This document shows, piece after piece, positions 1 through 51,435 of a stretch of DNA of 51,435 bases. The position numbers and the translations under genes were made by a program. Position 1 is the first letter of the stretch. Each line of letters starts with the position of its first letter. The stretch is from Acidobacteriota bacterium. Its GTDB lineage: Bacteria > Acidobacteriota > Vicinamibacteria > Vicinamibacterales > UBA2999. Location of the stretch: the NCBI GenBank assembly GCA_016190945.1, contig JACPPO010000146.1, positions 1 to 51,435 on the forward strand. The letters run 5' to 3'. Under the pieces are notes generated by a model. The model was not told the origin of the DNA, did no database searches, and worked only from the letters and a program-made list of their open reading frames with translations.

Positions 1-975
1 CACGGGGATCACTTCCTGTTCGACGTGAGACGCCCGGGCGTCTCCGAGAATCGTCATCGCACGCACGCCGTCATCGGCACCATCCGTGCGTCGCGCGGCA
101 TCGGCGATCGCGGGTCGGTGACGACGGGACTGGAGGGGGGAGCGGATTGGGTGCGCTCCAGCAATCTCGGCGACCACGATACTCGGCGCGTCAGCGGCTT
201 TGCCGAGTGGCGGTACGCGCCCGCCGCGAGCATGCAGCTTGACGCCAGCCTTCGCGTCGATCGCTACACGGAGTTCGGGACCTCGTTGAGCCCATCGTTC
301 GGCGTCGGCTGGTGGCCGTCCGCCCCGCTTCGGCTGCGGGCGTCAACCGGGCGGGCGTTCCGCGTGCCGACGTTTACCGAGCGGTACTACTCGGATCCTG
401 CGAACTGGGCGCGGCCAGAGGTTCACGCCGAGACGTCGTGGGCGGGCGAGACGGGTGCTGATTTCTTCCCGTCGGAGAGCTGGGTGCTGACCGCGACGGT
501 CTTCGGCCGAATCGATCACGACGTGATCGATTGGCTGCGGCCGACCACCGCGGAACGATGGCGGACCTACAACATCCGCGATGTCGACACCTTCGGCGCG
601 GAAATCAGTGCGAGGAAAAACCTGCCGGACGGGTCGTTCATCCAGGTTGGCTACGCCGAGCTTGACGTGCGGGCCGCCGCAGTCACGCAGCTCTCGAAGT
701 ACGTGCTCGACTACGCGCCGCACAGCCTAGCGGTGACGGCGGCGCTCGCCCTGCCGTCAGCCATGCAGCTGGCGCCGCGCCTTGAATACAAGCGTCGCAC
801 GCGATCGACGGGAACCAGCGACTACGCCGTGATCGACCTGCGCGTGAGCCGTCGGTTCGGGGCGTATGAGGTGCGCGTCGAGGGCACCAACCTTGGCAGC
901 GCCTCGTACCAGGAGGTCCTCGGCGTCGCGATGCCTAGCCGCGCGCTGACCCTGTCGGTGGCCTTTCGACCCTGA
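1..975 (+). CDS. TonB-dependent receptor, C-terminal barrel (5' partial)
   Basis: Frame open from base 1. Motifs LRVDRY, AFRVPTFTERY and alternating beta-strand pattern ending ...SRALTLSVAFRP. Confidence 0.85.
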   Translation, partial: HGDHFLFDVRRPGVSENRHRTHAVIGTIRASRGIGDRGSVTTGLEGGADWVRSSNLGDHDTRRVSGFAEWRYAPAASMQLDASLRVDRYTEFGTSLSPSFGVGWWPSAPLRLRASTGRAFRVPTFTERYYSDPANWARPEVHAETSWAGETGADFFPSESWVLTATVFGRIDHDVIDWLRPTTAERWRTYNIRDVDTFGAEISARKNLPDGSFIQVGYAELDVRAAAVTQLSKYVLDYAPHSLAVTAALALPSAMQLAPRLEYKRRTRSTGTSDYAVIDLRVSRRFGAYEVRVEGTNLGSASYQEVLGVAMPSRALTLSVAFRP

Positions 976-982
976 CGTGGGG

Positions 983-1022
983 CGCACCTTCGCACTCTCG
1001 CATCATCACACCATCGCACCGC
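983..1022. repeat. Tandem 8-mer CGCACCNT repeat, 5 degenerate units
   Basis: cgcacctt cgcactct cgcatcat cacaccat cgcaccgc, between convergent genes and overlapping the deiminase stop. Confidence 0.75.
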
Positions 1023-2070
1023 GTTGTGGTGGCGCAGGTTCCTGCTGCGTGAGGCAATGAAGGGTGCCAAGCCCCCAGACGAGATCGACGGCATGGATGC
1101 CGACGATTCGATGTGCCGGCATCAGGTCGGCGAGCGTGTTCAGGGCCACACGGTCGTTGGGGTCGTTGAACGTCGGCACCATCACCAGGCCGTTGGCGAC
1201 ATAGAAATTCGCGTAACTTGCCGGCAGGCGCTCCCCGTTCATCATCACGGGCCGCGGGAACGGCAGTCTGACGATCCTGAGCGGACCAACGTCGGCCTGC
1301 CTCGATGCCGCCTCGAGCCTGCGCAGGTTGTCCATCGAACGCGCGTGGTTCTCGTCCTTCGGGTCCTCCTCGACGGCCACCACCACCGTACCCACGTTCA
1401 CGAATCGCGCCACGTCGTCGATATGCCCATGGGTGTCGTCGCCGACGCATCCCTCGCCGAGCCAGATCGTGCGGCGGACGCCAAGCCATTCCTGGAAGAT
1501 GCGTTCGTAGTCAGCACGCCCGAGACCCGGATTTCGGACTTGCACGTCGGTCAACAGCCACTCCTCCGTGACGAGCAGCAGCCCCTGTCCGTTGACCTCG
1601 ATGCCACCGCCCTCCAGCACGATGCGCTCGTTCGTGTCGGCGCGGCGCGGCTCCTCACGAGGCAGGCCGGTCAGGCGCGCGATGACGGGTCCTACGCCCG
1701 CGTCCTGCCGCCAGTTGGGGTACTTTGCCCATCCGCTAAAGGCCCAGTTCAGCAAGACGACGTCGCCGCGTCCGTCAATAACGCTCGTGGGGGCGGAATC
1801 GCGCAGCCAGACGCGGTCGGTCGCTCCCTCGTACAGCGTGACGCGATCTCGGCGCACGTCATGGGCGCCCAGGGCGACCCGCGCGGCCTCCAGGACATCG
1901 CGGTTGTGGCACAGGATCTCAACGGCCTCGTGGTCCGCGAGCACGCGGGCGATTTCCGCGTACGCCCACGGGATCGCCCCGAGTTTGCCGGGCCAATCAG
2001 GCTCGTGATGGGGCCAACTGATCCAGGTCGCCTTGTGCGGCTCCCATTCGGCGGGCATTCGGAATCTCAT
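1006..2070 (-). CDS. aguA: Agmatine deiminase (peptidyl-arginine deiminase family)
   Basis: MPAEWEPH, WLRD, EGGGIEVNG, DDTHGHIDD, ASYANF, GLGTLHCLTQQEP. ATG 2070 chosen; 2058 also possible. Confidence 0.93.
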   Translation of the reverse strand: MRFRMPAEWEPHKATWISWPHHEPDWPGKLGAIPWAYAEIARVLADHEAVEILCHNRDVLEAARVALGAHDVRRDRVTLYEGATDRVWLRDSAPTSVIDGRGDVVLLNWAFSGWAKYPNWRQDAGVGPVIARLTGLPREEPRRADTNERIVLEGGGIEVNGQGLLLVTEEWLLTDVQVRNPGLGRADYERIFQEWLGVRRTIWLGEGCVGDDTHGHIDDVARFVNVGTVVVAVEEDPKDENHARSMDNLRRLEAASRQADVGPLRIVRLPFPRPVMMNGERLPASYANFYVANGLVMVPTFNDPNDRVALNTLADLMPAHRIVGIHAVDLVWGLGTLHCLTQQEPAPPQRGAMV

Positions 2071-2116
2071 ACGAATGCCCAAAGCCCAAGGCCTAAAGCG
2101 CGCAACCGCATTGGTC

Positions 2117-2992
2117 TTACGTGCCGAGATATCGATTCAGGATCGGGCCGTACGCGTCCAGGCGGCGGTCGCGCAGGAACGGCCAATTGCGGCGCACGGT
2201 TTCGATGAGCGCGGGATCGCACTGCGCGACGACGATCTCCTCATCCTCGCCGGCTTCGGCTACGTAGCGGCCGAACGGATCCGCAATAAAGGAGCGGCCG
2301 AAGAACGTGATCCCGCTGGTGCCGGGCTCGTCCTCGTGGCCGATGCGGTTGGGTGAAGCGACGTACACGCCGTTGGCAATGGCATGCGCCCGCTGGATGG
2401 TGCGCCACGCGTCCACCTGCGCGCGGCCCCATTCGTCTTTCTCCGCCGGATGCCAGCCGATTGCGGTCGGATAGAAGAGCACCTGCGCGCCCATGAGGCT
2501 CGTGATACGCGCGGCTTCCGGGTACCACTGATCCCAGCAGATCAGCACGCCGATCGTGGCGTGGCGTGTCTTCCAGACCTTGAACCCTGTCGCGTCGCCC
2601 GGCGTGAAGTAATACTTCTCGTGGAACAGCGGGTCGTTCGGGATATGCATCTTCCGGTAGACGCCAAGGAGGCTCCCGTCCGCGTCGATGATGGCGGCGG
2701 AGTTCCGGTAGATGCCGGCCGTCTGGCGCTCGAAAATCGGGACGATGATGACGGACGCGAGCTCGCGGGCGATTGCCTGCATGGCTTCCGTCGTTGGACC
2801 CGGAATCGGCTCCGCGAGATCGAAGCGGTCGGACCGCTGCGACTTGCAGAAATACGGGGCGTCGAACAGCTCCTTCAGGCAGATGATCTGCGCACCGCGA
2901 CGGGCGGCCTCGCGGACCAGCCGCTCGGCCCGTCGGATGTTGCCCTGCACGTCCGCATCCGCGTGGTCCTGGATGATCCCGATGGTGAACAT
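2117..2992 (-). CDS. aguB: N-carbamoylputrescine amidase (carbon-nitrogen hydrolase)
   Basis: ELF, YRKMHIP, EKYYFTPG, ICWDQW nitrilase motifs; next to aguA. Confidence 0.9.
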   Translation of the reverse strand: MFTIGIIQDHADADVQGNIRRAERLVREAARRGAQIICLKELFDAPYFCKSQRSDRFDLAEPIPGPTTEAMQAIARELASVIIVPIFERQTAGIYRNSAAIIDADGSLLGVYRKMHIPNDPLFHEKYYFTPGDATGFKVWKTRHATIGVLICWDQWYPEAARITSLMGAQVLFYPTAIGWHPAEKDEWGRAQVDAWRTIQRAHAIANGVYVASPNRIGHEDEPGTSGITFFGRSFIADPFGRYVAEAGEDEEIVVAQCDPALIETVRRNWPFLRDRRLDAYGPILNRYLGT

Positions 2993-3024
2993 CTGGCCCT
3001 ATGCTAGCCTTGCTGAATCGAAGG

Positions 3025-4296
3025 ATGAAGACAAAACCGCTCCGCGTCGCGCTCCTCGGCTTCGGCACCGTGGGCGGGTCCGTCGCCAGGATTCTGAGCG
3101 AACGACCCGAACTCGCCGATCGCCTCCAGCTCACCTACATCTTCAACCGCGGCATCGCGCGCAAGCGTGCCGCCTGGGTCCCCTCGTCCGTGGCCTGGAC
3201 CGAAGATGTCGATGAACTGTTCAGGTCCAAGCCGGACGCGGTTGTGGAAGTCGTCGGCGGCATCGATCCGGCCGGCGGCTGGGTGCGCCGCGCGCTGCAG
3301 CAGGGCGCCGCTGTGGTCACGGCGAACAAGATGCTGCTCGCGGCACACGCACCGGAGCTGCTGCATCTCGCGGTGATGAACCACACGCAGCTCCGCTTTG
3401 AGGCGGCCGTCGCCGGGGGCGTGCCGCTGATCCATGGCGTACGGGAAGGGCTCGCCGGTGACCGGCTACTGCGTGTGGCTGGCATTCTCAACGGCACGTC
3501 GAACTACGTGTTGAGCAGGATGGCCAGCGGCAACGAGCCGATGGCCGCCGTTCTCGACGACGCCCGACGCCTCGGCTACGCGGAAGCGGATCCCAGCGCC
3601 GATATCGACGGCGAAGATGCGGGGGCGAAGCTCGTCGTGCTCGCGGGCATCGCATTTCGTCGCCACCTGCGCCTGCCCGATATCCCGAGACGGTCGATCA
3701 GGGCGATCTCCGCCGCCGACTTCCGCTATGCCAGCCGGCTTGGCTGCACGATTCGGCAGATCGCGATGGTTGAGACGAAAGGCGACGGATTCCACGCCTT
3801 TGTCGGACCGGCCCTGGTCCTTCGCGGCTCGAATTTCGGGCTCAACATGGGCGCGAACAACGTCGTCACCATCGCCGGCTATTACGGTGGTGAGAACAGT
3901 TTTAGTGGCGCCGGAGCTGGCGGGCCAGCGACCGCCGTGGCGGTCGTGTCCGATCTCCTGTCGCTGACCGAGCGCGAGCGAGATCACGGCGAGGAATGGC
4001 TGCCCGCGCGCGCGGTGCCCCCGCCGGCGAGGCCCTATTACTTGCGCTTTGTCGTGCGGGACCGCCCGGGCATCCTGGCGTCAATCGCGGCATCGCTGGC
4101 GCATCAGGGCATCAACCTTGATGCGGTGCTGCAGGAGCCAGGCTATCCAAAGGGCGCGCTGCCGTTCGTGATCACCGTCGAGGCGTGCGAAGAGGTCGCG
4201 CTTGGGAAGGCGGTCCAGGAAATCGCCGCTGCCGACTTTCATGCCGAGGCGCCGCTGGCGATCCCGATGCTCTTGGGCGAGGACCCGCGGACGTGA
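3025..4296 (+). CDS. hom: Homoserine dehydrogenase with C-terminal ACT domain
   Basis: GFGTVG, VVTANK, FEAAVAGGVP, GILNGTSNY, GYAEADP, GAGG, DRPGILA. ATG 3001 is an alternative start. Confidence 0.95.
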   Translation: MKTKPLRVALLGFGTVGGSVARILSERPELADRLQLTYIFNRGIARKRAAWVPSSVAWTEDVDELFRSKPDAVVEVVGGIDPAGGWVRRALQQGAAVVTANKMLLAAHAPELLHLAVMNHTQLRFEAAVAGGVPLIHGVREGLAGDRLLRVAGILNGTSNYVLSRMASGNEPMAAVLDDARRLGYAEADPSADIDGEDAGAKLVVLAGIAFRRHLRLPDIPRRSIRAISAADFRYASRLGCTIRQIAMVETKGDGFHAFVGPALVLRGSNFGLNMGANNVVTIAGYYGGENSFSGAGAGGPATAVAVVSDLLSLTERERDHGEEWLPARAVPPPARPYYLRFVVRDRPGILASIAASLAHQGINLDAVLQEPGYPKGALPFVITVEACEEVALGKAVQEIAAADFHAEAPLAIPMLLGEDPRT

Positions 4297-4311
4297 TATC
4301 TTTTTTGATTC

Positions 4312-5262
4312 GTGTCACTTAAGAGCCATGCCTATCCCTCGGCAGGCGATGTGAGGGTGCCGGCCTCCGTCGCCAATCTGGGTGGCGGATTCGATACCCT
4401 TGCGGTCGCGGTCCAACTGTATTTGCGCCTCCGGATCATCGAAATTCGCGAAGACGAGGGGACCAGGCTCACGGTGGTGAACAGCACCCCGCCGGTCAGC
4501 GGCAGGAACGCGGTCGAGCGGGCATTCGAGGCGATCGCGCGCTGGACGGGGCTGCGCGCCCCATCGGTCTTTGTCGAAACCGACAGCGAGATTCCGATGG
4601 CGGCCGGTCTTGGCAGCAGCGCGGCGGCGGCAGTCGCCGGCTTGCGCACGTTCGAGCGTGTCACCCAGCCGCTGCCGGAAGGCGTGCTGCTGGCGGTGGC
4701 GACGTCGCTTGAAGGGCACGCGGACAACGCGGCGGCCGCCCTGCACGGCGGGCTGACGTCTGTCGTCGAGCGGGAGGGGCGGGAGCCGCTCGCATTGCGA
4801 TGGGCGTGGCCCGAGCAAGTGCGTTTGATTGTCGCCACGCCTTCCGGCGGTCTCGCAACGTCAACGGCGCGCGCAGCGCTACCCGAGGCAGTGTCACGGA
4901 AGGACGCGGTGTTCAACCTGCAGCGGGTGCTCTCGCTCGTTCACGCGCTGCACTGCGGCGACTACGGGCGTTTGCGTGAAGCCGTTGAGGATCGGTGGCA
5001 CCAGCCGGCCCGCGCGGCTCTTGTTCCCCAGCTGGCCGCCGCGCTGGCGCTCGAGGATCCAGAGATTCTCGGGACGTTTCTCTCGGGCGCAGGGCCATCC
5101 GTTGCGCTGCTGGCTCGACGCGATTTTGGCCGCATCGAGCAGCTGCTCGCCTCAACGTACGAGCGTACGGGTTGTCCGGCGACAATCAGGACGCTCGGTG
5201 TGCACCAGGCGTTGGAGGCGGTCCCTGAAACGCTCGCCTCGGCGCATGGGAGAACCCTATGA
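4312..5262 (+). CDS. thrB: Homoserine kinase
   Basis: VPASVANLGGGFD, PMAAGLGSSAAA, EGHADN, LSGAGPS. Start uncertain. Confidence 0.93.
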   Translation: MSLKSHAYPSAGDVRVPASVANLGGGFDTLAVAVQLYLRLRIIEIREDEGTRLTVVNSTPPVSGRNAVERAFEAIARWTGLRAPSVFVETDSEIPMAAGLGSSAAAAVAGLRTFERVTQPLPEGVLLAVATSLEGHADNAAAALHGGLTSVVEREGREPLALRWAWPEQVRLIVATPSGGLATSTARAALPEAVSRKDAVFNLQRVLSLVHALHCGDYGRLREAVEDRWHQPARAALVPQLAAALALEDPEILGTFLSGAGPSVALLARRDFGRIEQLLASTYERTGCPATIRTLGVHQALEAVPETLASAHGRTL

Positions 5263-6518
5263 AATTCGTCGCGGGGCTGACCTGCCACCTGTGCGGGGCA
5301 ACGTATCCCGCCGAGGCGTTGTGGGTCTGCGTGGAGTGCCTCGGTCCCCTCGAAGTGTCGTACGACCACGCGGCGATACGCGGCGTCGTCAGCCGCGGCC
5401 TGATCGAATCGCGGCCGCCGTCCTTGTGGCGCTACCGCGAGCTGCTTCCGGTCGAGGAGCCGCGCACCGGTCTTCATTCGGGTTTCACGCCGCTCGTGCG
5501 CGCGACTCGTCTTGCGCGTGAGCTTGGGCTCGACGAGCTGTACATCAAAGACGATTCGGTGAACCATCCGACCTTTTCCTACAAGGACCGGGTCGTGTCG
5601 GTCGCGGCGACCCGCGCCGTTGAGCTGGGCTTCCAGGTGTTCGGGTGTGCGTCGACCGGCAACCTGGCCGGAAGCGTCGCCGCCCACGCGGCGCGCCTCG
5701 GGCTTCCGTGCTACGTCTTCATCCCCAACGATCTGGAGCCGGCCAAGATTCTCGGCGCCGCGATCTACGAACCGCACGTTGTAGCCGTCGAAGGCAACTA
5801 CGACGACGTGAACCGGCTGTGCACGCAAATCGCGGATCGCTACGGGTGGGGATTTGCGAACATCAATCTGCGCGCCTACTACGCCGAAGGCGCCAAGACG
5901 ATGGGCTTTGAGATTGCCGAGCAGCTCGGATGGCGCTTCCCCGACCACATCGTGTCGCCGGTTGCGGGCGGGACGCTCCTGCCGCGCATTTTCAAGGGCC
6001 TTCGCGAGCTGCGCGACGTCGGGCTCGTCAGCGGCCAGTTGCCGAAGATTCATGCCGCGCAGCCCTCCGGCTCCGCGCCTGTGATCAAGGCGATTGAAGC
6101 CGGCCTGGAGTTCCCGGAGCCGGTCAAGCCGAACACGATCGCGAAGTCGCTGGCGATTGGGAATCCGGCCGATGGATTCCAGGTCGTAAGGGTGGTAAAG
6201 GAGACCGGCGCGACCGGGGCCATGGTGAGCGACGAGGAGATCCTGGACGCCGTCCAGCTCCTGGCCCGGACGGAGGGCATTTTCGCGGAGGCCGCCGGCG
6301 GGACCACGCTGGCGGCCACGCGCGCGCTCATCAGGCGCGGCGTCATCAAGTCCAGCGAGTCCGTGGTGGTGTGTATCACCGGAAACGGCTTCAAGACCGC
6401 CGACGTGATGTTCGACCGGGTCGCGCGGCCGACCCAGATCGGCCGCGGACTGGCCGATTTCGAGCGCGTGCTTGGCTCACAGATTGGCGTCGTGGCCGCC
6501 GCTGCGGCGCGCGCGTAA
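5259..6518 (+). CDS. thrC: Threonine synthase (fold-type II PLP)
   Basis: N-terminal CxxC..CxxC, PTFSYKDR, CASTGNLA, ITGNGFK; overlaps thrB stop. Confidence 0.9.
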   Translation: MKFVAGLTCHLCGATYPAEALWVCVECLGPLEVSYDHAAIRGVVSRGLIESRPPSLWRYRELLPVEEPRTGLHSGFTPLVRATRLARELGLDELYIKDDSVNHPTFSYKDRVVSVAATRAVELGFQVFGCASTGNLAGSVAAHAARLGLPCYVFIPNDLEPAKILGAAIYEPHVVAVEGNYDDVNRLCTQIADRYGWGFANINLRAYYAEGAKTMGFEIAEQLGWRFPDHIVSPVAGGTLLPRIFKGLRELRDVGLVSGQLPKIHAAQPSGSAPVIKAIEAGLEFPEPVKPNTIAKSLAIGNPADGFQVVRVVKETGATGAMVSDEEILDAVQLLARTEGIFAEAAGGTTLAATRALIRRGVIKSSESVVVCITGNGFKTADVMFDRVARPTQIGRGLADFERVLGSQIGVVAAAAARA

Positions 6519-6568
6519 ATACGCTTCGAAATCGCGTCGAGCCATAAGTAAGTGTTCCCGAGCGGAAT

Positions 6569-6598
6569 TTGACGTTTCGGGGCCCCAGGTTATAGAAT
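6569..6598 (+). promoter_or_regulatory. sigma70-type promoter of the Cys leader/siroheme operon
   Basis: TTGACG-N18-TAGAAT, ending 9 nt before the leader ATG. Confidence 0.65.
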
Positions 6599-6607
6599 CC
6601 GGACGTC

Positions 6608-6700
6608 ATGTTGTCCAGTTGCGGCCGGCCGGCTGCCTGTTACTGTACGAGGACCTGTCAGGTCCGGGCGCTGTCGGTCCGTCGCGTGGGTAACGATTAA
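6608..6700 (+). CDS. Putative Cys-rich attenuator leader peptide, MLSSCGRPAACYCTRTCQVRALSVRRVGND
   Basis: ATG 6608 to TAA 6700; Cys codons at 6620, 6638, 6644 and 6656; lies between promoter and intrinsic terminator ahead of sulfur assimilation genes. Confidence 0.75.
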   Translation: MLSSCGRPAACYCTRTCQVRALSVRRVGND

Positions 6701-6726
6701 CGAACCCGACAACACGCACACGATCG

Positions 6727-6764
6727 AAAGCCCGGAACCGAAATTCCGGGCTTTTTGTTTTTTT
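6727..6764 (+). terminator. Intrinsic terminator (attenuator) before the siroheme genes
   Basis: AAAGCCCGGAA-ccgaaa-TTCCGGGCTTT then TTGTTTTTTT; GGAG and ATG 6772 follow directly. Confidence 0.9.
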
Positions 6765-6771
6765 GGAGACG

Positions 6772-7329
6772 ATGTTTCCAGTTTTTCTGAACCTCGAATC
6801 GCGCCGCGTCGTCGTGGTCGGCGGCGGGCCAGTGGCGGCCGGCAAGATCGAGGCGTTGCTGGCGGCCGGCGCGGACGTGACCGTGGTCGCGCCCCACGTG
6901 CGGCCGGAGATCGAGCGACCCGGGGTGCAGGTAGTCCGCCGACGCTTCGAAGACGCCGACTTGAACGGCGCGTGGTGGGTAGTCGCGGCCGCGCCCCAAG
7001 ACGTCAATAAGCAGGTGCTGGCTGCGGCGGAGGCACGGCAGATCTTCGTGAACGCAGTCGACGACCCCGGCCATGCCACCGCCTATCTCGGTGGAGTCGT
7101 GCGCCGGCACGGCGTTACGGTGGCGATTTCCACCGACGGCCGCGCACCGGCGCTGGCGGGGCTGCTGCGCGAGGCGCTGGACGCCTGGTTGCCCGGCGAT
7201 CTCGATGAGTGGATGGCGGCGGCCGATGAGGCGCGGCGCACGTGGAAAACGGAGGCGGTGCCGATGGACCAGCGCCGTTGGCAGCTGCTTCAGACGTTGA
7301 ACAGGTTGTATGCCGAGCGTACGAGGTAG
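6772..7329 (+). CDS. Precorrin-2 dehydrogenase / sirohydrochlorin ferrochelatase (CysG N-terminal-like)
   Basis: MFPVFLNL, VVGGGPVA, FVNAVDDP, VAISTDGRAP; RBS GGAG at 6765. Confidence 0.9.
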   Translation: MFPVFLNLESRRVVVVGGGPVAAGKIEALLAAGADVTVVAPHVRPEIERPGVQVVRRRFEDADLNGAWWVVAAAPQDVNKQVLAAAEARQIFVNAVDDPGHATAYLGGVVRRHGVTVAISTDGRAPALAGLLREALDAWLPGDLDEWMAAADEARRTWKTEAVPMDQRRWQLLQTLNRLYAERTR

Positions 7330-8089
7330 CGTGTCGCTCGTCGGTGCCGGCCCGTGGGATCCCGAGCTCTGGACGGTGCGCGCGGTGCGGCGCCTTGAAG
7401 AGGCCGACCTAGTGCTGTACGACGCCCTGGTCGATGTGGAGGCGCTGCGGCGTGCGACCAAGGCGCAGTGCTTCTGCGTCGGCAAGCGCGCCCGCCGTGA
7501 CAGCGTACCGCAAGAGACCATCCACCGCCTGATGATTCGCGCGGCGAAGCAGGGCAAGCGGGTGGTCCGCCTGAAGGGCGGGGACCCGTTCGTCTTTGGG
7601 CGCGGCGGGGAGGAAGCGCTTGCGCTGGTAATGGCCGGCGTGCCCTTCGAGGTCGTTCCCGGGGTCACGACCGCCGTGGCGGCACCGGAGCTCGCGGGAA
7701 TCCCGGTGACGCACCGCGGCATCGCGTCGGCGTTTCTCGTGTTGGCGGGTCACACGGCGGACGCCGTTGATAACACGCTGCGGTCCGTGCGGCCGAATAC
7801 GGTGTCGATGGTCATCCTGATGGGCGTCGGCGCGCGGGCAGACCTTGCGTCGAGGGTGATGGCGCACGGCTGGTCCGCGGACACCCCGGCGGCCATTGTG
7901 TGCGGGGCGTCGACGCCGGACGCCTGGACGTGGACCGGGACGCTCGTGCAGCTCGGCGGGGCGACGCCGCCCGCCGGCCTTCCCGGCGTGCTGGTCATCG
8001 GCGAAGTGGTGCGGGTACGTGAGGTGCTGGCGACGGCATCCAGGGCGGAACAGGCCGACACTGAGGTGAGTTATGGCCGTAACGGATGA
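7310..8089 (+). CDS. cobA: Uroporphyrinogen-III C-methyltransferase
   Basis: VGAGP(W)DP, LYDALV, VVRLKGGDPFVFGRGGEE, PVTHRG. Confidence 0.93.
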   Translation: MPSVRGSVSLVGAGPWDPELWTVRAVRRLEEADLVLYDALVDVEALRRATKAQCFCVGKRARRDSVPQETIHRLMIRAAKQGKRVVRLKGGDPFVFGRGGEEALALVMAGVPFEVVPGVTTAVAAPELAGIPVTHRGIASAFLVLAGHTADAVDNTLRSVRPNTVSMVILMGVGARADLASRVMAHGWSADTPAAIVCGASTPDAWTWTGTLVQLGGATPPAGLPGVLVIGEVVRVREVLATASRAEQADTEVSYGRNG

Positions 8090-9902
8090 GGCGCCGACGT
8101 TCGGACGGGGACGTCCGTCGTTCGCCAACGAGCGGGACGTCGACGAGTTCGTCGATACCTTGAGGCGCTACGAGAACGGCGAAATCTCCGCCGACGACTG
8201 GCGGCGGTTCCGCCTCCTGCGCGGCACCTACGGGCAGCGGCAGGACGGGGTGCAGATGATGCGGATCAAGATTCCGCAGGGCATCGTCACCGGCGGCCAG
8301 CTTCGCACGCTCGGCGACGTCGCGGCGAAGTACTCGCGCGGCTTTGGCCACGTAACGACCCGCCAGAACATCCAATATCACTTCGTACTGTTGAAGGACG
8401 CCGAGCTGGTGATGCGCGACCTCGCCGAAGTGGGCATGACCACGCGCGAGGCCTGCGGCAACTCGGTGCGCAACATCACCGCGTGCCCGTATGCCGGCGT
8501 CGCCCACGACGAGGTGTTCGACGTGACGCCGTACGCCGAGGGGATGACGCGGTATTTCCTCGGACATCCGCTTGCGGGCTCGTTGCCGCGCAAGTTCAAG
8601 ATCGCGTTCGAGGGCTGTCCTCACGATCATGCGCTGGTCTCCATTCACGACCTCGGGTGGTTCGCGCGCAGCGTCAACGGCCGGCGCGGCTTCCGGCTGA
8701 CTATCGCCGGCGGCACGTCGATTCTGCCGACCTCGGGGTACCTGCTGTACGAATTTCTCCCCGCCGAACAGATGCTCGAGGTGGCGGAAGCGATCGTCCG
8801 GGTGTACCACCGCCTCGGCGACCGCCAGCACCCCCAGCGGAACCGCATGAAGTTCCTCATTCGTCAGCTCGGATGGGACGCGTGGCGGCAGAAGTTCGAC
8901 GAGACGCTGGCGGAGGTTCGTTCGGAGGGCGGTGTCCCTTTCAATGCGAGCGCGGTCGCCTCGGCGCTTGAACGCGCGCCGGACTGGCCCGCATCGCCGG
9001 CTCCCTCGCTCGAGAAGGTCAAGCGGACGGTGGCCGGCGTGGACGTCCACGGCCCGGGGATCATGCCTGGGACCGTGAAGCTGCAGACGTTCGCCGACGC
9101 TTATCTCAGATGGATGCACACCAATGTCGGACTTCAGCGCCAGGCCGGCTTCGTACACGTGACCGTGCGCCTGCCGCTGGGCGACATGACCGCCGGCCAG
9201 ATGCATGTGCTGGCCGACCTCGCGGAGGCGTACGGCGACGGCACGGCGCGGCTCACTATCGGACAGAACGTGTTGTTCCGATGGGTGAAGGTTGGCGCGA
9301 TCCAGGAGCTGTATCAGCGATTGCAAGCGGCGGGACTCGGGTCGGCCGGAGCGAACACGGTTGCCGACGTGGTGAGCTGTCCTGGTGCCGAAAGCTGCCG
9401 CCTGGCGGTCACGCAGTCGCGCGGACTCGGACGCATCTTGACCGAATACCTGGATCGTCGCCCGGAATTGGTGGCGCTCGTCCAGGAAGGGGACATCAAG
9501 ATCAGCGGCTGCCCCAACGGCTGCGGCCAGCACCACATTGCCGCCATCGGCTTCCAGGGGAGCGTCCGCAAGGTGGGCAACCAGGCGCTTCCGCAGTATT
9601 TCGTCTTGGTCGGCGGCGGCAGCACCGAGTCAGGCGCGCAATTCGGGCGGGTGGTGTCGAAAGTCCCGGTCCGCCGCCTGACGACCGCGATCGATCGGCT
9701 GCTGACGCTCTACCAGGAGCGGCGCGACCCGGGCGAATCGCCGGGTGCGTTCTTCAGGCGTATCCCCGCGGCGACCGCAACCGACGCGTTGAAGGATCTC
9801 GCGCAGGTTCTGCCGAATGAGACAACCGCAGACGACTATATCGATCTGGGCGAAACGGGGACGTTCGAAATGGTCGTGATGGACGGGGAGTGCGCCTCGT
9901 AG
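8073..9902 (+). CDS. Ferredoxin-type sulfite/nitrite reductase (siroheme, 4Fe-4S)
   Basis: TTRQNIQ, LPRKFKIA, RNRMKFL, SCPGAESC, ISGCPNGC. Sulfite as substrate is inferred from the Cys leader. Confidence 0.92.
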   Translation: MAVTDEAPTFGRGRPSFANERDVDEFVDTLRRYENGEISADDWRRFRLLRGTYGQRQDGVQMMRIKIPQGIVTGGQLRTLGDVAAKYSRGFGHVTTRQNIQYHFVLLKDAELVMRDLAEVGMTTREACGNSVRNITACPYAGVAHDEVFDVTPYAEGMTRYFLGHPLAGSLPRKFKIAFEGCPHDHALVSIHDLGWFARSVNGRRGFRLTIAGGTSILPTSGYLLYEFLPAEQMLEVAEAIVRVYHRLGDRQHPQRNRMKFLIRQLGWDAWRQKFDETLAEVRSEGGVPFNASAVASALERAPDWPASPAPSLEKVKRTVAGVDVHGPGIMPGTVKLQTFADAYLRWMHTNVGLQRQAGFVHVTVRLPLGDMTAGQMHVLADLAEAYGDGTARLTIGQNVLFRWVKVGAIQELYQRLQAAGLGSAGANTVADVVSCPGAESCRLAVTQSRGLGRILTEYLDRRPELVALVQEGDIKISGCPNGCGQHHIAAIGFQGSVRKVGNQALPQYFVLVGGGSTESGAQFGRVVSKVPVRRLTTAIDRLLTLYQERRDPGESPGAFFRRIPAATATDALKDLAQVLPNETTADDYIDLGETGTFEMVVMDGECAS

Positions 9903-10161
9903 CCGGTAGTCGGCTAGTTAGGAGTTGGCAGCGCTACCAACCACCGTGTTATCGCTCGCGAAAACGCTCGATTCGTTTCTCGTCCTCGGGCGTTTCGGTG
10001 TCGCGCGGGTTGACATCGCGTTCCGACGTCCTCGCCGACTGTGGCACTGTGCCTGATCCGTCGGAAGAGCAGGTGAGCGCGTGTCCGGCGCTGCGGGTGC
10101 CTCGGTCATCGTTCCTCTCCAGTACTATCCCACCTATAATCGCGTACGATTCGAAACATAG

Positions 10162-11181
10162 ATGGGAAAGCTGAAGATCATCGTGCTATACGACCGAGTC
10201 CTCGTGGACGATACCGAGGCGCCGGCGACCGGCGACAAGGCGCCCGTGGTGCGCACGCTCGACAGGAAAGAGGTCGAGGAGGAGGTCACCGAAGCTCTGA
10301 CCAAGCTCGGTCACGACCCGGTGATGTACGAGCTCGACGGCACCCAGAAGAGCCTCCTTGGCCTTGCCAAGGTGGAATGCGACCTTGTGTTCAACCTGGC
10401 GGAATCGTTCGCCGACGACGACACGGCCGACTTCAAGATTGCCGCGTTCCTCGAATTGCTCGGGAAGAAGTACACCGGCACCGGCACCAACGGGTTGATG
10501 CTGGCGCAGGACAAGGCGGTCGCGAAGAAGATCTTCGCATTTCACGGCATCCACACGCCGACATTTGCGAAGTCCTACCGCGGCCGGCTCGATTTCTCCC
10601 ACGATCTCCAGTTTCCCGTCATCGTGAAGCCGGCCCGCGAGGACGGCTCCATCGGCATCGAGTTCAGCGCGGTGGTGAACTCCATCCGCGAGCTGATGGA
10701 GCGGATGGACTGGCTCCATGCCAACTTCGATTCGCCTGTCCTGATCGAGGAGTACATCGAGGGCCGGGAGATGTACGTCGGCGTGATCGGCAACGACAAT
10801 GCGGAAGCGCTGCCGATTGTGGAACTGGACTTGTCCAAACTGCCCGGCGGCACGCCGCGCATTGCGGCGGCAGAGGTGAAGTGGGGCAAGGGCACCAAGA
10901 CGTACCGGGATACGAAGTCGGCGATTGCGACCGACCTGCCGGAAGAAACGACGCAAACGTTGCAGCAGACTGCCATTGCCGCGTATCAGGCGCTGGAGCT
11001 TCGGGACTACGGCCGCGTGGATATGCGGCTGCAGGCTGATGGCCGGGTGCAGGTGATCGAAGTCAATCCGAACCCGTGGCTCAGCTCCCGCGCGGAGTTT
11101 GCCATGGCGGCGCGCAAGTCCGGGCGAACCTACACGCGCCTGGTCGAAGAGATCATCGAGCTAGCCACGGCCCGGGCCTAG
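10162..11181 (+). CDS. D-Ala-D-Ala ligase-family ATP-grasp protein
   Basis: VFNLAE, YTG, DKAVAK, PVIVKP..EDGSIGI, EEYIEGRE, RDYGRVD, EVNPNP; lacks the canonical Ddl GEDG motif. Confidence 0.85.
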   Translation: MGKLKIIVLYDRVLVDDTEAPATGDKAPVVRTLDRKEVEEEVTEALTKLGHDPVMYELDGTQKSLLGLAKVECDLVFNLAESFADDDTADFKIAAFLELLGKKYTGTGTNGLMLAQDKAVAKKIFAFHGIHTPTFAKSYRGRLDFSHDLQFPVIVKPAREDGSIGIEFSAVVNSIRELMERMDWLHANFDSPVLIEEYIEGREMYVGVIGNDNAEALPIVELDLSKLPGGTPRIAAAEVKWGKGTKTYRDTKSAIATDLPEETTQTLQQTAIAAYQALELRDYGRVDMRLQADGRVQVIEVNPNPWLSSRAEFAMAARKSGRTYTRLVEEIIELATARA

Positions 11182-11708
11182 GGCCGTACCCGTCCGTCCA
11201 CCTTCCATAAATAGAGCGTTCGGGATTGGCCGTCTGCGCTTGTGAAGACATCGACAACATCCGGGTCCCAGTCACCCATCGCGAAGTTGTGCGACACGAT
11301 GCGGGCACCGGGTCGAAGCTGCCGAGTGAGAATCGGCCGGAGCTGCACGTTTTGCGCGGACAGCAAGTACAGCGTAACGACCGTCGCCTCGGATACATCC
11401 GTGTCCAGCGCGTCCTGGAGCTTGAACGTGACCAGGTGCTCGACCTGTGCGCGGGCGGCGTTCCGTTGCGCCTCAGCGATGCGCACCGGGTCGATGTCCA
11501 CCCCGACGCCGTGGGCCCCGAACTTCTGCGCCGCGGCGATGACGACGCGGCCATCGCCGCAGCCCAAGTCGTACACCACGTCGCGCGAGGTGACCGTAGC
11601 CAGCGCGAGCATCCGGGCGACGACATCCGGAGGCGTGGCCACGTACGGCGCGCGAGGAACCTGCGGCGCCGCCACGCCAAGCAGCAAAGCCAGAAGCAAG
11701 TGGGCCAT
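11178..11708 (-). CDS. Class I SAM-dependent methyltransferase with hydrophobic N-terminus
   Basis: PYVATP, YDLGCGDGR, VTLYL, LRPGARIVSH. Confidence 0.88.
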   Translation of the reverse strand: MAHLLLALLLGVAAPQVPRAPYVATPPDVVARMLALATVTSRDVVYDLGCGDGRVVIAAAQKFGAHGVGVDIDPVRIAEAQRNAARAQVEHLVTFKLQDALDTDVSEATVVTLYLLSAQNVQLRPILTRQLRPGARIVSHNFAMGDWDPDVVDVFTSADGQSRTLYLWKVDGRVRP

Positions 11709-11937
11709 TGACCGATTTTAGCGACGGTTCCGAAGAAGGAGCCCCACGTCCATACGCCCGTAGGCTTGGGCCGCCTTCGGGATGAGACCGACGGTCTCGG
11801 CCTCGGCTGTCGCAGCAGAGGACGCAAGCGGGTCTGGCGCGTCATTTCGTGAAGCCGCCGCTCAAGTCCCCACGAATCCGAGGGTTACGGCCCGCTTGGG
11901 CCGTGGCAGCCAGCGTACGCGGCGCCAGCCCACGGTC

Positions 11938-11965
11938 AAACGGCAGGATTAAACGGCAGGGTTAA
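11938..11965. repeat. 13-bp direct repeat upstream of the carD promoter
   Basis: AAACGGCAGGATT AAACGGCAGGGTT AA. Confidence 0.6.
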
Positions 11966-12000
11966 GGTGCCAAAATGGGCTCATTCTTGGCCATTTCCCG

Positions 12001-12029
12001 TTGATCTTGGCCAGAACGTGCGCTATACT
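12001..12029 (+). promoter_or_regulatory. sigma70-type promoter of carD
   Basis: TTGATC-N17-TATACT. Confidence 0.7.
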
Positions 12030-12093
12030 GACCAGTGCTGTTCCAGGCACGAAACCGGTCCTACCACCAACCTAATCCTGCTACGGGGGAAAC

Positions 12094-12690
12094 GTGACAT
12101 TCCAGGTCGGCGACAAGGTCATCTACCCAAATCATGGGCTCGGCATCGTCGAACGCGTCGAAGAGAAGACTATCCTGGGTACCACCTGCGGCTTTTTCCA
12201 CCTGCACATCGTGTCCAACGACACCACGGTGCTCGTGCCCGTCGCGAACGTCGACGGCGTCGGTCTTCGCAAGGCCGTTACAGACGAGGAAGTGGAGCGG
12301 CTGTTCGAACTCCTCGGCGACGGCCGGATCGATAACCATCAGAACTGGAAGGGCCGCTTCAAGGACAATTCCGACAAGATGCGGACCGGCTCGATCTACG
12401 ACATGGCGGACGTGCTCAAGAGCCTGACGTTCCTGAGCAAGTCCAAGAGCCTCTCGTTCCGCGAGAAGCGCATGCTCGATCGCGCCAAGGCGCTCATCAT
12501 CTCCGAGATCTCCGAGGTCGTGCGCGCGAAGGCGCTCGAAGTCGAGCAAAAGGTCGATCGCGCGCTCGAAAAATGCTTCATGGTCAAGGCGCGCAACATG
12601 GCGCGCGTCACCGCGCGCGCCAAGATCACCAAGCCGGTCAAGGCGAGCGTCATGGCCGCGGCGCCGCGCCGTGCGGCGCGCGCCTCGTAA
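12094..12690 (+). CDS. carD: CarD/CdnL family RNA polymerase-binding regulator with basic C-terminal tail
   Basis: FQVGDKVIYPNHGLG, VLVP..GLR, NWKGR, LSFREKRML; GTG start after GGGGG. Confidence 0.92.
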   Translation: MTFQVGDKVIYPNHGLGIVERVEEKTILGTTCGFFHLHIVSNDTTVLVPVANVDGVGLRKAVTDEEVERLFELLGDGRIDNHQNWKGRFKDNSDKMRTGSIYDMADVLKSLTFLSKSKSLSFREKRMLDRAKALIISEISEVVRAKALEVEQKVDRALEKCFMVKARNMARVTARAKITKPVKASVMAAAPRRAARAS

Positions 12691-12722
12691 GCTTCGCCCA
12701 ACTGACTCCAGCGTTCTTCGCC

Positions 12723-12750
12723 GCCCGGGAGTTCGTCTCCCGGGCTTTTT
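12723..12750 (+). terminator. Intrinsic terminator of carD
   Basis: GCCCGGGAG-ttcgt-CTCCCGGGC-TTTTT. Confidence 0.9.
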
Positions 12751-12754
12751 GTGT

Positions 12755-13063
12755 GTGCGCCAGGCATGGCGCGCCGCGCCGTGGCTGGCGGGGCGTATAT
12801 GCGGCGGGTGGCACGCGACGATTCCGGCGGACCCGAGGCTCAGCCCCTCATCGAGCAAGTCGTGCGGCGAGAAAACCTCGTCGCCGAGCACGCGCGCGTA
12901 GTGCCGGAACGGTGCGGCACCAGGCGTCGACGGCACGTCAGTCGGCGACCTGCCGGCCTACTGTCGGCAGTACGGGTCGCGCATCCGGGGGCAGCGGCTC
13001 AGCGGCACGTATCTCCCGCAGCCCGTGCGGTGCGTAGACATCCCCAAACCGACGGACAAGGGA
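12755..13063 (+). mobile_element. Degenerate group IIC intron remnant: 5' end plus frameshifted RT/maturase N-terminus
   Basis: Starts GTGCGCCAGGCATGGCGC 4 nt after the terminator U-tract. Translates LIEQVVRRENL...RVV, frameshift near 12904, then RNGAAPGVDG...LSGTYLPQPVRCVDIPKP. Confidence 0.85.
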
Positions 13064-13368
13064 CCGTTTGTCACTCGAGCGGAGACGTCGTAGGTCGCGC
13101 TGCAGTTACTTGAGAGATCCTGCTCGATTGGCGTTTTCTTGTTCCCTTTTGAGATGTCGTAGGTAAGAGGCTTCGCCCTGTGCGGCCGCCAGGCGCGCGC
13201 TGATAACCGCAAGCTCCAGCTTGGGAGTCTCGGCGGCGGGCTGCCGAACGAGAGTGACGGCTACCCAAGAGCAATCGCGGCGATGAACATGACAGTATCA
13301 AGTGTAGCGGAGTGACGAGTGCTTCGCACGCCTTAAGCGCTCTCGGGCGGCGAAGCCGCCGAGTCGAA

Positions 13369-13443
13369 TGGTGGGCGCGGATGGAATCGAACCATCGACC
13401 CCCCGCGTGTGAAGCGGATGCTCTACCGCTGAGCCACGCGCCC
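13369..13443 (-). tRNA. tRNA-Val (CAC)
   Basis: GGGCGCG acceptor stem, anticodon loop TTCACAC, GGTTCGATTCC, encoded CCA. Confidence 0.96.
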
Positions 13444-13484
13444 GTATGTTGCGCAAGGCGGATCTTCAGATCCGCCAACAAATT

Positions 13485-13661
13485 TCAGTCTAGCACAGCA
13501 GTCCCGTACAGCCGATCGCCAAAGTCGCCGAGGCCGGGGACGAAGTACTTGCGCGCGTCGAGGTAGCGATCGACGACCGGCGTGTATACGGGAACTTCGG
13601 GGTGGTGCCGCTCAACCAGCGCCACGCCCTCTGGCGCGGCAACGATGCAGATCATGCGAAT
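13485..13661 (-). pseudogene. upp: Uracil phosphoribosyltransferase, C-terminal fragment
   Basis: IRMICIVAAPEGV...YFVPGLGDFGDRLYGT; the N-terminal ~150 aa are absent. Confidence 0.88.
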
Positions 13662-13663
13662 CG

Positions 13664-14061
13664 TCGCTTGCGGTCACCAAGGGCACCGTTGTGACGATGG
13701 ATGACGACGGCCGCGTCGTTGCCAGCGGTGCCGTGGCGATTGACGGATCCGACATCGTCGCGGTCGATGTGGCCGATGCGATTCAGCAGGAGTTCCGCGG
13801 CAGCGAGACGATCGACGCCGCCGGCCGGGTGGTGCTTCCGGGTCTGATCAACACGCACATCCGCGCGCTCATGGTGCTGTGCCGCGGGCTCGTCGCCAGG
13901 GAGACAAAGGCGGCCGGCCTGCGCGGCGTTGGCGTCTCACACAAGCTCGAGAGCAACATGAAGCTGGCCAGCGGGACCGCAAGATGGTGACGCTGGATGA
14001 GGCCGCCGTCCTCCGCGACGCGCGGCCCCGGGCGCAGAAAGTGCGCGCGGCGGTCAAGTAG
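13664..14061 (+). pseudogene. MTA/SAH deaminase-like amidohydrolase, internally deleted
   Basis: Joined fragments VVTMD..GAVAIDG..VLPGLINTH(IR)..RGL, GVGVSHKLESNMKLASGTA and shifted-frame VTLDEAAVLRDAR..VRAAVK; about 130 codons of a roughly 450 aa family; HxH motif broken. Confidence 0.8.
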
Positions 14062-14575
14062 CGCCAGGGTCGTCGTCCAGGACGGCGATATATGGCAGGT
14101 TCCGATGTTGCTCGGCGCAATCGAGACCGTAGCCCACGACGAACTTGTCCTCGATGGTGAAGCCAACGTACTCGACGCTCACTTCGATCTGCCGTCGGGA
14201 CGGCCTGCTGAGAAGGCACGCCGTGCGCAGGCTGCGCGGCGATCGCGCTCGCAGGATGTCCTGCAGGCAGACCAGCGTCAGCCCCGTATCGACGATGTCC
14301 TCGACAATCACCACGTCGCGTCCCTCGATGCCTGCGTCCAGATCCTTCAGCAGCTGCACCTGCCCGGACGAGGAGGATCTCTTGCCGTAGCTCGATACCG
14401 CCATGAAATCGAACGAACAGCGCCCGGGAAGGGCCCTCGCGAGATCCGACAGAAAGACAAACGCGCCCTTGAGGACCGCGATGAGATGTACGCCATCGGG
14501 GTGATCGCGCCGGATGTCGGCGGCCATCTCACGCACACGCCGCTGAATGTCGTCGGAAGAGATGAGAACGTTCAT
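14054..14575 (-). CDS. hpt: Hypoxanthine phosphoribosyltransferase
   Basis: VLKGAFVF, VSSYG, IVEDIVDTGLT, FVVGYGLD..RNLPYI. Confidence 0.93.
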   Translation of the reverse strand: MNVLISSDDIQRRVREMAADIRRDHPDGVHLIAVLKGAFVFLSDLARALPGRCSFDFMAVSSYGKRSSSSGQVQLLKDLDAGIEGRDVVIVEDIVDTGLTLVCLQDILRARSPRSLRTACLLSRPSRRQIEVSVEYVGFTIEDKFVVGYGLDCAEQHRNLPYIAVLDDDPGAT

Positions 14576-14625
14576 CGTTGGGTTGAGCGGCCGCCGCACG
14601 CGAGAGTAACATAGCGTGCCGGCCG

Positions 14626-15246
14626 ATGAAACGCTTCCAGATGATTACCGAGGCTGACGCCCGCGTCCTCGATTACGGGAGCACCGTCATCCTGGCCGCC
14701 GGCGGCCACGTCACGCCGCTCGCACACGACACGCTGAAGGCGCGGCGTGTCTCGGTCGTCCGCGAAGGCGTCGACGTCGACGCTGAATCGCTGGCTCCGC
14801 CGAGTCGGATCCGTACTGTAGCCATCGCGGGCGACCATACGGGCGTGGCGCTGAAGAAAGCGATCCTCCAGCATTTGCGCGGTCGCGGCATGGCCGTGCA
14901 CGACCTGGGCACCGGCACCAGCGAGCCGGTGGATTATCCGGATACCGCGGCGTCCGTTGCCGTGCGGATCTCCCGCGGCGAGGCCGACGCCGGCATCGTG
15001 ATCGATGGCGCGGGGCTCGGGTCGACGATTGCCGCCAACAAGGTCAGCGGCGTCCGCGCCGCCATGTGCCTCAACCAGACGCTGGCCCGGTACGCGCGGC
15101 AGCACAATGGCGCGAACGTGCTGGCGCTGGGGTCGACGCTTGTCACGCCGGAAGAGGCGTTGGCGATCGTCGATACGTTCATCGACACGCCGATGCGCGA
15201 GCCGCGGTACATTCGCAGGCTCACGAAGATCCGGGATCTGGAGTGA
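14626..15246 (+). CDS. rpiB: RpiB/LacA/LacB sugar-phosphate isomerase with extra N-terminal domain
   Basis: GDHTG, VDYPD, IDGAGLG..AANK, HNGANVL; about 60 aa N-terminal [18 protein letters not shown] module. Confidence 0.88.
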
Positions 15247-16118
15247 CGCAGCTTCCGGATATTCACCGCCTCATCCAGATCGTTGTCGAGGAGCTGGCGA
15301 CCGCCGGGCACGCCGTGCCGGCGCAGTGTGACTGTCACTCGCTGTTGTATGAGTGCTGTCCCGATCGGTTGAAAGGCATTCTCGATGCAGGCGCCACTCG
15401 GCTCGGGCTGTATGCGTCGGGCGGGTCAGCCGGAGGCGTGGCCGCGATGATCGACCACACGCTGCTGAAGCCCGACGCGACGCGGCAGGACATCGAGACG
15501 CTCTGCCGCGAAGCGGCGCAGTACGGATTCGCGAGCGTGTGCGTGAATCCGACCTGGGTGGCCGCGTGCGCGCGGCTGTTGCGCGGCAGCCGCGTTAAGG
15601 TATGCTCGGTTGTCGGGTTTCCGCTCGGCGCAACGACGACCGATACCAAGCAGTTCGAGACTCGCCGGGCAATCTTCGATGGCGCCTGCGAGCTCGATAT
15701 GGTGATCAATGTCGGCGCGCTGAAGTCCAGCGAGCTTCGACTGGTCGAGCGCGACATCGAGGCGGTCACCGTTCCGTGCCGCGAAGCCGGCGCGGTCAGT
15801 AAGGTCATTATCGAAGCGGCGCTCCTCACCGACGAGGAGAAGGTGACGGCCTGCGCGCTGGCTAAGGCGGCGGGCGCGAGCTTCGTGAAGACGTCAACGG
15901 GATTCGGGCCTGGCGGCGCCACGCCGCACGACGTGGCGCTGATGCGCCGCGTGGTCGGCGAGGAGATGGGCGTCAAGGCGGCGGGGGGGGTTCGGGATCT
16001 CGAGGGGCTCAAGGCGATGGTGGCCGCCGGCGCGACGCGCATCGGCGCCAGCGCCGGCGTACGGATCGTCCAGGAGTCGCAGAGTCAGCCGCCGACCGCG
16101 GCGGGCAAGGGCTATTAG
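15243..16118 (+). CDS. deoC: Deoxyribose-phosphate aldolase with N-terminal extension
   Basis: [46 protein letters not shown]; GTG overlaps rpiB TGA. Confidence 0.93.
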
Positions 16119-16171
16119 CCCCTGGTCTCGACGTAAGAGCAAAGACCAGGAACGAAGATAAGGAGAAGAGC

Positions 16172-16462
16172 GTGGCAAATCTGAATCAAGAGCAGCTCCG
16201 GCGCCTGGCGCGGCTTGGCGCCGTCGCCCGCCTCGGGCAGTTGCGGCAGGAGGAAGCGGCCATTCGCAGCGAGTTCCCCGATCTGTTCGGGCGCGGCCGC
16301 CGGGAGGACGGTGCTGCGGCTGCTCCTGCAAAGGCGGCAATGGCGCCGGCGGGTCGAGCCGGGCGGCGCCGCCGGCGCTTGTCCGCGGAGGCGCGTAAGG
16401 CGGCTTCCGAACGGATGAGAAAGTACTGGGCCGAGCGGCGAAAGGAGAAAGCGGAGAAATAG
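16172..16462 (+). CDS. Small basic hypothetical protein
   Basis: AGGAG RBS and GTG; Arg/Lys/Ala rich, RRRLSAEARKAASERMRKYWAERRK. Confidence 0.75.
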   Translation: MANLNQEQLRRLARLGAVARLGQLRQEEAAIRSEFPDLFGRGRREDGAAAAPAKAAMAPAGRAGRRRRRLSAEARKAASERMRKYWAERRKEKAEK

Positions 16463-17163
16463 TGCCGCGTTTGGCGGTCGCGTGTGTCCTGTGGATCGGC
16501 GCGCTCGCGAGCCCGCCGGCTGCCGCACAGGTCGCCGCGCCCGATCCTCCGGGGCCGTACGTCATCGACGTCCGCGGCGTGACGAGCGCCATTCCACAGG
16601 ACGCCAATTTCTTTCCTCCGGTCCCGACAGCCACGATCGTTCCATCGCGCGGCTATGGCATCGACGTCGGCGCACACGTCTATCTGATGCGACTTGGCTC
16701 AGGCCGTCTTGGCATCGGCGGGAATGTGGTACGCGTTCGTGGCACAGCGTCTCCGGCGGCGCCAAGCTCAGGATCGATCCCAGCCACACCCGCCGCGGCG
16801 ATCAGACCGGACGTCCGCGCTACGCTGACCACCCTCGCGCCACAGCTCTCGTACAACTTCGGCTCTGCGGAGGGGTGGAGCTACGTCAGCGCCGGTCTGG
16901 GCCGCGCGCAATTGAGGACGGGAACGTCGGCGTTCGGGGGATCGGGGAGCACAAGCAGCGCGATGCCGGCACGGTCGGTCGATAGTGGCACCCGATCCAG
17001 CATCAACGTCGGGGGCGGTGCGCGGTGGTTCGCGAAGGCGCACCTGGCGTTCTCGTTTGACGTGCGATTTCATCTCGTCTCCGCGGGCGCGGAGGAGGGT
17101 ACGGCGCAGGCAACGCCGCGCACCACGCTCGTAGCTGCATCCGCCGGGATTTCGGTGAGGTAA
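16462..17163 (+). CDS. Putative outer-membrane beta-barrel protein
   Basis: Signal peptide ending AAA-Q; amphipathic strands with aromatic girdles (SYNFG, WSYVSAGLG, GGGARWF, FSFDVRF). Confidence 0.7.
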   Translation: MPRLAVACVLWIGALASPPAAAQVAAPDPPGPYVIDVRGVTSAIPQDANFFPPVPTATIVPSRGYGIDVGAHVYLMRLGSGRLGIGGNVVRVRGTASPAAPSSGSIPATPAAAIRPDVRATLTTLAPQLSYNFGSAEGWSYVSAGLGRAQLRTGTSAFGGSGSTSSAMPARSVDSGTRSSINVGGGARWFAKAHLAFSFDVRFHLVSAGAEEGTAQATPRTTLVAASAGISVR

Positions 17164-17204
17164 GGCGCCTGGCTTGTCAGCCGCAGCTCGCCGGCGACGA
17201 ACCG

Positions 17205-17240
17205 GGCTGCCCGCCTGGGCCGAAGGCTCGGCGGGCAGCC
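17205..17240. repeat. GC-rich hairpin between convergent OMP gene and tRNA-Gly
   Basis: Perfect 11-bp stem GGCTGCCCGCC / GGCGGGCAGCC. Confidence 0.7.
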
Positions 17241-17277
17241 GCCGTAGCGCACCTGATTCAGCGCGCGCGTAGGCGGA

Positions 17278-17351
17278 TGGAGCGGGCTACGGGAATCGAA
17301 CCCGTCTAGCTGGCTTGGGAAGCCAGAGCATTACCACTATGCTAAGCCCGC
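17278..17351 (-). tRNA. tRNA-Gly (CCC)
   Basis: GCGGGCT acceptor stem, CTGGC-TTCCCAA-GCCAG anticodon arm, GGTTCGATTCC, encoded CCA. Confidence 0.96.
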
Positions 17352-17375
17352 CTGCCCGATTGTAGCGCAGGCCTG

Positions 17376-18731
17376 CTAACCGCGAATGAGGGCCAGGACC
17401 TCGTCGCGTCGCTTTTCCATCATCGCCGGTGACGCCGCCTCGAGATTGAGGCGCAGGAGCGGCTCGGTGTTGGAGGGCCGCACGTTGAAGCGCCAGTCGG
17501 GATAGTCCACCGACACACCATCCATCTTGGCAATCGTCGCATCCGTGTAGCGTGCTTCGACCGCGGCCAGCCTCTTCGGCACTTCCTGCATTGATGCCAG
17601 CTTCGTGTTGATCTCGCCAGAAATGAAGTACCGCTCGCGAAACGGCTGGAGCAGGTCGCGCAGGGACTGGTTCTTTCTCGACATCAGCTCGAGGATGAGC
17701 AGCGCAGGAATGAGCCCGTTGTCGGCGTAGTAGAAATCGCGGAAGTAATAGTGCCCGGTCACCTCGCCACCGAAGATGGCGTTGACTTCCCGCATCCGCC
17801 GCTTGACGAAGGCATGGCCGACCCTGTTCATGAGGGCGCGGCCGCCGTGCCGCGCCACGACGTCCTTGACGGCACGGCTCGCGCGGAGGTCGTAGACGAT
17901 CGTCGAGCCCGGGTGCTTCAGCAGGAACGCCTCGGCAAGGAGCGCGGTCACGAAGTCGCCGGAAATGAACTCGCCGCTTCCATCGATGAAGAAACAGCGG
18001 TCCGCGTCGCCGTCCCAGGCGATGCCGAGATCCGCCTTCTGGCGAATGACCTCGGCGGTGATATCCCGGCGGTTCTCCTCGATAAGCGGATTCGCTTCGT
18101 GGTTGGGAAACGTGCCGTCGATGTCAAAGCAGAGCTGGGTGACCTTGCAGGGCAGCCGGTCGAAGAGGGCGGGCGCCACGAGGCCGGCCATGCCGTTGCC
18201 GGCGTCAAGCACGACCGAGAAGGGCTTGACGACCGACGGATCGACAAAAGATATCACCTTCTCGACATATTCAGACACGACGGTACGCGTCGAGATCGAG
18301 CCGTGCCTGGCAGCAGGCGGCGGGAGACGATCCTGGACGATCATGTCGCGAATATCACCGATGCCGGCGTCGCCGCTCAAAGGCAGCGCGCCCGCCCGCA
18401 CCATCTTGACGCCGTTGTACTGCTGCGGGTTGTGCGAGGCCGTGATCTGCGCGCCTCCGCCGAGGTCGTCCCGGACCACGGCGAAGTACAGCATGTCGGT
18501 GCCCATCATCCCGTAGTCGATGACGTCGGTGCCTTGCTCGCGCGCGCCGTCCATCAACGCCGACGCAAGGGCAGGCGAGGACACGCGCATGTCGCGCGAC
18601 ACGCCGATCCGGGGTGTCTGCAGGTAAGCGGCAAGCCCTCGCCCGATCAGTCGCGCCACCTCGTTGTTGATTTCGCCCGGATACAGGCCGCGGACGTCGT
18701 AGGCCTTGAAGATGTCGAGATTGACATTCAT
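17376..18731 (-). CDS. Phosphomannomutase/phosphoglucomutase
   Basis: FKAYDVRG, ITASHNP, DGDADR, GGEVTGH, RPSNTEP. Confidence 0.95.
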   Translation of the reverse strand: MNVNLDIFKAYDVRGLYPGEINNEVARLIGRGLAAYLQTPRIGVSRDMRVSSPALASALMDGAREQGTDVIDYGMMGTDMLYFAVVRDDLGGGAQITASHNPQQYNGVKMVRAGALPLSGDAGIGDIRDMIVQDRLPPPAARHGSISTRTVVSEYVEKVISFVDPSVVKPFSVVLDAGNGMAGLVAPALFDRLPCKVTQLCFDIDGTFPNHEANPLIEENRRDITAEVIRQKADLGIAWDGDADRCFFIDGSGEFISGDFVTALLAEAFLLKHPGSTIVYDLRASRAVKDVVARHGGRALMNRVGHAFVKRRMREVNAIFGGEVTGHYYFRDFYYADNGLIPALLILELMSRKNQSLRDLLQPFRERYFISGEINTKLASMQEVPKRLAAVEARYTDATIAKMDGVSVDYPDWRFNVRPSNTEPLLRLNLEAASPAMMEKRRDEVLALIRG

Positions 18732-18734
18732 TGC

Positions 18735-19793
18735 TCAGGCCCGCGTGTAATCCGTCAGCGTCGTCTCGTCGCCGAGCACGGCGCCGCCGTCCACGCTGAC
18801 GTTGCGTCCGAGGTGGCAGTTGCGCCCCAGGATCGCGTCACGCACCGAGGCCTCGCGGCTCACGCGGCAGTTCGGCCAGAGAATCGCGCCATCGATGGAC
18901 GCATCCTCGTCCACCCGCGTCTGCCGGCCGATGACCGAATAGCGGCCGATGCGCGCCCCGGCTTTGATGAGCACACCTTGGTCGATGAAACAGGGACCTT
19001 CCACGGTCGCGCCGTCCTCGATCCGCGCATCGGCCGCCACCGAGGTGCGAGGGGCGGGCAGATCGAGAAACGGCGCCGTCACGTAGCGGCCGTCCATGAT
19101 GTCGCGGTGTACCCGCGTGTACTTCTCGGGCGTCCCGATGTCGATCCAATACCCGTCGTAGATGTACGCGATGAACGTCTCGTTGCGCTCGATCAAAGAC
19201 GGGAAATAGCTCCGTTCGATCGACCAGGGCACATCGCTCGGAATGCGACCGAAAGTGTCTGGCTCGAGCACGTAGATGCCCGCGTTAATGTGATTCGTTG
19301 TGACTTGGTCGGCGCGCGGCTTCTCCACGAAACGTCTGACGTTGCCCTCCGGATCGGTCTCCACGAGGCCGTAAGCAGTCGGGTTCTCGACCGGTGTCAG
19401 CACGATCGTGGCGCGCGCATTGCGCGCGCGATGCAGCCGGATGACCGCCGCCAGGTCGATCTGCGTCAGCACGTCGCCGTTGAACACGACGATCGGTTCG
19501 ATCAAGTCGGCACCCGCGTACTTCACCGCGCCCGCGGTGCCGAGGGGGACGGGTTCCACCACGTACCGGATCTTGATGTTCAGCGCAGAGCCGTCACCAA
19601 AGATCTCCTCGATCCGCCGGGGCTGGTAGCTCAGGCTCAGGATGACCTCGTCGATCTCCGGAACCTGCTTGAGAAGATCGAGCTGGTAATGGAGGAAGGG
19701 CCGGTTGAAGATCGGCACGATCGGCTTCGGCGTGTGAATGGTGAGCGGCCGCAGCCGCGTCCCCTGGCCCCCGGCGAGCAGGATCGCCTTCAT
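18735..19793 (-). CDS. NDP-sugar synthase (mannose-1-phosphate guanylyltransferase-like)
   Basis: LAGGQGTRLRPLT..PKP, LGTAG, NGDV, EKP, WIDIG, C-terminal hexapeptide repeats. Confidence 0.92.
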   Translation of the reverse strand: MKAILLAGGQGTRLRPLTIHTPKPIVPIFNRPFLHYQLDLLKQVPEIDEVILSLSYQPRRIEEIFGDGSALNIKIRYVVEPVPLGTAGAVKYAGADLIEPIVVFNGDVLTQIDLAAVIRLHRARNARATIVLTPVENPTAYGLVETDPEGNVRRFVEKPRADQVTTNHINAGIYVLEPDTFGRIPSDVPWSIERSYFPSLIERNETFIAYIYDGYWIDIGTPEKYTRVHRDIMDGRYVTAPFLDLPAPRTSVAADARIEDGATVEGPCFIDQGVLIKAGARIGRYSVIGRQTRVDEDASIDGAILWPNCRVSREASVRDAILGRNCHLGRNVSVDGGAVLGDETTLTDYTRA

Positions 19794-19843
19794 GACAATC
19801 AGCGATTGTATCCGATACTCGATGATAGAATTGGCGTCCTCCG

Positions 19844-20440
19844 ATGAACCTGCCGAACATGCTGACGATGGTGCGGATGTTTCTTGTGCCGCTGCTGGTC
19901 GTCGTGTTGCTGACCGAGTTCGAGGGGCATCGTATTCTCGGGGTGCCGAAAGAGCTCGTCGGCGCCGCGATCTTCGGCTTCGCGTCGGTGACCGACTGGC
20001 TCGACGGGTACCTCGCTCGACGGCGCCGGCAGGTCACGTGGCTCGGGCAGATGCTCGATCCGATTGCCGACAAACTGCTCACGTCGGCGGCGTTCATCTC
20101 GCTCGTGCAACTGGGCCTCGCGCCGGCGTGGATGGTGGCGCTCATCATCGGTCGCGAGTTCGCTATCACGGGACTTCGAAGCTTCGCGCACACCAGGGGC
20201 ATTGCCATGCCCGCCTCGCCACTCGGCAAAATCAAGATGGCGTCGCAGGTCACCGCCATCCTGCTGCTGATCCTCGGGTGGGGGCCGCTGCCGTGGCTTG
20301 CGCCGATCGGCCACGCGGCGCTCTGGGTGGTCATGATCGCCGCCGTCACATCGGCCGTGGACTATTACCGCCGGTTCCAGCGGCTGCTGAACGCGCACGT
20401 GACCGACGTCAATGTCGCCCGCGCCCGCAGGATCGGTTAG
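19844..20440 (+). CDS. pgsA: CDP-diacylglycerol--glycerol-3-phosphate 3-phosphatidyltransferase
   Basis: MNLPNMLT, TDWLDGYLAR...GQMLDPIADK. Confidence 0.94.
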   Translation: MNLPNMLTMVRMFLVPLLVVVLLTEFEGHRILGVPKELVGAAIFGFASVTDWLDGYLARRRRQVTWLGQMLDPIADKLLTSAAFISLVQLGLAPAWMVALIIGREFAITGLRSFAHTRGIAMPASPLGKIKMASQVTAILLLILGWGPLPWLAPIGHAALWVVMIAAVTSAVDYYRRFQRLLNAHVTDVNVARARRIG

Positions 20441-20446
20441 GCGAGC

Positions 20447-20468
20447 CGAAGGTCGTTCAACCTTCGGA
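20447..20468. terminator. Hairpin between convergent genes
   Basis: CCGAAGGT-cgttca-ACCTTCGG; no U tract. Confidence 0.4.
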
Positions 20469-20475
20469 ACGGATG

Positions 20476-21363
20476 TTATTTTCGGAGCGCCACGTAATCG
20501 CCCGCAATGAATGCATCGCGGGAGAGCGTGATCCGCAGAGTAGACGACTCCGGCCTGACCTCGATCGCCACCGCTTCGCCCAGCTCGAACAGGAAGTTGC
20601 CCGGCTCCCGCTTGTCGCGGTAGACGACGAAGTGCGCGCCGGCGGTGACCCCGTGGTCGCTGCCACGGTCGACCAGGAAGTAATCGTCGCGGGCGAAGCT
20701 CGTGCGGTTATCGTTGCCGGTGAGGACCCGGCCATAGTTGCCGCGCTGCGCCGCAGGCCTGTTGACGGAGATCTCCGGAATGTCTGGCAGCACGAAGGGC
20801 GAGAGGTAATCGTTCACTTCGACCGAGTCGCAGGCGTGGGTAATAGTCGCGAGCGACATCCGCGGGTCCACCGCATAGATTCGGATCCACCCCGTCGTGC
20901 GGATCGTCGCCGGGTTGTCGCGGCTGACCGGACGTCGCTCGATTGGAACCGCGCGGCGGGTGTAGTACTCCTGGCCGACGGCGATGCCGTTGTCCCCACC
21001 GGCGTTGATGGCGACCAGGTCGCCCGGGGCGAAGCTGCGATGGACAAAGGATTCCTGGCTGCCAGTAATCCGCAGCGGCCTGGGAGGCACCTGGAAGGCG
21101 AGACTCGGCGCGCAGGCGAGCGACAGGATCTCCGGGGAGAGGTTCGTGGACCCGTGGGCAGGGGCGCGCTGCGCCAAAACGGGCAATGCGGTGGCCACCA
21201 CTCCGGCGGCGATCAGGGACGCCACGGGCCACACACCGCTGGGTCCCCGCCGCGCACTCCTCCACCCCATCGCGCAGGCGTGCGCGATGGGGCCCCCGGA
21301 CCTGCGCGGTGGGGTGCCAGACACGGAAACACGGAGTGCGGACCGTACATTCTCAAGCGTCAT
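20476..21363 (-). CDS. Exported hypothetical protein with two FlgT-C/TsaP-like beta modules
   Basis: Signal-like segment, repeated GDLVAINAG..GIAVGQ and DYFLVDRG..GVTAG; start uncertain because a repeat lies in the 5' part. Confidence 0.7.
   Translation of the reverse strand: MTLENVRSALRVSVSGTPPRRSGGPIAHACAMGWRSARRGPSGVWPVASLIAAGVVATALPVLAQRAPAHGSTNLSPEILSLACAPSLAFQVPPRPLRITGSQESFVHRSFAPGDLVAINAGGDNGIAVGQEYYTRRAVPIERRPVSRDNPATIRTTGWIRIYAVDPRMSLATITHACDSVEVNDYLSPFVLPDIPEISVNRPAAQRGNYGRVLTGNDNRTSFARDDYFLVDRGSDHGVTAGAHFVVYRDKREPGNFLFELGEAVAIEVRPESSTLRITLSRDAFIAGDYVALRK
21241..21316. repeat. Nested pair of CCCC(G/A)YCGCGCA..TGCGCG(G/A)TGGGG palindromes
   Basis: Outer copy split at its loop by an inverted inner copy (about 21257-21299); both match 27935-27977. 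Confidence 0.85.
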
Positions 21364-21379
21364 CGCTATCACCGATAAA

Positions 21380-22171
21380 TTACTGATTCTTCAGCTCTTC
21401 AAGCCTGCTCCGGGCGTCTTCGAGATGGTCGCTCCGATCGAACTCGGCGAGGAGCCGCTCGAAGTACGGGATGGCTTCAGCTTTCTTATCGGTCTTGGTC
21501 AGAGATTCCGCCAGATAGAAGTAGACGGCGTCGCGGCCGGTGAATCCGGAGTCCTCGCGAAGCACTTCGCGGAAGCGGTCGATCGCGCCCGGATACCACC
21601 GGATGCGGTAGTAGTGGAGGCCGACGAGGTACGACGCCTGGCTGAGGCGGTCACGCGCGATCCTCCAGTGCTGCTTCACGTCGGGCATAAGCGGGCTGTT
21701 CGGAAATTTCTGAAAGAAGACGTCGAAGTCGACGAGCGCTGCCTTCGTTTCGGTCTGATCCCGCGCAGGCGCCCGCATCTGTTGGAAATGGCTCATCGCG
21801 AGCTTGTACTGGGCGTAGTCTGCGCGCGGATTCGTCGGATAAAACGTCAGGAATTCCCTGAACTCGTTGGCCGCCAGGACCACCGATTCTGCCGTACCCT
21901 CGCCAAGATACGAGTCGCCGACCGCCAGCTTGGCGTCAGGCCTGAACGGACTTTGCGGATACCCGTCGACGATCTGTTGGAGGTACGTGCGCGCGTTGAG
22001 CCACTTTTCCATCTGAAGCGCTTCCGTGCCGCGTTCGAACAGATATCGATCCGGCTGCGCCGTGCCGGGCGGTAGCGTCGTCGTCTGTCTGGCGCCGCAG
22101 GCCGCGAATGCGGCAAGCAGCGCCACCCTGCCGGCGATTTGCCACCAGCGGCGCCACCTGCGATCAGTCAT
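21380..22171 (-). CDS. bamD: Outer membrane protein assembly lipoprotein BamD
   Basis: Lipobox FAAC, TPR helices, YPQSP, ADYAQY, RDQTET, FPNS. Confidence 0.9.
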   Translation of the reverse strand: MTDRRWRRWWQIAGRVALLAAFAACGARQTTTLPPGTAQPDRYLFERGTEALQMEKWLNARTYLQQIVDGYPQSPFRPDAKLAVGDSYLGEGTAESVVLAANEFREFLTFYPTNPRADYAQYKLAMSHFQQMRAPARDQTETKAALVDFDVFFQKFPNSPLMPDVKQHWRIARDRLSQASYLVGLHYYRIRWYPGAIDRFREVLREDSGFTGRDAVYFYLAESLTKTDKKAEAIPYFERLLAEFDRSDHLEDARSRLEELKNQ

Positions 22172-23105
22172 GTCCTGGGGTCATCCAGTCGTACTGGGCG
22201 CGTAGCCCCTCTTCCAGCGTAACTGTTGGCGCGAATGCCAGTTCCGCGCGGGCGCGAGTGGTATCCGCATAGGTGTTCCGCATGTCGCCCCGCTGCGCCT
22301 CAATCTGCTCGACGCGCAGGGGACGGCCGGTGATCCGGCGGATCAGCTCGAACACGTCGAGCAACTCGATGCGAGATCCACCACCGATATTGTAGACAGC
22401 CCCCGGCTTCCCGCGTGCTGCGGCCGCCACGGTGGCTGCCACCGCATCGGCCACAAAGGTGAAGTCGCGGGTCTGCTTCCCGTCTCCGAACTGCGGCACC
22501 GCATCTCCCCGCACCACCGCATGCAGGAAACGCGAGAACCCCATGTCGGGACGCTGGCGGGGCCCATACACCGTGAAGTATCGGAGCGAGACGGCCGGTA
22601 CGCCGTGATTGACGTGGTACAGGTGGCAGAGTTGTTCGGCGGCGAGCTTCGTCACTCCGTACGGGGATACCGGCTGTGGACAGACGTCTTCACGCATCGG
22701 CAGCGGCACTTCGTCCCCATACACGGATGAACTCGAGGCGTACACCAGCCGCTCAATCGGCATCCCGACGCAGGCTTCGAGCAGGATCTGGGTCGCCTCC
22801 ACGTTGTTGACCGTATAGACGTGAAAATCCCGCCCCCAGCTCTTGCGCACCCCTGCCTGCGCGGCCAAGTGAAACACGTGGGTGATGCCGTCCAGCAACG
22901 TCGACAGGTCGGCGTCGGCCAAGGACGACTCTACGAGCGTGAAGCCGGCGGCGCCGCGGAGACGCGCCAGGTTGCGTGCCTTCAGTTCCCGCGGGTAGTA
23001 GTCGGTAAAGGAGTCGATGCCGGTGACCGTCGCGCCGGTCTCGATGAGGCGCTCGACAAGATGCGAACCGATAAAGCCGGCAGCGCCCGTCACCAGCGCG
23101 TTCAT
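22164..23105 (-). CDS. NAD-dependent nucleotide-sugar epimerase/dehydratase
   Basis: LVTGAAGFIG, HLAAQAGVR, ASSSSVYG, YGVTK, RYFTVYGP; ATG overlaps upstream stop. Confidence 0.93.
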   Translation of the reverse strand: MNALVTGAAGFIGSHLVERLIETGATVTGIDSFTDYYPRELKARNLARLRGAAGFTLVESSLADADLSTLLDGITHVFHLAAQAGVRKSWGRDFHVYTVNNVEATQILLEACVGMPIERLVYASSSSVYGDEVPLPMREDVCPQPVSPYGVTKLAAEQLCHLYHVNHGVPAVSLRYFTVYGPRQRPDMGFSRFLHAVVRGDAVPQFGDGKQTRDFTFVADAVAATVAAAARGKPGAVYNIGGGSRIELLDVFELIRRITGRPLRVEQIEAQRGDMRNTYADTTRARAELAFAPTVTLEEGLRAQYDWMTPGHD

Positions 23106-23563
23106 GCGAGCATCTCGCGGACGCGCGACGGCAGGCGGCATGGCTTGCCGCTGGTGTCGACGGCTGCATGCACCGTGTGACCGACCGCGGCGATCGTACC
23201 GTCGGCGCCGCGCGCCACTTCATAGTCAAACCGGATCCGGACCGGCGTCACTAGCGTTCCGCGCGTCGTGATCTCGATCTCATCGTCATACCGCGCGGGC
23301 TGGCGGTACTCGCAGTGGGCTTCAATCGCGGGCAGAGAGATCCCGTCGCGCTCCATCTCGCGGTAAGTCCAGCCGGTCTGGCGCAGCCATTCGGTTCGTC
23401 CGATCTCGAACCAGACGAGATAGTTCGCGTAGTAGACGACGCCCATGCGGTCCGTTTCGGCGTACCGCACGCGGACACGGGTGCGCCGGACCGCCTCTGC
23501 CGCCCGGGGGCCCAGAGCCGGGGCCTGGGCCCCGGGGCCTGAGGCCTCCAGCGGATCGCTCAT
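23102..23563 (-). CDS. Acyl-CoA thioesterase (YbgC/4HBT family)
   Basis: RVRYAETDRMGVVYYANYLVWFE; N-terminus partly encoded by a heptamer repeat. Confidence 0.9.
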   Translation of the reverse strand: MSDPLEASGPGAQAPALGPRAAEAVRRTRVRVRYAETDRMGVVYYANYLVWFEIGRTEWLRQTGWTYREMERDGISLPAIEAHCEYRQPARYDDEIEITTRGTLVTPVRIRFDYEVARGADGTIAAVGHTVHAAVDTSGKPCRLPSRVREMLA

Positions 23564-24267
23564 GCGTGGGAACCGGTGGCGGAGCCGACCGCGGCGCGTA
23601 GCGCGCGCGTCGCGGCTTCAGGGTCGGGAGCGCCGAAGATAGCGTGGCCCGCGACAAGGATCGATGCGCCGGCCGAGAAGGCGTCAGCCGCGGTGCCGGC
23701 GTCGATGCCGCCGTCGATCTCAATTGGCACGGAGGATCCCGCCCGGGTGAGCAGCTCGCGCACACGGCGGACCTTGTCCAGGCTTCGCGGAATGAAGGTC
23801 TGGCCGCCGAACCCCGGGTTAACCGACATGACGAGCACGAAGTCGACGTCCGGGGCAATTTCCTCGAGCGCGGCCGCCGGTGTCGAGGGATTGAGTACGA
23901 CGCCCGCCTTGACGCCCCGGCCCTTGATGAGGGCAATCGTGCGATGCAGGTGTGTCGACCCCTCCACATGCACGGACAGCATGTTCGCCCCCGCCCTCAC
24001 GAAGTCGTCCACATACCGATCCGGCTTCTCGATCATGAGGTGGATGTCGAGCGGGCGCGTCGCGATCCGTTTGATGGCGCGGACGACAGGCGGACCGATC
24101 GTGATGTTGGGGACAAAGTGGCCGTCCATGACGTCGATGTGAATGAGATCGGCGCCTCCGCGCTCGACGGCGGCAATGTCGCGGCCGAGTTCCGCGAAAT
24201 TCGCGGACAGGATGGACGGCGCGATCTGTACCCCTCCGGTCAGCACGACGCGGCCTCGATCGGTCAC
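23560..24267 (-). CDS. rpe: Ribulose-phosphate 3-epimerase
   Basis: IAPSILSA, HIDVMDGHFVPN, MSVNPGFGGQ, IDGG. Confidence 0.96.
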   Translation of the reverse strand: MTDRGRVVLTGGVQIAPSILSANFAELGRDIAAVERGGADLIHIDVMDGHFVPNITIGPPVVRAIKRIATRPLDIHLMIEKPDRYVDDFVRAGANMLSVHVEGSTHLHRTIALIKGRGVKAGVVLNPSTPAAALEEIAPDVDFVLVMSVNPGFGGQTFIPRSLDKVRRVRELLTRAGSSVPIEIDGGIDAGTAADAFSAGASILVAGHAIFGAPDPEAATRALRAAVGSATGSHA

Positions 24268-24986
24268 CGGCTCACCTCGAGGGAGATCGAGTCGGCGGGA
24301 CCAACGCGGAATCCACCGGCCGGCTGCTGCCGCACGACAGTTCCCGACGGCACGCCTTGGTACGGCTGCGAGCCGACAATGCTGACGCGGAAGCCTCTTG
24401 TGCGCAACGTCTCGGCGGCCCGCGCGCCGCTCGTGCCAATCAGATCGGGCATCACGTAGGTCGTTGCCTGCTCACCGCGGTTGAGCAGCATCGAGACGCT
24501 GGGCGCGCGGGATGTCGGCGCCGGGTCCTGGGCAACAACGGCGTCGGCAGGATAGTCGGGCGAACGAAATTCAGAGACGGCGGCGATGTCGAGGCCATCC
24601 TCATCAAGACGCATCCGCGCCGTGCGCTCGGTCTGGCCCACGAGTGCCGGAACGGTTGTTGTCCGGGGGCCGGAGCTGACCCACACGCGAATCGTGCGCT
24701 GGCGCCGCGCCTGGACACCTGGCGCCGGCTCCTGCTGGGTGATGCTGCCGGCCGCAACACGTTCGTCGGGGCGCTGATTCGGATCGATTCTCAACGTAAG
24801 ACCGACGTCGGCGGCCGTCCGCGAGGCAGTGGCGACCGGGGCGCCGACCAGGTTCGGTACCTGCACCGCGCGGGCGCGCAACGCCACGCGCATGGTCACC
24901 AGCGCGAAGAGCAGAAACGTGGCCGCGAGCGCCCCGGCGAGCAGCAGCAGTTTCCCGAGGCCCCAGACGCGTGCTCTGAGCGGCAT
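24264..24986 (-). CDS. Membrane-anchored protein with three PASTA domains
   Basis: TM helix then VQVPNLVG, TTVPALVG and YVMPDLIG repeats, each with Q.P. Confidence 0.88.
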   Translation of the reverse strand: MPLRARVWGLGKLLLLAGALAATFLLFALVTMRVALRARAVQVPNLVGAPVATASRTAADVGLTLRIDPNQRPDERVAAGSITQQEPAPGVQARRQRTIRVWVSSGPRTTTVPALVGQTERTARMRLDEDGLDIAAVSEFRSPDYPADAVVAQDPAPTSRAPSVSMLLNRGEQATTYVMPDLIGTSGARAAETLRTRGFRVSIVGSQPYQGVPSGTVVRQQPAGGFRVGPADSISLEVSR

Positions 24987-25065
24987 TCCTGTGTGGATCG
25001 TACCACGAGGCTCAGAGCTTTCGGCTCCGGGCTTTCGGCCACGCCCAAAGCCCAACGTCCAGGGC

Positions 25066-26418
25066 CTAGAGCCTGCGTACGAGCGCTGCCGCGAAGAACG
25101 CCTCGAGTCCGTGTGCGAACGGCAGCGTCTGCAGCATGCCGCGCCCGTCAAGGACGGGCATCAGGCGCGGTGGTGCATCGCTGCGCAGATCGACGAGTTC
25201 GAACTCACGCTGCCGCGACAGAAACGCGTCGACGACCGCCGCATTCTCTTCGGGCTCGCTCGAGCAGGTCGCATAGACGAGGCGGCCGCGCGGTCGCACC
25301 AGCACCGCCGCGCGGTCGAGCAGAGCGAGTTGCTCCTGTGCAAGTCTCGCCAGGTCGCGCTCGCTTCGGCGCCATCGGATGTCGGGATCGCGCCTGATCG
25401 TGCCGAGGCCTGAACAGGGTGCATCCACGAGCACACGGTCGAACACCGGCGTGAATGGCAATGGGCCGGATGTGGCGACTTTCACCACACGGACGCATGC
25501 CGCGCCGCTGGCCCGCACCGTGTCGAAGAGGAGCCTGATGCGCCGCGCACGCACGTCGCACGCAACCAGCAGACCGGTATCGTCCATGTCCGCGGCCATG
25601 GCGATGGTCTTGCCTCCTGGCGACGCGCAGAGGTCGAGCACCCGCTCACCGGGCCGCGCGACCACCGCAAGGTTCACCAGCTGCGACGCCTCGTCCTGGA
25701 CGAAGAACGACCCATCAGCCGGTCCGCGCAGCGGGTAGCCCGCGGTCACAATCAAGCCGTCTGGCGCGTGTCGTGTCGGCTCGGTCTGGATGCCGGCCAC
25801 GCCGAGCGTCGCCGCGACCGTTTCGCGGCTGGCGCGCAGCGTGTTGGCGCGCAGCGTGAGCCGCGGTGTCTCGTTGTTGAAGCGCACCCAGTGCTCGGAC
25901 GCATCAAAGCCATGTTTATCGAACCAGCGCGCGACAAGCCATTCGGGATGCGAGTGCGTGATGCCAAGGTAGGCCAGCGCGGCAGCGCGATCGGTGCTGT
26001 CGTCGGGTCTGGGCGGCAGCGGCAGACGGTGTCGCTGCCGTAGGGCGGTGTGCAGGACCGCGTTCACGAAACCGGTCGCGCTCGGCTTGCGCGCCTGCCG
26101 CGTCAGGTCCACCGCATCGTTGACGACGGCTGAGGCCGGAACGCGATCCAGGTGCAGGAGTTGGTAGAGACTCAGTCTGAGAATATGGAGGACGTCGCGG
26201 TCGATCCTTGCGATCTCTCGATTCGCGAAGTGTTCGGCCAGGTGGTCGAGGCTTCGCTGCCATCGCAGCGTGCCTGTGACGATTTCGACGGCAAGCGCGC
26301 AATCGCGCTCGTCGGACAGATGCTCGCGGCCACGCGCAAGCGCGGAAGGAAGGTCGGCGCGCTCGTCGGCAATCGCGCGGAGCGCGTGATAGGCCGCGGT
26401 GCGCGCCGGTGCGGTCAT
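25066..26418 (-). CDS. rsmB: 16S rRNA m5C967 methyltransferase
   Basis: NusB-like N-domain, VQDEASQ, DLCASPGGKT, DAPCSGLG, YATCS..EEN; ATG overlaps fmt stop. Confidence 0.94.
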   Translation of the reverse strand: MTAPARTAAYHALRAIADERADLPSALARGREHLSDERDCALAVEIVTGTLRWQRSLDHLAEHFANREIARIDRDVLHILRLSLYQLLHLDRVPASAVVNDAVDLTRQARKPSATGFVNAVLHTALRQRHRLPLPPRPDDSTDRAAALAYLGITHSHPEWLVARWFDKHGFDASEHWVRFNNETPRLTLRANTLRASRETVAATLGVAGIQTEPTRHAPDGLIVTAGYPLRGPADGSFFVQDEASQLVNLAVVARPGERVLDLCASPGGKTIAMAADMDDTGLLVACDVRARRIRLLFDTVRASGAACVRVVKVATSGPLPFTPVFDRVLVDAPCSGLGTIRRDPDIRWRRSERDLARLAQEQLALLDRAAVLVRPRGRLVYATCSSEPEENAAVVDAFLSRQREFELVDLRSDAPPRLMPVLDGRGMLQTLPFAHGLEAFFAAALVRRL

Positions 26419-27425
26419 GGGCCGGCCCCGCCGAAGCTCGGCGAAGGCCGGCCCGTGAAACGCGCGCCGCGCTGCACTCGGCGGCCGGCAAGAAACTCCC
26501 GCGCCCCCATCGGCCGGCGTCCTTCCGGCTGTAGCTGTTCGATGGCGATCCGCTCCCCGTGACCCGTTGCGACGTGGATCGCATCGCGGGAGGTCTCGAC
26601 GATGGTGCCTGGCAGCGCGTCGGTGGTTTCGCTCTCGATACGGGTTTTGAGCAGGATAAGCCGCCCACCGTCGTGATACGTGTACGCGTGCGGCCAGGGG
26701 TACAGACCGCGCACGCGATTGTGAATATACGAGGCCGGCAGCGACCAGTCGATGAGGCCTTCGTCCTTGGTCAGCCGCGGCGCATAGCTGCACATCATGA
26801 AGTCCTGCAGCTCGTACTGTTCGGTGCCCGCCGCGATCTGCTCCACCACCTGCAGCAGCAGGTCGGCGCCCATCTGTGCGAGATCGCGCTCGACGACATC
26901 GCTCGTTTCGTCGGGACCGATCGGGCGGGCGACCTTGGCGAACATCGCGCCGGCATCGAGCATCTTCTCGATGCGCATAATCGTCACCCCCGTTTCGCGC
27001 TCCCCGTCAATGACCGCGCGCTGTACGGGGGCGGCGCCCCGATACTTCGGCAGCAGCGAGGCGTGGACGTTGATCATGCCGAGACGCGGCAGTGAGAGGA
27101 TCTGTTCGGGAATCAGCTTGCCGTACGCCGCCACGACGCCGAGATCGGGCTCCCACTCACGAAGCGTCGCCGCGAACGACGGGTCGCTCAATCGCTCCGG
27201 CTGAAGCAGCGGCAGGCCGCGTTCCACGGCGAGCGCCTTGATGGGGGAGTCCGACACCCGCTGACCCCGGCCGCGCGGACGATCCGGCCGCGTGACCACC
27301 CCGCACAGCTGATGCCGTGAGGCAAGGAGCTTCTGCAGGGTTGGAACAGCAAATCGCGGGGTGCCAAGAAAGACGATGCGCAGGTAGTCGGAGGCGGTCG
27401 GGCCTCCGATCGGGGTTGTCACCAT
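26415..27425 (-). CDS. fmt: Methionyl-tRNA formyltransferase
   Basis: IVFLGTPRFA, PDRPRGRG, INVHASLLPKYRGAAP. Confidence 0.96.
   Translation of the reverse strand: MVTTPIGGPTASDYLRIVFLGTPRFAVPTLQKLLASRHQLCGVVTRPDRPRGRGQRVSDSPIKALAVERGLPLLQPERLSDPSFAATLREWEPDLGVVAAYGKLIPEQILSLPRLGMINVHASLLPKYRGAAPVQRAVIDGERETGVTIMRIEKMLDAGAMFAKVARPIGPDETSDVVERDLAQMGADLLLQVVEQIAAGTEQYELQDFMMCSYAPRLTKDEGLIDWSLPASYIHNRVRGLYPWPHAYTYHDGGRLILLKTRIESETTDALPGTIVETSRDAIHVATGHGERIAIEQLQPEGRRPMGAREFLAGRRVQRGARFTGRPSPSFGGAGP
27384..27409 (+). repeat. GTAG-type REP-like hairpin in the fmt 5' end
   Basis: GTAG-TCGGAGGC-ggtcgg-GCCTCCGA. Confidence 0.65.
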
Positions 27426-27928
27426 TTGCCCGAGCGCGAGAGCTTCCTGATCCTCCGCACGATGAGATCCTTCTGAAGCCCGCGGAGCCGATCCACGAAC
27501 AGCGTCCCGTCGAGGTGATCCATCTCGTGCTGGAGGCAGCGGGCCAGAAGACCGGTGCCTTCAATAACCTGTTCCCGTCCGTTCCGCGCCAGGCCCTTCA
27601 CGACCGCGCGGGCCGGCCGCGCCATCGTCGCGTTGAAACCAGGCACGCTGAGGCACCCCTCGTCTTCGTACTGGGTGCCGTCCACTTCGACAACTTCCGG
27701 GTTGATGAATGTAACGAGATCCCCAGGGTTGTGGCCGCCCGACACGTCGGCGACAAAAATCCGCAACGGCACACCGACCTGCGTGGCCGCCAACCCGATG
27801 CCAGGCGCGGCGTACATCGTCTGAACCATATCGTCGATGAGCTGCTGGATGTCTGGAGTGATCTCGGTAATGGGGGCGGCGGCCTGATGAAGGACCTGCT
27901 CGCCATAACGGAGGACGGGTCGGATCAT
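27419..27928 (-). CDS. def: Peptide deformylase
   Basis: GIGLAATQVG, EGCLS, QHEMDHLDG. Confidence 0.97.
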   Translation of the reverse strand: MIRPVLRYGEQVLHQAAAPITEITPDIQQLIDDMVQTMYAAPGIGLAATQVGVPLRIFVADVSGGHNPGDLVTFINPEVVEVDGTQYEDEGCLSVPGFNATMARPARAVVKGLARNGREQVIEGTGLLARCLQHEMDHLDGTLFVDRLRGLQKDLIVRRIRKLSRSGKW

Positions 27929-29172
27929 GCGGGCCCGGGGTCCCCGCCGCGCACGCCTGCGCGGTGGGGTGGGGGTGTGCCGCGCGCCGCGAAGCGCCGG
28001 CGCACCTGCTCGGCCGTGGCCTCGTAGTGACGCTCGATCTCCTCAATGGAATCGCCGCCGAACTTTTCGAGAAACGCATCCGCCAGGACGAACGCCACCA
28101 TGGCTTCGCCCACCACGGCCGCGGCAGGCACCGCGCAGACATCGCTGCGCTCGATCGCCGCGGGCGCCTCGCTCATCGTGGTCAGATCGATGGAGCGCAG
28201 CGGTTTCATCAACGTGGAAATCGGTTTCATGAACCCGACCACGCGCACGTCTTCGCCGTTAGTCACGCCACCCTCGAGCCCGCCGGCGTTGTTGGTCGGC
28301 CGCACCGGAACGCCGGCGTCCGTTCCAGGAAGAATTTCGTCATGAACCCGCGAACCGGGCCGCATGGCCGCTTCCGGTCCGATCCCGATGCCCACGGCCT
28401 TGATGGCGTGAATGCACATCAGCGCCTGGCCGAGACGGCCGTCGAGCTTGCGATCCCACTGCACATAGGACCCGAGGCCCGGAGGAATGCCGGTGGCGAT
28501 GACTTCGAAGGCCCCGCCAAGGGTGTCGCCTGCATCGCGCGCCTTGTCGATCGCCGCGACCATGCGCTGCTGGACGTCGTCGTCGGCGCACCGCAGCGGG
28601 GCGTCCTCGGGAATGGCCTGCGCCTGGGCGAAGGAGACCGTGCGATTCTCGCGCAGCATCACGTCGCCGACGACCGAGACGTGGCTGGCGATGCGGACGC
28701 CGAAGCGCGCGAGCAACTGCCGCGCGAGGCTGCCAGCCGCGACGCGCCCCGCCGTTTCGCGCGCACTGGCACGCTCGAGGACGTCGCGGATGTCGTCGTG
28801 TCCGTACTTAATCGCGCCGGCGAGATCCGCGTGCCCGGGGCGAGGGCGGGTGACCTCCGCTCGCCGGACCCCGCTCGCGTCTTCCGGCGCCTCGGCCTCG
28901 ACGTACATCGTCTGCTGCCAGTTGATCCAGTCGCGGTTGCGAATCAGGAGGGCGATTGGCGCACCCGTCGTCCGCCCGCGCCGAACGCCGGTGAGGATCT
29001 CCGCGCGGTCGGTCTCGATGGTCATCCGGCGCCCGCGGCCGTACCCGCCTTGACGCCGCCGGAGCTGTTCGTTGAGCGCGTCGATGTCGATCTGAAGGCC
29101 CGCGGGCATGCCGTCCACCGTGACGACGAGCGCCTGGCCGTGCGATTCGCCGGCGGTGAGGAACCTCAGCAT
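27925..29172 (-). CDS. aroC: Chorismate synthase
   Basis: TAGESHG, PRPGHAD, ERASARET, MKPISTL, ERSDV. Confidence 0.97.
   Translation of the reverse strand: MLRFLTAGESHGQALVVTVDGMPAGLQIDIDALNEQLRRRQGGYGRGRRMTIETDRAEILTGVRRGRTTGAPIALLIRNRDWINWQQTMYVEAEAPEDASGVRRAEVTRPRPGHADLAGAIKYGHDDIRDVLERASARETAGRVAAGSLARQLLARFGVRIASHVSVVGDVMLRENRTVSFAQAQAIPEDAPLRCADDDVQQRMVAAIDKARDAGDTLGGAFEVIATGIPPGLGSYVQWDRKLDGRLGQALMCIHAIKAVGIGIGPEAAMRPGSRVHDEILPGTDAGVPVRPTNNAGGLEGGVTNGEDVRVVGFMKPISTLMKPLRSIDLTTMSEAPAAIERSDVCAVPAAAVVGEAMVAFVLADAFLEKFGGDSIEEIERHYEATAEQVRRRFAARGTPPPHRAGVRGGDPGPA
27935..27977. repeat. Palindromic element encoding the AroC C-terminal tail
   Basis: CCCCGCCGCGCA-cgcc-TGCGCGGTGGGG; same family as 21241-21316 and the degenerate copy at 29613-29639. 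Confidence 0.85.
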
Positions 29173-29211
29173 ACCGCGTCCATTTTACTCTTCATGATGA
29201 GAGAGGCCTGA

Positions 29212-29292
29212 CCGCCTCTGCCGAGGTCGGTTCGCTTTGCGACCCGTCGAGCCAGTGCTAGCTGGACGGTCCGTTTTCGCGGATCGTCCCGG
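29212..29292. repeat. About 81-bp double-hairpin element, copy 1 (upstream of aroC)
   Basis: Hand alignment to the reverse complement of 47967-48047 gives 67/81 ungapped identity. Confidence 0.88.
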
Positions 29293-29386
29293 CGGTCCGC
29301 CGAAGCTTCACGCGAAAGCGGAAGGCGTCCGGCTACCGGTGGCGGCGGACTCCGGTAGCGGGCGCGGTGATACGCTCTGCTGCACT

Positions 29387-29553
29387 ATGCGGACAGCAAC
29401 CATGGCGTTGCTCGCGGTGACGTGTGCGGCGTGCGGCCGGTCGGAGCCGGGAGGGTGTCTGGTTTTCTTCATCTGACCCTGCAGATCGGCGACGATCTTC
29501 ATCGGACGATGGAAGGACTCGGCTCGACGATCACCGTGAACGTCACCGAGTAA
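29387..29553 (+). pseudogene. Possible lipoprotein gene remnant
   Basis: MRTATMALLAVTCAAC lipobox-like start, then out-of-frame tail QIGDDLHRTMEGLGSTITVNVTE-stop. Confidence 0.3.
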
Positions 29554-29773
29554 TCCAAACCACTCTTGATTCGGTCGCCGACCGCAGGGCGGGCCGTTAT
29601 GCGGGATCCAGGCCGCGCACGCGCGCGCGGTGGGGTGCCGCGGCCCGCCTGGCGTGATGAAAAATCTTATCGGTTGTTATGGCCCCGGCGCGCAAGAACT
29701 GCACGCTCCAGCACCGAGTGCCGCGTTTTCGCGCCTATTTTGACCTGCGCGCAGGCTTGCATCCCGCTCGTGC

Positions 29774-32644
29774 GTGCCGCGACTGATTCAGGACCGCTAC
29801 TTCGCGTACGACGAGCTCCGCGGCTGCGACCTCACGACCGGTCATGACGTCCGTCTCGACGACCTGCCGGCCGATCCCCCGGATGGTGGATCCGTTCCGC
29901 TTCATGATTCCCTTGCACTGGCGCCGCTCGTCGAAGTGCTAAACGACGGTCAGGATGGCGACCCGCGGTGGGTCGTCGCCGACGCGCGAAATGGGGCGCA
30001 AGCGGCCGCGATGGTTCGCCGGGCCGCGGCGGACGCGCGCCGACGGGGCTTCGTCCCGCTACGCGTACCGCTCTATCTGCGGTGGCGGGATGCCTTGGCG
30101 CAGGATCTGGAGGAGCGCACGTTGCTGCTCATCGGCAGCTTTGCCAGGAGCATGGCGACCTCTCGCGCCGCCCTCGTCCAGGCTGCGTCGTTCTCGCCGC
30201 GGCCGCACGTGCTGCTGACGTTCCGGTCCGCATCCACGGCAGAGACCGCGTGCGTCGTCCGCGAGGCGCGCGCCGCGTATGGCGTATTGCCGGCTTCAGG
30301 CCGCGCCAACCCCGCGCCGATGGCGGCCGACGTTGTCCGCCATATCGAACGGGCTGCGCGTGCCACGGAGTTCCATCGGGCCGGACGTCATGCCGCAGCG
30401 GAGCGGCTGCTTCGCGACGTCGCCGGAAGCTTGGTCAGGCGCGCCGCGTTTGCGCCGGCAGCCACCACGCTCGTGACGCTTGGACGGATCCTGCTCGAAC
30501 GCGGACGCGCGACGGCTGCGGAGAAGGCCTTTGACGAGGCTGCGCACTGTGCTCAATCGGCCTCCGACGAACCGGCCATGCTCGATGCCCGCCTTTGGCA
30601 GGCGGCAGCCCGGACCGACGCGGGTCGCCTGACGGACGCCGAATCGGTCTGCCGAGCCGTGCTGCTTACGCGTGCGCTGTCACCGGTGCGGCAGGCGTGG
30701 GCCCACGCCATTCTGATTCGAATCCTGTTGTGGCAGGGACGGAGCGAGGAAGCAGCAGCCTCTCCTCTGCCCCCGCCGCAAGGCGCGGGCTTCGACCTCG
30801 ACCCGGTCGTCGCGGCATCGATCGATGCGACCGCGGTCCGGGTGCTGCTGGCGGCAGGCGATGTCTTCCAGGCCGGCCAACGGGCCCGCGCACTCGTCAC
30901 TTGGTCGGAGAAGGCCGCGGACCCGCTGCCACGGGTTGCCGCGTTGACGGCGCACTTGCGGGTGCTGGCCGCTGCTGGCGACCTCGATCTCACGGAGCAG
31001 AGGCTGCGGGAGATCGTCGATCTCTCGAGACAGGCGCGAGCGCCGCTCCGTGCCGTGCGCGCCAAAGTGATCTGGTACGACGCATTGCGCCGCGCCAGAC
31101 GCGGGCGCGCGGCGCAACGCGAACTCCATCAGTTGGCCCGCATGGGCCGCGTCGGACCGGCGCTCTTGCGCCGGGCGGTCGAGCAGCGCGTGGCGGACCA
31201 CGTCGGGGAGGCGCCACAATCCGCGGTCGCGCCCGCGTGCGCACCGCCCATGCGGGCACTGTCGATGGCGGTCCCGTTTCTGCGCCTGGCGCACGAAGAG
31301 GAAAGCGATCGCCGCGCAGTCCAGTGTCTGCTCGATGGCGTCGCGCGTGAGCTGCATCCGACCCGGGTGGACCTTGTGTCCTGCGATGCGGGGCCGGCAA
31401 GCACGTTGATGACCACGGGCGGGGGGCTCGCGACGCGTCTGGGTCCCCGGGTGCTGGAAGCAGGCATCGTCATCCCTGAGGAGGTCGACGACGGTGGCCG
31501 TGAAATCGGCATACCGATCCGGCTTGCCACGCGTCTCCTCGCCGCGCTGGTGTGCCGATGGCCCCTCGATCGTCAACCGCCGCCGCATGCTATCGACGTG
31601 CTGGATCTTGCCGCCGCGATTGCTGCGCCGCGGGTGGATGCACTACTGGCCGGACTTCGTGAGATGTCGCTCGCCTCAACGTCGGTTCCCGAGCTCATTG
31701 GAACCAGCGCCGCGATGGCGGAGGTCCGTCGCGCGATCGAGCGCGCGGCGAGAGCGCCGTTTGCCGTCCTTATCGAGGGGGAGAGCGGTGTCGGCAAGGA
31801 GCTCGCCGCGCGGGCCCTGCATCAGCTGAGCGCACGACGCGAGCGCCGGTTCTGCGACGTGAACTGCGCGGCCCTTCCGGACGACCTGCTCGAGTCCGAG
31901 CTGTTTGGCCACGTCCGGGGTGCATTTACCGGCGCCGTGGCTGACAAGGCGGGGCTCTTCGAAGACGCCGACGGCGGCACCCTCTTTCTCGATGAAGTAC
32001 CGGATCTGTCGCCTCGAGGGCAGGCGAAGCTGCTGCGCGTGCTGCAGCAGCAGGAAGTGCGGCGCGTCGGCGAGACATTCAGCAGGAAGGTGGACGTGCG
32101 GCTGGTGACGGCGGCGAACCGCGACATGCGCATCGAGACCGCCGAGGAACGCTTCCGGCCGGACCTCCTGTACCGACTCGACGTGATCCGCATCCGAATT
32201 CCGCCGTTGCGCGAGCGCCCCGAGGACATTGCCGTCCTGGCGCAGCACTGCTGGCGAGCGTCGGCGGCGCGCGTGGAGTCCGCGGCGACGCTCACGCACG
32301 CCCTCCTCGCGGAACTGGCGCGCTATCACTGGCCGGGCAACGTGCGCGAGCTGCAGAACGTCATGGCAGCGCTTGCGGTCGCGGCGCCCGCGCGTGGCCG
32401 GGTGCGCCCCTCACTGCTGCCCGCGGCCATCACGGGCTCCGCCAGCATCTCCTCGCGGCGGCTGGCCGACGCACGCGCGCAGTTCGAGCGGCGGTGCGTC
32501 GAGGTGGCACTTGCGCGCGCGAGCGGCAGCCGCACCCGTGCCGCCGCGGAACTGGGGCTGTCGAGGCAGGGATTGCTGAAGGCCATGACGCGGCTTGGCC
32601 TCGATCCGCGTCCTTGCAATGGCGCTGGCGAGCGGGAACAATGA
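29774..32644 (+). CDS. Large sigma54-dependent enhancer-binding protein (TPR-like region, GAF-like, AAA+, Fis HTH)
   Basis: GESGVGKE, ESELFGHVRGAFTGA, GTLFLDE, RFRPDLLYRL, WPGNVREL, RTRAAAELGLSR. Confidence 0.92.
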   Translation: MPRLIQDRYFAYDELRGCDLTTGHDVRLDDLPADPPDGGSVPLHDSLALAPLVEVLNDGQDGDPRWVVADARNGAQAAAMVRRAAADARRRGFVPLRVPLYLRWRDALAQDLEERTLLLIGSFARSMATSRAALVQAASFSPRPHVLLTFRSASTAETACVVREARAAYGVLPASGRANPAPMAADVVRHIERAARATEFHRAGRHAAAERLLRDVAGSLVRRAAFAPAATTLVTLGRILLERGRATAAEKAFDEAAHCAQSASDEPAMLDARLWQAAARTDAGRLTDAESVCRAVLLTRALSPVRQAWAHAILIRILLWQGRSEEAAASPLPPPQGAGFDLDPVVAASIDATAVRVLLAAGDVFQAGQRARALVTWSEKAADPLPRVAALTAHLRVLAAAGDLDLTEQRLREIVDLSRQARAPLRAVRAKVIWYDALRRARRGRAAQRELHQLARMGRVGPALLRRAVEQRVADHVGEAPQSAVAPACAPPMRALSMAVPFLRLAHEEESDRRAVQCLLDGVARELHPTRVDLVSCDAGPASTLMTTGGGLATRLGPRVLEAGIVIPEEVDDGGREIGIPIRLATRLLAALVCRWPLDRQPPPHAIDVLDLAAAIAAPRVDALLAGLREMSLASTSVPELIGTSAAMAEVRRAIERAARAPFAVLIEGESGVGKELAARALHQLSARRERRFCDVNCAALPDDLLESELFGHVRGAFTGAVADKAGLFEDADGGTLFLDEVPDLSPRGQAKLLRVLQQQEVRRVGETFSRKVDVRLVTAANRDMRIETAEERFRPDLLYRLDVIRIRIPPLRERPEDIAVLAQHCWRASAARVESAATLTHALLAELARYHWPGNVRELQNVMAALAVAAPARGRVRPSLLPAAITGSASISSRRLADARAQFERRCVEVALARASGSRTRAAAELGLSRQGLLKAMTRLGLDPRPCNGAGEREQ

Positions 32645-32654
32645 CGGTAGCCGC

Positions 32655-32872
32655 ATGGACTTGGCCCCGACCTTCGTGATGCCATCCCTGATTCCGATCG
32701 GGATCGGGTTCGTTCTGTTCAGATATGGGTGGAACGCGCGGCGGGGGCCGCAACGTGTGGCGGTCTGGTGTTGGTGGCGTATCCGTACTTCACCGGCAGC
32801 ACCATAGCAATGACAAGCGTCGGCGTCCTCCTCGGCGGCGTGCCGTATCTGATGATTTGGGTCGGATGGTGA
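32655..32872 (+). pseudogene. Small membrane protein with 1-nt frameshift
   Basis: MDLAPTFVMPSLIPIGIGFVLFRYG..PQRVA continues as GLVLVAYPYFTGSTIAM..VGW-stop in another frame; 218 nt, one short of a multiple of 3. Confidence 0.6.
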
Positions 32873-32932
32873 CCAACGAGTCGACGCCCGGATGGGATCG
32901 CTTCCACGCGTTCGCACTCGACAACTGAGCCT

Positions 32933-33853
32933 GTGCTGCGGTTTCTGGCGCGTCGCCTTGCATTGACCATCCCGGTGTTGCTCGGGGTGGCGACGCTTGT
33001 CTTCGCGCTTATCCATCTGATTCCAGGCGACCCGGCGCAGGCGATGCTTGGCGAGACAGCCGCCGAGGAGGATGTCGCGGCGTTGCGGGCGCGCCTTGGC
33101 CTGGACCGGCCGCTCATCGAGCAATACGGCGGCTTCCTCAGGCGCGCGGCCCGCGGTGATCTCGGCACCTCGCTGCGCACGAGCGAGCCCGTCACGCAGG
33201 CCATCGTCGATCGGCTGCCCGCGACGCTCGAACTGGCGGCGGCGGCCATGCTGGTCGCGATTGGCGCTTCGGTCCCGCTCGGCATCGTTGCCGCCGTGCG
33301 GCGGGGGACGATCGTCGACCACGCCGCGACCACCCTCGCGTTAACCGGAATCTCGATTCCAAACTTCTGGCTGGGACCGCTCTTGGCCATCGTCTTCGCG
33401 GTTGAACTGGGCTGGCTGCCGGTGTCCGGCCGCGGCACGCTCGCGCACCTGGTGCTCCCGGCGATCTCGTTAGGCGCGGCGTTGGCGGCGATCCTTGCGC
33501 GGATGACGCGCGCGTCACTCCTCGAGGAGCTGCGTGAGCCCTACGTGCAGGCGGCACGGGCGCGCGGCGCGTCACGCGCCAGGGCCGTGCTGCGCCATGC
33601 GTTCCGCAACAGCCTGATCCCTGTCGTCACCCTCGTCGGCTTGCAGTTCGGCGCCGTACTGACCGGCGCGGTCATCACCGAGACGATCTTCGCGTGGCCC
33701 GGCATCGGCCGGCTCCTCATCCAGTCGATCGGCTTTCGCGACTATCCCATGGTCCAGGGATGCATTTTGTTCATTGCCGTGACGTACGTCGGGATGAACC
33801 TGCTGACGGATCTTGTCTACGGCGTGTTGGATCCTCGCATTCGTTATGACTGA
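32933..33853 (+). CDS. Peptide/nickel ABC transporter permease (DppB/OppB-like)
   Basis: PGDPA, GLDRPL, GDLGTS, ARARG, HAFRN, ETIFAWPGIG, LDPRIR. Confidence 0.93.
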   Translation: MLRFLARRLALTIPVLLGVATLVFALIHLIPGDPAQAMLGETAAEEDVAALRARLGLDRPLIEQYGGFLRRAARGDLGTSLRTSEPVTQAIVDRLPATLELAAAAMLVAIGASVPLGIVAAVRRGTIVDHAATTLALTGISIPNFWLGPLLAIVFAVELGWLPVSGRGTLAHLVLPAISLGAALAAILARMTRASLLEELREPYVQAARARGASRARAVLRHAFRNSLIPVVTLVGLQFGAVLTGAVITETIFAWPGIGRLLIQSIGFRDYPMVQGCILFIAVTYVGMNLLTDLVYGVLDPRIRYD

Positions 33854-33880
33854 CGCACCCTCGCGCCTCCGACCGCTGCC

Positions 33881-34681
33881 ATGGCCAGAGTAGGTGCGGC
33901 CGTGGTGTTCGTCGCCGTCCTGGCGGCCATCCTGGGCCCATGGCTGGCGCCGTTTGAGCCATCGACGCAGGAGCTGGCGCTGCGGCTGGAAGGACCGAAC
34001 GGTGCGCATTGGTTCGGTCTCGATGAGCTGGGACGCGACGTTTTCGCACGCGTGCTATTGGGTGCGCGCATCTCGCTGCTCGTCAGCTTCGTCGTCGTCG
34101 GCGTGTCGGCGACCATCGGGATTGCCATGGGCTCGGTGGCGGGGTATTTCGGCGGCCGCATCGATGAGGCGATCAGCCGGCTGATCGACATCCTACTGGC
34201 GTTTCCGGGATTACTGCTCGCAATCGCGCTGGTTGCCGTCCTGGGCCCGAGCCTCACGAATGTGGTGCTGGCGCTGTCGCTCATTGGGTGGGTGGGCTAC
34301 GCGCGTCTCGTCCGCGGCCAGGTGCTACGGGCCCGCGAGCTGGAGTTCGTGCAGGCCGCGAGGGCGCTCGGCGCCACGACCTCGCGGATCCTGAGGCGCC
34401 ACATTATCCCCACCACCTTGCCGGCCGTGACCGTACAGGCAACGCTTGGCATGGGGGGGGCGATCCTGGCGGAGGCGGCGCTCAGTTTCCTGGGCTTGGG
34501 CGTGCAGCCGCCAACGCCGAGCTGGGGCACGATGCTCAATTACGGGCGCGGGCATCTGCTCGATGCGCCGCACCTGACCATCTTCCCTGGTCTCGCCATC
34601 GCGATTCTCGTGCTCGGATTCAATTTTCTCGGGGACGGCTTGCGCGATGCGCTGGATCCGGCTACGCGGAGTCGGACTTAG
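33881..34681 (+). CDS. Peptide/nickel ABC transporter permease (DppC/OppC-like)
   Basis: HWFGLDELGRD, AARALGA, LSFLGLG..PSWG, GDGLRDALDP; start uncertain. Confidence 0.92.
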   Translation: MARVGAAVVFVAVLAAILGPWLAPFEPSTQELALRLEGPNGAHWFGLDELGRDVFARVLLGARISLLVSFVVVGVSATIGIAMGSVAGYFGGRIDEAISRLIDILLAFPGLLLAIALVAVLGPSLTNVVLALSLIGWVGYARLVRGQVLRARELEFVQAARALGATTSRILRRHIIPTTLPAVTVQATLGMGGAILAEAALSFLGLGVQPPTPSWGTMLNYGRGHLLDAPHLTIFPGLAIAILVLGFNFLGDGLRDALDPATRSRT

Positions 34682-34690
34682 CACTCAACG

Positions 34691-34757
34691 TTCGACGGTG
34701 CGAGGGTGCGACAGTCGGTACGACTATGCACTCTCGGCACCATCGCACCCTCGCACT
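34691..34757. repeat. Inverted array of GGTGCGA / TCGCACC 8-mer units
   Basis: cggtgcgagggtgcga...catcgcaccctcgcactg between convergent genes. Confidence 0.8.
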
Positions 34758-34761
34758 GAGG

Positions 34762-35955
34762 TTATGAGGTCGGTAATCGCCGCTCGAGCCGCGCCAGGCG
34801 AGTGAGGGTCGCCGGGTCGACGTCGCTTTCGCCGGCAAGGGCAACGTAGCGGAGTAATGCGTCCCGGGCGACAGGGACATGTCCAAGCCGTTCTGCGGCA
34901 TCCGCCAGGTACCGAAACACGATCGGGTCCACCGGCGGTTTTCCAGCGGCCTCGAGCAGGGTCCGCTCGGCCGCGCGCGCATCGCCCGCCAGCAGCATCG
35001 CCCGGCCGTACAAGGTTAGCGTCTCGCTTGAGGCGGTCGCGGCGGCAGCCGTGGGCTGCAGCGCTTCGATCGCCTTGCTCAATGCGACGCGGTCGTTCCG
35101 GAGTTCCGCGGCCTCGAGCCATACCCGACCGAGGGCCGTGTAGACCGCCGGCGTGTCGGGGTAGCGCTCCGCCGCGCGGCCGAGGGTGAGAATGGCCGCG
35201 TCGGTTCGTCCCCAGCGGGCGTAGGCAAGCCCCACGCTCACGAGCCGTTCGGCACGTGAGGGTTCGAGTGCCGCGAGCGCCTCCAGTTGCGCCAATGCGT
35301 CCTGTCGACGACCCGCTCGATCGAAGAGATCGATCAACCCCTCCCGCGCGGCGGCAAACGCCGGGCTGATCTCCACCGCGCGCGTCAACGCCCGCAACGC
35401 CTTCTCGTCCTGTCCGCGTTCGCGAAGACACATGCCAAGCAGGTAGTGCGCTTCCGTGAAGCGCTCGTCGAGCGCGACGGCTTCGCCGAGGGGCTCGATG
35501 GCTTTCTCCACCTGCCCGGTCCTGTAGTAGGCAAGCGCGAGCTTGTACAGGACGCGCGGCGACCGATCGTCCAGCACGGTGAACGCCTGATAGTGCTCCG
35601 ATGCGCGCTCGTACCGCCCCATCGCGGCATTCACGTCGCCAAGCAGCTCGATCGGATGCGGCGCCGAAGGGTCGAGTGCCGCGGCTTCCCGCAGGTCCCG
35701 AAGCGCCGCAGTGAGTTCGCCGCGCCGCCGGTAGGTGTCGCCGCGCTTCAGGTGGGCCAGCATCGAGTCGCGCTTCAGGGCCAGGGCGCCGCTGAAGGCC
35801 TCGATCGCCCCGTAGGTCTGGTCCTGCGCCAGCGCGGCGTTGCCCGCTGCGATCAGGCGCTGAAATTCGCGCTCCTGGCGGACGGCATGCCACGCCAGGA
35901 CGACCCCGACCATCAGAGCGGCAAGACCCACGGATACGACCAGCAGGCGCTTCAT
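34762..35955 (-). CDS. Membrane-anchored tetratricopeptide repeat protein
   Basis: N-terminal TM helix and repeated 34-aa LG..A..A...LDP pattern. Confidence 0.88.
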   Translation of the reverse strand: MKRLLVVSVGLAALMVGVVLAWHAVRQEREFQRLIAAGNAALAQDQTYGAIEAFSGALALKRDSMLAHLKRGDTYRRRGELTAALRDLREAAALDPSAPHPIELLGDVNAAMGRYERASEHYQAFTVLDDRSPRVLYKLALAYYRTGQVEKAIEPLGEAVALDERFTEAHYLLGMCLRERGQDEKALRALTRAVEISPAFAAAREGLIDLFDRAGRRQDALAQLEALAALEPSRAERLVSVGLAYARWGRTDAAILTLGRAAERYPDTPAVYTALGRVWLEAAELRNDRVALSKAIEALQPTAAAATASSETLTLYGRAMLLAGDARAAERTLLEAAGKPPVDPIVFRYLADAAERLGHVPVARDALLRYVALAGESDVDPATLTRLARLERRLPTS

Positions 35956-36112
35956 GGCAGCGGCTCATCGTAGCAGAGGTACGGGACCTTCGTCGCCAGG
36001 GCGGCGATGAAGTCGCGCGTGCCGAGACTCGTGGTCGTGCACCCGCGCGAGCTCTACGGCCTGAACCTTACCGATTCCGGCGGTCCGGCGGCGGAGGATG
36101 TCGTGAAGCTGC

Positions 36113-38371
36113 TTAATGGCGCCCGGACGCGGCCGGTGCTTCGCCCCGCGCGCTCGTAACGTTGTTCAGCGAGTCGGTGGCGCGGATGATCACGTCGCGG
36201 GCCGCCGTATCACCTTCCAATGTCAGTTCGAACTGTTCGGCGCGCGAATCGGCAATGCCGTCCTTGGGATAGATCGTCTGCCAGCGGTCGCCATCCAGTG
36301 AATACTCAGCCTTCTGCACTGCTGAATCGGCGTCCCGTACCTCGAAGGCGATCACCGTGCGGGTGCCCTCGCGGTGGACGGCCGTAACCGTCACCACCGG
36401 CGGCATGTTGTCGATCTCGAACGTAGTGCTTTCCATCGACGCGGTCAGCGCAGCATCAGGCGGATTCGACGGCAGGTCGGAAGCCACAACCTGGACGACA
36501 TAACGGCCGTTGGGTACTGAGGTCGTGTCCCACACGAGAATCGGGTCGGTGAGCTCGCGTTTGAGCGGTTTCCATGCGGTTTCTCCCTCGCGTCGGTACA
36601 GCACGTCGTAATGCAGCTCGTCCCGGTTCTCGTCCTCCGCGCGCCACACGAAGGTCAGCAGCCCCTTCTGGTAGGCGCGGCGTCCCAGCGCGGGTGCGCT
36701 GGTAGCCGCGCCCCCCCCGCCCTGGTTCTGCGCCGCCGCGCGCCGATCCGGCGTGTCCCCCTCGAACCCCGCGATCTCGGGATCGCCCGTTGGAAACGGA
36801 CGCTGAAAAATAGTGCCCGGTGGGTGGATGGTGATCGCCGTCACGCGGGGACGCGTGTTGCGCGGTAGATACGCCGCGGTCACCGAGGTCAACATCGGCG
36901 CCTGGTTGCGGCCGGCTGCCAGCACCGCGCGCCATTGAAGGTATCGCGCGCGGGGACTCACGATCGGGCTGCCGGTTTCGTCGGTGTAGGCCTTGCTCCA
37001 GTCGCTCCACGTTTCGTCGGGGGTCCGCGTGTTGCCGGAACGCGTGGCGATCTCGAGCTTCGTGCCCGCGGGGACCAGGCCCTGCCATTTGATGGCACCC
37101 CAGGTGGCGACGGCCTGTGCGTCGCGGACATCCGACGTATAGGTACCGCGATCGGCGCGCTCAGCCGACAGCTGCAGCAGCTTGCCGGGATTTGACGTTG
37201 CGAACAGCATCCGACCCGCCCGGTCCGGAAGCAGCGTGGTTACTTGCTGCGCCAGCGCGCGTGCCACCAGCGTCGGCTGCATCGGCTCGTCCGCGAGGCG
37301 ATAGATCTTCCCCTCGTTCCCGGTGGCGACAAGCACGGTTCCGTCGCTGTCGAACGCCATGTCGTAGGGGACGTCTTCGCGCAACTGCCAGACGAGGTCC
37401 CACGCGCCATCCCGCATGATGCGGTAGACCGCGCCGGCACCGGGACCCTGGTTGTCGCGCGGCGCCGCTTGCGGTGCAGGTCTCGCCGCCGTGGTGGCCG
37501 AGTCGGCGGCAATCGTGATCGACGTAACCTCGGTGGAAACCGAGGCGACCGGCTGCGGTTGCGCGGGCTCCGGCGTCTGGATGGGCGGCCGAGCCTGCGT
37601 GGGAGCGGCGCGTTCGCTCACCGCCGCGGCGTAGATGTCGCCGTTGGTGTCGACGCGAAGCGTACGAATCTCGTTGTACGGAGAATCGAGGAGAACGAAC
37701 GGCTTGCCGGACGCGTCGATCTGAAACACCCGCCCGGGTGACTCGGTTCCCGCCAGGAGCCGGCCTTCACGATCGAAGGCGAGCGACATCACATGGGCCG
37801 CCTTGGTCTGGTAGAAGGGCGCGCCCCGGCCGTCCGAGCCGATCTTGTAAATGGTGCCCTTGTCGCCCGTGCCGGCGAACACGTTGCCCGCGGGATCGAC
37901 CGCCAGGCTCCATACGTACCGATCCGGCGGATCAAAGAACATCGTGCCAGATCCGAGCGCATCCACTCTGTAGATCTTGCCGTCAGGCGACGTCGCGGCG
38001 TAGATGCCGCCGGCGGGCGCCAGCGCAATGGCATGTACCTCGAGTTCCTCGGCGTCGAAGAACACGGTGCCGTTGCCGCTGGCGTCAACGCGGTACACCT
38101 GTCCCTCGTTTCCGCTGCCGATGAATACGGAGCCGTCCGGCGCGCTCACCAGCGTCCATAGGAAGGGGGCACTTGATTCGTAGACGGTTGTCGTGGCGGG
38201 CCCGAGCGCCAGGCGGCCGTACGCATCAATCGACAGGTTCTCGACCTCGCCCTGGAGGAACTCGGCTTCCGTTGAGACCTGCCAGAACGTGGGCACCGCA
38301 GCGTACACTCCGGCCGCCGCCGCGCATAGGAACAACGCCGCAAGAAGACTTCGCTTCGATGGATGAGTCAT
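36113..38371 (-). CDS. Exported beta-propeller protein with C-terminal Ig/FN3-like domains
   Basis: Signal peptide; repeats W.L....DG.VF.G.G..G.VYRV; WDTTSVPNGRY; YSLDG..W. Confidence 0.85.
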   Translation of the reverse strand: MTHPSKRSLLAALFLCAAAAGVYAAVPTFWQVSTEAEFLQGEVENLSIDAYGRLALGPATTTVYESSAPFLWTLVSAPDGSVFIGSGNEGQVYRVDASGNGTVFFDAEELEVHAIALAPAGGIYAATSPDGKIYRVDALGSGTMFFDPPDRYVWSLAVDPAGNVFAGTGDKGTIYKIGSDGRGAPFYQTKAAHVMSLAFDREGRLLAGTESPGRVFQIDASGKPFVLLDSPYNEIRTLRVDTNGDIYAAAVSERAAPTQARPPIQTPEPAQPQPVASVSTEVTSITIAADSATTAARPAPQAAPRDNQGPGAGAVYRIMRDGAWDLVWQLREDVPYDMAFDSDGTVLVATGNEGKIYRLADEPMQPTLVARALAQQVTTLLPDRAGRMLFATSNPGKLLQLSAERADRGTYTSDVRDAQAVATWGAIKWQGLVPAGTKLEIATRSGNTRTPDETWSDWSKAYTDETGSPIVSPRARYLQWRAVLAAGRNQAPMLTSVTAAYLPRNTRPRVTAITIHPPGTIFQRPFPTGDPEIAGFEGDTPDRRAAAQNQGGGGAATSAPALGRRAYQKGLLTFVWRAEDENRDELHYDVLYRREGETAWKPLKRELTDPILVWDTTSVPNGRYVVQVVASDLPSNPPDAALTASMESTTFEIDNMPPVVTVTAVHREGTRTVIAFEVRDADSAVQKAEYSLDGDRWQTIYPKDGIADSRAEQFELTLEGDTAARDVIIRATDSLNNVTSARGEAPAASGRH

Positions 38372-38444
38372 GCTGAAAGTCGCAGGTCCAAGGTCAAAGG
38401 GCAGGAGTCAAATCGACCTTTACGTTTCACCCTTTGATTTACGG

Positions 38445-40307
38445 TTATTCCTCGATCGTCAGCGTCAAGATGCGCGATCCGGTCACCGCGTGTCCGGTCG
38501 CAATGTCCCATTCGCCAAGCATCGCGCTCTGCAGCGGCCTGAAGCTGCCGCCGTTGCGATCGGATTCCATCACGGCCATCACGGAGGGAGGCAGCGCCGA
38601 GAACGATTCGCCCTTGACGACGGCGCCGCGATCGCGGCCGAGGAGGCGGACGTACAGGCGGTTGTTCTTGCGCGTGTTGTTCAGGACGCGAATCATCTGC
38701 GGCAGACCGCGCGTCTGGAGCGGTTGAACGTGCAGCTCCCGCGCCTCCCACTGCGATAGCCGGGTGCCGTCCGCCACCATGATCGACACCGGGCCGCTGG
38801 CGCTGGCCGGAATCGTCACCGGCAACGTTCTCGTGATTTCCTCACCGCGATACGTCCGCAGCAGCATCTTCAGATCCACCGTGGCGCCGGGCTTCGGGCG
38901 GTTGCCGTCGATCCACACCCGCTCGAGCGTGGCGCTGCGTGGCTGCTCACTCGCGTCGATCTCGAGATCAAGCCGCTCCAGCTCCACGTCTTCAAACGCG
39001 TTGCGAAGCAGGAAATTGATGGGAGCCACGACATACGCCGCCGCGCCGATCGAAGGCTGATCGCCCGTGAAGAGGTCCTCAAACGCCACGTTGCCGTATT
39101 TCTTGATGGACGCCGTGCCGCGGACGACATAGCTGGCCGCGCCGTTCTGGCGCTCGTACGAGCTGAGCGTGTTCAGGATGGAGAGGTACGCCAGCAGGGG
39201 AGTAAAGAGCTGGTCGTTTACCATTGCCATGTTGAACGTCTTCTTCGTCCCTCGCTCCGACGTCAGGCTGATCCGGACGGGGATGAGTGCCGGGCCCGGA
39301 CCGAGCGTCCCCGCGATCGTGGTGGCGCGATCTTGTTGGACGGTCCCAATCACCTCGCCGGTGGTGGCGATCTTCATCGAATTCGCGAGGCTCGGCAGCA
39401 CGGCAAGCACGCGGGCGCGCGTCATTGGGAACTGCGTCGGCCCAAGCCCGTGGAACGGATGGCCGAAGGCATAGACGCGATCGCCGTCCACCTCCGTCAC
39501 GGTGCCGGTCGCACCAAGTTCGAGATCGCCGCTCATAAGGGCGATACCGACGGGATCGCCGGGTCGTAGGGGTGGTGCCGCTACGGGCAAAGCCCCTCCG
39601 GCTGTCTGCGCAGGTCGTGGCGCGACGAGCGAGGACCCTCCCATCACCGGGACGAAACCCCGGTCGCGGAAGGCGGAAGCGATCGGATCGATCACATCCG
39701 CGTCAAATCCGCCGAGCGACAGCGGCGTGGCAATCGGATGAAGCAACGTCCCTATGCCGGCGTTCAACGTGGCGCCGCCGAAGACCCGCACGTCGGCCGG
39801 GTTGTCGGCAAACGGCCCCGTCCAGCTGAACGCCTGGCGGAGCGAGGCGCTCAGGCTTTCCGGTGTGAGCGGGAACCGCAGCTCAACGCGCGCGGCCTGG
39901 CGCCGCGGGCCGGCAAACGTCGCGGCTTCGGTCATCTCGTCGATCGGCGTAATGCCGGCAATCGGCTCCTTCGAAAACTGGCCGAGTGAATACGAAACGG
40001 CGCCAACCAGGCGGCCGTCGATGTACACCGGGCTGCCGCTCATGCCCGCAATCACGCCCGTGTTGGCGAGCGGGCCGCCCTCGAGCCGCGCCAGGATCAG
40101 GTTGCGGCGCGTGCCGATGACGTTGTGCAGCACCCCGAGGATGTGGACCTTGAACTCGTCGAGACGGTCGCCTTCGAAGACGGTCTTGCCGATGCCCACC
40201 ATCCCGGCTTTCAGCTCATCCACGGGAAAGGTCCGGCTCTGGGCCGGAAGGCCGGCGGCCAGGAACAGGAGCAGGGCCAAGGCAGAGGCGAGAGATCGTA
40301 TGAACAT
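38445..40307 (-). CDS. SpoIVB-like peptidase S55 domain protein, exported
   Basis: Signal peptide, GMVGIGKTVFEG, IAGMSGSPVYIDGRLVGAV, AFGHPF. Confidence 0.88.
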   Translation of the reverse strand: MFIRSLASALALLLFLAAGLPAQSRTFPVDELKAGMVGIGKTVFEGDRLDEFKVHILGVLHNVIGTRRNLILARLEGGPLANTGVIAGMSGSPVYIDGRLVGAVSYSLGQFSKEPIAGITPIDEMTEAATFAGPRRQAARVELRFPLTPESLSASLRQAFSWTGPFADNPADVRVFGGATLNAGIGTLLHPIATPLSLGGFDADVIDPIASAFRDRGFVPVMGGSSLVAPRPAQTAGGALPVAAPPLRPGDPVGIALMSGDLELGATGTVTEVDGDRVYAFGHPFHGLGPTQFPMTRARVLAVLPSLANSMKIATTGEVIGTVQQDRATTIAGTLGPGPALIPVRISLTSERGTKKTFNMAMVNDQLFTPLLAYLSILNTLSSYERQNGAASYVVRGTASIKKYGNVAFEDLFTGDQPSIGAAAYVVAPINFLLRNAFEDVELERLDLEIDASEQPRSATLERVWIDGNRPKPGATVDLKMLLRTYRGEEITRTLPVTIPASASGPVSIMVADGTRLSQWEARELHVQPLQTRGLPQMIRVLNNTRKNNRLYVRLLGRDRGAVVKGESFSALPPSVMAVMESDRNGGSFRPLQSAMLGEWDIATGHAVTGSRILTLTIEE

Positions 40308-40447
40308 CGGCTGAAGGCTCAACCTTGAAGATACGGGTAAACCGCTGAAACTGCAAGGCCCGAAGCCCTGCGCTGACGACCTCTCCAAAGCCCAATGAGC
40401 GGAGGGAATGATTGTAGGCAACCCTTGGATCCGGAGCCCTCTGCCCG

Positions 40448-40477
40448 TTGACAGCCGCAGAACCTCTGCGATACAGT
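40448..40477 (+). promoter_or_regulatory. sigma70-type promoter of the aro/trp operon leader
   Basis: TTGACA-N18-TACAGT. Confidence 0.6.
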
Positions 40478-40496
40478 CAGTCCAGTCTTCACGCTC

Positions 40497-40589
40497 ATGC
40501 CGCATCGCTTTAGCTTTTTCCCGTCGCCGAGCTACGCCAGCTACTGGTGGTGGTATCGGACTGCGACTGAAGGGGCGGCCGGCGTCTAA
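40497..40589 (+). CDS. Aromatic attenuator leader peptide, MPHRFSFFPSPSYASYWWWYRTATEGAAGV
   Basis: ATG 40497 to TAA 40589; 3 Phe, 3 Tyr and three tandem TGG; overlaps antiterminator strand. Confidence 0.92.
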   Translation: MPHRFSFFPSPSYASYWWWYRTATEGAAGV

Positions 40590-40616
40590 GACCCGCACGA
40601 CGAACTGAGCCTATAC

Positions 40617-40658
40617 GACGCCTCTTCAGCCCCTGGTTGAAGAGGCGTTCTTGTTTTT
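40617..40658 (+). terminator. Attenuator terminator of the aro/trp operon
   Basis: GACGCCTCTTCAGC-ccctg-GTTGAAGAGGCGTT then CTTGTTTTT, directly before ATG 40659. Confidence 0.9.
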
Positions 40659-42140
40659 ATGACCCATTCGCTGCTATGCGAAACGGTGACCGGCGACACC
40701 ATGGCCGAGCTGACCGCGGCGCGCGGACGTGCGGCGGCGGCTGACATGGTGGAGTTGCGCCTTGATGGCGTGAGGGATCTCGACGTGGCGCAGGCGCTCC
40801 ACGGCCGGCGCGCCCCGGTCGTCGTCACGTGCCGCCCGGCCTGGGAGGGGGGTCGATTTGACGGCAGCGAGGAGGAGCGGCGCGCTGTGCTGGCGAGGGC
40901 GCTGACGCTTGGGGCTGAATACGTGGACCTCGAATGGCGGGCTGGGTTCGACGATCTCGTCCGCGCGAACGGCTCGAGAGTCGTCGTCTCGTCCCATGAT
41001 TTTGCCGGCGTGCCGGACGACCTCTCCTCGCGAGCGCGGGCGATGCGGAGCACGGGCGCAGCGGTGATTAAGGTGGCGGTGACCGCGGCGCGGCTCTCCG
41101 ACACGCTGCCGCTGCTCGAGATCGCGAAGGGTGGCGACGCCGTGGTAATCGGCATGGGTGAGGCCGGCGTGCCGACGCGGCTCCTGGCCTCGCGATTCGG
41201 ATCGCGATGGACGTATGGAGGCGACGCCGTTGCGCCAGGCCAGATACCGACTACCCGCATGGTGGAACAGTTTCGGTTTCGAGCGGTTGGCGCAAGTACC
41301 GCACTGTACGGGGTCGTCGGCGGTAACGTGATGCAGTCGGTGTCTCCGGCTATGCACAACGCCGCGTTTGCCGCGGCCGGACTGGACGCGGTGTACGTGC
41401 CGCTGCGTGCGGCGGATTTTGCCGACTTCCTCGTCTTCGCCGATGCACTGGGCATCTCCGGTGCCAGCGTAACGATCCCGTTCAAGCTCGCCGCGCTGAC
41501 CGCATCGGTGAGTTCCGACGACCTGGCGTGCAGGGCTGGCGCGGCGAACACGATCCGGCGGGTTCACAGCGGGTGGGAGGCGACCAACACGGATATAGCC
41601 GGCTTCCTCGAGCCGCTGGATGCCGTCTGGGGCGCCGACGCTCCGGAGGCGGGGGCGGACCTGAAGGTTCGCCCCTACGCAAGCGTGCGCTTCTCAGTCC
41701 TTGGGGCCGGCGGCGCCTCGCGGGCGGTCATCGTGGCGCTCACGTCGAGAGGCGCCCGAATCACCGTGCATGCGCGCCGCCAGGATCAGGCACAGGAGGT
41801 GGCCGCGTCAACGGGCGTCGAGGCAGGGCCGTGGCCTCCCGCCGCGCGGTCGTGGGACGTGCTCGTCAACTGCACGCCGCTCGGAGGTGCGTCCGCGCCC
41901 GATGCGTCGCCGCTACCGGGCGGGCCGTTCGACGGCCGTCTCGTGTACGACCTGACCTACCGGCCCGGGGAGTCGCTCCTGGTTCGAGAGGCTCGCCGCG
42001 CCGGCCTCCGGACGCTTGATGGCCTGCCGATGCTCGTGGCGCAGGCCGAGCGGCAGTTCGCGTGGTGGACGGGGCGGCGCCCCGCGCGGGGTGTGATGCA
42101 GGCGGCCGCTCTCGCTGAGACAAGCCACAGAGGCGACTGA
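40659..42140 (+). CDS. aroE: Fused type I dehydroquinate dehydratase / shikimate dehydrogenase (AroD-AroE)
   Basis: VELRLD, WEGG, SHDF, IGMG, APGQ, then SPAMHN, SVTIPFK, NTD, GAGGA, DGLPMLVAQA. Confidence 0.93.
   Translation: MTHSLLCETVTGDTMAELTAARGRAAAADMVELRLDGVRDLDVAQALHGRRAPVVVTCRPAWEGGRFDGSEEERRAVLARALTLGAEYVDLEWRAGFDDLVRANGSRVVVSSHDFAGVPDDLSSRARAMRSTGAAVIKVAVTAARLSDTLPLLEIAKGGDAVVIGMGEAGVPTRLLASRFGSRWTYGGDAVAPGQIPTTRMVEQFRFRAVGASTALYGVVGGNVMQSVSPAMHNAAFAAAGLDAVYVPLRAADFADFLVFADALGISGASVTIPFKLAALTASVSSDDLACRAGAANTIRRVHSGWEATNTDIAGFLEPLDAVWGADAPEAGADLKVRPYASVRFSVLGAGGASRAVIVALTSRGARITVHARRQDQAQEVAASTGVEAGPWPPAARSWDVLVNCTPLGGASAPDASPLPGGPFDGRLVYDLTYRPGESLLVREARRAGLRTLDGLPMLVAQAERQFAWWTGRRPARGVMQAAALAETSHRGD
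41652..41678 (-). repeat. GTAG-type REP-like hairpin inside aroE
   Basis: Minus strand GTAG-GGGCGAACC-ttca-GGTCCGCCCC; read in frame as GADLKVRPY. Confidence 0.8.
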
Positions 42141-43606
42141 TGCACATCACCACGTTCGAGCAGTTTCGGGATCTGGCCCAGCGCGGCACGTTCGTGCCGG
42201 TCTACAAGGAGATCGTGGCCGACCTCCTGACCCCGGTCTCTGCCTTCCTGAAGATCGCGGAGCACTCCGATTACGCCTTCCTGCTCGAATCGGTCGAGGG
42301 CGGCGAGCAGGTTGGGCGCTACTCGTTTCTTGGCAAGGACCCGTTTCTGATCCTGCGATCGCGTGGCGGCAAGACGATCGTCGATCGTGCCGGCCAGACG
42401 TCCGAATCCGACAGGCCGTTCGTGTCGGCGCTCCGCGAGCTGATGACAGGCTTTCATTCGCCCTTTGTGCCTGGCCTGCCGCGATTCACCGGGGGCGCGG
42501 TCGGATATCTCGGCTACGACGCCGCGGCGTGGTTCGAGCCCGTGACGCTCCAGCCGGCAACCGAGGTCGAGGATGAAGCGGGTTTCATGCTGTTCGACAC
42601 CGTGCTCGCCTTCGACCACGTGCGGCACCGGATCCTGATCATCGCCAATGCGCGTATTACCGGTGATGAGGATCTCGAGTCGCTCTACCAGTTCGCGCGC
42701 GCGAAGATCGAGTTCGTCGAGCGGGAACTAGAGCGAACGCTGTCGAGAGCCGCGCCCGCTCAGCGTCAGCCGCTCGATATCGTGTCGAACGTCACCCGCG
42801 ACGAGTTCGAGCGGGGGGTTCGCACTGCCAAGGAATACATCGGAGCCGGTGACATCTACCAGGTTGTCTTGTCGCAGCGATTCGAGACGCGGTTCGACGC
42901 GGACCCCTTCACGGCGTACCGCGCGCTCCGCCATGTGAATCCGTCGCCGTACATGTATTTCCTCCGCATGGGCGGCCGGGCCATCGTCGGGTCATCCCCC
43001 GAGATGCTCGTGCGAGTGGAAGGGCGGTCGATGCAGACGCATCCGATTGCCGGGACGCGTCCCCGCGGCCGCACGGAGGAAGAGGATCTGCGCCTCGCGG
43101 AGGAGTTGAAGCGCAGCGAGAAGGAGCGAGCCGAGCACGTCATGCTCGTGGATCTCGGTCGCAACGACTTGGGCCGAGTGGCCGCGTACGGCACCGTGAA
43201 GGTGCCGACCTATATGACGCTCGAGCGGTACTCCCCCGTCATGCACCTGGTGTCGATCGTCGAAGGGCGCCTCTCGGACGAGCACGATCGGCTCGATGCG
43301 CTGGTGGCGTGCTTTCCGGCCGGCACCGTGTCTGGTGCGCCGAAGGTGCGCGCCATGGAAATCATTGCCGAGCTCGAGAACCGCCGGCGTGGCGTGTATG
43401 CCGGGGCGGTTGGCTACCTCGATTTCGCCGGCAACCTCGATTTCTGCATCACGATTCGTACAGTCGTCATTGAGCACCGCCGCGCCTACGTACAGGCCGG
43501 CGCGGGCATCGTGGCGGATTCGAACCCGACGGCCGAGTACGAGGAGACGCGCGATAAGGCACGCGCCATGATTCAGGCGCTGGAACTGGCGCAACAGGGT
43601 CTGTGA
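42140..43606 (+). CDS. trpE: Anthranilate synthase component I
   Basis: LLESV, GDIYQVVLSQR, NPSPYM, KERAEHVMLVDLGRND, FPAGTVSGAPK. Confidence 0.96.
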   Translation: MHITTFEQFRDLAQRGTFVPVYKEIVADLLTPVSAFLKIAEHSDYAFLLESVEGGEQVGRYSFLGKDPFLILRSRGGKTIVDRAGQTSESDRPFVSALRELMTGFHSPFVPGLPRFTGGAVGYLGYDAAAWFEPVTLQPATEVEDEAGFMLFDTVLAFDHVRHRILIIANARITGDEDLESLYQFARAKIEFVERELERTLSRAAPAQRQPLDIVSNVTRDEFERGVRTAKEYIGAGDIYQVVLSQRFETRFDADPFTAYRALRHVNPSPYMYFLRMGGRAIVGSSPEMLVRVEGRSMQTHPIAGTRPRGRTEEEDLRLAEELKRSEKERAEHVMLVDLGRNDLGRVAAYGTVKVPTYMTLERYSPVMHLVSIVEGRLSDEHDRLDALVACFPAGTVSGAPKVRAMEIIAELENRRRGVYAGAVGYLDFAGNLDFCITIRTVVIEHRRAYVQAGAGIVADSNPTAEYEETRDKARAMIQALELAQQGL

Positions 43607-43691
43607 GGGTTCGACGGTGCGAGAGTGCGATCGTGCGATGGTGCGGTGACGGGTCTGAAGTTGACGCCGTCGCACCTTCGCACCCTCGCAC
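43605..43691. repeat. Inverted array of GTGCGA / TCGCAC 8-mer units between trpE and trpG
   Basis: ggttcgac ggtgcgag agtgcgat cgtgcgat ggtgcgg ... tcgcacct tcgcaccc tcgcac. Confidence 0.85.
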
Positions 43692-43703
43692 GGGAAGCGT
43701 TCG

Positions 43704-44270
43704 ATGGTACTGGTGATCGATAACTACGACTCGTTTACCTACAACCTCGTGCAGTATCTCGGCGAGCTGGGCGCGGAGATCCGCGTGCATCGCAACGACG
43801 CGGTGACACTGGACCAGGTGGCTGCGATGCAGCCCGACCGGATCGTCATTTCGCCCGGTCCCGGCCGGCCGGAGGATGCGGGGGTGACGGTTGACGTCAT
43901 CCGCCGGTTTGGACCAACGACCCCGATTCTCGGAGTCTGCCTCGGGCATCAGGCGATTGGCGTGGTCTACGGCGGTACCGTGTGCCGCGCGAAGACGCCG
44001 ATGCATGGCAAGACGTCCACCATCATGCACGATGGCAAGGGCGTCTTCAGGGGGATTGGCGAACCCTTCCAGGCCGGCCGCTACCATTCGCTGATCATCG
44101 CCAGCGGCGACGTGCCGGCCGACCTCGAGGTCGCGGCGCGGACGCGCGAGGAGGGCATCATCATGGCCGTGCGTCACCGGACGTACCCGGTGCACGGCGT
44201 GCAGTTTCATCCCGAGTCGGTGCTGACCGACGAAGGGCGACGGATTCTGCAGAATTTCCTGGACTTGTGA
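43704..44270 (+). CDS. trpG: Anthranilate synthase component II
   Basis: IDNYDSFTYN, SPGPG, GVCLGHQ, RYHSL, QFHPES. Confidence 0.96.
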   Translation: MVLVIDNYDSFTYNLVQYLGELGAEIRVHRNDAVTLDQVAAMQPDRIVISPGPGRPEDAGVTVDVIRRFGPTTPILGVCLGHQAIGVVYGGTVCRAKTPMHGKTSTIMHDGKGVFRGIGEPFQAGRYHSLIIASGDVPADLEVAARTREEGIIMAVRHRTYPVHGVQFHPESVLTDEGRRILQNFLDL

Positions 44271-45292
44271 TGTTCACGGAGCTGCTCGAGAAGGTCGTGC
44301 GTCACGAGGACCTCACCGCAGACGAGGCGGCCGGCGCCATGCGCGAGGTGATGGAGGGACGCGCTCCCGCAGCGTCGCTCGCGGCGCTGCTCCTGGGGCT
44401 CGTGATGAAGGGCGAGCGGCCTGCCGAGATCGTGGGGTTTGCGCGGACGATGCGTGAGCAGGCGGTGAAGCTGTCGGCGCCGGCCGGTGACGTCTTCGAC
44501 ACGTGCGGCACGGGCGGCGATCGGTCCGGCACGTTCAACATCTCGTCCGCGGCAGCACTCGTCGTGGCCGCTTGCGGCGTGAAGGTGGCCAAGCACGGGA
44601 ACCGCTCCGTGTCGAGCCGGTGCGGCAGTGCCGACGTGTTCGAGCAGCTCGGCGTGAACATCGCGGCGGCGCCGGCGGTGGTGGAGCGGGCACTCCACGA
44701 CGCCAACATCGCTTTCTTCTTCGCGCCGACATTTCATCCGTCGATGAAGCATGCGGCTCAGACACGGCGCGAGCTTGGCATCCGCACGGCGTTCAACCTG
44801 CTCGGGCCGCTGACCAACCCCGCCGGTGCGCGGCGGCAGATTGTCGGCGTGCCGCGGCCGGAGCTCACCGAACTGCTGTCCCGCTCGCTGCTGATGCTCG
44901 GGTCGGACCGCGCGTGGGTGGTCCACGGCGCGGATGGCATCGACGAGATCTCGACGACAGGGTACACGAAGGTCTCGGAATGCCGCGCCGGCGCGGTGAA
45001 CACCTTCTACATCCATCCGGCCGATTTCGGGCTCTCGAAGGCGACGCCGGCTGATCTCCAGGGCGGGGACGCGGCGCGGAATGCCGCTATCGTGCTGGAG
45101 ATTCTCGGTGGCACGCGCGGCGCTCCGCGCGACGTGGTGCTCCTCAATGCCGGTGCCGCTCTGTTCGTGGCCGGCCGTGCTGCCAGCGTGAGCGAGGGGA
45201 TCGCTCGTGCCGCCGAGGCCATTGATACCGGCGCCGCGCACGCGACGCTCGATGGAATGGCGCGGAGCTCCCACGCGGAGGCTGCCGTATGA
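44270..45292 (+). CDS. trpD: Anthranilate phosphoribosyltransferase
   Basis: [32 protein letters not shown]; TGATG coupling with trpG. Confidence 0.96.
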
Positions 45293-46086
45293 CCGGCGCG
45301 CCGGACCTCCTGGGCACGATTGTCGCGGCCACTCAGCGCGTCATCGAGGTGCGGCGCGAGCGAGAACCGGCGGTGACGTTGGAGAAGCGGGCCGCCGCCG
45401 CGTTACCATCCGGTGCCAGATTCGAACGGGAGCTGGGGGCGGCCGGGCGCGTGAACGTCATCGGCGAGTGCAAGAGGCGGTCGCCGTCAAGAGGCGTGCT
45501 CGCGGCGGAATACGATCCCGCGTCGATCGCGCGGCTCTACGAGCGTGGTGGCGCCGCGGCGATTTCGGTCCTCACGGAGCCGACGTTCTTTGACGGGGCG
45601 CTCGAGCATCTGACGGCCGTGCGGCGCGCTGTTTCTCTGCCGTTGCTCCGCAAGGACTTTATCGTCGACGACTACCAGCTGTTCGAGGCGCGCGCCGCCG
45701 GTGCCGACGCGATCCTGCTGATCGTGGCGGCGCTCGAGCAGCCCGACCTGGTGCGGCTGCAGGCCCGCGCGTGGGAACTTGGCCTCGCCGCGCTGGTCGA
45801 GGTGCATGACGAAGAGGAGTTGACCCGCGCCGTCGACAGCGGCGCGCGCCTGATAGGCGTCAACAATCGAAACCTCCGCACGCTGCAGGTGGACATCGAC
45901 GCGTCATACCGCCTGGGCGCCAGGATTCCACCCGGAGTCATCGGGGTGAGCGAGAGCGGCCTCCGGTCGCGTGCGGATCTCGAGCGTCTCGCCGCAGCCG
46001 GATATCGCGCATTTCTGATCGGTGAACGGTTCATGACGGACGTGGATCCCGCACGTTCGATCGGCGAGCTGACCAGATGTTCCTGA
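45289..46086 (+). CDS. trpC: Indole-3-glycerol phosphate synthase
   Basis: [30 protein letters not shown]. Confidence 0.96.
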
Positions 46087-46694
46087 AGGTTTGCGGGATT
46101 ACCCGGCTCTCGGATGCGCTCCATGCCGTCGAACATGGCGCCGGTGCGCTGGGCTTCGTGTTCTGGCCGCAGAGCCCCAGGTATATCAGCCCGGAGCGCG
46201 CCGCCGAGATCATCGCGGCGCTCCCCCCTGACGTGGACGCGGTCGGCGTGTTCGTGAACGAGTCTGTGGACGGCATCAGGGCGGTGGTCGCCAAGACCGG
46301 TATCGGCGTTATCCAGTTGCACGGCGACGAGACGCCCGCATACGCGGACAAACTGGGCTGGCCGGTGCTGAGGGCCATTACGGTCGAGCAGGCGGAACAG
46401 GCGGCTGTCGCCTGGCCGCCGGAGACGATCTTTCTGATGGACTCGGTGGACCCGGCCCGGCGCGGCGGCACCGGCTCCACTCTCGATTGGCGGCAGGCGG
46501 CGTCGGCGGCGCGCGGCCGGCGCGTCGTGCTGGCGGGCGGATTGACGCCGGACAATGTGGCCGAGGCGATTGGCACGGTACGGCCGTTCGGCGTGGACGT
46601 GTCGTCGGGCGTTGAGGATGCACCCGGTGTGAAGAATCCGGACAAGGTGGCGCGCTTTCTGACGCGCGCGCGGAGTGCATTTGACAAACACTAA
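46077..46694 (+). CDS. trpF: Phosphoribosylanthranilate isomerase
   Basis: [33 protein letters not shown]. Confidence 0.96.
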
Positions 46695-47952
46695 GTCGGC
46701 GAAGGGGGTCAGACCCTATGACACGACTCGACTCATGGGGTCTGACCCTCCTGTGTTCGGGCGGCGTGACCCGGATGCACGCGGGTACTTCGGCGCCTAC
46801 GGCGGCCGTTTTGTGCCCGAGACGCTCGTTGCGCCGATCGAGGAGCTCACGGCGGGCTACCTCGCCGCGCGCGCCGACGCGGTGTTTCGCGACGAACTGG
46901 ACGGCCTGCTGAAGCACTACGTCGGCCGCCCGACGCCACTCTACGAAACGCGCCGGCTGGCAGGCGATCTGGGTCGAAAGGGGCGCATCCGTATCCTCCT
47001 GAAGCGCGAGGACCTGACGCACACCGGCGCCCACCAGATCAACAACGCACTCGGGCAGGCGCTGCTCGCAAAGCGCATGGGCAAGCGGCGTGTCGTCGCT
47101 GAGACCGGCGCGGGCCAGCATGGCGTGGCGACGGCCACCGCGTGTGCGCTGCTCGGCCTCGACTGCTGCGTCTACATGGGGGCGGAGGACATGCGGCGCC
47201 AGGCGCTGAACGTCGTCCGCATGCGGCTGCTTGGCGCGGACGTGCGCCAAGTGGACGCCGGCAGCCGCACGCTGAAGGACGCGATCAACGAAGCCATGCG
47301 CGACTGGGTGGCCAACGTGACGGACACTTATTATCTGCTCGGCTCCGCGCTTGGCCCGCATCCGTATCCGCTGATGGTGCGCGAGTTTCAGTCGGTCATC
47401 GGCCGCGAGGCGCGGAGCCAAACGCTCGACCAGGTCGGACGTCTCCCGGACATTGTCGTGGCGTGCGTCGGCGGCGGCAGCAATGCGATGGGGATCTTTG
47501 ACGGCTTCCTGGACGATAAAGACGTGCGGCTCATCGGCGTCGAGGCGGGCGGCGAGCGGATCGCGCCGGGCCGACACGCGGCACGCTTCGCCGGCGGCAG
47601 TACGGGCGTGCTCCAGGGCACCCGCACCTTCATCTTGCAGGACGAAGCGGGCAACATCGAATTGACACACTCCATTTCGGCGGGTCTCGATTACGCGGCC
47701 GTCGGGCCCGAGCATGCCTGGCTACGGGACCTCGGGCGCACCGAGTACGCTCACGTGTCCGACGCCGAAGCGCTCGAAGGGTTTCAGACGCTCGCGCGGC
47801 TTGAGGGCATCCTTCCGGCGCTCGAGTCGGCGCATGCGATTGCGTACACGATGAAGCTTGTGCGCGACGTGGCGGACGGTACCATCATCCTGATCAACCT
47901 CTCGGGACGCGGCGACAAAGACGTCCAGAGCGTCGTCGAGGCGCTTCGATGA
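46681..47952 (+). CDS. trpB: Tryptophan synthase beta chain; PLP lysine appears as Gln
   Basis: [18 protein letters not shown](Q)[31 protein letters not shown]. Start TTG 46681 after GGAG, or ATG 46735. Confidence 0.93.
46704..46748. repeat. Inverted pair of GGGGTC(A/T)GACCC palindromes at the trpB 5' end
   Basis: GGGGGTCAGACCC-20 nt-GGGGTCTGACCC. Confidence 0.8.
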
Positions 47953-48827
47953 CGCGGCCTTGGGCACCGGGACGGTCCGCTAATGCGGACCGCCCAGCTA
48001 GCGCTGGCTTGTCGGGTCGCACAGCGACCCGACTTGGGCGAAGGCGGCTGGCCGCCACGTTCGCTCGCATCCGCGCCGGCAATATTGGTCCCGGCCTCGT
48101 GACCTACGTGACCGCGGGCGACCCTGACCTGCCGCGGACGGAGGGCATCCTGCGTGCCCTCGACCGCGCCGGCGCCGACGTGATCGAGGTCGGCGTCCCG
48201 TTTTCGGACCCCCTTGCGGACGGCCCCGTCATCCAGCGCGCCACCGAGCGCGCACTGGCCTCGGGCACGACGCTCGCCGGCGTCCTCGACATGGTCCGGC
48301 GCTTACGAGCCGACCTGCGCGCGCCGATAGTCATATTCAGCTACGCGAACCCAATTCTGCGGCTTGGCGCGGAGCGATTTGCCGACCAGGCGCGCGACGC
48401 CGGCGTCGATGGTGTGCTCGTCCTGGACCTCCCAATCGAGGAAGCGGACCAGTTCCGGGCGCTCGTGGCATCGCGGGGGATTGATACAATTCTCCTGCTC
48501 AGCCCGACGACGAGCGACGAGCGTCTGCGGCGGGCCGCGTCCCTCGGCAGTGGCTTTCTGTATGCAATCTCGCGGCTCGGTGTAACCGGAGCCCGCGACG
48601 CCATCGCGGATGGCGCTGAGGAGATGGTCCGACGGATCAGGGCCGTCAGCTCCCTGCCCATCGCCCTCGGGTTTGGCATCTCGAAGCCGGAACACGTGCG
48701 CGAAGTGGGGCAGTGGGCGGATGCCGCCGTGGTCGGCAGCGCGCTGGTCAACGTCATCGCTGACGCGGGCGCGTCACTCGATCTCAATACGCGGGTAGAG
48801 GAGTATGTGCGGTGGCTGAAGTCCTGA
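47949..48827 (+). CDS. trpA: Tryptophan synthase alpha chain with 30-aa N-terminal insertion
   Basis: [36 protein letters not shown]; ATGA overlap with trpB. Confidence 0.96.
47959..48048. repeat. 90-bp in-frame insertion in trpA containing copy 2 of the double-hairpin element
   Basis: Bounded by GCGGC direct repeat (47954, 48044); homologous to 29212-29292. Confidence 0.85.
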
Positions 48828-49135
48828 CGAACATCGAGGAGCTGCGCGGCCGGATCGACGTCGTCGACGATCAGCTCGTGCGTCTGCTGAACGTGCGGGT
48901 GGCGTGCGCCGTAGAGGTCGGCCGGCTGAAACACGAGGCCGGGCTGCCGATTTACCAACCCGAGCGCGAGGCGCAGGTGTTGAACAAAGTCAGGAAGTCG
49001 GCGACCGAGCTGTCCGGCCCGCTGACGGCCGAGGCGCTCGTCCGGATTTTCGAGCGCATCATTGACGAAGCGCGGCGCGCGGAACGTGCCGCCAGCGTCC
49101 GCGGAGACGGGCTCGGGCCGTCCATCGGCGAATGA
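48812..49135 (+). CDS. Chorismate mutase (AroQ type)
   Basis: IEELRGRIDVVD..LL..R..VGRLK..PIYQPEREAQV. Confidence 0.92.
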   Translation: MAEVLTNIEELRGRIDVVDDQLVRLLNVRVACAVEVGRLKHEAGLPIYQPEREAQVLNKVRKSATELSGPLTAEALVRIFERIIDEARRAERAASVRGDGLGPSIGE

Positions 49136-49178
49136 ACCGACACAGGAAGAGCGGAGATAGAGGAGCGGAGATAACGTC

Positions 49179-50225
49179 ATGATCGTTGTGATGAAAGAGC
49201 GGGCCACTGAGGCGCAGGTCGACTCGGTCATCGCCCGTCTCATTGAGCTGGGGATGGACGTTCACCGATCGTCCGGCGCGACGCGGACCGTGCTCGGGGT
49301 GGTCGGCGCCGGCAAGGTGGACAAGGAGATGATCGAGATTCTCGAGGGCGTCCACGAGGTGATGCGCATCTCCGAGCCGTACAAGCGCGCGAGCCGCAGC
49401 TACAAACCCGAGGACACCATCGTCACAATTGACGACGTGCGGATCGGGGGCGATGAGGTCATCGTCATGGCCGGGCCTTGCTCGGCGGAGACCGAGGAGC
49501 AGTGCCAGGCGTCGGCGGCCGCCGTCAAGCGTGCCGGAGCCAAGGTGCTGCGCGGCGGGGCGTTCAAGCCGCGCAGCTCCCCGTACAGCTTTCAGGGTCA
49601 CGGTGAACCGGGCCTGCAGATGCTGCGGCACGCGGCCGATGCGCACAACCTCAAGCTGATCTCTGAAGTCATGGACGCCAGCCAGATTGAGCTCATCGCC
49701 AAGTACTGCGACATCTTCCAGGTCGGCGCCCGCAATATGCAGAACTACACGCTGCTGCGCGAGCTGGGTCATGCGCGTAAGCCGGTGCTCCTGAAGCGCG
49801 GTATCTCGGCCACCATCGAAGAGTGGCTGCTGTCGGCCGAGTACATCCTGGACGGCGGCAACAACGACGTCATCCTCTGCGAGCGTGGCATCCGGACGTT
49901 CGAGACCGCGACGCGGAATACGTTTGACATTTCGGCGATCCCGGTCGTCAAGAAGCTGAGCCATCTCCCGGTGATCGCGGATCCCAGCCACGGCGCCGGC
50001 CGGCGCGACATGGTGGCGCAGCTGGCGCGCGCCGCGGTTGCGGCGGGCGCCGACGGCCTTCTCATCGAAGTGCACAACGATCCGGACCGCGCGCTGAGCG
50101 ACGGGGCGCAGTCGATGTTCCCGTCGCAATTCGATCGTCTGATGGCGGAGCTGCGGATCATCGCCCCGGCGATCGGGCGCAGCATCTGCCTCGAGGCTGC
50201 CGCTCGCCGTGGGTGGGCGCGATAA
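49179..50225 (+). CDS. aroF: DAHP synthase type I-beta with N-terminal regulatory domain
   Basis: [44 protein letters not shown]; GAGGAG upstream. Confidence 0.95.
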
Positions 50226-50247
50226 AACGCCCGCGGCTCGCGAAGCC

Positions 50248-50312
50248 CCCAAATCCCAATGACCAAGTCCCAACGTGGGTTCGGGTCTTAGGATTTGGAT
50301 CTTGGGATTTGA
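50248..50312. repeat. Inverted heptamer array (CCCAAAT / GGATTTG type)
   Basis: cccaaat cccaatg accaagt cccaa ... ggtctta ggatttg gatcttg ggatttg. Confidence 0.75.
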
Positions 50313-50314
50313 CG

Positions 50315-51181
50315 ATGTCCCCACCGGATTCTCCCGTTTTCCCAAGGGTCGCGATTGTCGGTCTTGGGCTGATCGGCGGGTCGATTGCTTTTGGCGCCCG
50401 CCGCGCGTGGCCTTCGACGCATGTGGTCGCGATCGATCGGGAACCGGTCGTTCGCGCGGCGCTCTCGCGCCGCGCCATCGACGCCGCGGCGGACGACCTG
50501 GCCTCCGTCGCCGACGCCGATCTGATTGTGCTGGCCGCACCCGTGCGCCAGAACATTGCCCTTCTCCGGCGCGTTGCCGCCTATGCCTCCACCTCAGCGG
50601 TGATCACGGATGTCGGCGGTACCAAGCGAGCGATTGTCGCCGCAGCGGCGGCGCTCTCCGAACGGGTCACCTTTGTTGGCGGCCATCCGATTGGCGGCGG
50701 CGCGCGCGGCGGGTTCGAATTTGCCACGGCAAGCCTGTTCGCGCGCCGGCCCTGGATCTTCACGCCCCACAACGCAGCAGGTTCCAACGCTATACGCCGC
50801 TTGTCCGCTTTCGTCACCGGCCTTGGCGCCCAGCCGGCGACGATGGACGCGGCCGAGCACGACCGGTTGATGGCGCTGATCAGCCACCTCCCACAACTGA
50901 CGGCCACCGCGCTGATGGAGGTGGTCGGTGGGGCGGCAACCGCCGGCGGATTGCGAATGGCGGGTCAGGGACTGGTTGACACTACTCGCCTCGCGTCCAG
51001 TCCCGCCGACGTCTGGCGGGACGTCTGCGTCACCAACGCGGACGAGATCGGCAACGCGCTCGACCTGCTGATCGAGCGGCTGTCGGAGATGCGGAGCGAC
51101 CTGCGGCGCGCCGAGATCATCGACTCTGTTTTTGACGACGCCGCGCGCTGGCGCGCGCAGCTCATGAAGGGGAGGGATTAG
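50315..51181 (+). CDS. tyrA: Prephenate dehydrogenase
   Basis: VGLGLIGGS, TDVGGTK, GGHPIGG, HDRLMALISHLPQL, DTTRLASS..WRD. Confidence 0.93.
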   Translation: MSPPDSPVFPRVAIVGLGLIGGSIAFGARRAWPSTHVVAIDREPVVRAALSRRAIDAAADDLASVADADLIVLAAPVRQNIALLRRVAAYASTSAVITDVGGTKRAIVAAAAALSERVTFVGGHPIGGGARGGFEFATASLFARRPWIFTPHNAAGSNAIRRLSAFVTGLGAQPATMDAAEHDRLMALISHLPQLTATALMEVVGGAATAGGLRMAGQGLVDTTRLASSPADVWRDVCVTNADEIGNALDLLIERLSEMRSDLRRAEIIDSVFDDAARWRAQLMKGRD

Positions 51182-51435
51182 CTTCGCAGTACGACGGTGC
51201 GAGGTGCACTTGAGAAAGGTTTGACAGTGGCGTAGCCCCACCTTCCTTCGCACGAACGGATTCTCCTCGGCCCGGACCCATCCGTCGACTTGAATGGCCA
51301 GCGTTCGCGGAATCGGCCACTTTACCCCGGTTGTTGCCGGCGTGAACGTGGCCGGCTGTTTGCGCCCGCGGCAGCGCGGGGATTGAAACGATCGCCAGAA
51401 CGGCGCCTCAGTCTTGACGATCCCCAGAAGTGGTC

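What the first reader, a model, noticed from the sequence alone, without database searches (positions are those of the whole stretch)
6569..6774. Cysteine-codon attenuator with intrinsic terminator before the siroheme/sulfite reductase operon
Seen: promoter TTGACG-N18-TAGAAT, then a nearly leaderless 30-codon ORF (6608-6700) with 4 Cys codons. Competing pairings: GGACCT/AGGTCC (6651-6665, over the last Cys codon); GGTCCGGGC (6661-6669) with GCCCGGAACC (6730-6739), enclosing TGTCGG/CCGACA; and the terminator at 6727-6764. Established: leaderless poly-Cys sORF attenuators exist in mycobacteria; enterobacteria use CysB and Firmicutes use T-boxes or CymR. Inference: a trp-style Rho-independent Cys-tRNA-sensing attenuator of sulfur assimilation, which also points to sulfite as the reductase substrate.
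Basis: partly seen in the sequence, partly recalled or inferred. Interest (0 to 1): 0.85.

Follow-up and report, generated by a model that had tools for sequence, protein, structure and literature searches.

The report
Cysteine-sensing leader-peptide attenuator of sulfur genes
A tiny cysteine-rich reading frame followed by a transcription stop signal sits in front of the sulfur-assimilation genes and most likely turns them on when the cell runs short of cysteine; the same device is kept in front of two to three sulfur operons across an order of poorly studied Acidobacteria.

Summary
Promoter (6569-6598), a 30-codon ORF starting 9 nt after the -10 box (6608-6700, 4 Cys codons), competing pairings and an intrinsic terminator (6726-6764) abutting the sirC start (6772) are all present. 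Alone they are not beyond chance (fold z -1.87), but comparison makes the case.

A covariance model of the leader hits 88 of 151 genomes of the same family and other families of the order (by relatives' record titles, Vicinamibacterales, Acidobacteriota). A second copy in the same genome precedes cysD-cysN-cysH. Across 55 distinct leaders:
- The ORF averages 5.6 Cys in 25-33 codons, with core C-x-C-A-C-C-C.
- Indels keep the reading frame inside the ORF but not after it.
- The terminator and the anti-antiterminator helices covary.
- An antiterminator that uses the terminator's 5' arm forms in 53 of 55 when a ribosome stalled at the Cys run is simulated.

Best reading (0.85): a classical ribosome-mediated, Cys-tRNA-sensing transcription attenuator with near-leaderless translation. 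It is a new family (no Rfam match) of a known kind. Mycobacterial poly-Cys sORFs act on translation, and predicted Cys-uORF terminators precede cysS elsewhere. No expression data exist. The window copy has a weakened Cys run (C-Y-C).

The parts
6569..6574 (+). -35 hexamer TTGACG
   Evidence: TTG at a 16-18 nt spacer is found in 25 of 29 related leaders.
6593..6598 (+). -10 hexamer TAGAAT, 9 nt before the sORF start, leaving no room for a Shine-Dalgarno site
   Evidence: A TAnnnT box lies 7-10 nt before the start in 27 of 29 leaders.
6608..6700 (+). Leader ORF of 30 codons plus stop: MLSSCGRPAACYCTRTCQVRALSVRRVGND*
   Evidence: Relatives share the consensus M-L/F-x-x-C-x-x-x-C-A-C-C-C-x-G-T-..-V-P-A-L-S-V-R. 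Indels keep the frame in 52 of 55 and 53 of 55 comparisons inside the ORF.
6638..6646 (+). Regulatory core TGT-TAC-TGT (C-Y-C), where relatives have TGT-TGT-TGY (C-C-C). Further Cys codons lie at 6620-6622 and 6656-6658.
   Evidence: Contigs of a close relative keep Tyr here and gain a Cys at codon 6.
6608..6615 (+). 5' strand of long-range helix P1 (AUGUUGUC, includes the start codon). It pairs with 6708-6715.
   Evidence: MFE. Helix 1: 6 of 7 pairs have changes on both sides, and 79% of cells are paired.
6621..6655 (+). Region 1, the anti-antiterminator strand. It pairs with region 2 (helices 2-6 of the model, including GGACC 6651-6655), and a ribosome stalled at codons 11-13 would cover it.
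   Evidence: helices 2-6 are 79-98% paired, with compensatory changes. In 40 of 55 leaders, at least 8 nt of region 2 pair with region 1 in the free full-length MFE.
6659..6685 (+). Region 2. It pairs either with region 1 or with region 3; the antiterminator strands are GGTCCGGGC 6661-6669 and TCGGTC 6674-6679.
6688..6707 (+). Small hairpin GGGT...ACCC with the sORF stop codon (6698-6700) in its loop
   Evidence: Helix 7: all 4 pairs have compensatory changes, and 93% of cells are paired. Its nucleotides are conserved although they are read in different frames in 28- and 30-codon leaders.
6708..6717 (+). Conserved box GACAACACGC, the 3' strand of P1
   Evidence: Nearly invariant CAACACG in A3.
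6722..6739 (+). Region 3: GATCGA plus the terminator 5' arm. It pairs with region 2 (antiterminator) or region 4 (terminator).
6726..6764 (+). Intrinsic terminator: a 12-bp stem (6726-6737 with 6744-6755), loop CCGAAA, and a T-rich tail to 6764
   Evidence: Helix 8: 98% of cells are paired and 4 pairs have compensatory changes.
6772..7329 (+). sirC (siroheme synthase N-terminal-domain protein), the first controlled gene
   Evidence: Pfam NAD_binding_7; TIGR01470 cysG_Nterm, 148 bits against a cutoff of 62.
7310..8089 (+). cobA (uroporphyrinogen-III C-methyltransferase)
   Evidence: NF004790, 254 bits against a cutoff of 198.
8073..9902 (+). Siroheme sulfite/nitrite reductase (609 aa), read as sulfite reductase from its regulatory context
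   Evidence: Pfam NIR_SIR and NIR_SIR_ferr. The best NCBIfam match is 'NirA family' at 281 bits, below its cutoff of 523.

Best explanation
This is a ribosome-mediated transcription attenuator that senses charged tRNA-Cys and controls the siroheme/sulfite-reductase operon.

Transcription starts a few bases before the ATG at 6608, so the 30-codon leader ORF would be translated without a Shine-Dalgarno site (near-leaderless).

When cysteine is plentiful, the ribosome runs through to the stop codon. The 5' half of the ORF (region 1) then re-pairs with region 2. This leaves region 3 free to form the 12-bp terminator with region 4, and RNA polymerase stops at the T-run 8 nt before sirC.

When Cys-tRNA is scarce, the ribosome stalls on the Cys codons of the core (codons 11-13) and covers region 1. 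Region 2 (6661-6679) is then free to pair with region 3 (6722-6739) as soon as region 3 is made. The terminator's 5' arm is occupied, so polymerase reads through into sirC-cobA-sir.

Without any ribosome, helix P1 (start codon with the CAACAC box) and the region 1:2 pairing favour termination.

Shown here:
- the anatomy of the element;
- its conservation and its linkage to sulfur genes;
- frame-preserving evolution of the ORF;
- covariation of the terminated fold;
- a conserved ability to form the antiterminator.

Inferred: the transcription start site, translation of the ORF, stalling, and the response to cysteine.
For: 1. Conservation. BLAST finds the leader at 74-77% identity in 6 related genomes, twice in two of them, plus a second copy in the window's own genome. 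Model R1 hits 88 of 151 genomes and 37 of 41 genera of the family (this tally includes the unpublished G076 and G042). It hits 54 of 151 genomes of the order, in 14 of 19 families. I inspected 10 loci from the order-level scan (nine from families other than the window's, one from its own), and all 10 carry a poly-Cys sORF before a terminator.

2. Regulon. Downstream lie sirC (13 loci), cysD (12) or an unclear gene (3) among 28 loci. The own-genome second copy precedes CysD (463 bits against a cutoff of 413), CysN (523 against 336) and CysH (199 against 154). A third leader type in relatives precedes YeiH-family (PF03601) and TauE transporters.

3. Coding signal.
- 50 of 55 distinct leaders start with GTG or ATG at model position 1.
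- They have 25-33 codons and a mean of 5.6 Cys. That is about 20% of codons, against 1.07% in the genome's long ORFs.
- Lengths from start to core and from core to region 2 keep one phase in 52 of 55 and 53 of 55. Two noncoding spacers split 26/19/10 and 29/14/12.
- Divergent leader types share only the Cys run.

4. Promoter position. A -10 box lies 7-10 nt before the start in 27 of 29 leaders.

5. Structure.
- The terminated fold is 91% paired. 24 of 38 pairs have changes on both sides, and 0 of 500 shuffles reach this.
- Antiterminator helix 1 (9 pairs) is 89% paired. The whole antiterminator is 78% paired, against 27-50% when slid.
- One position covaries in all three strands: GCG in 19 leaders and CGC in 13, of 55.
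- Median duplex energies are -11.2 (1:2), -25.2 (2:3) and -22.6 (3:4) kcal/mol.
- With region 1 masked and region 4 not yet made, 53 of 55 leaders pair at least 6 nt of the terminator 5' arm with region 2. Free full-length RNA has the terminator in 53 of 55.
- The window copy behaves the same way.

6. No other promoter. Only 7 nt lie between the T-run and the sirC ATG, and no other promoter-like site occurs in 5000-12000.
Against: - There are no expression data.
- In the full-length RNA the terminator stays in the MFE even with the ribosome mask. In the nascent window RNA the antiterminator is the MFE even without a ribosome, or with one at the stop codon. The decision must therefore be kinetic (order of folding), which folding energies cannot show.
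- The window copy has only 4 Cys and no two in a row (C-Y-C), the weakest run seen. A ribosome stalled at its fourth Cys (6656) would cover region 2 and favour termination.
- On the antiterminator, the number of pairs with changes on both sides (7) is no better than shuffles (mean 7.4; 399 of 500 reach it). My two outermost pairs are only 28% paired. 15 of 55 leaders have a C-C mismatch at the covarying position.
- A4 was aligned to the terminated structure, which favours that fold.
- 63 of 151 family genomes gave no hit.
- I know of no evidence for leaderless translation in Acidobacteriota, and I ran no search specifically for it.
Confidence: 0.85

Rival explanations
1. The leader is a structured RNA switch, either a metabolite riboswitch or a protein- or tRNA-bound leader, that controls the same terminator. 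On this reading the open frame is not translated, and the Cys codons are a by-product of conserved pairing (UGUUG with CAACA).
For: - Much of the ORF is base-paired, and its nucleotides are conserved beyond what the peptide needs. The 3' end GGGTAAC is conserved although read in two frames.
- The Cys-codon stretch GCGTGTTG is complementary to the conserved CAACACGC box (reading).
- TGT makes up 66% of leader Cys codons, against about 25% genome-wide. This could reflect a pairing constraint.
Against: - Indels keep the frame inside the ORF only.
- The start codon sits at a fixed 7-10 nt from the -10 box.
- Unrelated leader types in the order share nothing but a run of 3-7 Cys codons in an ORF before a terminator.
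- No Rfam family matches.
Confidence: 0.05
2. The sORF is a real small gene for a Cys-rich micropeptide (metal or redox binding, or a modified-peptide precursor) with its own ordinary terminator. On this reading its position before sirC is incidental, or the peptide acts in trans.
For: The peptide core CxCACCC and VPALSVR are conserved across genera. Leader peptides with trans functions are known: peTrpL in PMC7298713, of which I saw only the search listing and the start of its abstract.
Against: - The VPALSVR codons coincide with the antiterminator strand.
- C-termini and stop positions vary.
- Other leader types have unrelated peptides.
- The downstream gene has no room for its own promoter; the gap is usually -10 to +13 nt.
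- The element is tied to sulfur genes at two or three loci per genome.
Confidence: 0.04
3. The element is a ribosome-dependent attenuator, but it does not read out Cys-tRNA. It may sense general translation stress, or act mainly on translation of sirC or through Rho, as the mycobacterial sORFs act on translation.
For: - The window copy has a weak Cys run.
- In relatives the T-run abuts the start codon with no Shine-Dalgarno site, so the terminator hairpin could also affect initiation.
- The mycobacterial precedent is translational (10.1101/834739; abstract and discussion read).
Against: - The only feature shared by all leader types is the Cys run.
- The controlled genes make sulfide for cysteine.
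- A canonical terminator with a U-run is conserved and covaries.
Confidence: 0.05

Closest known systems
Classical leader-peptide transcription attenuators of amino-acid operons (trp, his, leu, thr, ilv and pheA of Proteobacteria; Rfam Trp_leader, Thr_leader and others)
   Same: - Short ORF rich in codons for the pathway's end product.
- Four-region logic: 1:2 and 3:4 against 2:3.
- Intrinsic terminator just before the first gene.
   Different: - The codons are Cys.
- The ORF appears to start 1-3 nt from the transcript's 5' end, with no Shine-Dalgarno site.
- An extra long-range helix pairs the start codon with a conserved CAACAC box.
- The lineage is different (Acidobacteriota).
- There is no sequence match: the best Rfam hit, Thr_leader, scores 22.6 bits against a gathering score of 55, and the match lies mostly in the terminator.
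Mycobacterial poly-Cys leaderless sORFs, the 'Cys ribulon' (Canestrari et al., bioRxiv 10.1101/834739; abstract and discussion read)
   Same: - Leaderless, Cys-rich sORFs.
- Several cysteine/sulfur loci per genome, giving a regulon without a transcription factor.
   Different: - In the locus dissected there, the stalled ribosome frees a sequestered ribosome-binding site (translational control). The authors contrast this with terminator-based attenuation.
- Here a conserved intrinsic terminator and antiterminator are the output.
- The window copy lacks two consecutive Cys codons, which was their search criterion.
Cys leader peptides of Actinobacteria predicted by Seliverstov et al. 2005 (PMC1262725; passages read)
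   Same: Short ORFs with runs of Cys codons upstream of cys/cbs operons.
   Different: That paper states that no conserved terminator hairpins were found and suggests Rho. Here the terminator is the best-conserved part.
uORFC-8-2 motif upstream of cysS in Rhodobacterales (Brewer et al. 2021, PMC8632094; passage read), and the leaderless 10-aa Cys-Cys leader of cysS in Deinococcus deserti (de Groot et al. 2014, PMC4007540; passages read)
   Same: - Predicted ribosome-mediated attenuation by Cys codons.
- Rhodobacterales: an intrinsic terminator stem.
- D. deserti: a leaderless start.
   Different: - Those control cysteinyl-tRNA synthetase, with two Cys codons.
- This element controls sulfate activation, sulfite reduction, siroheme synthesis and putative sulfur transporters, with 4-8 Cys codons.
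- Sequence relatedness was not tested, because I held no model or sequences of those motifs.

Membership tests
Ribosome-mediated (leader-peptide) transcription attenuator | Short ORF at the 5' end of the transcript with a usable start | tested here: met
   ATG at 6608, 9 nt after the -10 box. GTG or ATG sits at model position 1 in 50 of 55 leaders. A -10 box lies 7-10 nt upstream in 27 of 29. Translation itself is not shown.
Ribosome-mediated (leader-peptide) transcription attenuator | Enrichment of codons for the amino acid that the operon helps to make | tested here: met
   4 Cys in 30 codons in the window. Mean of 5.6 Cys in 25-33 codons across 50 leaders, against 1.07% Cys in the genome's long ORFs. 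The window copy has no tandem Cys.
Ribosome-mediated (leader-peptide) transcription attenuator | Intrinsic terminator between the ORF and the first structural gene | tested here: met
   12-bp stem plus T-run at 6726-6764. Helix 8 is 98% paired with compensatory changes.
Ribosome-mediated (leader-peptide) transcription attenuator | Antiterminator that competes for the terminator's 5' arm | tested here: met
   (window); helix 1 is 89% paired, but pair-count measures are no better than shuffles; three-way covariation in 32 of 55; forms in 53 of 55.
Ribosome-mediated (leader-peptide) transcription attenuator | Anti-antiterminator (1:2) that a ribosome stalled at the regulatory codons would cover | tested here: met
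   Helices 2-6 covary. Masking up to 12 nt past codon 11 or 13 frees region 2. The footprint size is an assumption.
Ribosome-mediated (leader-peptide) transcription attenuator | Readthrough rises on starvation for the amino acid | not testable with these tools
   Needs RNA 3'-end mapping or reporters.
Mycobacterial poly-Cys leaderless sORF attenuators (Canestrari et al.) | Transcript begins at the sORF start codon | tested here: inconclusive
   Promoter spacing predicts a 5' UTR of about 1-3 nt. No start-site data exist.
Mycobacterial poly-Cys leaderless sORF attenuators (Canestrari et al.) | At least two consecutive Cys codons | tested here: not met
   The window copy reads C-Y-C. The second copy in the genome and 28 of 28 related loci do have consecutive Cys codons (CCC in 26, CC in two).
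Mycobacterial poly-Cys leaderless sORF attenuators (Canestrari et al.) | Output is unmasking of the downstream ribosome-binding site (translational) | tested here: not met
   The output structure here is a terminator with a U-run. The hairpin does not include the sirC start.
Rfam leader families (Thr_leader, Trp_leader and others) | Score at or above the family's gathering threshold | tested here: not met
   The best hit is Thr_leader at 22.6 bits against a threshold of 55. Trp_leader scores 14.4 against 41.

The most novel reading that the evidence does not exclude
An order of Acidobacteriota (Vicinamibacterales) may run its whole sulfate-assimilation regulon without a dedicated transcription factor. 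Control would come from paralogous, near-leaderless poly-Cys leader ORFs, each coupled to a classical terminator/antiterminator switch. The operons so controlled would be cysDNH, sirC-cobA-sir, and YeiH- or TauE-type transporters. The conserved helix between the 5'-terminal start codon and the CAACAC box would act as a timer. It would close the leaderless start once polymerase nears the terminator, so that only a ribosome loaded co-transcriptionally can decide the outcome.
Probability: 0.3. Interest if true: 0.65.

Novelty: new member of a known kind. Interest (0 to 1): 0.5.

Why it matters
- It gives a testable answer to how an abundant but poorly studied soil and groundwater lineage regulates sulfur assimilation. 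No CysB-, CymR- or T-box-type control needs to be invoked.
- It defines an RNA family with no Rfam match that is ready for curation: 55 distinct sequences with covariation.
- It supports calling the NirA-like reductase a sulfite reductase.
- It marks the YeiH- and TauE-family transporters behind the third leader type as sulfur-related.
- It suggests that leaderless translation works in Acidobacteriota.
- It extends Cys-codon attenuation from translational control (mycobacteria) and cysS (Rhodobacterales, Deinococcus) to terminator-based control of the biosynthetic pathway itself.

Tried and rejected
- Rfam scan of 6300-7000 at E up to 10: nothing near any gathering score.
- RNAalifold on the gappy sub-alignment of regions 2-3 did not recover the antiterminator. 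I defined it from one reference sequence and from per-sequence folds instead.
- Equilibrium folds of the full-length window RNA with a ribosome mask keep the terminator. They therefore cannot show the switch.
- My first two scripts for distances and for terminators had faults: regexes that caught the GTGTTG start and a search range that was too short. They were replaced.
- R1 at phylum level: outside the order only short weak hits. The six loci from outside the order that I inspected were plain terminators, except one analogous poly-Cys ORF in G309.
- Expression: no RNA holder was listed for window 6000-7600. The four runs laid are DNA contigs and say nothing on transcripts.
- Literature. Five searches found no paper on a Cys attenuator in Acidobacteria or Vicinamibacterales, or on a terminator-based Cys attenuator of sulfate-assimilation genes. 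Supplements were closed and not seen. These include Table S2 of 10.1101/834739, the list of 14 leader peptides in PMC4007540, and the motif files of PMC8632094. They could hold related cases.
- The idea that the terminator merely ends the upstream hom-thrB-thrC operon was rejected. The element travels with sirC or cysD in other contexts, and a promoter lies between thrC and the terminator.
- The protein-structure and complex-prediction tools were not used, as they have no bearing on the question.
Full report
**What is in the window**

Between the stop of a PLP-dependent enzyme gene at 6518 and the siroheme gene sirC lies a 250-nt leader. The PLP-enzyme gene is the last of a homoserine dehydrogenase, GHMP kinase and PLP-enzyme run, which I read as hom-thrB-thrC. 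In the leader:

- Promoter: TTGACG (6569-6574), 18 nt, then TAGAAT (6593-6598). This is the only sigma-70-like site in 5000-12000.
- sORF: nine bases after the -10 box, ATG 6608 opens a 30-codon frame, MLSSCGRPAACYCTRTCQVRALSVRRVGND, stop 6698-6700.
- Cys codons: 6620, 6638, 6644 and 6656.
- Terminator: a 12-bp hairpin (6726-6755) with a T-run to 6764.
- sirC: its ATG is at 6772.
- Downstream: sirC (TIGR01470), cobA (NF004790) and a 609-aa siroheme NIR_SIR reductase follow with overlapping ends.

Taken alone this is weak evidence:

- Promoter-like and terminator-like sites occur at the rate expected from shuffles.
- The fold of 6605-6775 has z -1.87.
- No Rfam family comes near its threshold. 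The best is Thr_leader at 22.6 bits against 55, and that match is mostly terminator.

**Conservation**

- BLAST of 6519-6790 against 41 related genomes found the part from the start codon to the terminator at 74-77% identity. It occurs in six other genomes, twice in two of them, and a second time in the window's own genome on contig C91.
- All ten leaders have the same layout: promoter, start codon 7-10 nt after the -10 box, Cys-rich ORF, hairpins, terminator, gene.
- A covariance model of these ten (A3, R1) hits 88 of 151 genomes and 37 of 41 genera of the family, with one to three copies each. This tally includes two unpublished genomes, G076 and G042, whose loci I did not analyse.
- R1 hits 54 of 151 genomes of the order, in 14 of 19 families.
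- Outside the order, R1 gives only short weak hits that are plain terminators, apart from one analogous poly-Cys ORF.
- A pattern scan of 185,579 species' genomes returned 80 loci. Of these, 57 are titled Acidobacteria, Acidobacteriota, Vicinamibacterales or Solibacteraceae. Three of those records have the contig lengths of G017, G014 and G004. So the window's relatives are Acidobacteriota, and by many titles Vicinamibacterales (taxonomy). Some titles are clearly unreliable; see the passing notes.

**What the element controls**

- In 28 top loci the next gene is sirC-like in 13 and cysD-like in 12. It was unclear in 3, where my script took another frame.
- The second copy in the own genome (L141 10213-10371, minus strand) is followed by CysD, CysN and CysH, all above the NCBIfam cutoffs.
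- The two leader-controlled operons therefore cover sulfate activation, APS/PAPS reduction, siroheme synthesis and the six-electron reductase. Sequence alone cannot decide: 'NirA family' scores 281 bits, below its cutoff.
- A third, more distant leader type (MF..CACCCC.GA.AS.GRAVS..) occurs in relatives. It precedes a YeiH-family (PF03601) membrane protein or a TauE-family protein; single cases precede a redoxin-domain protein or an ATP-grasp protein. A separate poly-Cys leader from the pattern scan (L065) precedes a porin O/P-like protein.

**Evidence that the frame is read**

- Across the 55 distinct rows of the model alignment A4, 50 begin with GTG (46) or ATG (4) at model position 1. They have 25-33 codons and a mean of 5.6 Cys. 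That is about one codon in five, against 1.07% in the genome's long ORFs.
- Length differences keep the frame inside the ORF. The start-to-core distance is 27, 30 or 36 nt in 52 of 55. The core-to-region-2 distance is 19, 22, 25, 31 or 34 nt in 53 of 55.
- Two spacers after the stop codon vary freely: mod-3 classes split 26/19/10 and 29/14/12.
- Leader types that cannot be aligned with each other share only a run of 3-7 Cys codons. Examples are MFSGNLCACNCCCCMQ.., VKMMQACACCCCCVAD.. and ..TACCCCCCCPVAAE...
- The -10 box lies 7-10 nt before the start in 27 of 29 leaders, and TTG lies at 16-18 nt spacing in 25 of 29. This leaves no room for a Shine-Dalgarno site, so translation would have to be leaderless or nearly so. 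That is an inference.
- TGT makes up 66% of leader Cys codons, against about 25% genome-wide. The genome figure is rough because long spurious ORFs were counted too.

**RNA structure**

The consensus 'off' fold has four parts:

- P1: the start codon region pairs with a conserved GACAACAC box.
- Anti-antiterminator: the 5' half of the ORF pairs with region 2, including the GGACC/GGTCC hairpin.
- A small hairpin carries the stop codon in its loop.
- The terminator.

On A4 this fold is 91% paired. 24 of 38 pairs have changes on both sides, and no shuffle in 500 reaches any of the five measures. The caveat is that A4 was aligned to this structure.

The 'on' fold pairs region 2 with GATCGA and the terminator's 5' arm:

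- Its main helix (9 pairs) is 89% paired. The whole is 78% paired, against 27-50% for slid partners.
- Two of five measures are no better than shuffles, and my two outermost pairs fail (28% paired).
- One position changes together in regions 2, 3 and 4: GCG in 19 leaders, CGC in 13, with a mismatch in 15, of 55.
- Median duplex energies are -11.2 (1:2), -25.2 (2:3) and -22.6 (3:4) kcal/mol. The 2:3 duplex is 3.2 sd better than shuffles of region 2.

Simulated states support the switch:

- With region 4 not yet transcribed and region 1 masked as by a stalled ribosome, 53 of 55 leaders pair at least 6 nt of the terminator arm with region 2.
- Free full-length RNAs have the terminator in 53 of 55, and region 1:2 pairing of at least 8 nt in 40 of 55.
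- In the window, a ribosome with its A site at Cys11 or Cys13 gives the antiterminator: 6661-6669 with 6730-6739, and 6674-6679 with 6722-6727. One at Cys17 covers region 2 and abolishes it.

**Limits**

- Equilibrium folds do not reproduce the decision. The full-length RNA prefers the terminator under every mask. The nascent window RNA prefers the antiterminator even without a ribosome. As in other attenuators, the outcome must depend on folding order and ribosome position, which I could not simulate.
- The window copy is the poorest in Cys that I saw (4, core C-Y-C). Contigs from two runs match it exactly apart from one T fewer in the T-run. A related strain in another study keeps the Tyr codon, has GTG as start, gains a Cys at codon 6, and has Met-Gly at codons 14-15 like the family consensus.

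**Comparison with what is known**

- Classical attenuation is the functional model.
- For cysteine, the literature I could read offers four precedents:
  - Cys leader peptides in Actinobacteria 'without obvious terminators' (PMC1262725; passages).
  - Mycobacterial leaderless poly-Cys sORFs. These relieve sequestration of a ribosome-binding site and define a 'ribulon'. The authors contrast this with terminator-based attenuation (10.1101/834739; abstract and discussion).
  - A predicted Cys-Cys uORF with an intrinsic terminator before cysS in Rhodobacterales (PMC8632094; passage).
  - A leaderless 10-aa Cys-Cys leader before cysS in Deinococcus deserti (PMC4007540; passages).
- A survey of premature terminators does not mention a Cys leader in the passages found (PMC2965389).
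- Five full-text searches gave nothing on Acidobacteria or on terminator-based Cys control of sulfate assimilation. Supplements were closed.
- The element is therefore a new family of a known kind. It combines the leaderless poly-Cys sensor known from mycobacteria with the classical terminator/antiterminator output, in a different phylum and on the assimilation genes themselves.

**Verdict**

- Confidence that this is a Cys-tRNA-sensing transcription attenuator: 0.85.
- Interest: 0.5. This is a solid, curatable regulatory RNA family and an order-wide sulfur regulon, but the principle is expected from precedent.

Noticed in passing
window 6536-6565: A 30-nt repeat (GTCGAGCCATAAGTAAGTGTT.CCGAGCGG) lies between the thrC stop and the -35 box. 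The incomplete genome holds 4 copies. G014 shows 15 short matches to this segment and G001 12, several about 50-90 nt from contig ends. Its 31-mers reach depth 105 against 17 for the flanks. One contig of a related strain lacks 6525-6565, with 5 other letters in its place. It looks like the end or remnant of a small mobile element.
   Followed up: partly
L141 (G000:C91) 10213-10371, minus strand: Second copy of the leader in the same genome, with a full C-A-C-C-C core (MLSMCGRPCACCCMGTCRVPALSVRVHG). It lies directly before cysD-cysN-cysH. A CMAS-type methyltransferase and an FAD-binding protein follow on the same strand.
   Followed up: yes
L142-L147, L150, L151, L155 (relatives): A third leader type (MF..CACCCC.GA.AS.GRAVS..) with its own terminator. 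It precedes a YeiH-family (PF03601) membrane protein or a TauE-family protein, and once an ATP-grasp protein. The inspected YeiH/TauE loci lie in genomes with two or three R1 matches. These may be sulfur transporters of the same regulon.
   Followed up: partly
L079 and L103 (records titled Lachnospiraceae): A 38-51-codon ORF with two Cys runs (CCCCC and CCCC) followed by a terminator. It lies upstream of a Cys/Met-metabolism PLP enzyme, PF01053, E 4e-153 for L079. This may be an analogous Cys attenuator in Firmicutes; I did not look for it in the literature.
   Followed up: partly
L161 (G309:C143), same phylum, other family: Analogous but unalignable leader, MHRTAQAPLHATCCCSCSTQGAGASRRRR*, before a terminator. 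The downstream gene was not examined.
   Followed up: no
L088, L097, L101, L107 (record titles): These four loci carry record titles of Bifidobacterium, Bifidobacteriaceae or Acidimicrobiia. L101 and L097 carry leaders identical to those of genomes placed in the window's family (G066, G024). L088 and L107 carry other poly-Cys leaders before sirC-like genes. The titles of some binned genomes seem wrong, so taxon names from titles should be used with care.
   Followed up: partly
window 6756-6774, and relatives' leader-gene junctions: The terminator's T-run runs almost into the start codon of the controlled gene. The gap is -10 to +13 nt in 24 of the 28 loci, often with no Shine-Dalgarno site, for example TTTTTTTATG in G014. 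In the window, GGAG sits only 3 nt before the ATG. How sirC is initiated on readthrough transcripts is unclear.
   Followed up: no
window 9890-10174 (+): A 94-aa ORF overlaps the end of the reductase gene and the start of a D-Ala-D-Ala-ligase-like gene. It has no Pfam or NCBIfam match and may belong to the controlled operon.
   Followed up: no

Follow-up and report, generated by a model that had tools for sequence, protein, structure and literature searches.

A putative leader-peptide attenuator with Trp, Tyr, and Phe codons ahead of an aromatic amino acid supraoperon in Vicinamibacterales (Acidobacteriota)

The window analyzed here is a stretch of 51,435 nucleotides from an Acidobacteriota bacterium of soil and groundwater that belongs to the Vicinamibacterales, an order whose members are abundant and mostly uncultured in these habitats. 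It contains an 11-gene operon for the synthesis of all three aromatic amino acids, with the order aroD-aroE, trpEGDCFBA, chorismate mutase, DAHP synthase, and tyrA, as assigned from Pfam matches (Table 1). The aroD-aroE product also matches the NCBIfam aroD and aroE domain models, with scores below the model cut-offs, and the DAHP synthase matches NF006421 of the same collection with 489.7 bits (cut-off 335). The GTG start codon of the chorismate mutase gene overlaps the end of trpA. The operon is preceded by a leader element that is most likely its controller; the gene upstream of the leader is divergently oriented, and no further promoter-like site was found in positions 40000-51435.

The gene order through tyrA is identical in 36 of 42 stretches from relatives; five others end at a contig edge, and one (L153) deviates. 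The tyrA gene was found within this order wherever the contigs of the relatives extend far enough. It is the last gene of the operon in a same-genus relative, and in relative G001 it is followed by a gene for an MscS-type channel. In each of three near-complete relatives, the operon copy of tyrA is the single PDH_N match, the operon DAHP synthase is the sole one found, and no type II DAHP synthase was found; in G001, where this was checked, the only second DAHP_synth_1 match is a KDO8P synthase. The operon seems to hold the sole DAHP synthase and the sole tyrA of the cell.

Table 1. Positions of the leader elements and operon genes in the window
Feature	Position	Strand	Basis or description
Promoter-like site, sigma-70-like	40448-40477	+	-35 TTGACA 40448-53, 18-nt spacer, -10 TACAGT 40472-77
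Leader ORF, 30 codons + TAA, ATG start, MPHRFSFFPSPSYASYWWWYRTATEGAAGV	40497-40589	+	ORF list, 62 distinct orthologous leaders
Phe codons 5, 7, 8 (TTT AGC TTT TTC)	40509-11, 40515-20	+	Sequence
Tyr codons 13, 16, 20	40533-35, 40542-44, 40554-56	+	Sequence
Small hairpin CGCCAG-CTA-CTGGTG	40535-40549	+	RNAalifold on alignment A1: 6 pairs, columns 117-122 with 126-131
Three tandem Trp codons 17-19, putative main regulatory codons	40545-40553	+	Sequence
Tyr codon 20 (TAT), adjoins Trp run 3'	40554-40556	+	Sequence
Segment 2, antiterminator 5' strand (CTGAAGGGGCG)	40567-40577	+	Inside leader ORF, 10 nt 5' of stop codon
Segment 3, terminator 5' arm, also used by antiterminator	40618-40631	+	Inverted repeats, terminator scan
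Segment 4, terminator 3' arm (40635-48), then T tract (40649-57)	40635-40657	+	Terminator scan
aroD-aroE fusion, type I 3-dehydroquinate dehydratase + shikimate dehydrogenase	40659-42140	+	Pfam DHquinase_I, Shikimate_dh_N, SDH_C
trpE	42140-43606	+	Pfam
trpG	43704-44270	+	Pfam
trpD	44267-45292	+	Pfam
trpC	45289-46086	+	Pfam
trpF	46077-46694	+	Pfam
trpB	46675-47952	+	Pfam
trpA	47949-48827	+	Pfam
Chorismate mutase type II (AroQ class)	48812-49135	+	Pfam CM_2, E 5.5e-24
DAHP synthase, ferredoxin-like N-terminal domain	49179-50225	+	Pfam DAHP_synth_1, DAHP_snth_FXD
Prephenate dehydrogenase (tyrA)	50213-51181	+	Pfam PDH_N, PDH_C

The promoter-like site has 10 of 12 matches (one site found, 0.1 expected). 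Its TTGAC and the TA...T of its -10 element are invariant in a family-level alignment of 19 sequences (A1), and almost every locus has a TTGAC 60-170 nt 5' of its Trp run. From the position of the -10 element we infer a transcription start about 13 nt 5' of the leader ORF, which has no SD-like sequence ahead of it; in several relatives the start codon is 38-40 nt 3' of the -35 element, and their ORFs would be essentially leaderless. The 30-codon ORF reported in the initial annotation is real, being listed as a 30-residue ORF with an ATG start and conserved in 62 distinct leaders. The same annotation placed three Phe, three Tyr, and three Trp codons within 13 codons; the counts are right, but the span is 16 codons (5-20), and codons 8-20 contain one Phe, three Tyr, and three Trp. 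Among the strain variants seen in a comparison of four DNA contig sets, 40517 T>C leaves Phe unchanged.

All 30 loci compared from relatives have a Trp-run ORF ahead of their aroD-aroE orthologue, and the leader ORF stands above chance because it is kept in this way. The Trp run itself was found in all 62 distinct orthologous leaders across Vicinamibacterales. Trp accounts for 179 of their 219 core codons, and TGG occurs 184 times in frame versus 24 and 25 times off frame; these and the following leader counts were taken over related genomes with kinship ignored, and the N-terminal start codons of distant leaders are our own assignments.

Downstream of the Trp run are two overlapping inverted repeats. 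The terminator repeat (40618-40631 with 40635-40648) comprises 14 nt at 93%, and the terminator-like site (40617-40649) has 15 pairs followed by CTTGTTTTTA, with one such site found and 0.4 expected in shuffles. The ATG of aroD-aroE is immediately 3' of the T tract. The antiterminator repeat (40567-40577 with 40619-40629) comprises 11 nt at 91%, and its sole mismatch is a G-T wobble. The 196-nt leader has a folding energy of -75.6 kcal/mol (z = -3.63), and none of 200 shuffles was as stable. A terminator was detected in 61 of the 62 distinct leaders. Over the order (61 sequences), the terminator shows 94.3% pairing and 53 double-change cells; the antiterminator, on the order-wide alignment A2 (61 sequences), shows 88.4% pairing and 20 such cells. 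For both helices the observed covariation score was reached by none of 500 shuffles, and the slid controls are all at most 58% paired. The antiterminator pairing and the 14-bp terminator with a T tract ending at the aroD-aroE ATG, both proposed in the initial annotation, are therefore borne out, the former as an inverted repeat with compensatory changes across relatives and the latter as a covarying helix of 14-15 bp. The remark that the only SD-like GAGG is in the terminator 3' arm also holds: the sole GAGG between the leader stop and the aroD-aroE ATG is at 40642-40645. This GAGG may be the SD of aroD-aroE. The aroD-aroE start is within 15 nt of the terminator stem in 29 of 61 leaders, and for such leaders, with start codon and terminator adjoining, translational gating of the gene is plausible.

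Two further structures were considered. In a search for an anti-antiterminator (1:2), the best upstream partner of segment 2 had a median z of -0.3 relative to shuffles, and its position is not conserved. The small hairpin, which is predicted at the family level (A1) and not on the order-wide alignment A2, has the first Trp codons in its 3' arm and Tyr codon 16 as its loop; it is possibly a pause hairpin.

Counted from the first base of the last Trp codon, segment 2 begins after a median of 14 nt; its end mostly falls 9-13 nt 5' of the leader stop codon. When the leader was folded with a ribosome mask, a check that the initial annotation had proposed, the antiterminator formed as long as the A site was at any of codons 2-19/20 but was blocked from codon 21. 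With the A site at Tyr codon 20, the probability of the 2:3 pairing was 0.83, 0.91, and 0.08 when the 3' edge of the ribosome was set at A+10, A+12, and A+14, respectively; in these models a ribosome stalled as far along as Tyr codon 20, but no further, is predicted to leave the antiterminator free. The leader contains three components of a trp-type attenuator: a tandem-codon ORF, an intrinsic terminator, and a reachable antiterminator that shares the terminator 5' arm. The conserved Trp run, the covarying helices, and the spacing of segment 2 therefore indicate a classical ribosome-mediated attenuator, and gene content, anatomy, and conserved switch helices all agree with the initial proposal of such an attenuator ahead of one long aromatic operon.

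We favor, with a probability of about 0.6, a ribosome-mediated leader-peptide attenuator of the aromatic supraoperon in which Trp is the main input, Tyr a likely second input, and Phe a possible third. A ribosome that reaches the stop codon would cover segment 2 (40567-77) with its footprint, so that the terminator (40618-48 and the T tract) would form and transcription would end just 5' of aroD-aroE. A ribosome delayed at or before codon 19-20 would leave segment 2 free to pair with the terminator 5' arm, and RNA polymerase would read through; in this fold the SD-like terminator 3' arm would also be unpaired, which may aid translation of aroD-aroE. The three Trp codons would be the main sensor, with the adjacent Tyr codon or codons most likely providing a second input and the early Phe codons possibly a third. 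Sensing of several amino acids fits an operon that apparently holds the only DAHP synthase and the only tyrA.

Tyr is found inside the Trp run or at most two codons away from it in 56 of the 62 leaders and occupies position +1 after the run in 27. Its location shifts between lineages (WWWY, WWYW, WRWYW, YWWW, and WWWYYY), and no order-wide conserved helix covers the Tyr next to the run (A2). Among the non-Trp codons in or beside the run, Tyr makes up 78 of 287 (27%) versus 1.45% in AroDE, and TAY occurs 98 times in frame versus 4 and 20 times off frame. The codon used is mainly TAT (57% of the Tyr pair in leaders versus 25% in aroDE; the remaining NNY pairs in leaders have 28% T). Tyr near the run is absent from six of the 62 leaders and from three of 11 further leaders read by eye. 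The individual codons of the window vary among close relatives: the same-genus leader MPHLFSFVPSSSHASSWWWYSTASGGAARV has two Phe and one Tyr, with Tyr13 replaced by His, Tyr16 by Ser, and Phe8 by Val. Tyr13 (UAC) is in the hairpin arm, where the alternation of U and C (Tyr or His) preserves pairing to the Trp codons, and Tyr16 is the variable hairpin loop, occupied by Tyr, Ser, or Phe. With one or two Tyr codons kept, which is the usual case, the response would be weaker than that to three tandem Trp codons.

Phe is enriched mainly in the N-terminal parts of the 62 leaders, where it accounts for 98 of 1182 codons (8.3%) versus 2.8% in AroDE. TTY occurs 98 times in frame in these parts versus 41 and 48 times off frame, and a second count gave 113 versus 48 and 53; 41 leaders have more in-frame TTY than the off-frame mean, and 12 have less. 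TTT makes up 55% of the Phe pair in leaders versus 24% in aroDE. Near the Trp run, Phe is only about twofold enriched (15 of 287 codons). Part of the Phe excess could arise from U-rich, weakly structured starts or from pairing of UUC/UUU to the GAAG of segment 2. A full explanation of the Phe codons as a mimic of segment 3 was dropped: the pairing is no better than in shuffles, and only 34 of 97 Phe codons fall within the best upstream pairing of segment 2. The operon contributes to Phe synthesis only through chorismate mutase and the common pathway. A search for the pheA gene (PF00800) gave no match in the 78% complete assembly that contains the window, whereas three of three relatives have the gene at a site distant from the operon; no Phe run was present upstream of their pheA genes, where there is instead a small conserved ORF of membrane-like character. 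Codons for a second amino acid are thus enriched, conserved, and located where stalling is predicted to favor the antiterminator in the case of Tyr and partly so in the case of Phe, and the support for a Phe input is weaker than that for Tyr.

Leaders in other families include WWWFFYF and FFAGFWWYY. Among 20 candidate leaders called automatically outside Vicinamibacterales, Tyr is near the run in four of four operons that contain tyrA (averaging 3.0 Tyr and 1.0 Phe over a +-3 window), in nine of 13 that contain only DAHP synthase (mean 1.31 Tyr), and in none of three that lack both (0.33 Tyr); the association with operon content has a Fisher p of 0.03 (n = 20). This small phylum-wide sample suggests that the dosage of Tyr and Phe codons rises with the presence of tyrA or DAHP synthase in the operon.

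The tri-valent sensing put forward in the initial annotation therefore stands in part. It is favored, by comparison only, by the Tyr codons near the run, the in-frame enrichment, the rare codons, and the dosage trend, but the exact Phe and Tyr codons of the window are not conserved even within the genus, and pheA is outside the operon. Of the F/Y/W conservation that it proposed to test, the Trp run was found conserved, along with covariation of the stems, and Phe and Tyr vary in position. In its strongest form, tri-valent sensing would be a three-input kinetic race: with no 1:2 structure and an SD-less or nearly leaderless leader, any delay at the early Phe codons or the late Tyr or Trp codons would free segment 2, and the terminator 3' arm would be the SD of the first gene. 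We regard this form as rather unlikely. If true, one 160-nt RNA would integrate three aromatic amino acids at the levels of transcription and translation for the sole DAHP synthase and tyrA, and across Acidobacteriota the balance of Trp, Tyr, and Phe codons would be matched to the branch genes that the operon contains.

It is possible, if doubtful, that the leader responds to Trp only, as an analogue of trpL, and that the codons for Tyr and Phe arose as side effects of RNA structure, of composition, or of descent; the non-trp genes would then depend on basal read-through or on undetected internal promoters. The Trp run is indeed the sole universally conserved codon feature, two Trp codons are enough in E. 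coli trpL, and leaders with neither Tyr nor Phe near the run exist (for example, WWWC and WWWWN). The variation of the Phe and Tyr positions within the genus, the alternation of Tyr13 with His in a paired arm, and the location of Tyr16 in a loop point the same way. However, 56 of 62 leaders have a Tyr near the run, the position of which shifts and lies outside any conserved helix, and the frame-specific enrichment and the rare codons concern exactly Tyr and Phe. The increase in dosage with tyrA or DAHP synthase also argues against a Trp-only response. Moreover, the sole tyrA and the sole DAHP synthase are behind the terminator, and a Trp-only switch would therefore also cut the supply of Tyr and Phe.

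The codons beside the run may also have been selected for reasons other than the supply of Tyr or Phe. Codons starting with U (Trp UGG, Tyr UAY, Cys UGY, Ser UCN, and Phe UUY around the run) could report the decoding speed of tRNAs modified by MiaA (A37 isopentenyl), and miaA affects trp and phe attenuation in enterobacteria. Such codons make up 130 of the 287 non-Trp codons in or beside the run versus 3336 of 29695 aroDE codons, and 45 of 62 leaders have one of Tyr, Cys, Ser, and Phe at position +1. A 2026 paper, in the text available, ties MiaA to Trp attenuation in Pseudomonas (PMC13434334). On the other hand, 78 of the 130 codons are Tyr alone, and a MiaA effect does not predict the link between dosage and tyrA. 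A role of the aromatic peptide itself, the other form of this explanation, is opposed by the restriction of motif conservation to the Trp run and to the stretch of the ORF in which segment 2 lies; we consider either form improbable. Finally, short ORFs are common in GC-rich DNA (149 of at least 25 residues in 13 kb), and the leader ORF could be a chance neighbor of an ordinary terminator of an upstream transcript, without regulatory coupling. Since the gene upstream is divergent, such a terminator would have no transcript to end, and the ORF, Trp run, antiterminator, terminator, and spacing are all kept across an order; this explanation has very little likelihood.

As in E. coli trpL, the proposed attenuator has a short ORF with tandem Trp codons, together with an antiterminator (2:3) and an intrinsic terminator (3:4) that exclude each other. 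In both, the regulatory codons are about 15 nt 5' of segment 2, and a ribosome terminating at the stop codon would cover that segment. It differs from trpL, which has two Trp codons followed by Arg and governs trp genes alone, in its three Trp codons with a conserved Tyr and enriched Phe, in the lack of a supported 1:2 anti-antiterminator and of an SD before the leader, and in the 11 genes behind it, which include those of the common pathway and the Tyr branch. Multivalent attenuators control the enterobacterial thr (Thr and Ile) and ilvGMEDA and ilvBN (Leu, Val, and Ile) operons. The present leader resembles them in carrying codons for several amino acids that depend on the operon behind it; unlike their long runs, its secondary codons are few (typically 1-3 Tyr and 2-4 Phe) and aromatic. 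The aromatic supraoperon of Bacillus subtilis, aroFBH-trpEDCFBA-hisC-tyrA-aroE, is controlled by TRAP. It likewise nests trp genes with common-pathway genes and tyrA and has a terminator and antiterminator before the trp genes, but there the Trp-activated RNA-binding TRAP acts inside the supraoperon, which has further promoters, whereas here a leader peptide heads the whole unit. This anatomy may make TRAP control unnecessary, though it is compatible with it.

To our knowledge, nearly all documented cases of leader-peptide attenuation, a textbook mechanism, come from Proteobacteria and Actinobacteria, and those for aromatic amino acids are single-input switches only (trpL and pheL). We know of no Tyr or Phe beside the Trp run in actinobacterial or alphaproteobacterial trp leaders, which, unlike the present one, govern trpE(G) or trp genes only. 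The available portions of three papers describe trpL of Streptomyces, Corynebacterium, and Sinorhizobium, GC-rich non-enterics, as classical attenuators with WWW runs (PMC1262725, PMC4833913, PMC6614838), and that of the first reports no RNA element associated with actinobacterial Phe or Tyr genes (PMC1262725). In Deinococcus deserti, according to the accessible part of the source, SD-less attenuator leader peptides, including one before trpEGD, are translated from a start codon that coincides with the 5' end or lies no more than a nucleotide from it (PMC4007540); the 5' untranslated region of the window would differ in being about 13 nt long. A cmscan of positions 39800-41200 against Rfam (E up to 10) gave six chance-level matches, none of them on 40448-40658 and none from leader, T-box, or riboswitch families, and the Trp_leader model was unmatched. 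In the open literature (subscription journals were outside the scope), no description was found of a trp or aromatic leader in Acidobacteriota or Vicinamibacterales or of a leader with Trp and Tyr, with or without Phe.

In an order of Acidobacteriota, a single terminator stands ahead of the entry to the aromatic pathway (DAHP synthase and dehydroquinase/shikimate dehydrogenase), the full Trp branch, chorismate mutase, and tyrA. If confirmed, its leader would be the first cross-branch aromatic multivalent attenuator, and the set of orthologous leaders would form a natural series for how the number, identity, and position of codons set the input weights of an attenuator. For annotation, the element has a simple signature: a promoter, a Trp-run ORF, and then a GCCTCTTCAG...TGAAGAGGC terminator.

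The unannotated ORF upstream of the aroD-aroE fusion has Phe codons at positions 5, 7 and 8, Tyr codons at positions 13, 16 and 20, and tandem Trp codons at positions 17-19, so that the three codons of each kind counted in the initial annotation were recovered, but they span 16 codons rather than 13. The antiterminator and terminator pairings claimed there were also found, as inverted repeats. The two pairings compete, and the 3' part of the leader ORF therefore rivals the terminator 3' arm for the terminator 5' arm. Folding of the whole leader gave z = -3.63, better than 200 of 200 shuffles, and an Rfam scan with E values up to 10 matched no family to the element. Because the upstream minus-strand gene diverges from the leader, the terminator cannot belong to an upstream transcript. 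Close variants of the locus occur in DNA contigs from groundwater metagenomes of three studies; among these, 40517 T>C changes TTT to TTC and keeps Phe codon 7, and 40589 A>G changes the leader stop codon from TAA to TAG.

Positions of the leader elements and neighboring features in the window
Feature	Position	Strand	Description
Divergent neighbor	38445-40307	minus	620 aa; signal-peptide-like N terminus MFIRSLASALALLLFLAAG...; weak Peptidase_S55 (SpoIVB-like) match, E 5e-08, 33.7 bits
Conserved upstream block	40328-40356		GAAGATACGGGTAAACCGCTGAAACTGCAAGG; reads TTGCAG-17 nt-TATCTT on the minus strand
Sigma-70-like promoter	40448-40477	+	TTGACA-18-TACAGT; 1 site versus 0.1 expected in shuffles
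Leader ORF	40497-40589	+	ATG start; encodes MPHRFSFFPSPSYASYWWWYRTATEGAAGV
Antiterminator (2:3)	40567-40577 with 40619-40629	+	segment 2 with terminator 5' arm (segment 3)
Terminator (3:4)	40618-40631 with 40635-40648	+	segment 3 with terminator 3' arm (segment 4)
Terminator-like hairpin	40617-40649	+	15 pairs, then CTTGTTTTTA, then aroD-aroE ATG at 40659
trpE-trpG gap	43606-43704		98 nt
Type II chorismate mutase gene	48812-49135		fills the apparent gap after trpA

Of 61 genomes from the same order, 60 have the aroD-aroE fusion, which is preceded by a short Trp-run ORF in all 30 fetched loci and in most Vicinamibacterales loci of the named collection. Removal of duplicates, of four loci that failed simple locating rules and of one that had no start codon left 62 distinct leaders, all with a Trp run and 61 with a terminator by our criteria. 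TTGAC is found ~100 nt before the Trp run in nearly all leaders, and it is invariant, together with the TA...T of the -10 element, in an alignment of 19 sequences. In a larger alignment of 61 orthologous upstream regions, both helices covary: 94.3% of cells are paired in the terminator, with 53 double-change cells (best slid control, 57.8%), and 88.4% in the antiterminator, with 20 double-change cells (best slid control, 57.1%); the observed covariation score was reached by none of 500 shuffles for either helix. Segment 2 starts a median of 14 nt past the first base of the last Trp codon and mostly ends 9-13 nt ahead of the leader stop codon, so that stalling on the Trp codons keeps the ribosome off segment 2, which a ribosome terminating at the stop codon occludes. 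This is the geometry of a classical attenuator. As far as sequence analysis reaches, the aromatic-operon leader of Vicinamibacterales can be taken as an attenuator (probability about 0.95).

Segments 2 and 4 (window positions 40567-40577 and 40635-40648) both resemble Shine-Dalgarno (SD) sequences (GAAGGGG and GAAGAGG), and segment 3 (40618-40631) resembles an anti-SD (CCUCUUC). The near-invariance of these bases across the order exceeds what pairing alone would require and may point to an SD function, or to the released leader RNA acting in trans, which rnTrpL of Sinorhizobium reportedly does (PMC6614838).

A conserved 1:2 anti-antiterminator was not found: segment 2 pairs with its best upstream partner no better than shuffled sequences do (median z -0.3), and the position of that partner varies. 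In a transcript ending before the terminator 3' arm, the antiterminator forms at a probability of 0.70 even without a ribosome; in the full-length minimum-energy fold, the start of the ORF pairs with segment 2 instead. Folding with a ribosome mask left the antiterminator free with the A site at codons 2 to 19-20 and blocked it from codon 21 onward. Since no 1:2 pairing is supported, the early Phe codons could count too, and readthrough would then amount to a race between ribosome and polymerase. A small hairpin, CGCCAG-loop-CUGGUG, over the first Trp codons is conserved at the family level, not order-wide, and may be a pause site. The leader start codon has no SD. In relatives it is 38-53 nt downstream of the first base of the -35 element, and a transcription start about 7 nt past the -10 element would give a 5' untranslated region of roughly 3-17 nt. 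Leaderless leader peptides are known from Deinococcus deserti (PMC4007540).

The terminator 3' arm hardly varies (GAAGAGGC or GAAGGGGC) and resembles an SD; it is single-stranded in the read-through fold. The aroD-aroE start, as extrapolated from tblastn (ATG, GTG or TTG at the extrapolated position in 39 of 61), is 15 nt or less from the terminator stem in 29 of 61 leaders; in another 17 the distance exceeds 30 nt. It is reasonable to suppose that this arm also gates translation of aroD-aroE in about half of the lineages, including that of the window.

The E. coli trp attenuator works alike, and the leader described here shares three of its structural criteria, but it is not a member of the Rfam trp family and has no demonstrable 1:2 element. 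The E. coli trpL peptide, fetched for comparison, has no Tyr; Arg starvation partly relieves attenuation in that system. The logic of the leader comes nearest to that of the multivalent thr and ilv attenuators. The gene content most resembles that of the aromatic supraoperon of Bacillus, which is controlled by TRAP. Literature searches, which covered few subscription-journal papers, found no such leader in Acidobacteriota and no Trp plus Tyr leader, with or without Phe, anywhere.

Pfam matches place behind the leader the aroD-aroE fusion, trpE, trpG, trpD, trpC, trpF, trpB, trpA, a DAHP synthase with a ferredoxin-like N-domain and a prephenate dehydrogenase. From 40660 to the end of the window, neither a second promoter-like site nor a plus-strand terminator was found. 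The window is a whole contig and the operon end lies beyond view; in the same-genus genome G001, the gene next after tyrA encodes an MscS-type channel. The order aroDE-trpEGDCFBA-CM-DAHPS-tyrA is kept in 36 of 42 stretches from relatives, five others being cut by contig ends and one differing. Within the trp block, intergenic spaces are small except for the trpE-trpG gap, which measures 3-170 nt in relatives.

Three near-complete relatives each have a single PDH_N match, the operon tyrA. Apart from the operon DAHP synthase, DAHP_synth_1 matched only a protein that, as checked in G001, is KDO8P synthase, and no type II DAHP synthase was found. With these apparently sole copies in the operon, a switch responding to Trp only would close both the Tyr branch and the way into aromatic synthesis as a whole when Trp is plentiful. 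All counts of Tyr and Phe codons come from related genomes, with the start codons of distant leaders chosen by the analyst. In 56 of the 62 leaders, the Trp run contains a Tyr codon or has one no more than two codons away, and Tyr makes up 78 of 287 non-Trp codons in or near the run versus 1.45% of AroDE codons. Its arrangement varies by lineage (WWWY, WWYW, WRWYW, WYWYW, YWWW, WWWYYY), and RNAalifold detected no order-wide conserved helix over these codons, which argues for selection on the codon and not on fixed nucleotides. TAY triplets occur 98 times in frame versus 4 and 20 times in the +1 and +2 frames, TGG 184 times versus 24 and 25, and TTY 113 times versus 48 and 53; in-frame TTY is above the off-frame mean in 41 leaders and below it in 12. 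TAT makes up 57% of TAY in leaders and 25% in aroDE, TTT 55% and 24% of TTY, and T-ending codons 28% and 18% of all other NNY pairs. The preference for rare T-ending codons is specific to Tyr and Phe, and similar rare codons serve regulation in known leaders. The cores WWWFFYF, FFAGFWWYY and WWWWRYEY occur in further families of the order.

On the other side, conservation does not extend to the particular Phe and Tyr codons of the window: in the same genus, the leader is MPHLFSFVPSSSHASSWWWYSTASGGAARV. At Tyr13, which belongs to the 5' arm paired with the Trp codons, UAC and CAC (His) alternate; at Tyr16, which forms the hairpin loop, relatives have Tyr, Ser or Phe. Apart from Tyr20 and the Phe near the start (codon 5), none fits the conserved pattern. 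A nearby Tyr is absent from 6 of 62 leaders, from 3 of 11 further leaders read by eye and from 4 of 13 DAHP-synthase-type leaders outside the order, and stalling at one or two Tyr codons should signal less strongly than stalling at three Trp codons. Phe is enriched only about twofold near the run; U-rich starts, or base pairing with the GAAG of segment 2, may account for some of the Phe signal early in the ORF. Of the initial proposal that one peptide senses Phe, Tyr and Trp for the whole operon, the Tyr part is partly supported by the in-frame, rare-codon evidence, the Phe part is weaker, and the exact codon positions do not hold. We lean slightly toward a leader that senses at least Trp and Tyr; Phe as a third input is doubtful.

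The trpE loci sampled from 72 Acidobacteriota genomes outside the order, searched with a simple script, gave 20 candidate leaders with a Trp-run ORF and a terminator. Tyr lies within two codons of the run in four of four operons with tyrA (mean Tyr 3.0 and Phe 1.0 in a ±3 window; cores YFWCWY, YFWYWF, YYFWWYY and YYWWYRY), in 9 of 13 with DAHP synthase and no tyrA (1.31 and 0.23) and in none of three with neither (0.33 and 0). The association of a nearby Tyr with operon content has a Fisher p of 0.03 (n = 20, relatedness ignored). These 20 of 72 loci (L170-L232) include none of the six fetched with aroD-aroE before trpE and an upstream region (L196-L201); leader-peptide control of trp genes seems to be patchy in the phylum or to take forms that the script misses.

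In relatives, pheA sits elsewhere in the genome, outside the operon, which also counts against a multivalent leader. About 260 nt upstream of it at locus L113 (G025:C7) is a long run of near-perfect short tandem repeats, with GGTGCGA / CGGTGCGAG-like units on one side and their complement on the other, forming a large inverted repeat array that is absent in G001 and G031. Directly upstream of pheA at loci L114 and L115 is a conserved ORF of about 50 aa (MNP...EYAAYTP.WT.IALV.LTGPAMVA.AA.RARAARYS) in which a single hydrophobic stretch is predicted; it has no Phe run and does not resemble an attenuator.

The block upstream of the attenuator -35 element is conserved family-wide, with its minus-strand motif at the same place in relatives L002-L018; more distant relatives (L019-L047) have TTGACC-17-TATAAC there. 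A consensus promoter scan did not call it. The block is most likely the promoter of the divergent gene, with just some 14 nt separating the inferred transcription start from the start codon of that gene. The window has a roughly 60-nt insertion between the block and the attenuator promoter. Many relatives have minus-strand ORFs with similar hydrophobic starts at the place of the divergent neighbor, and its synteny looks conserved.
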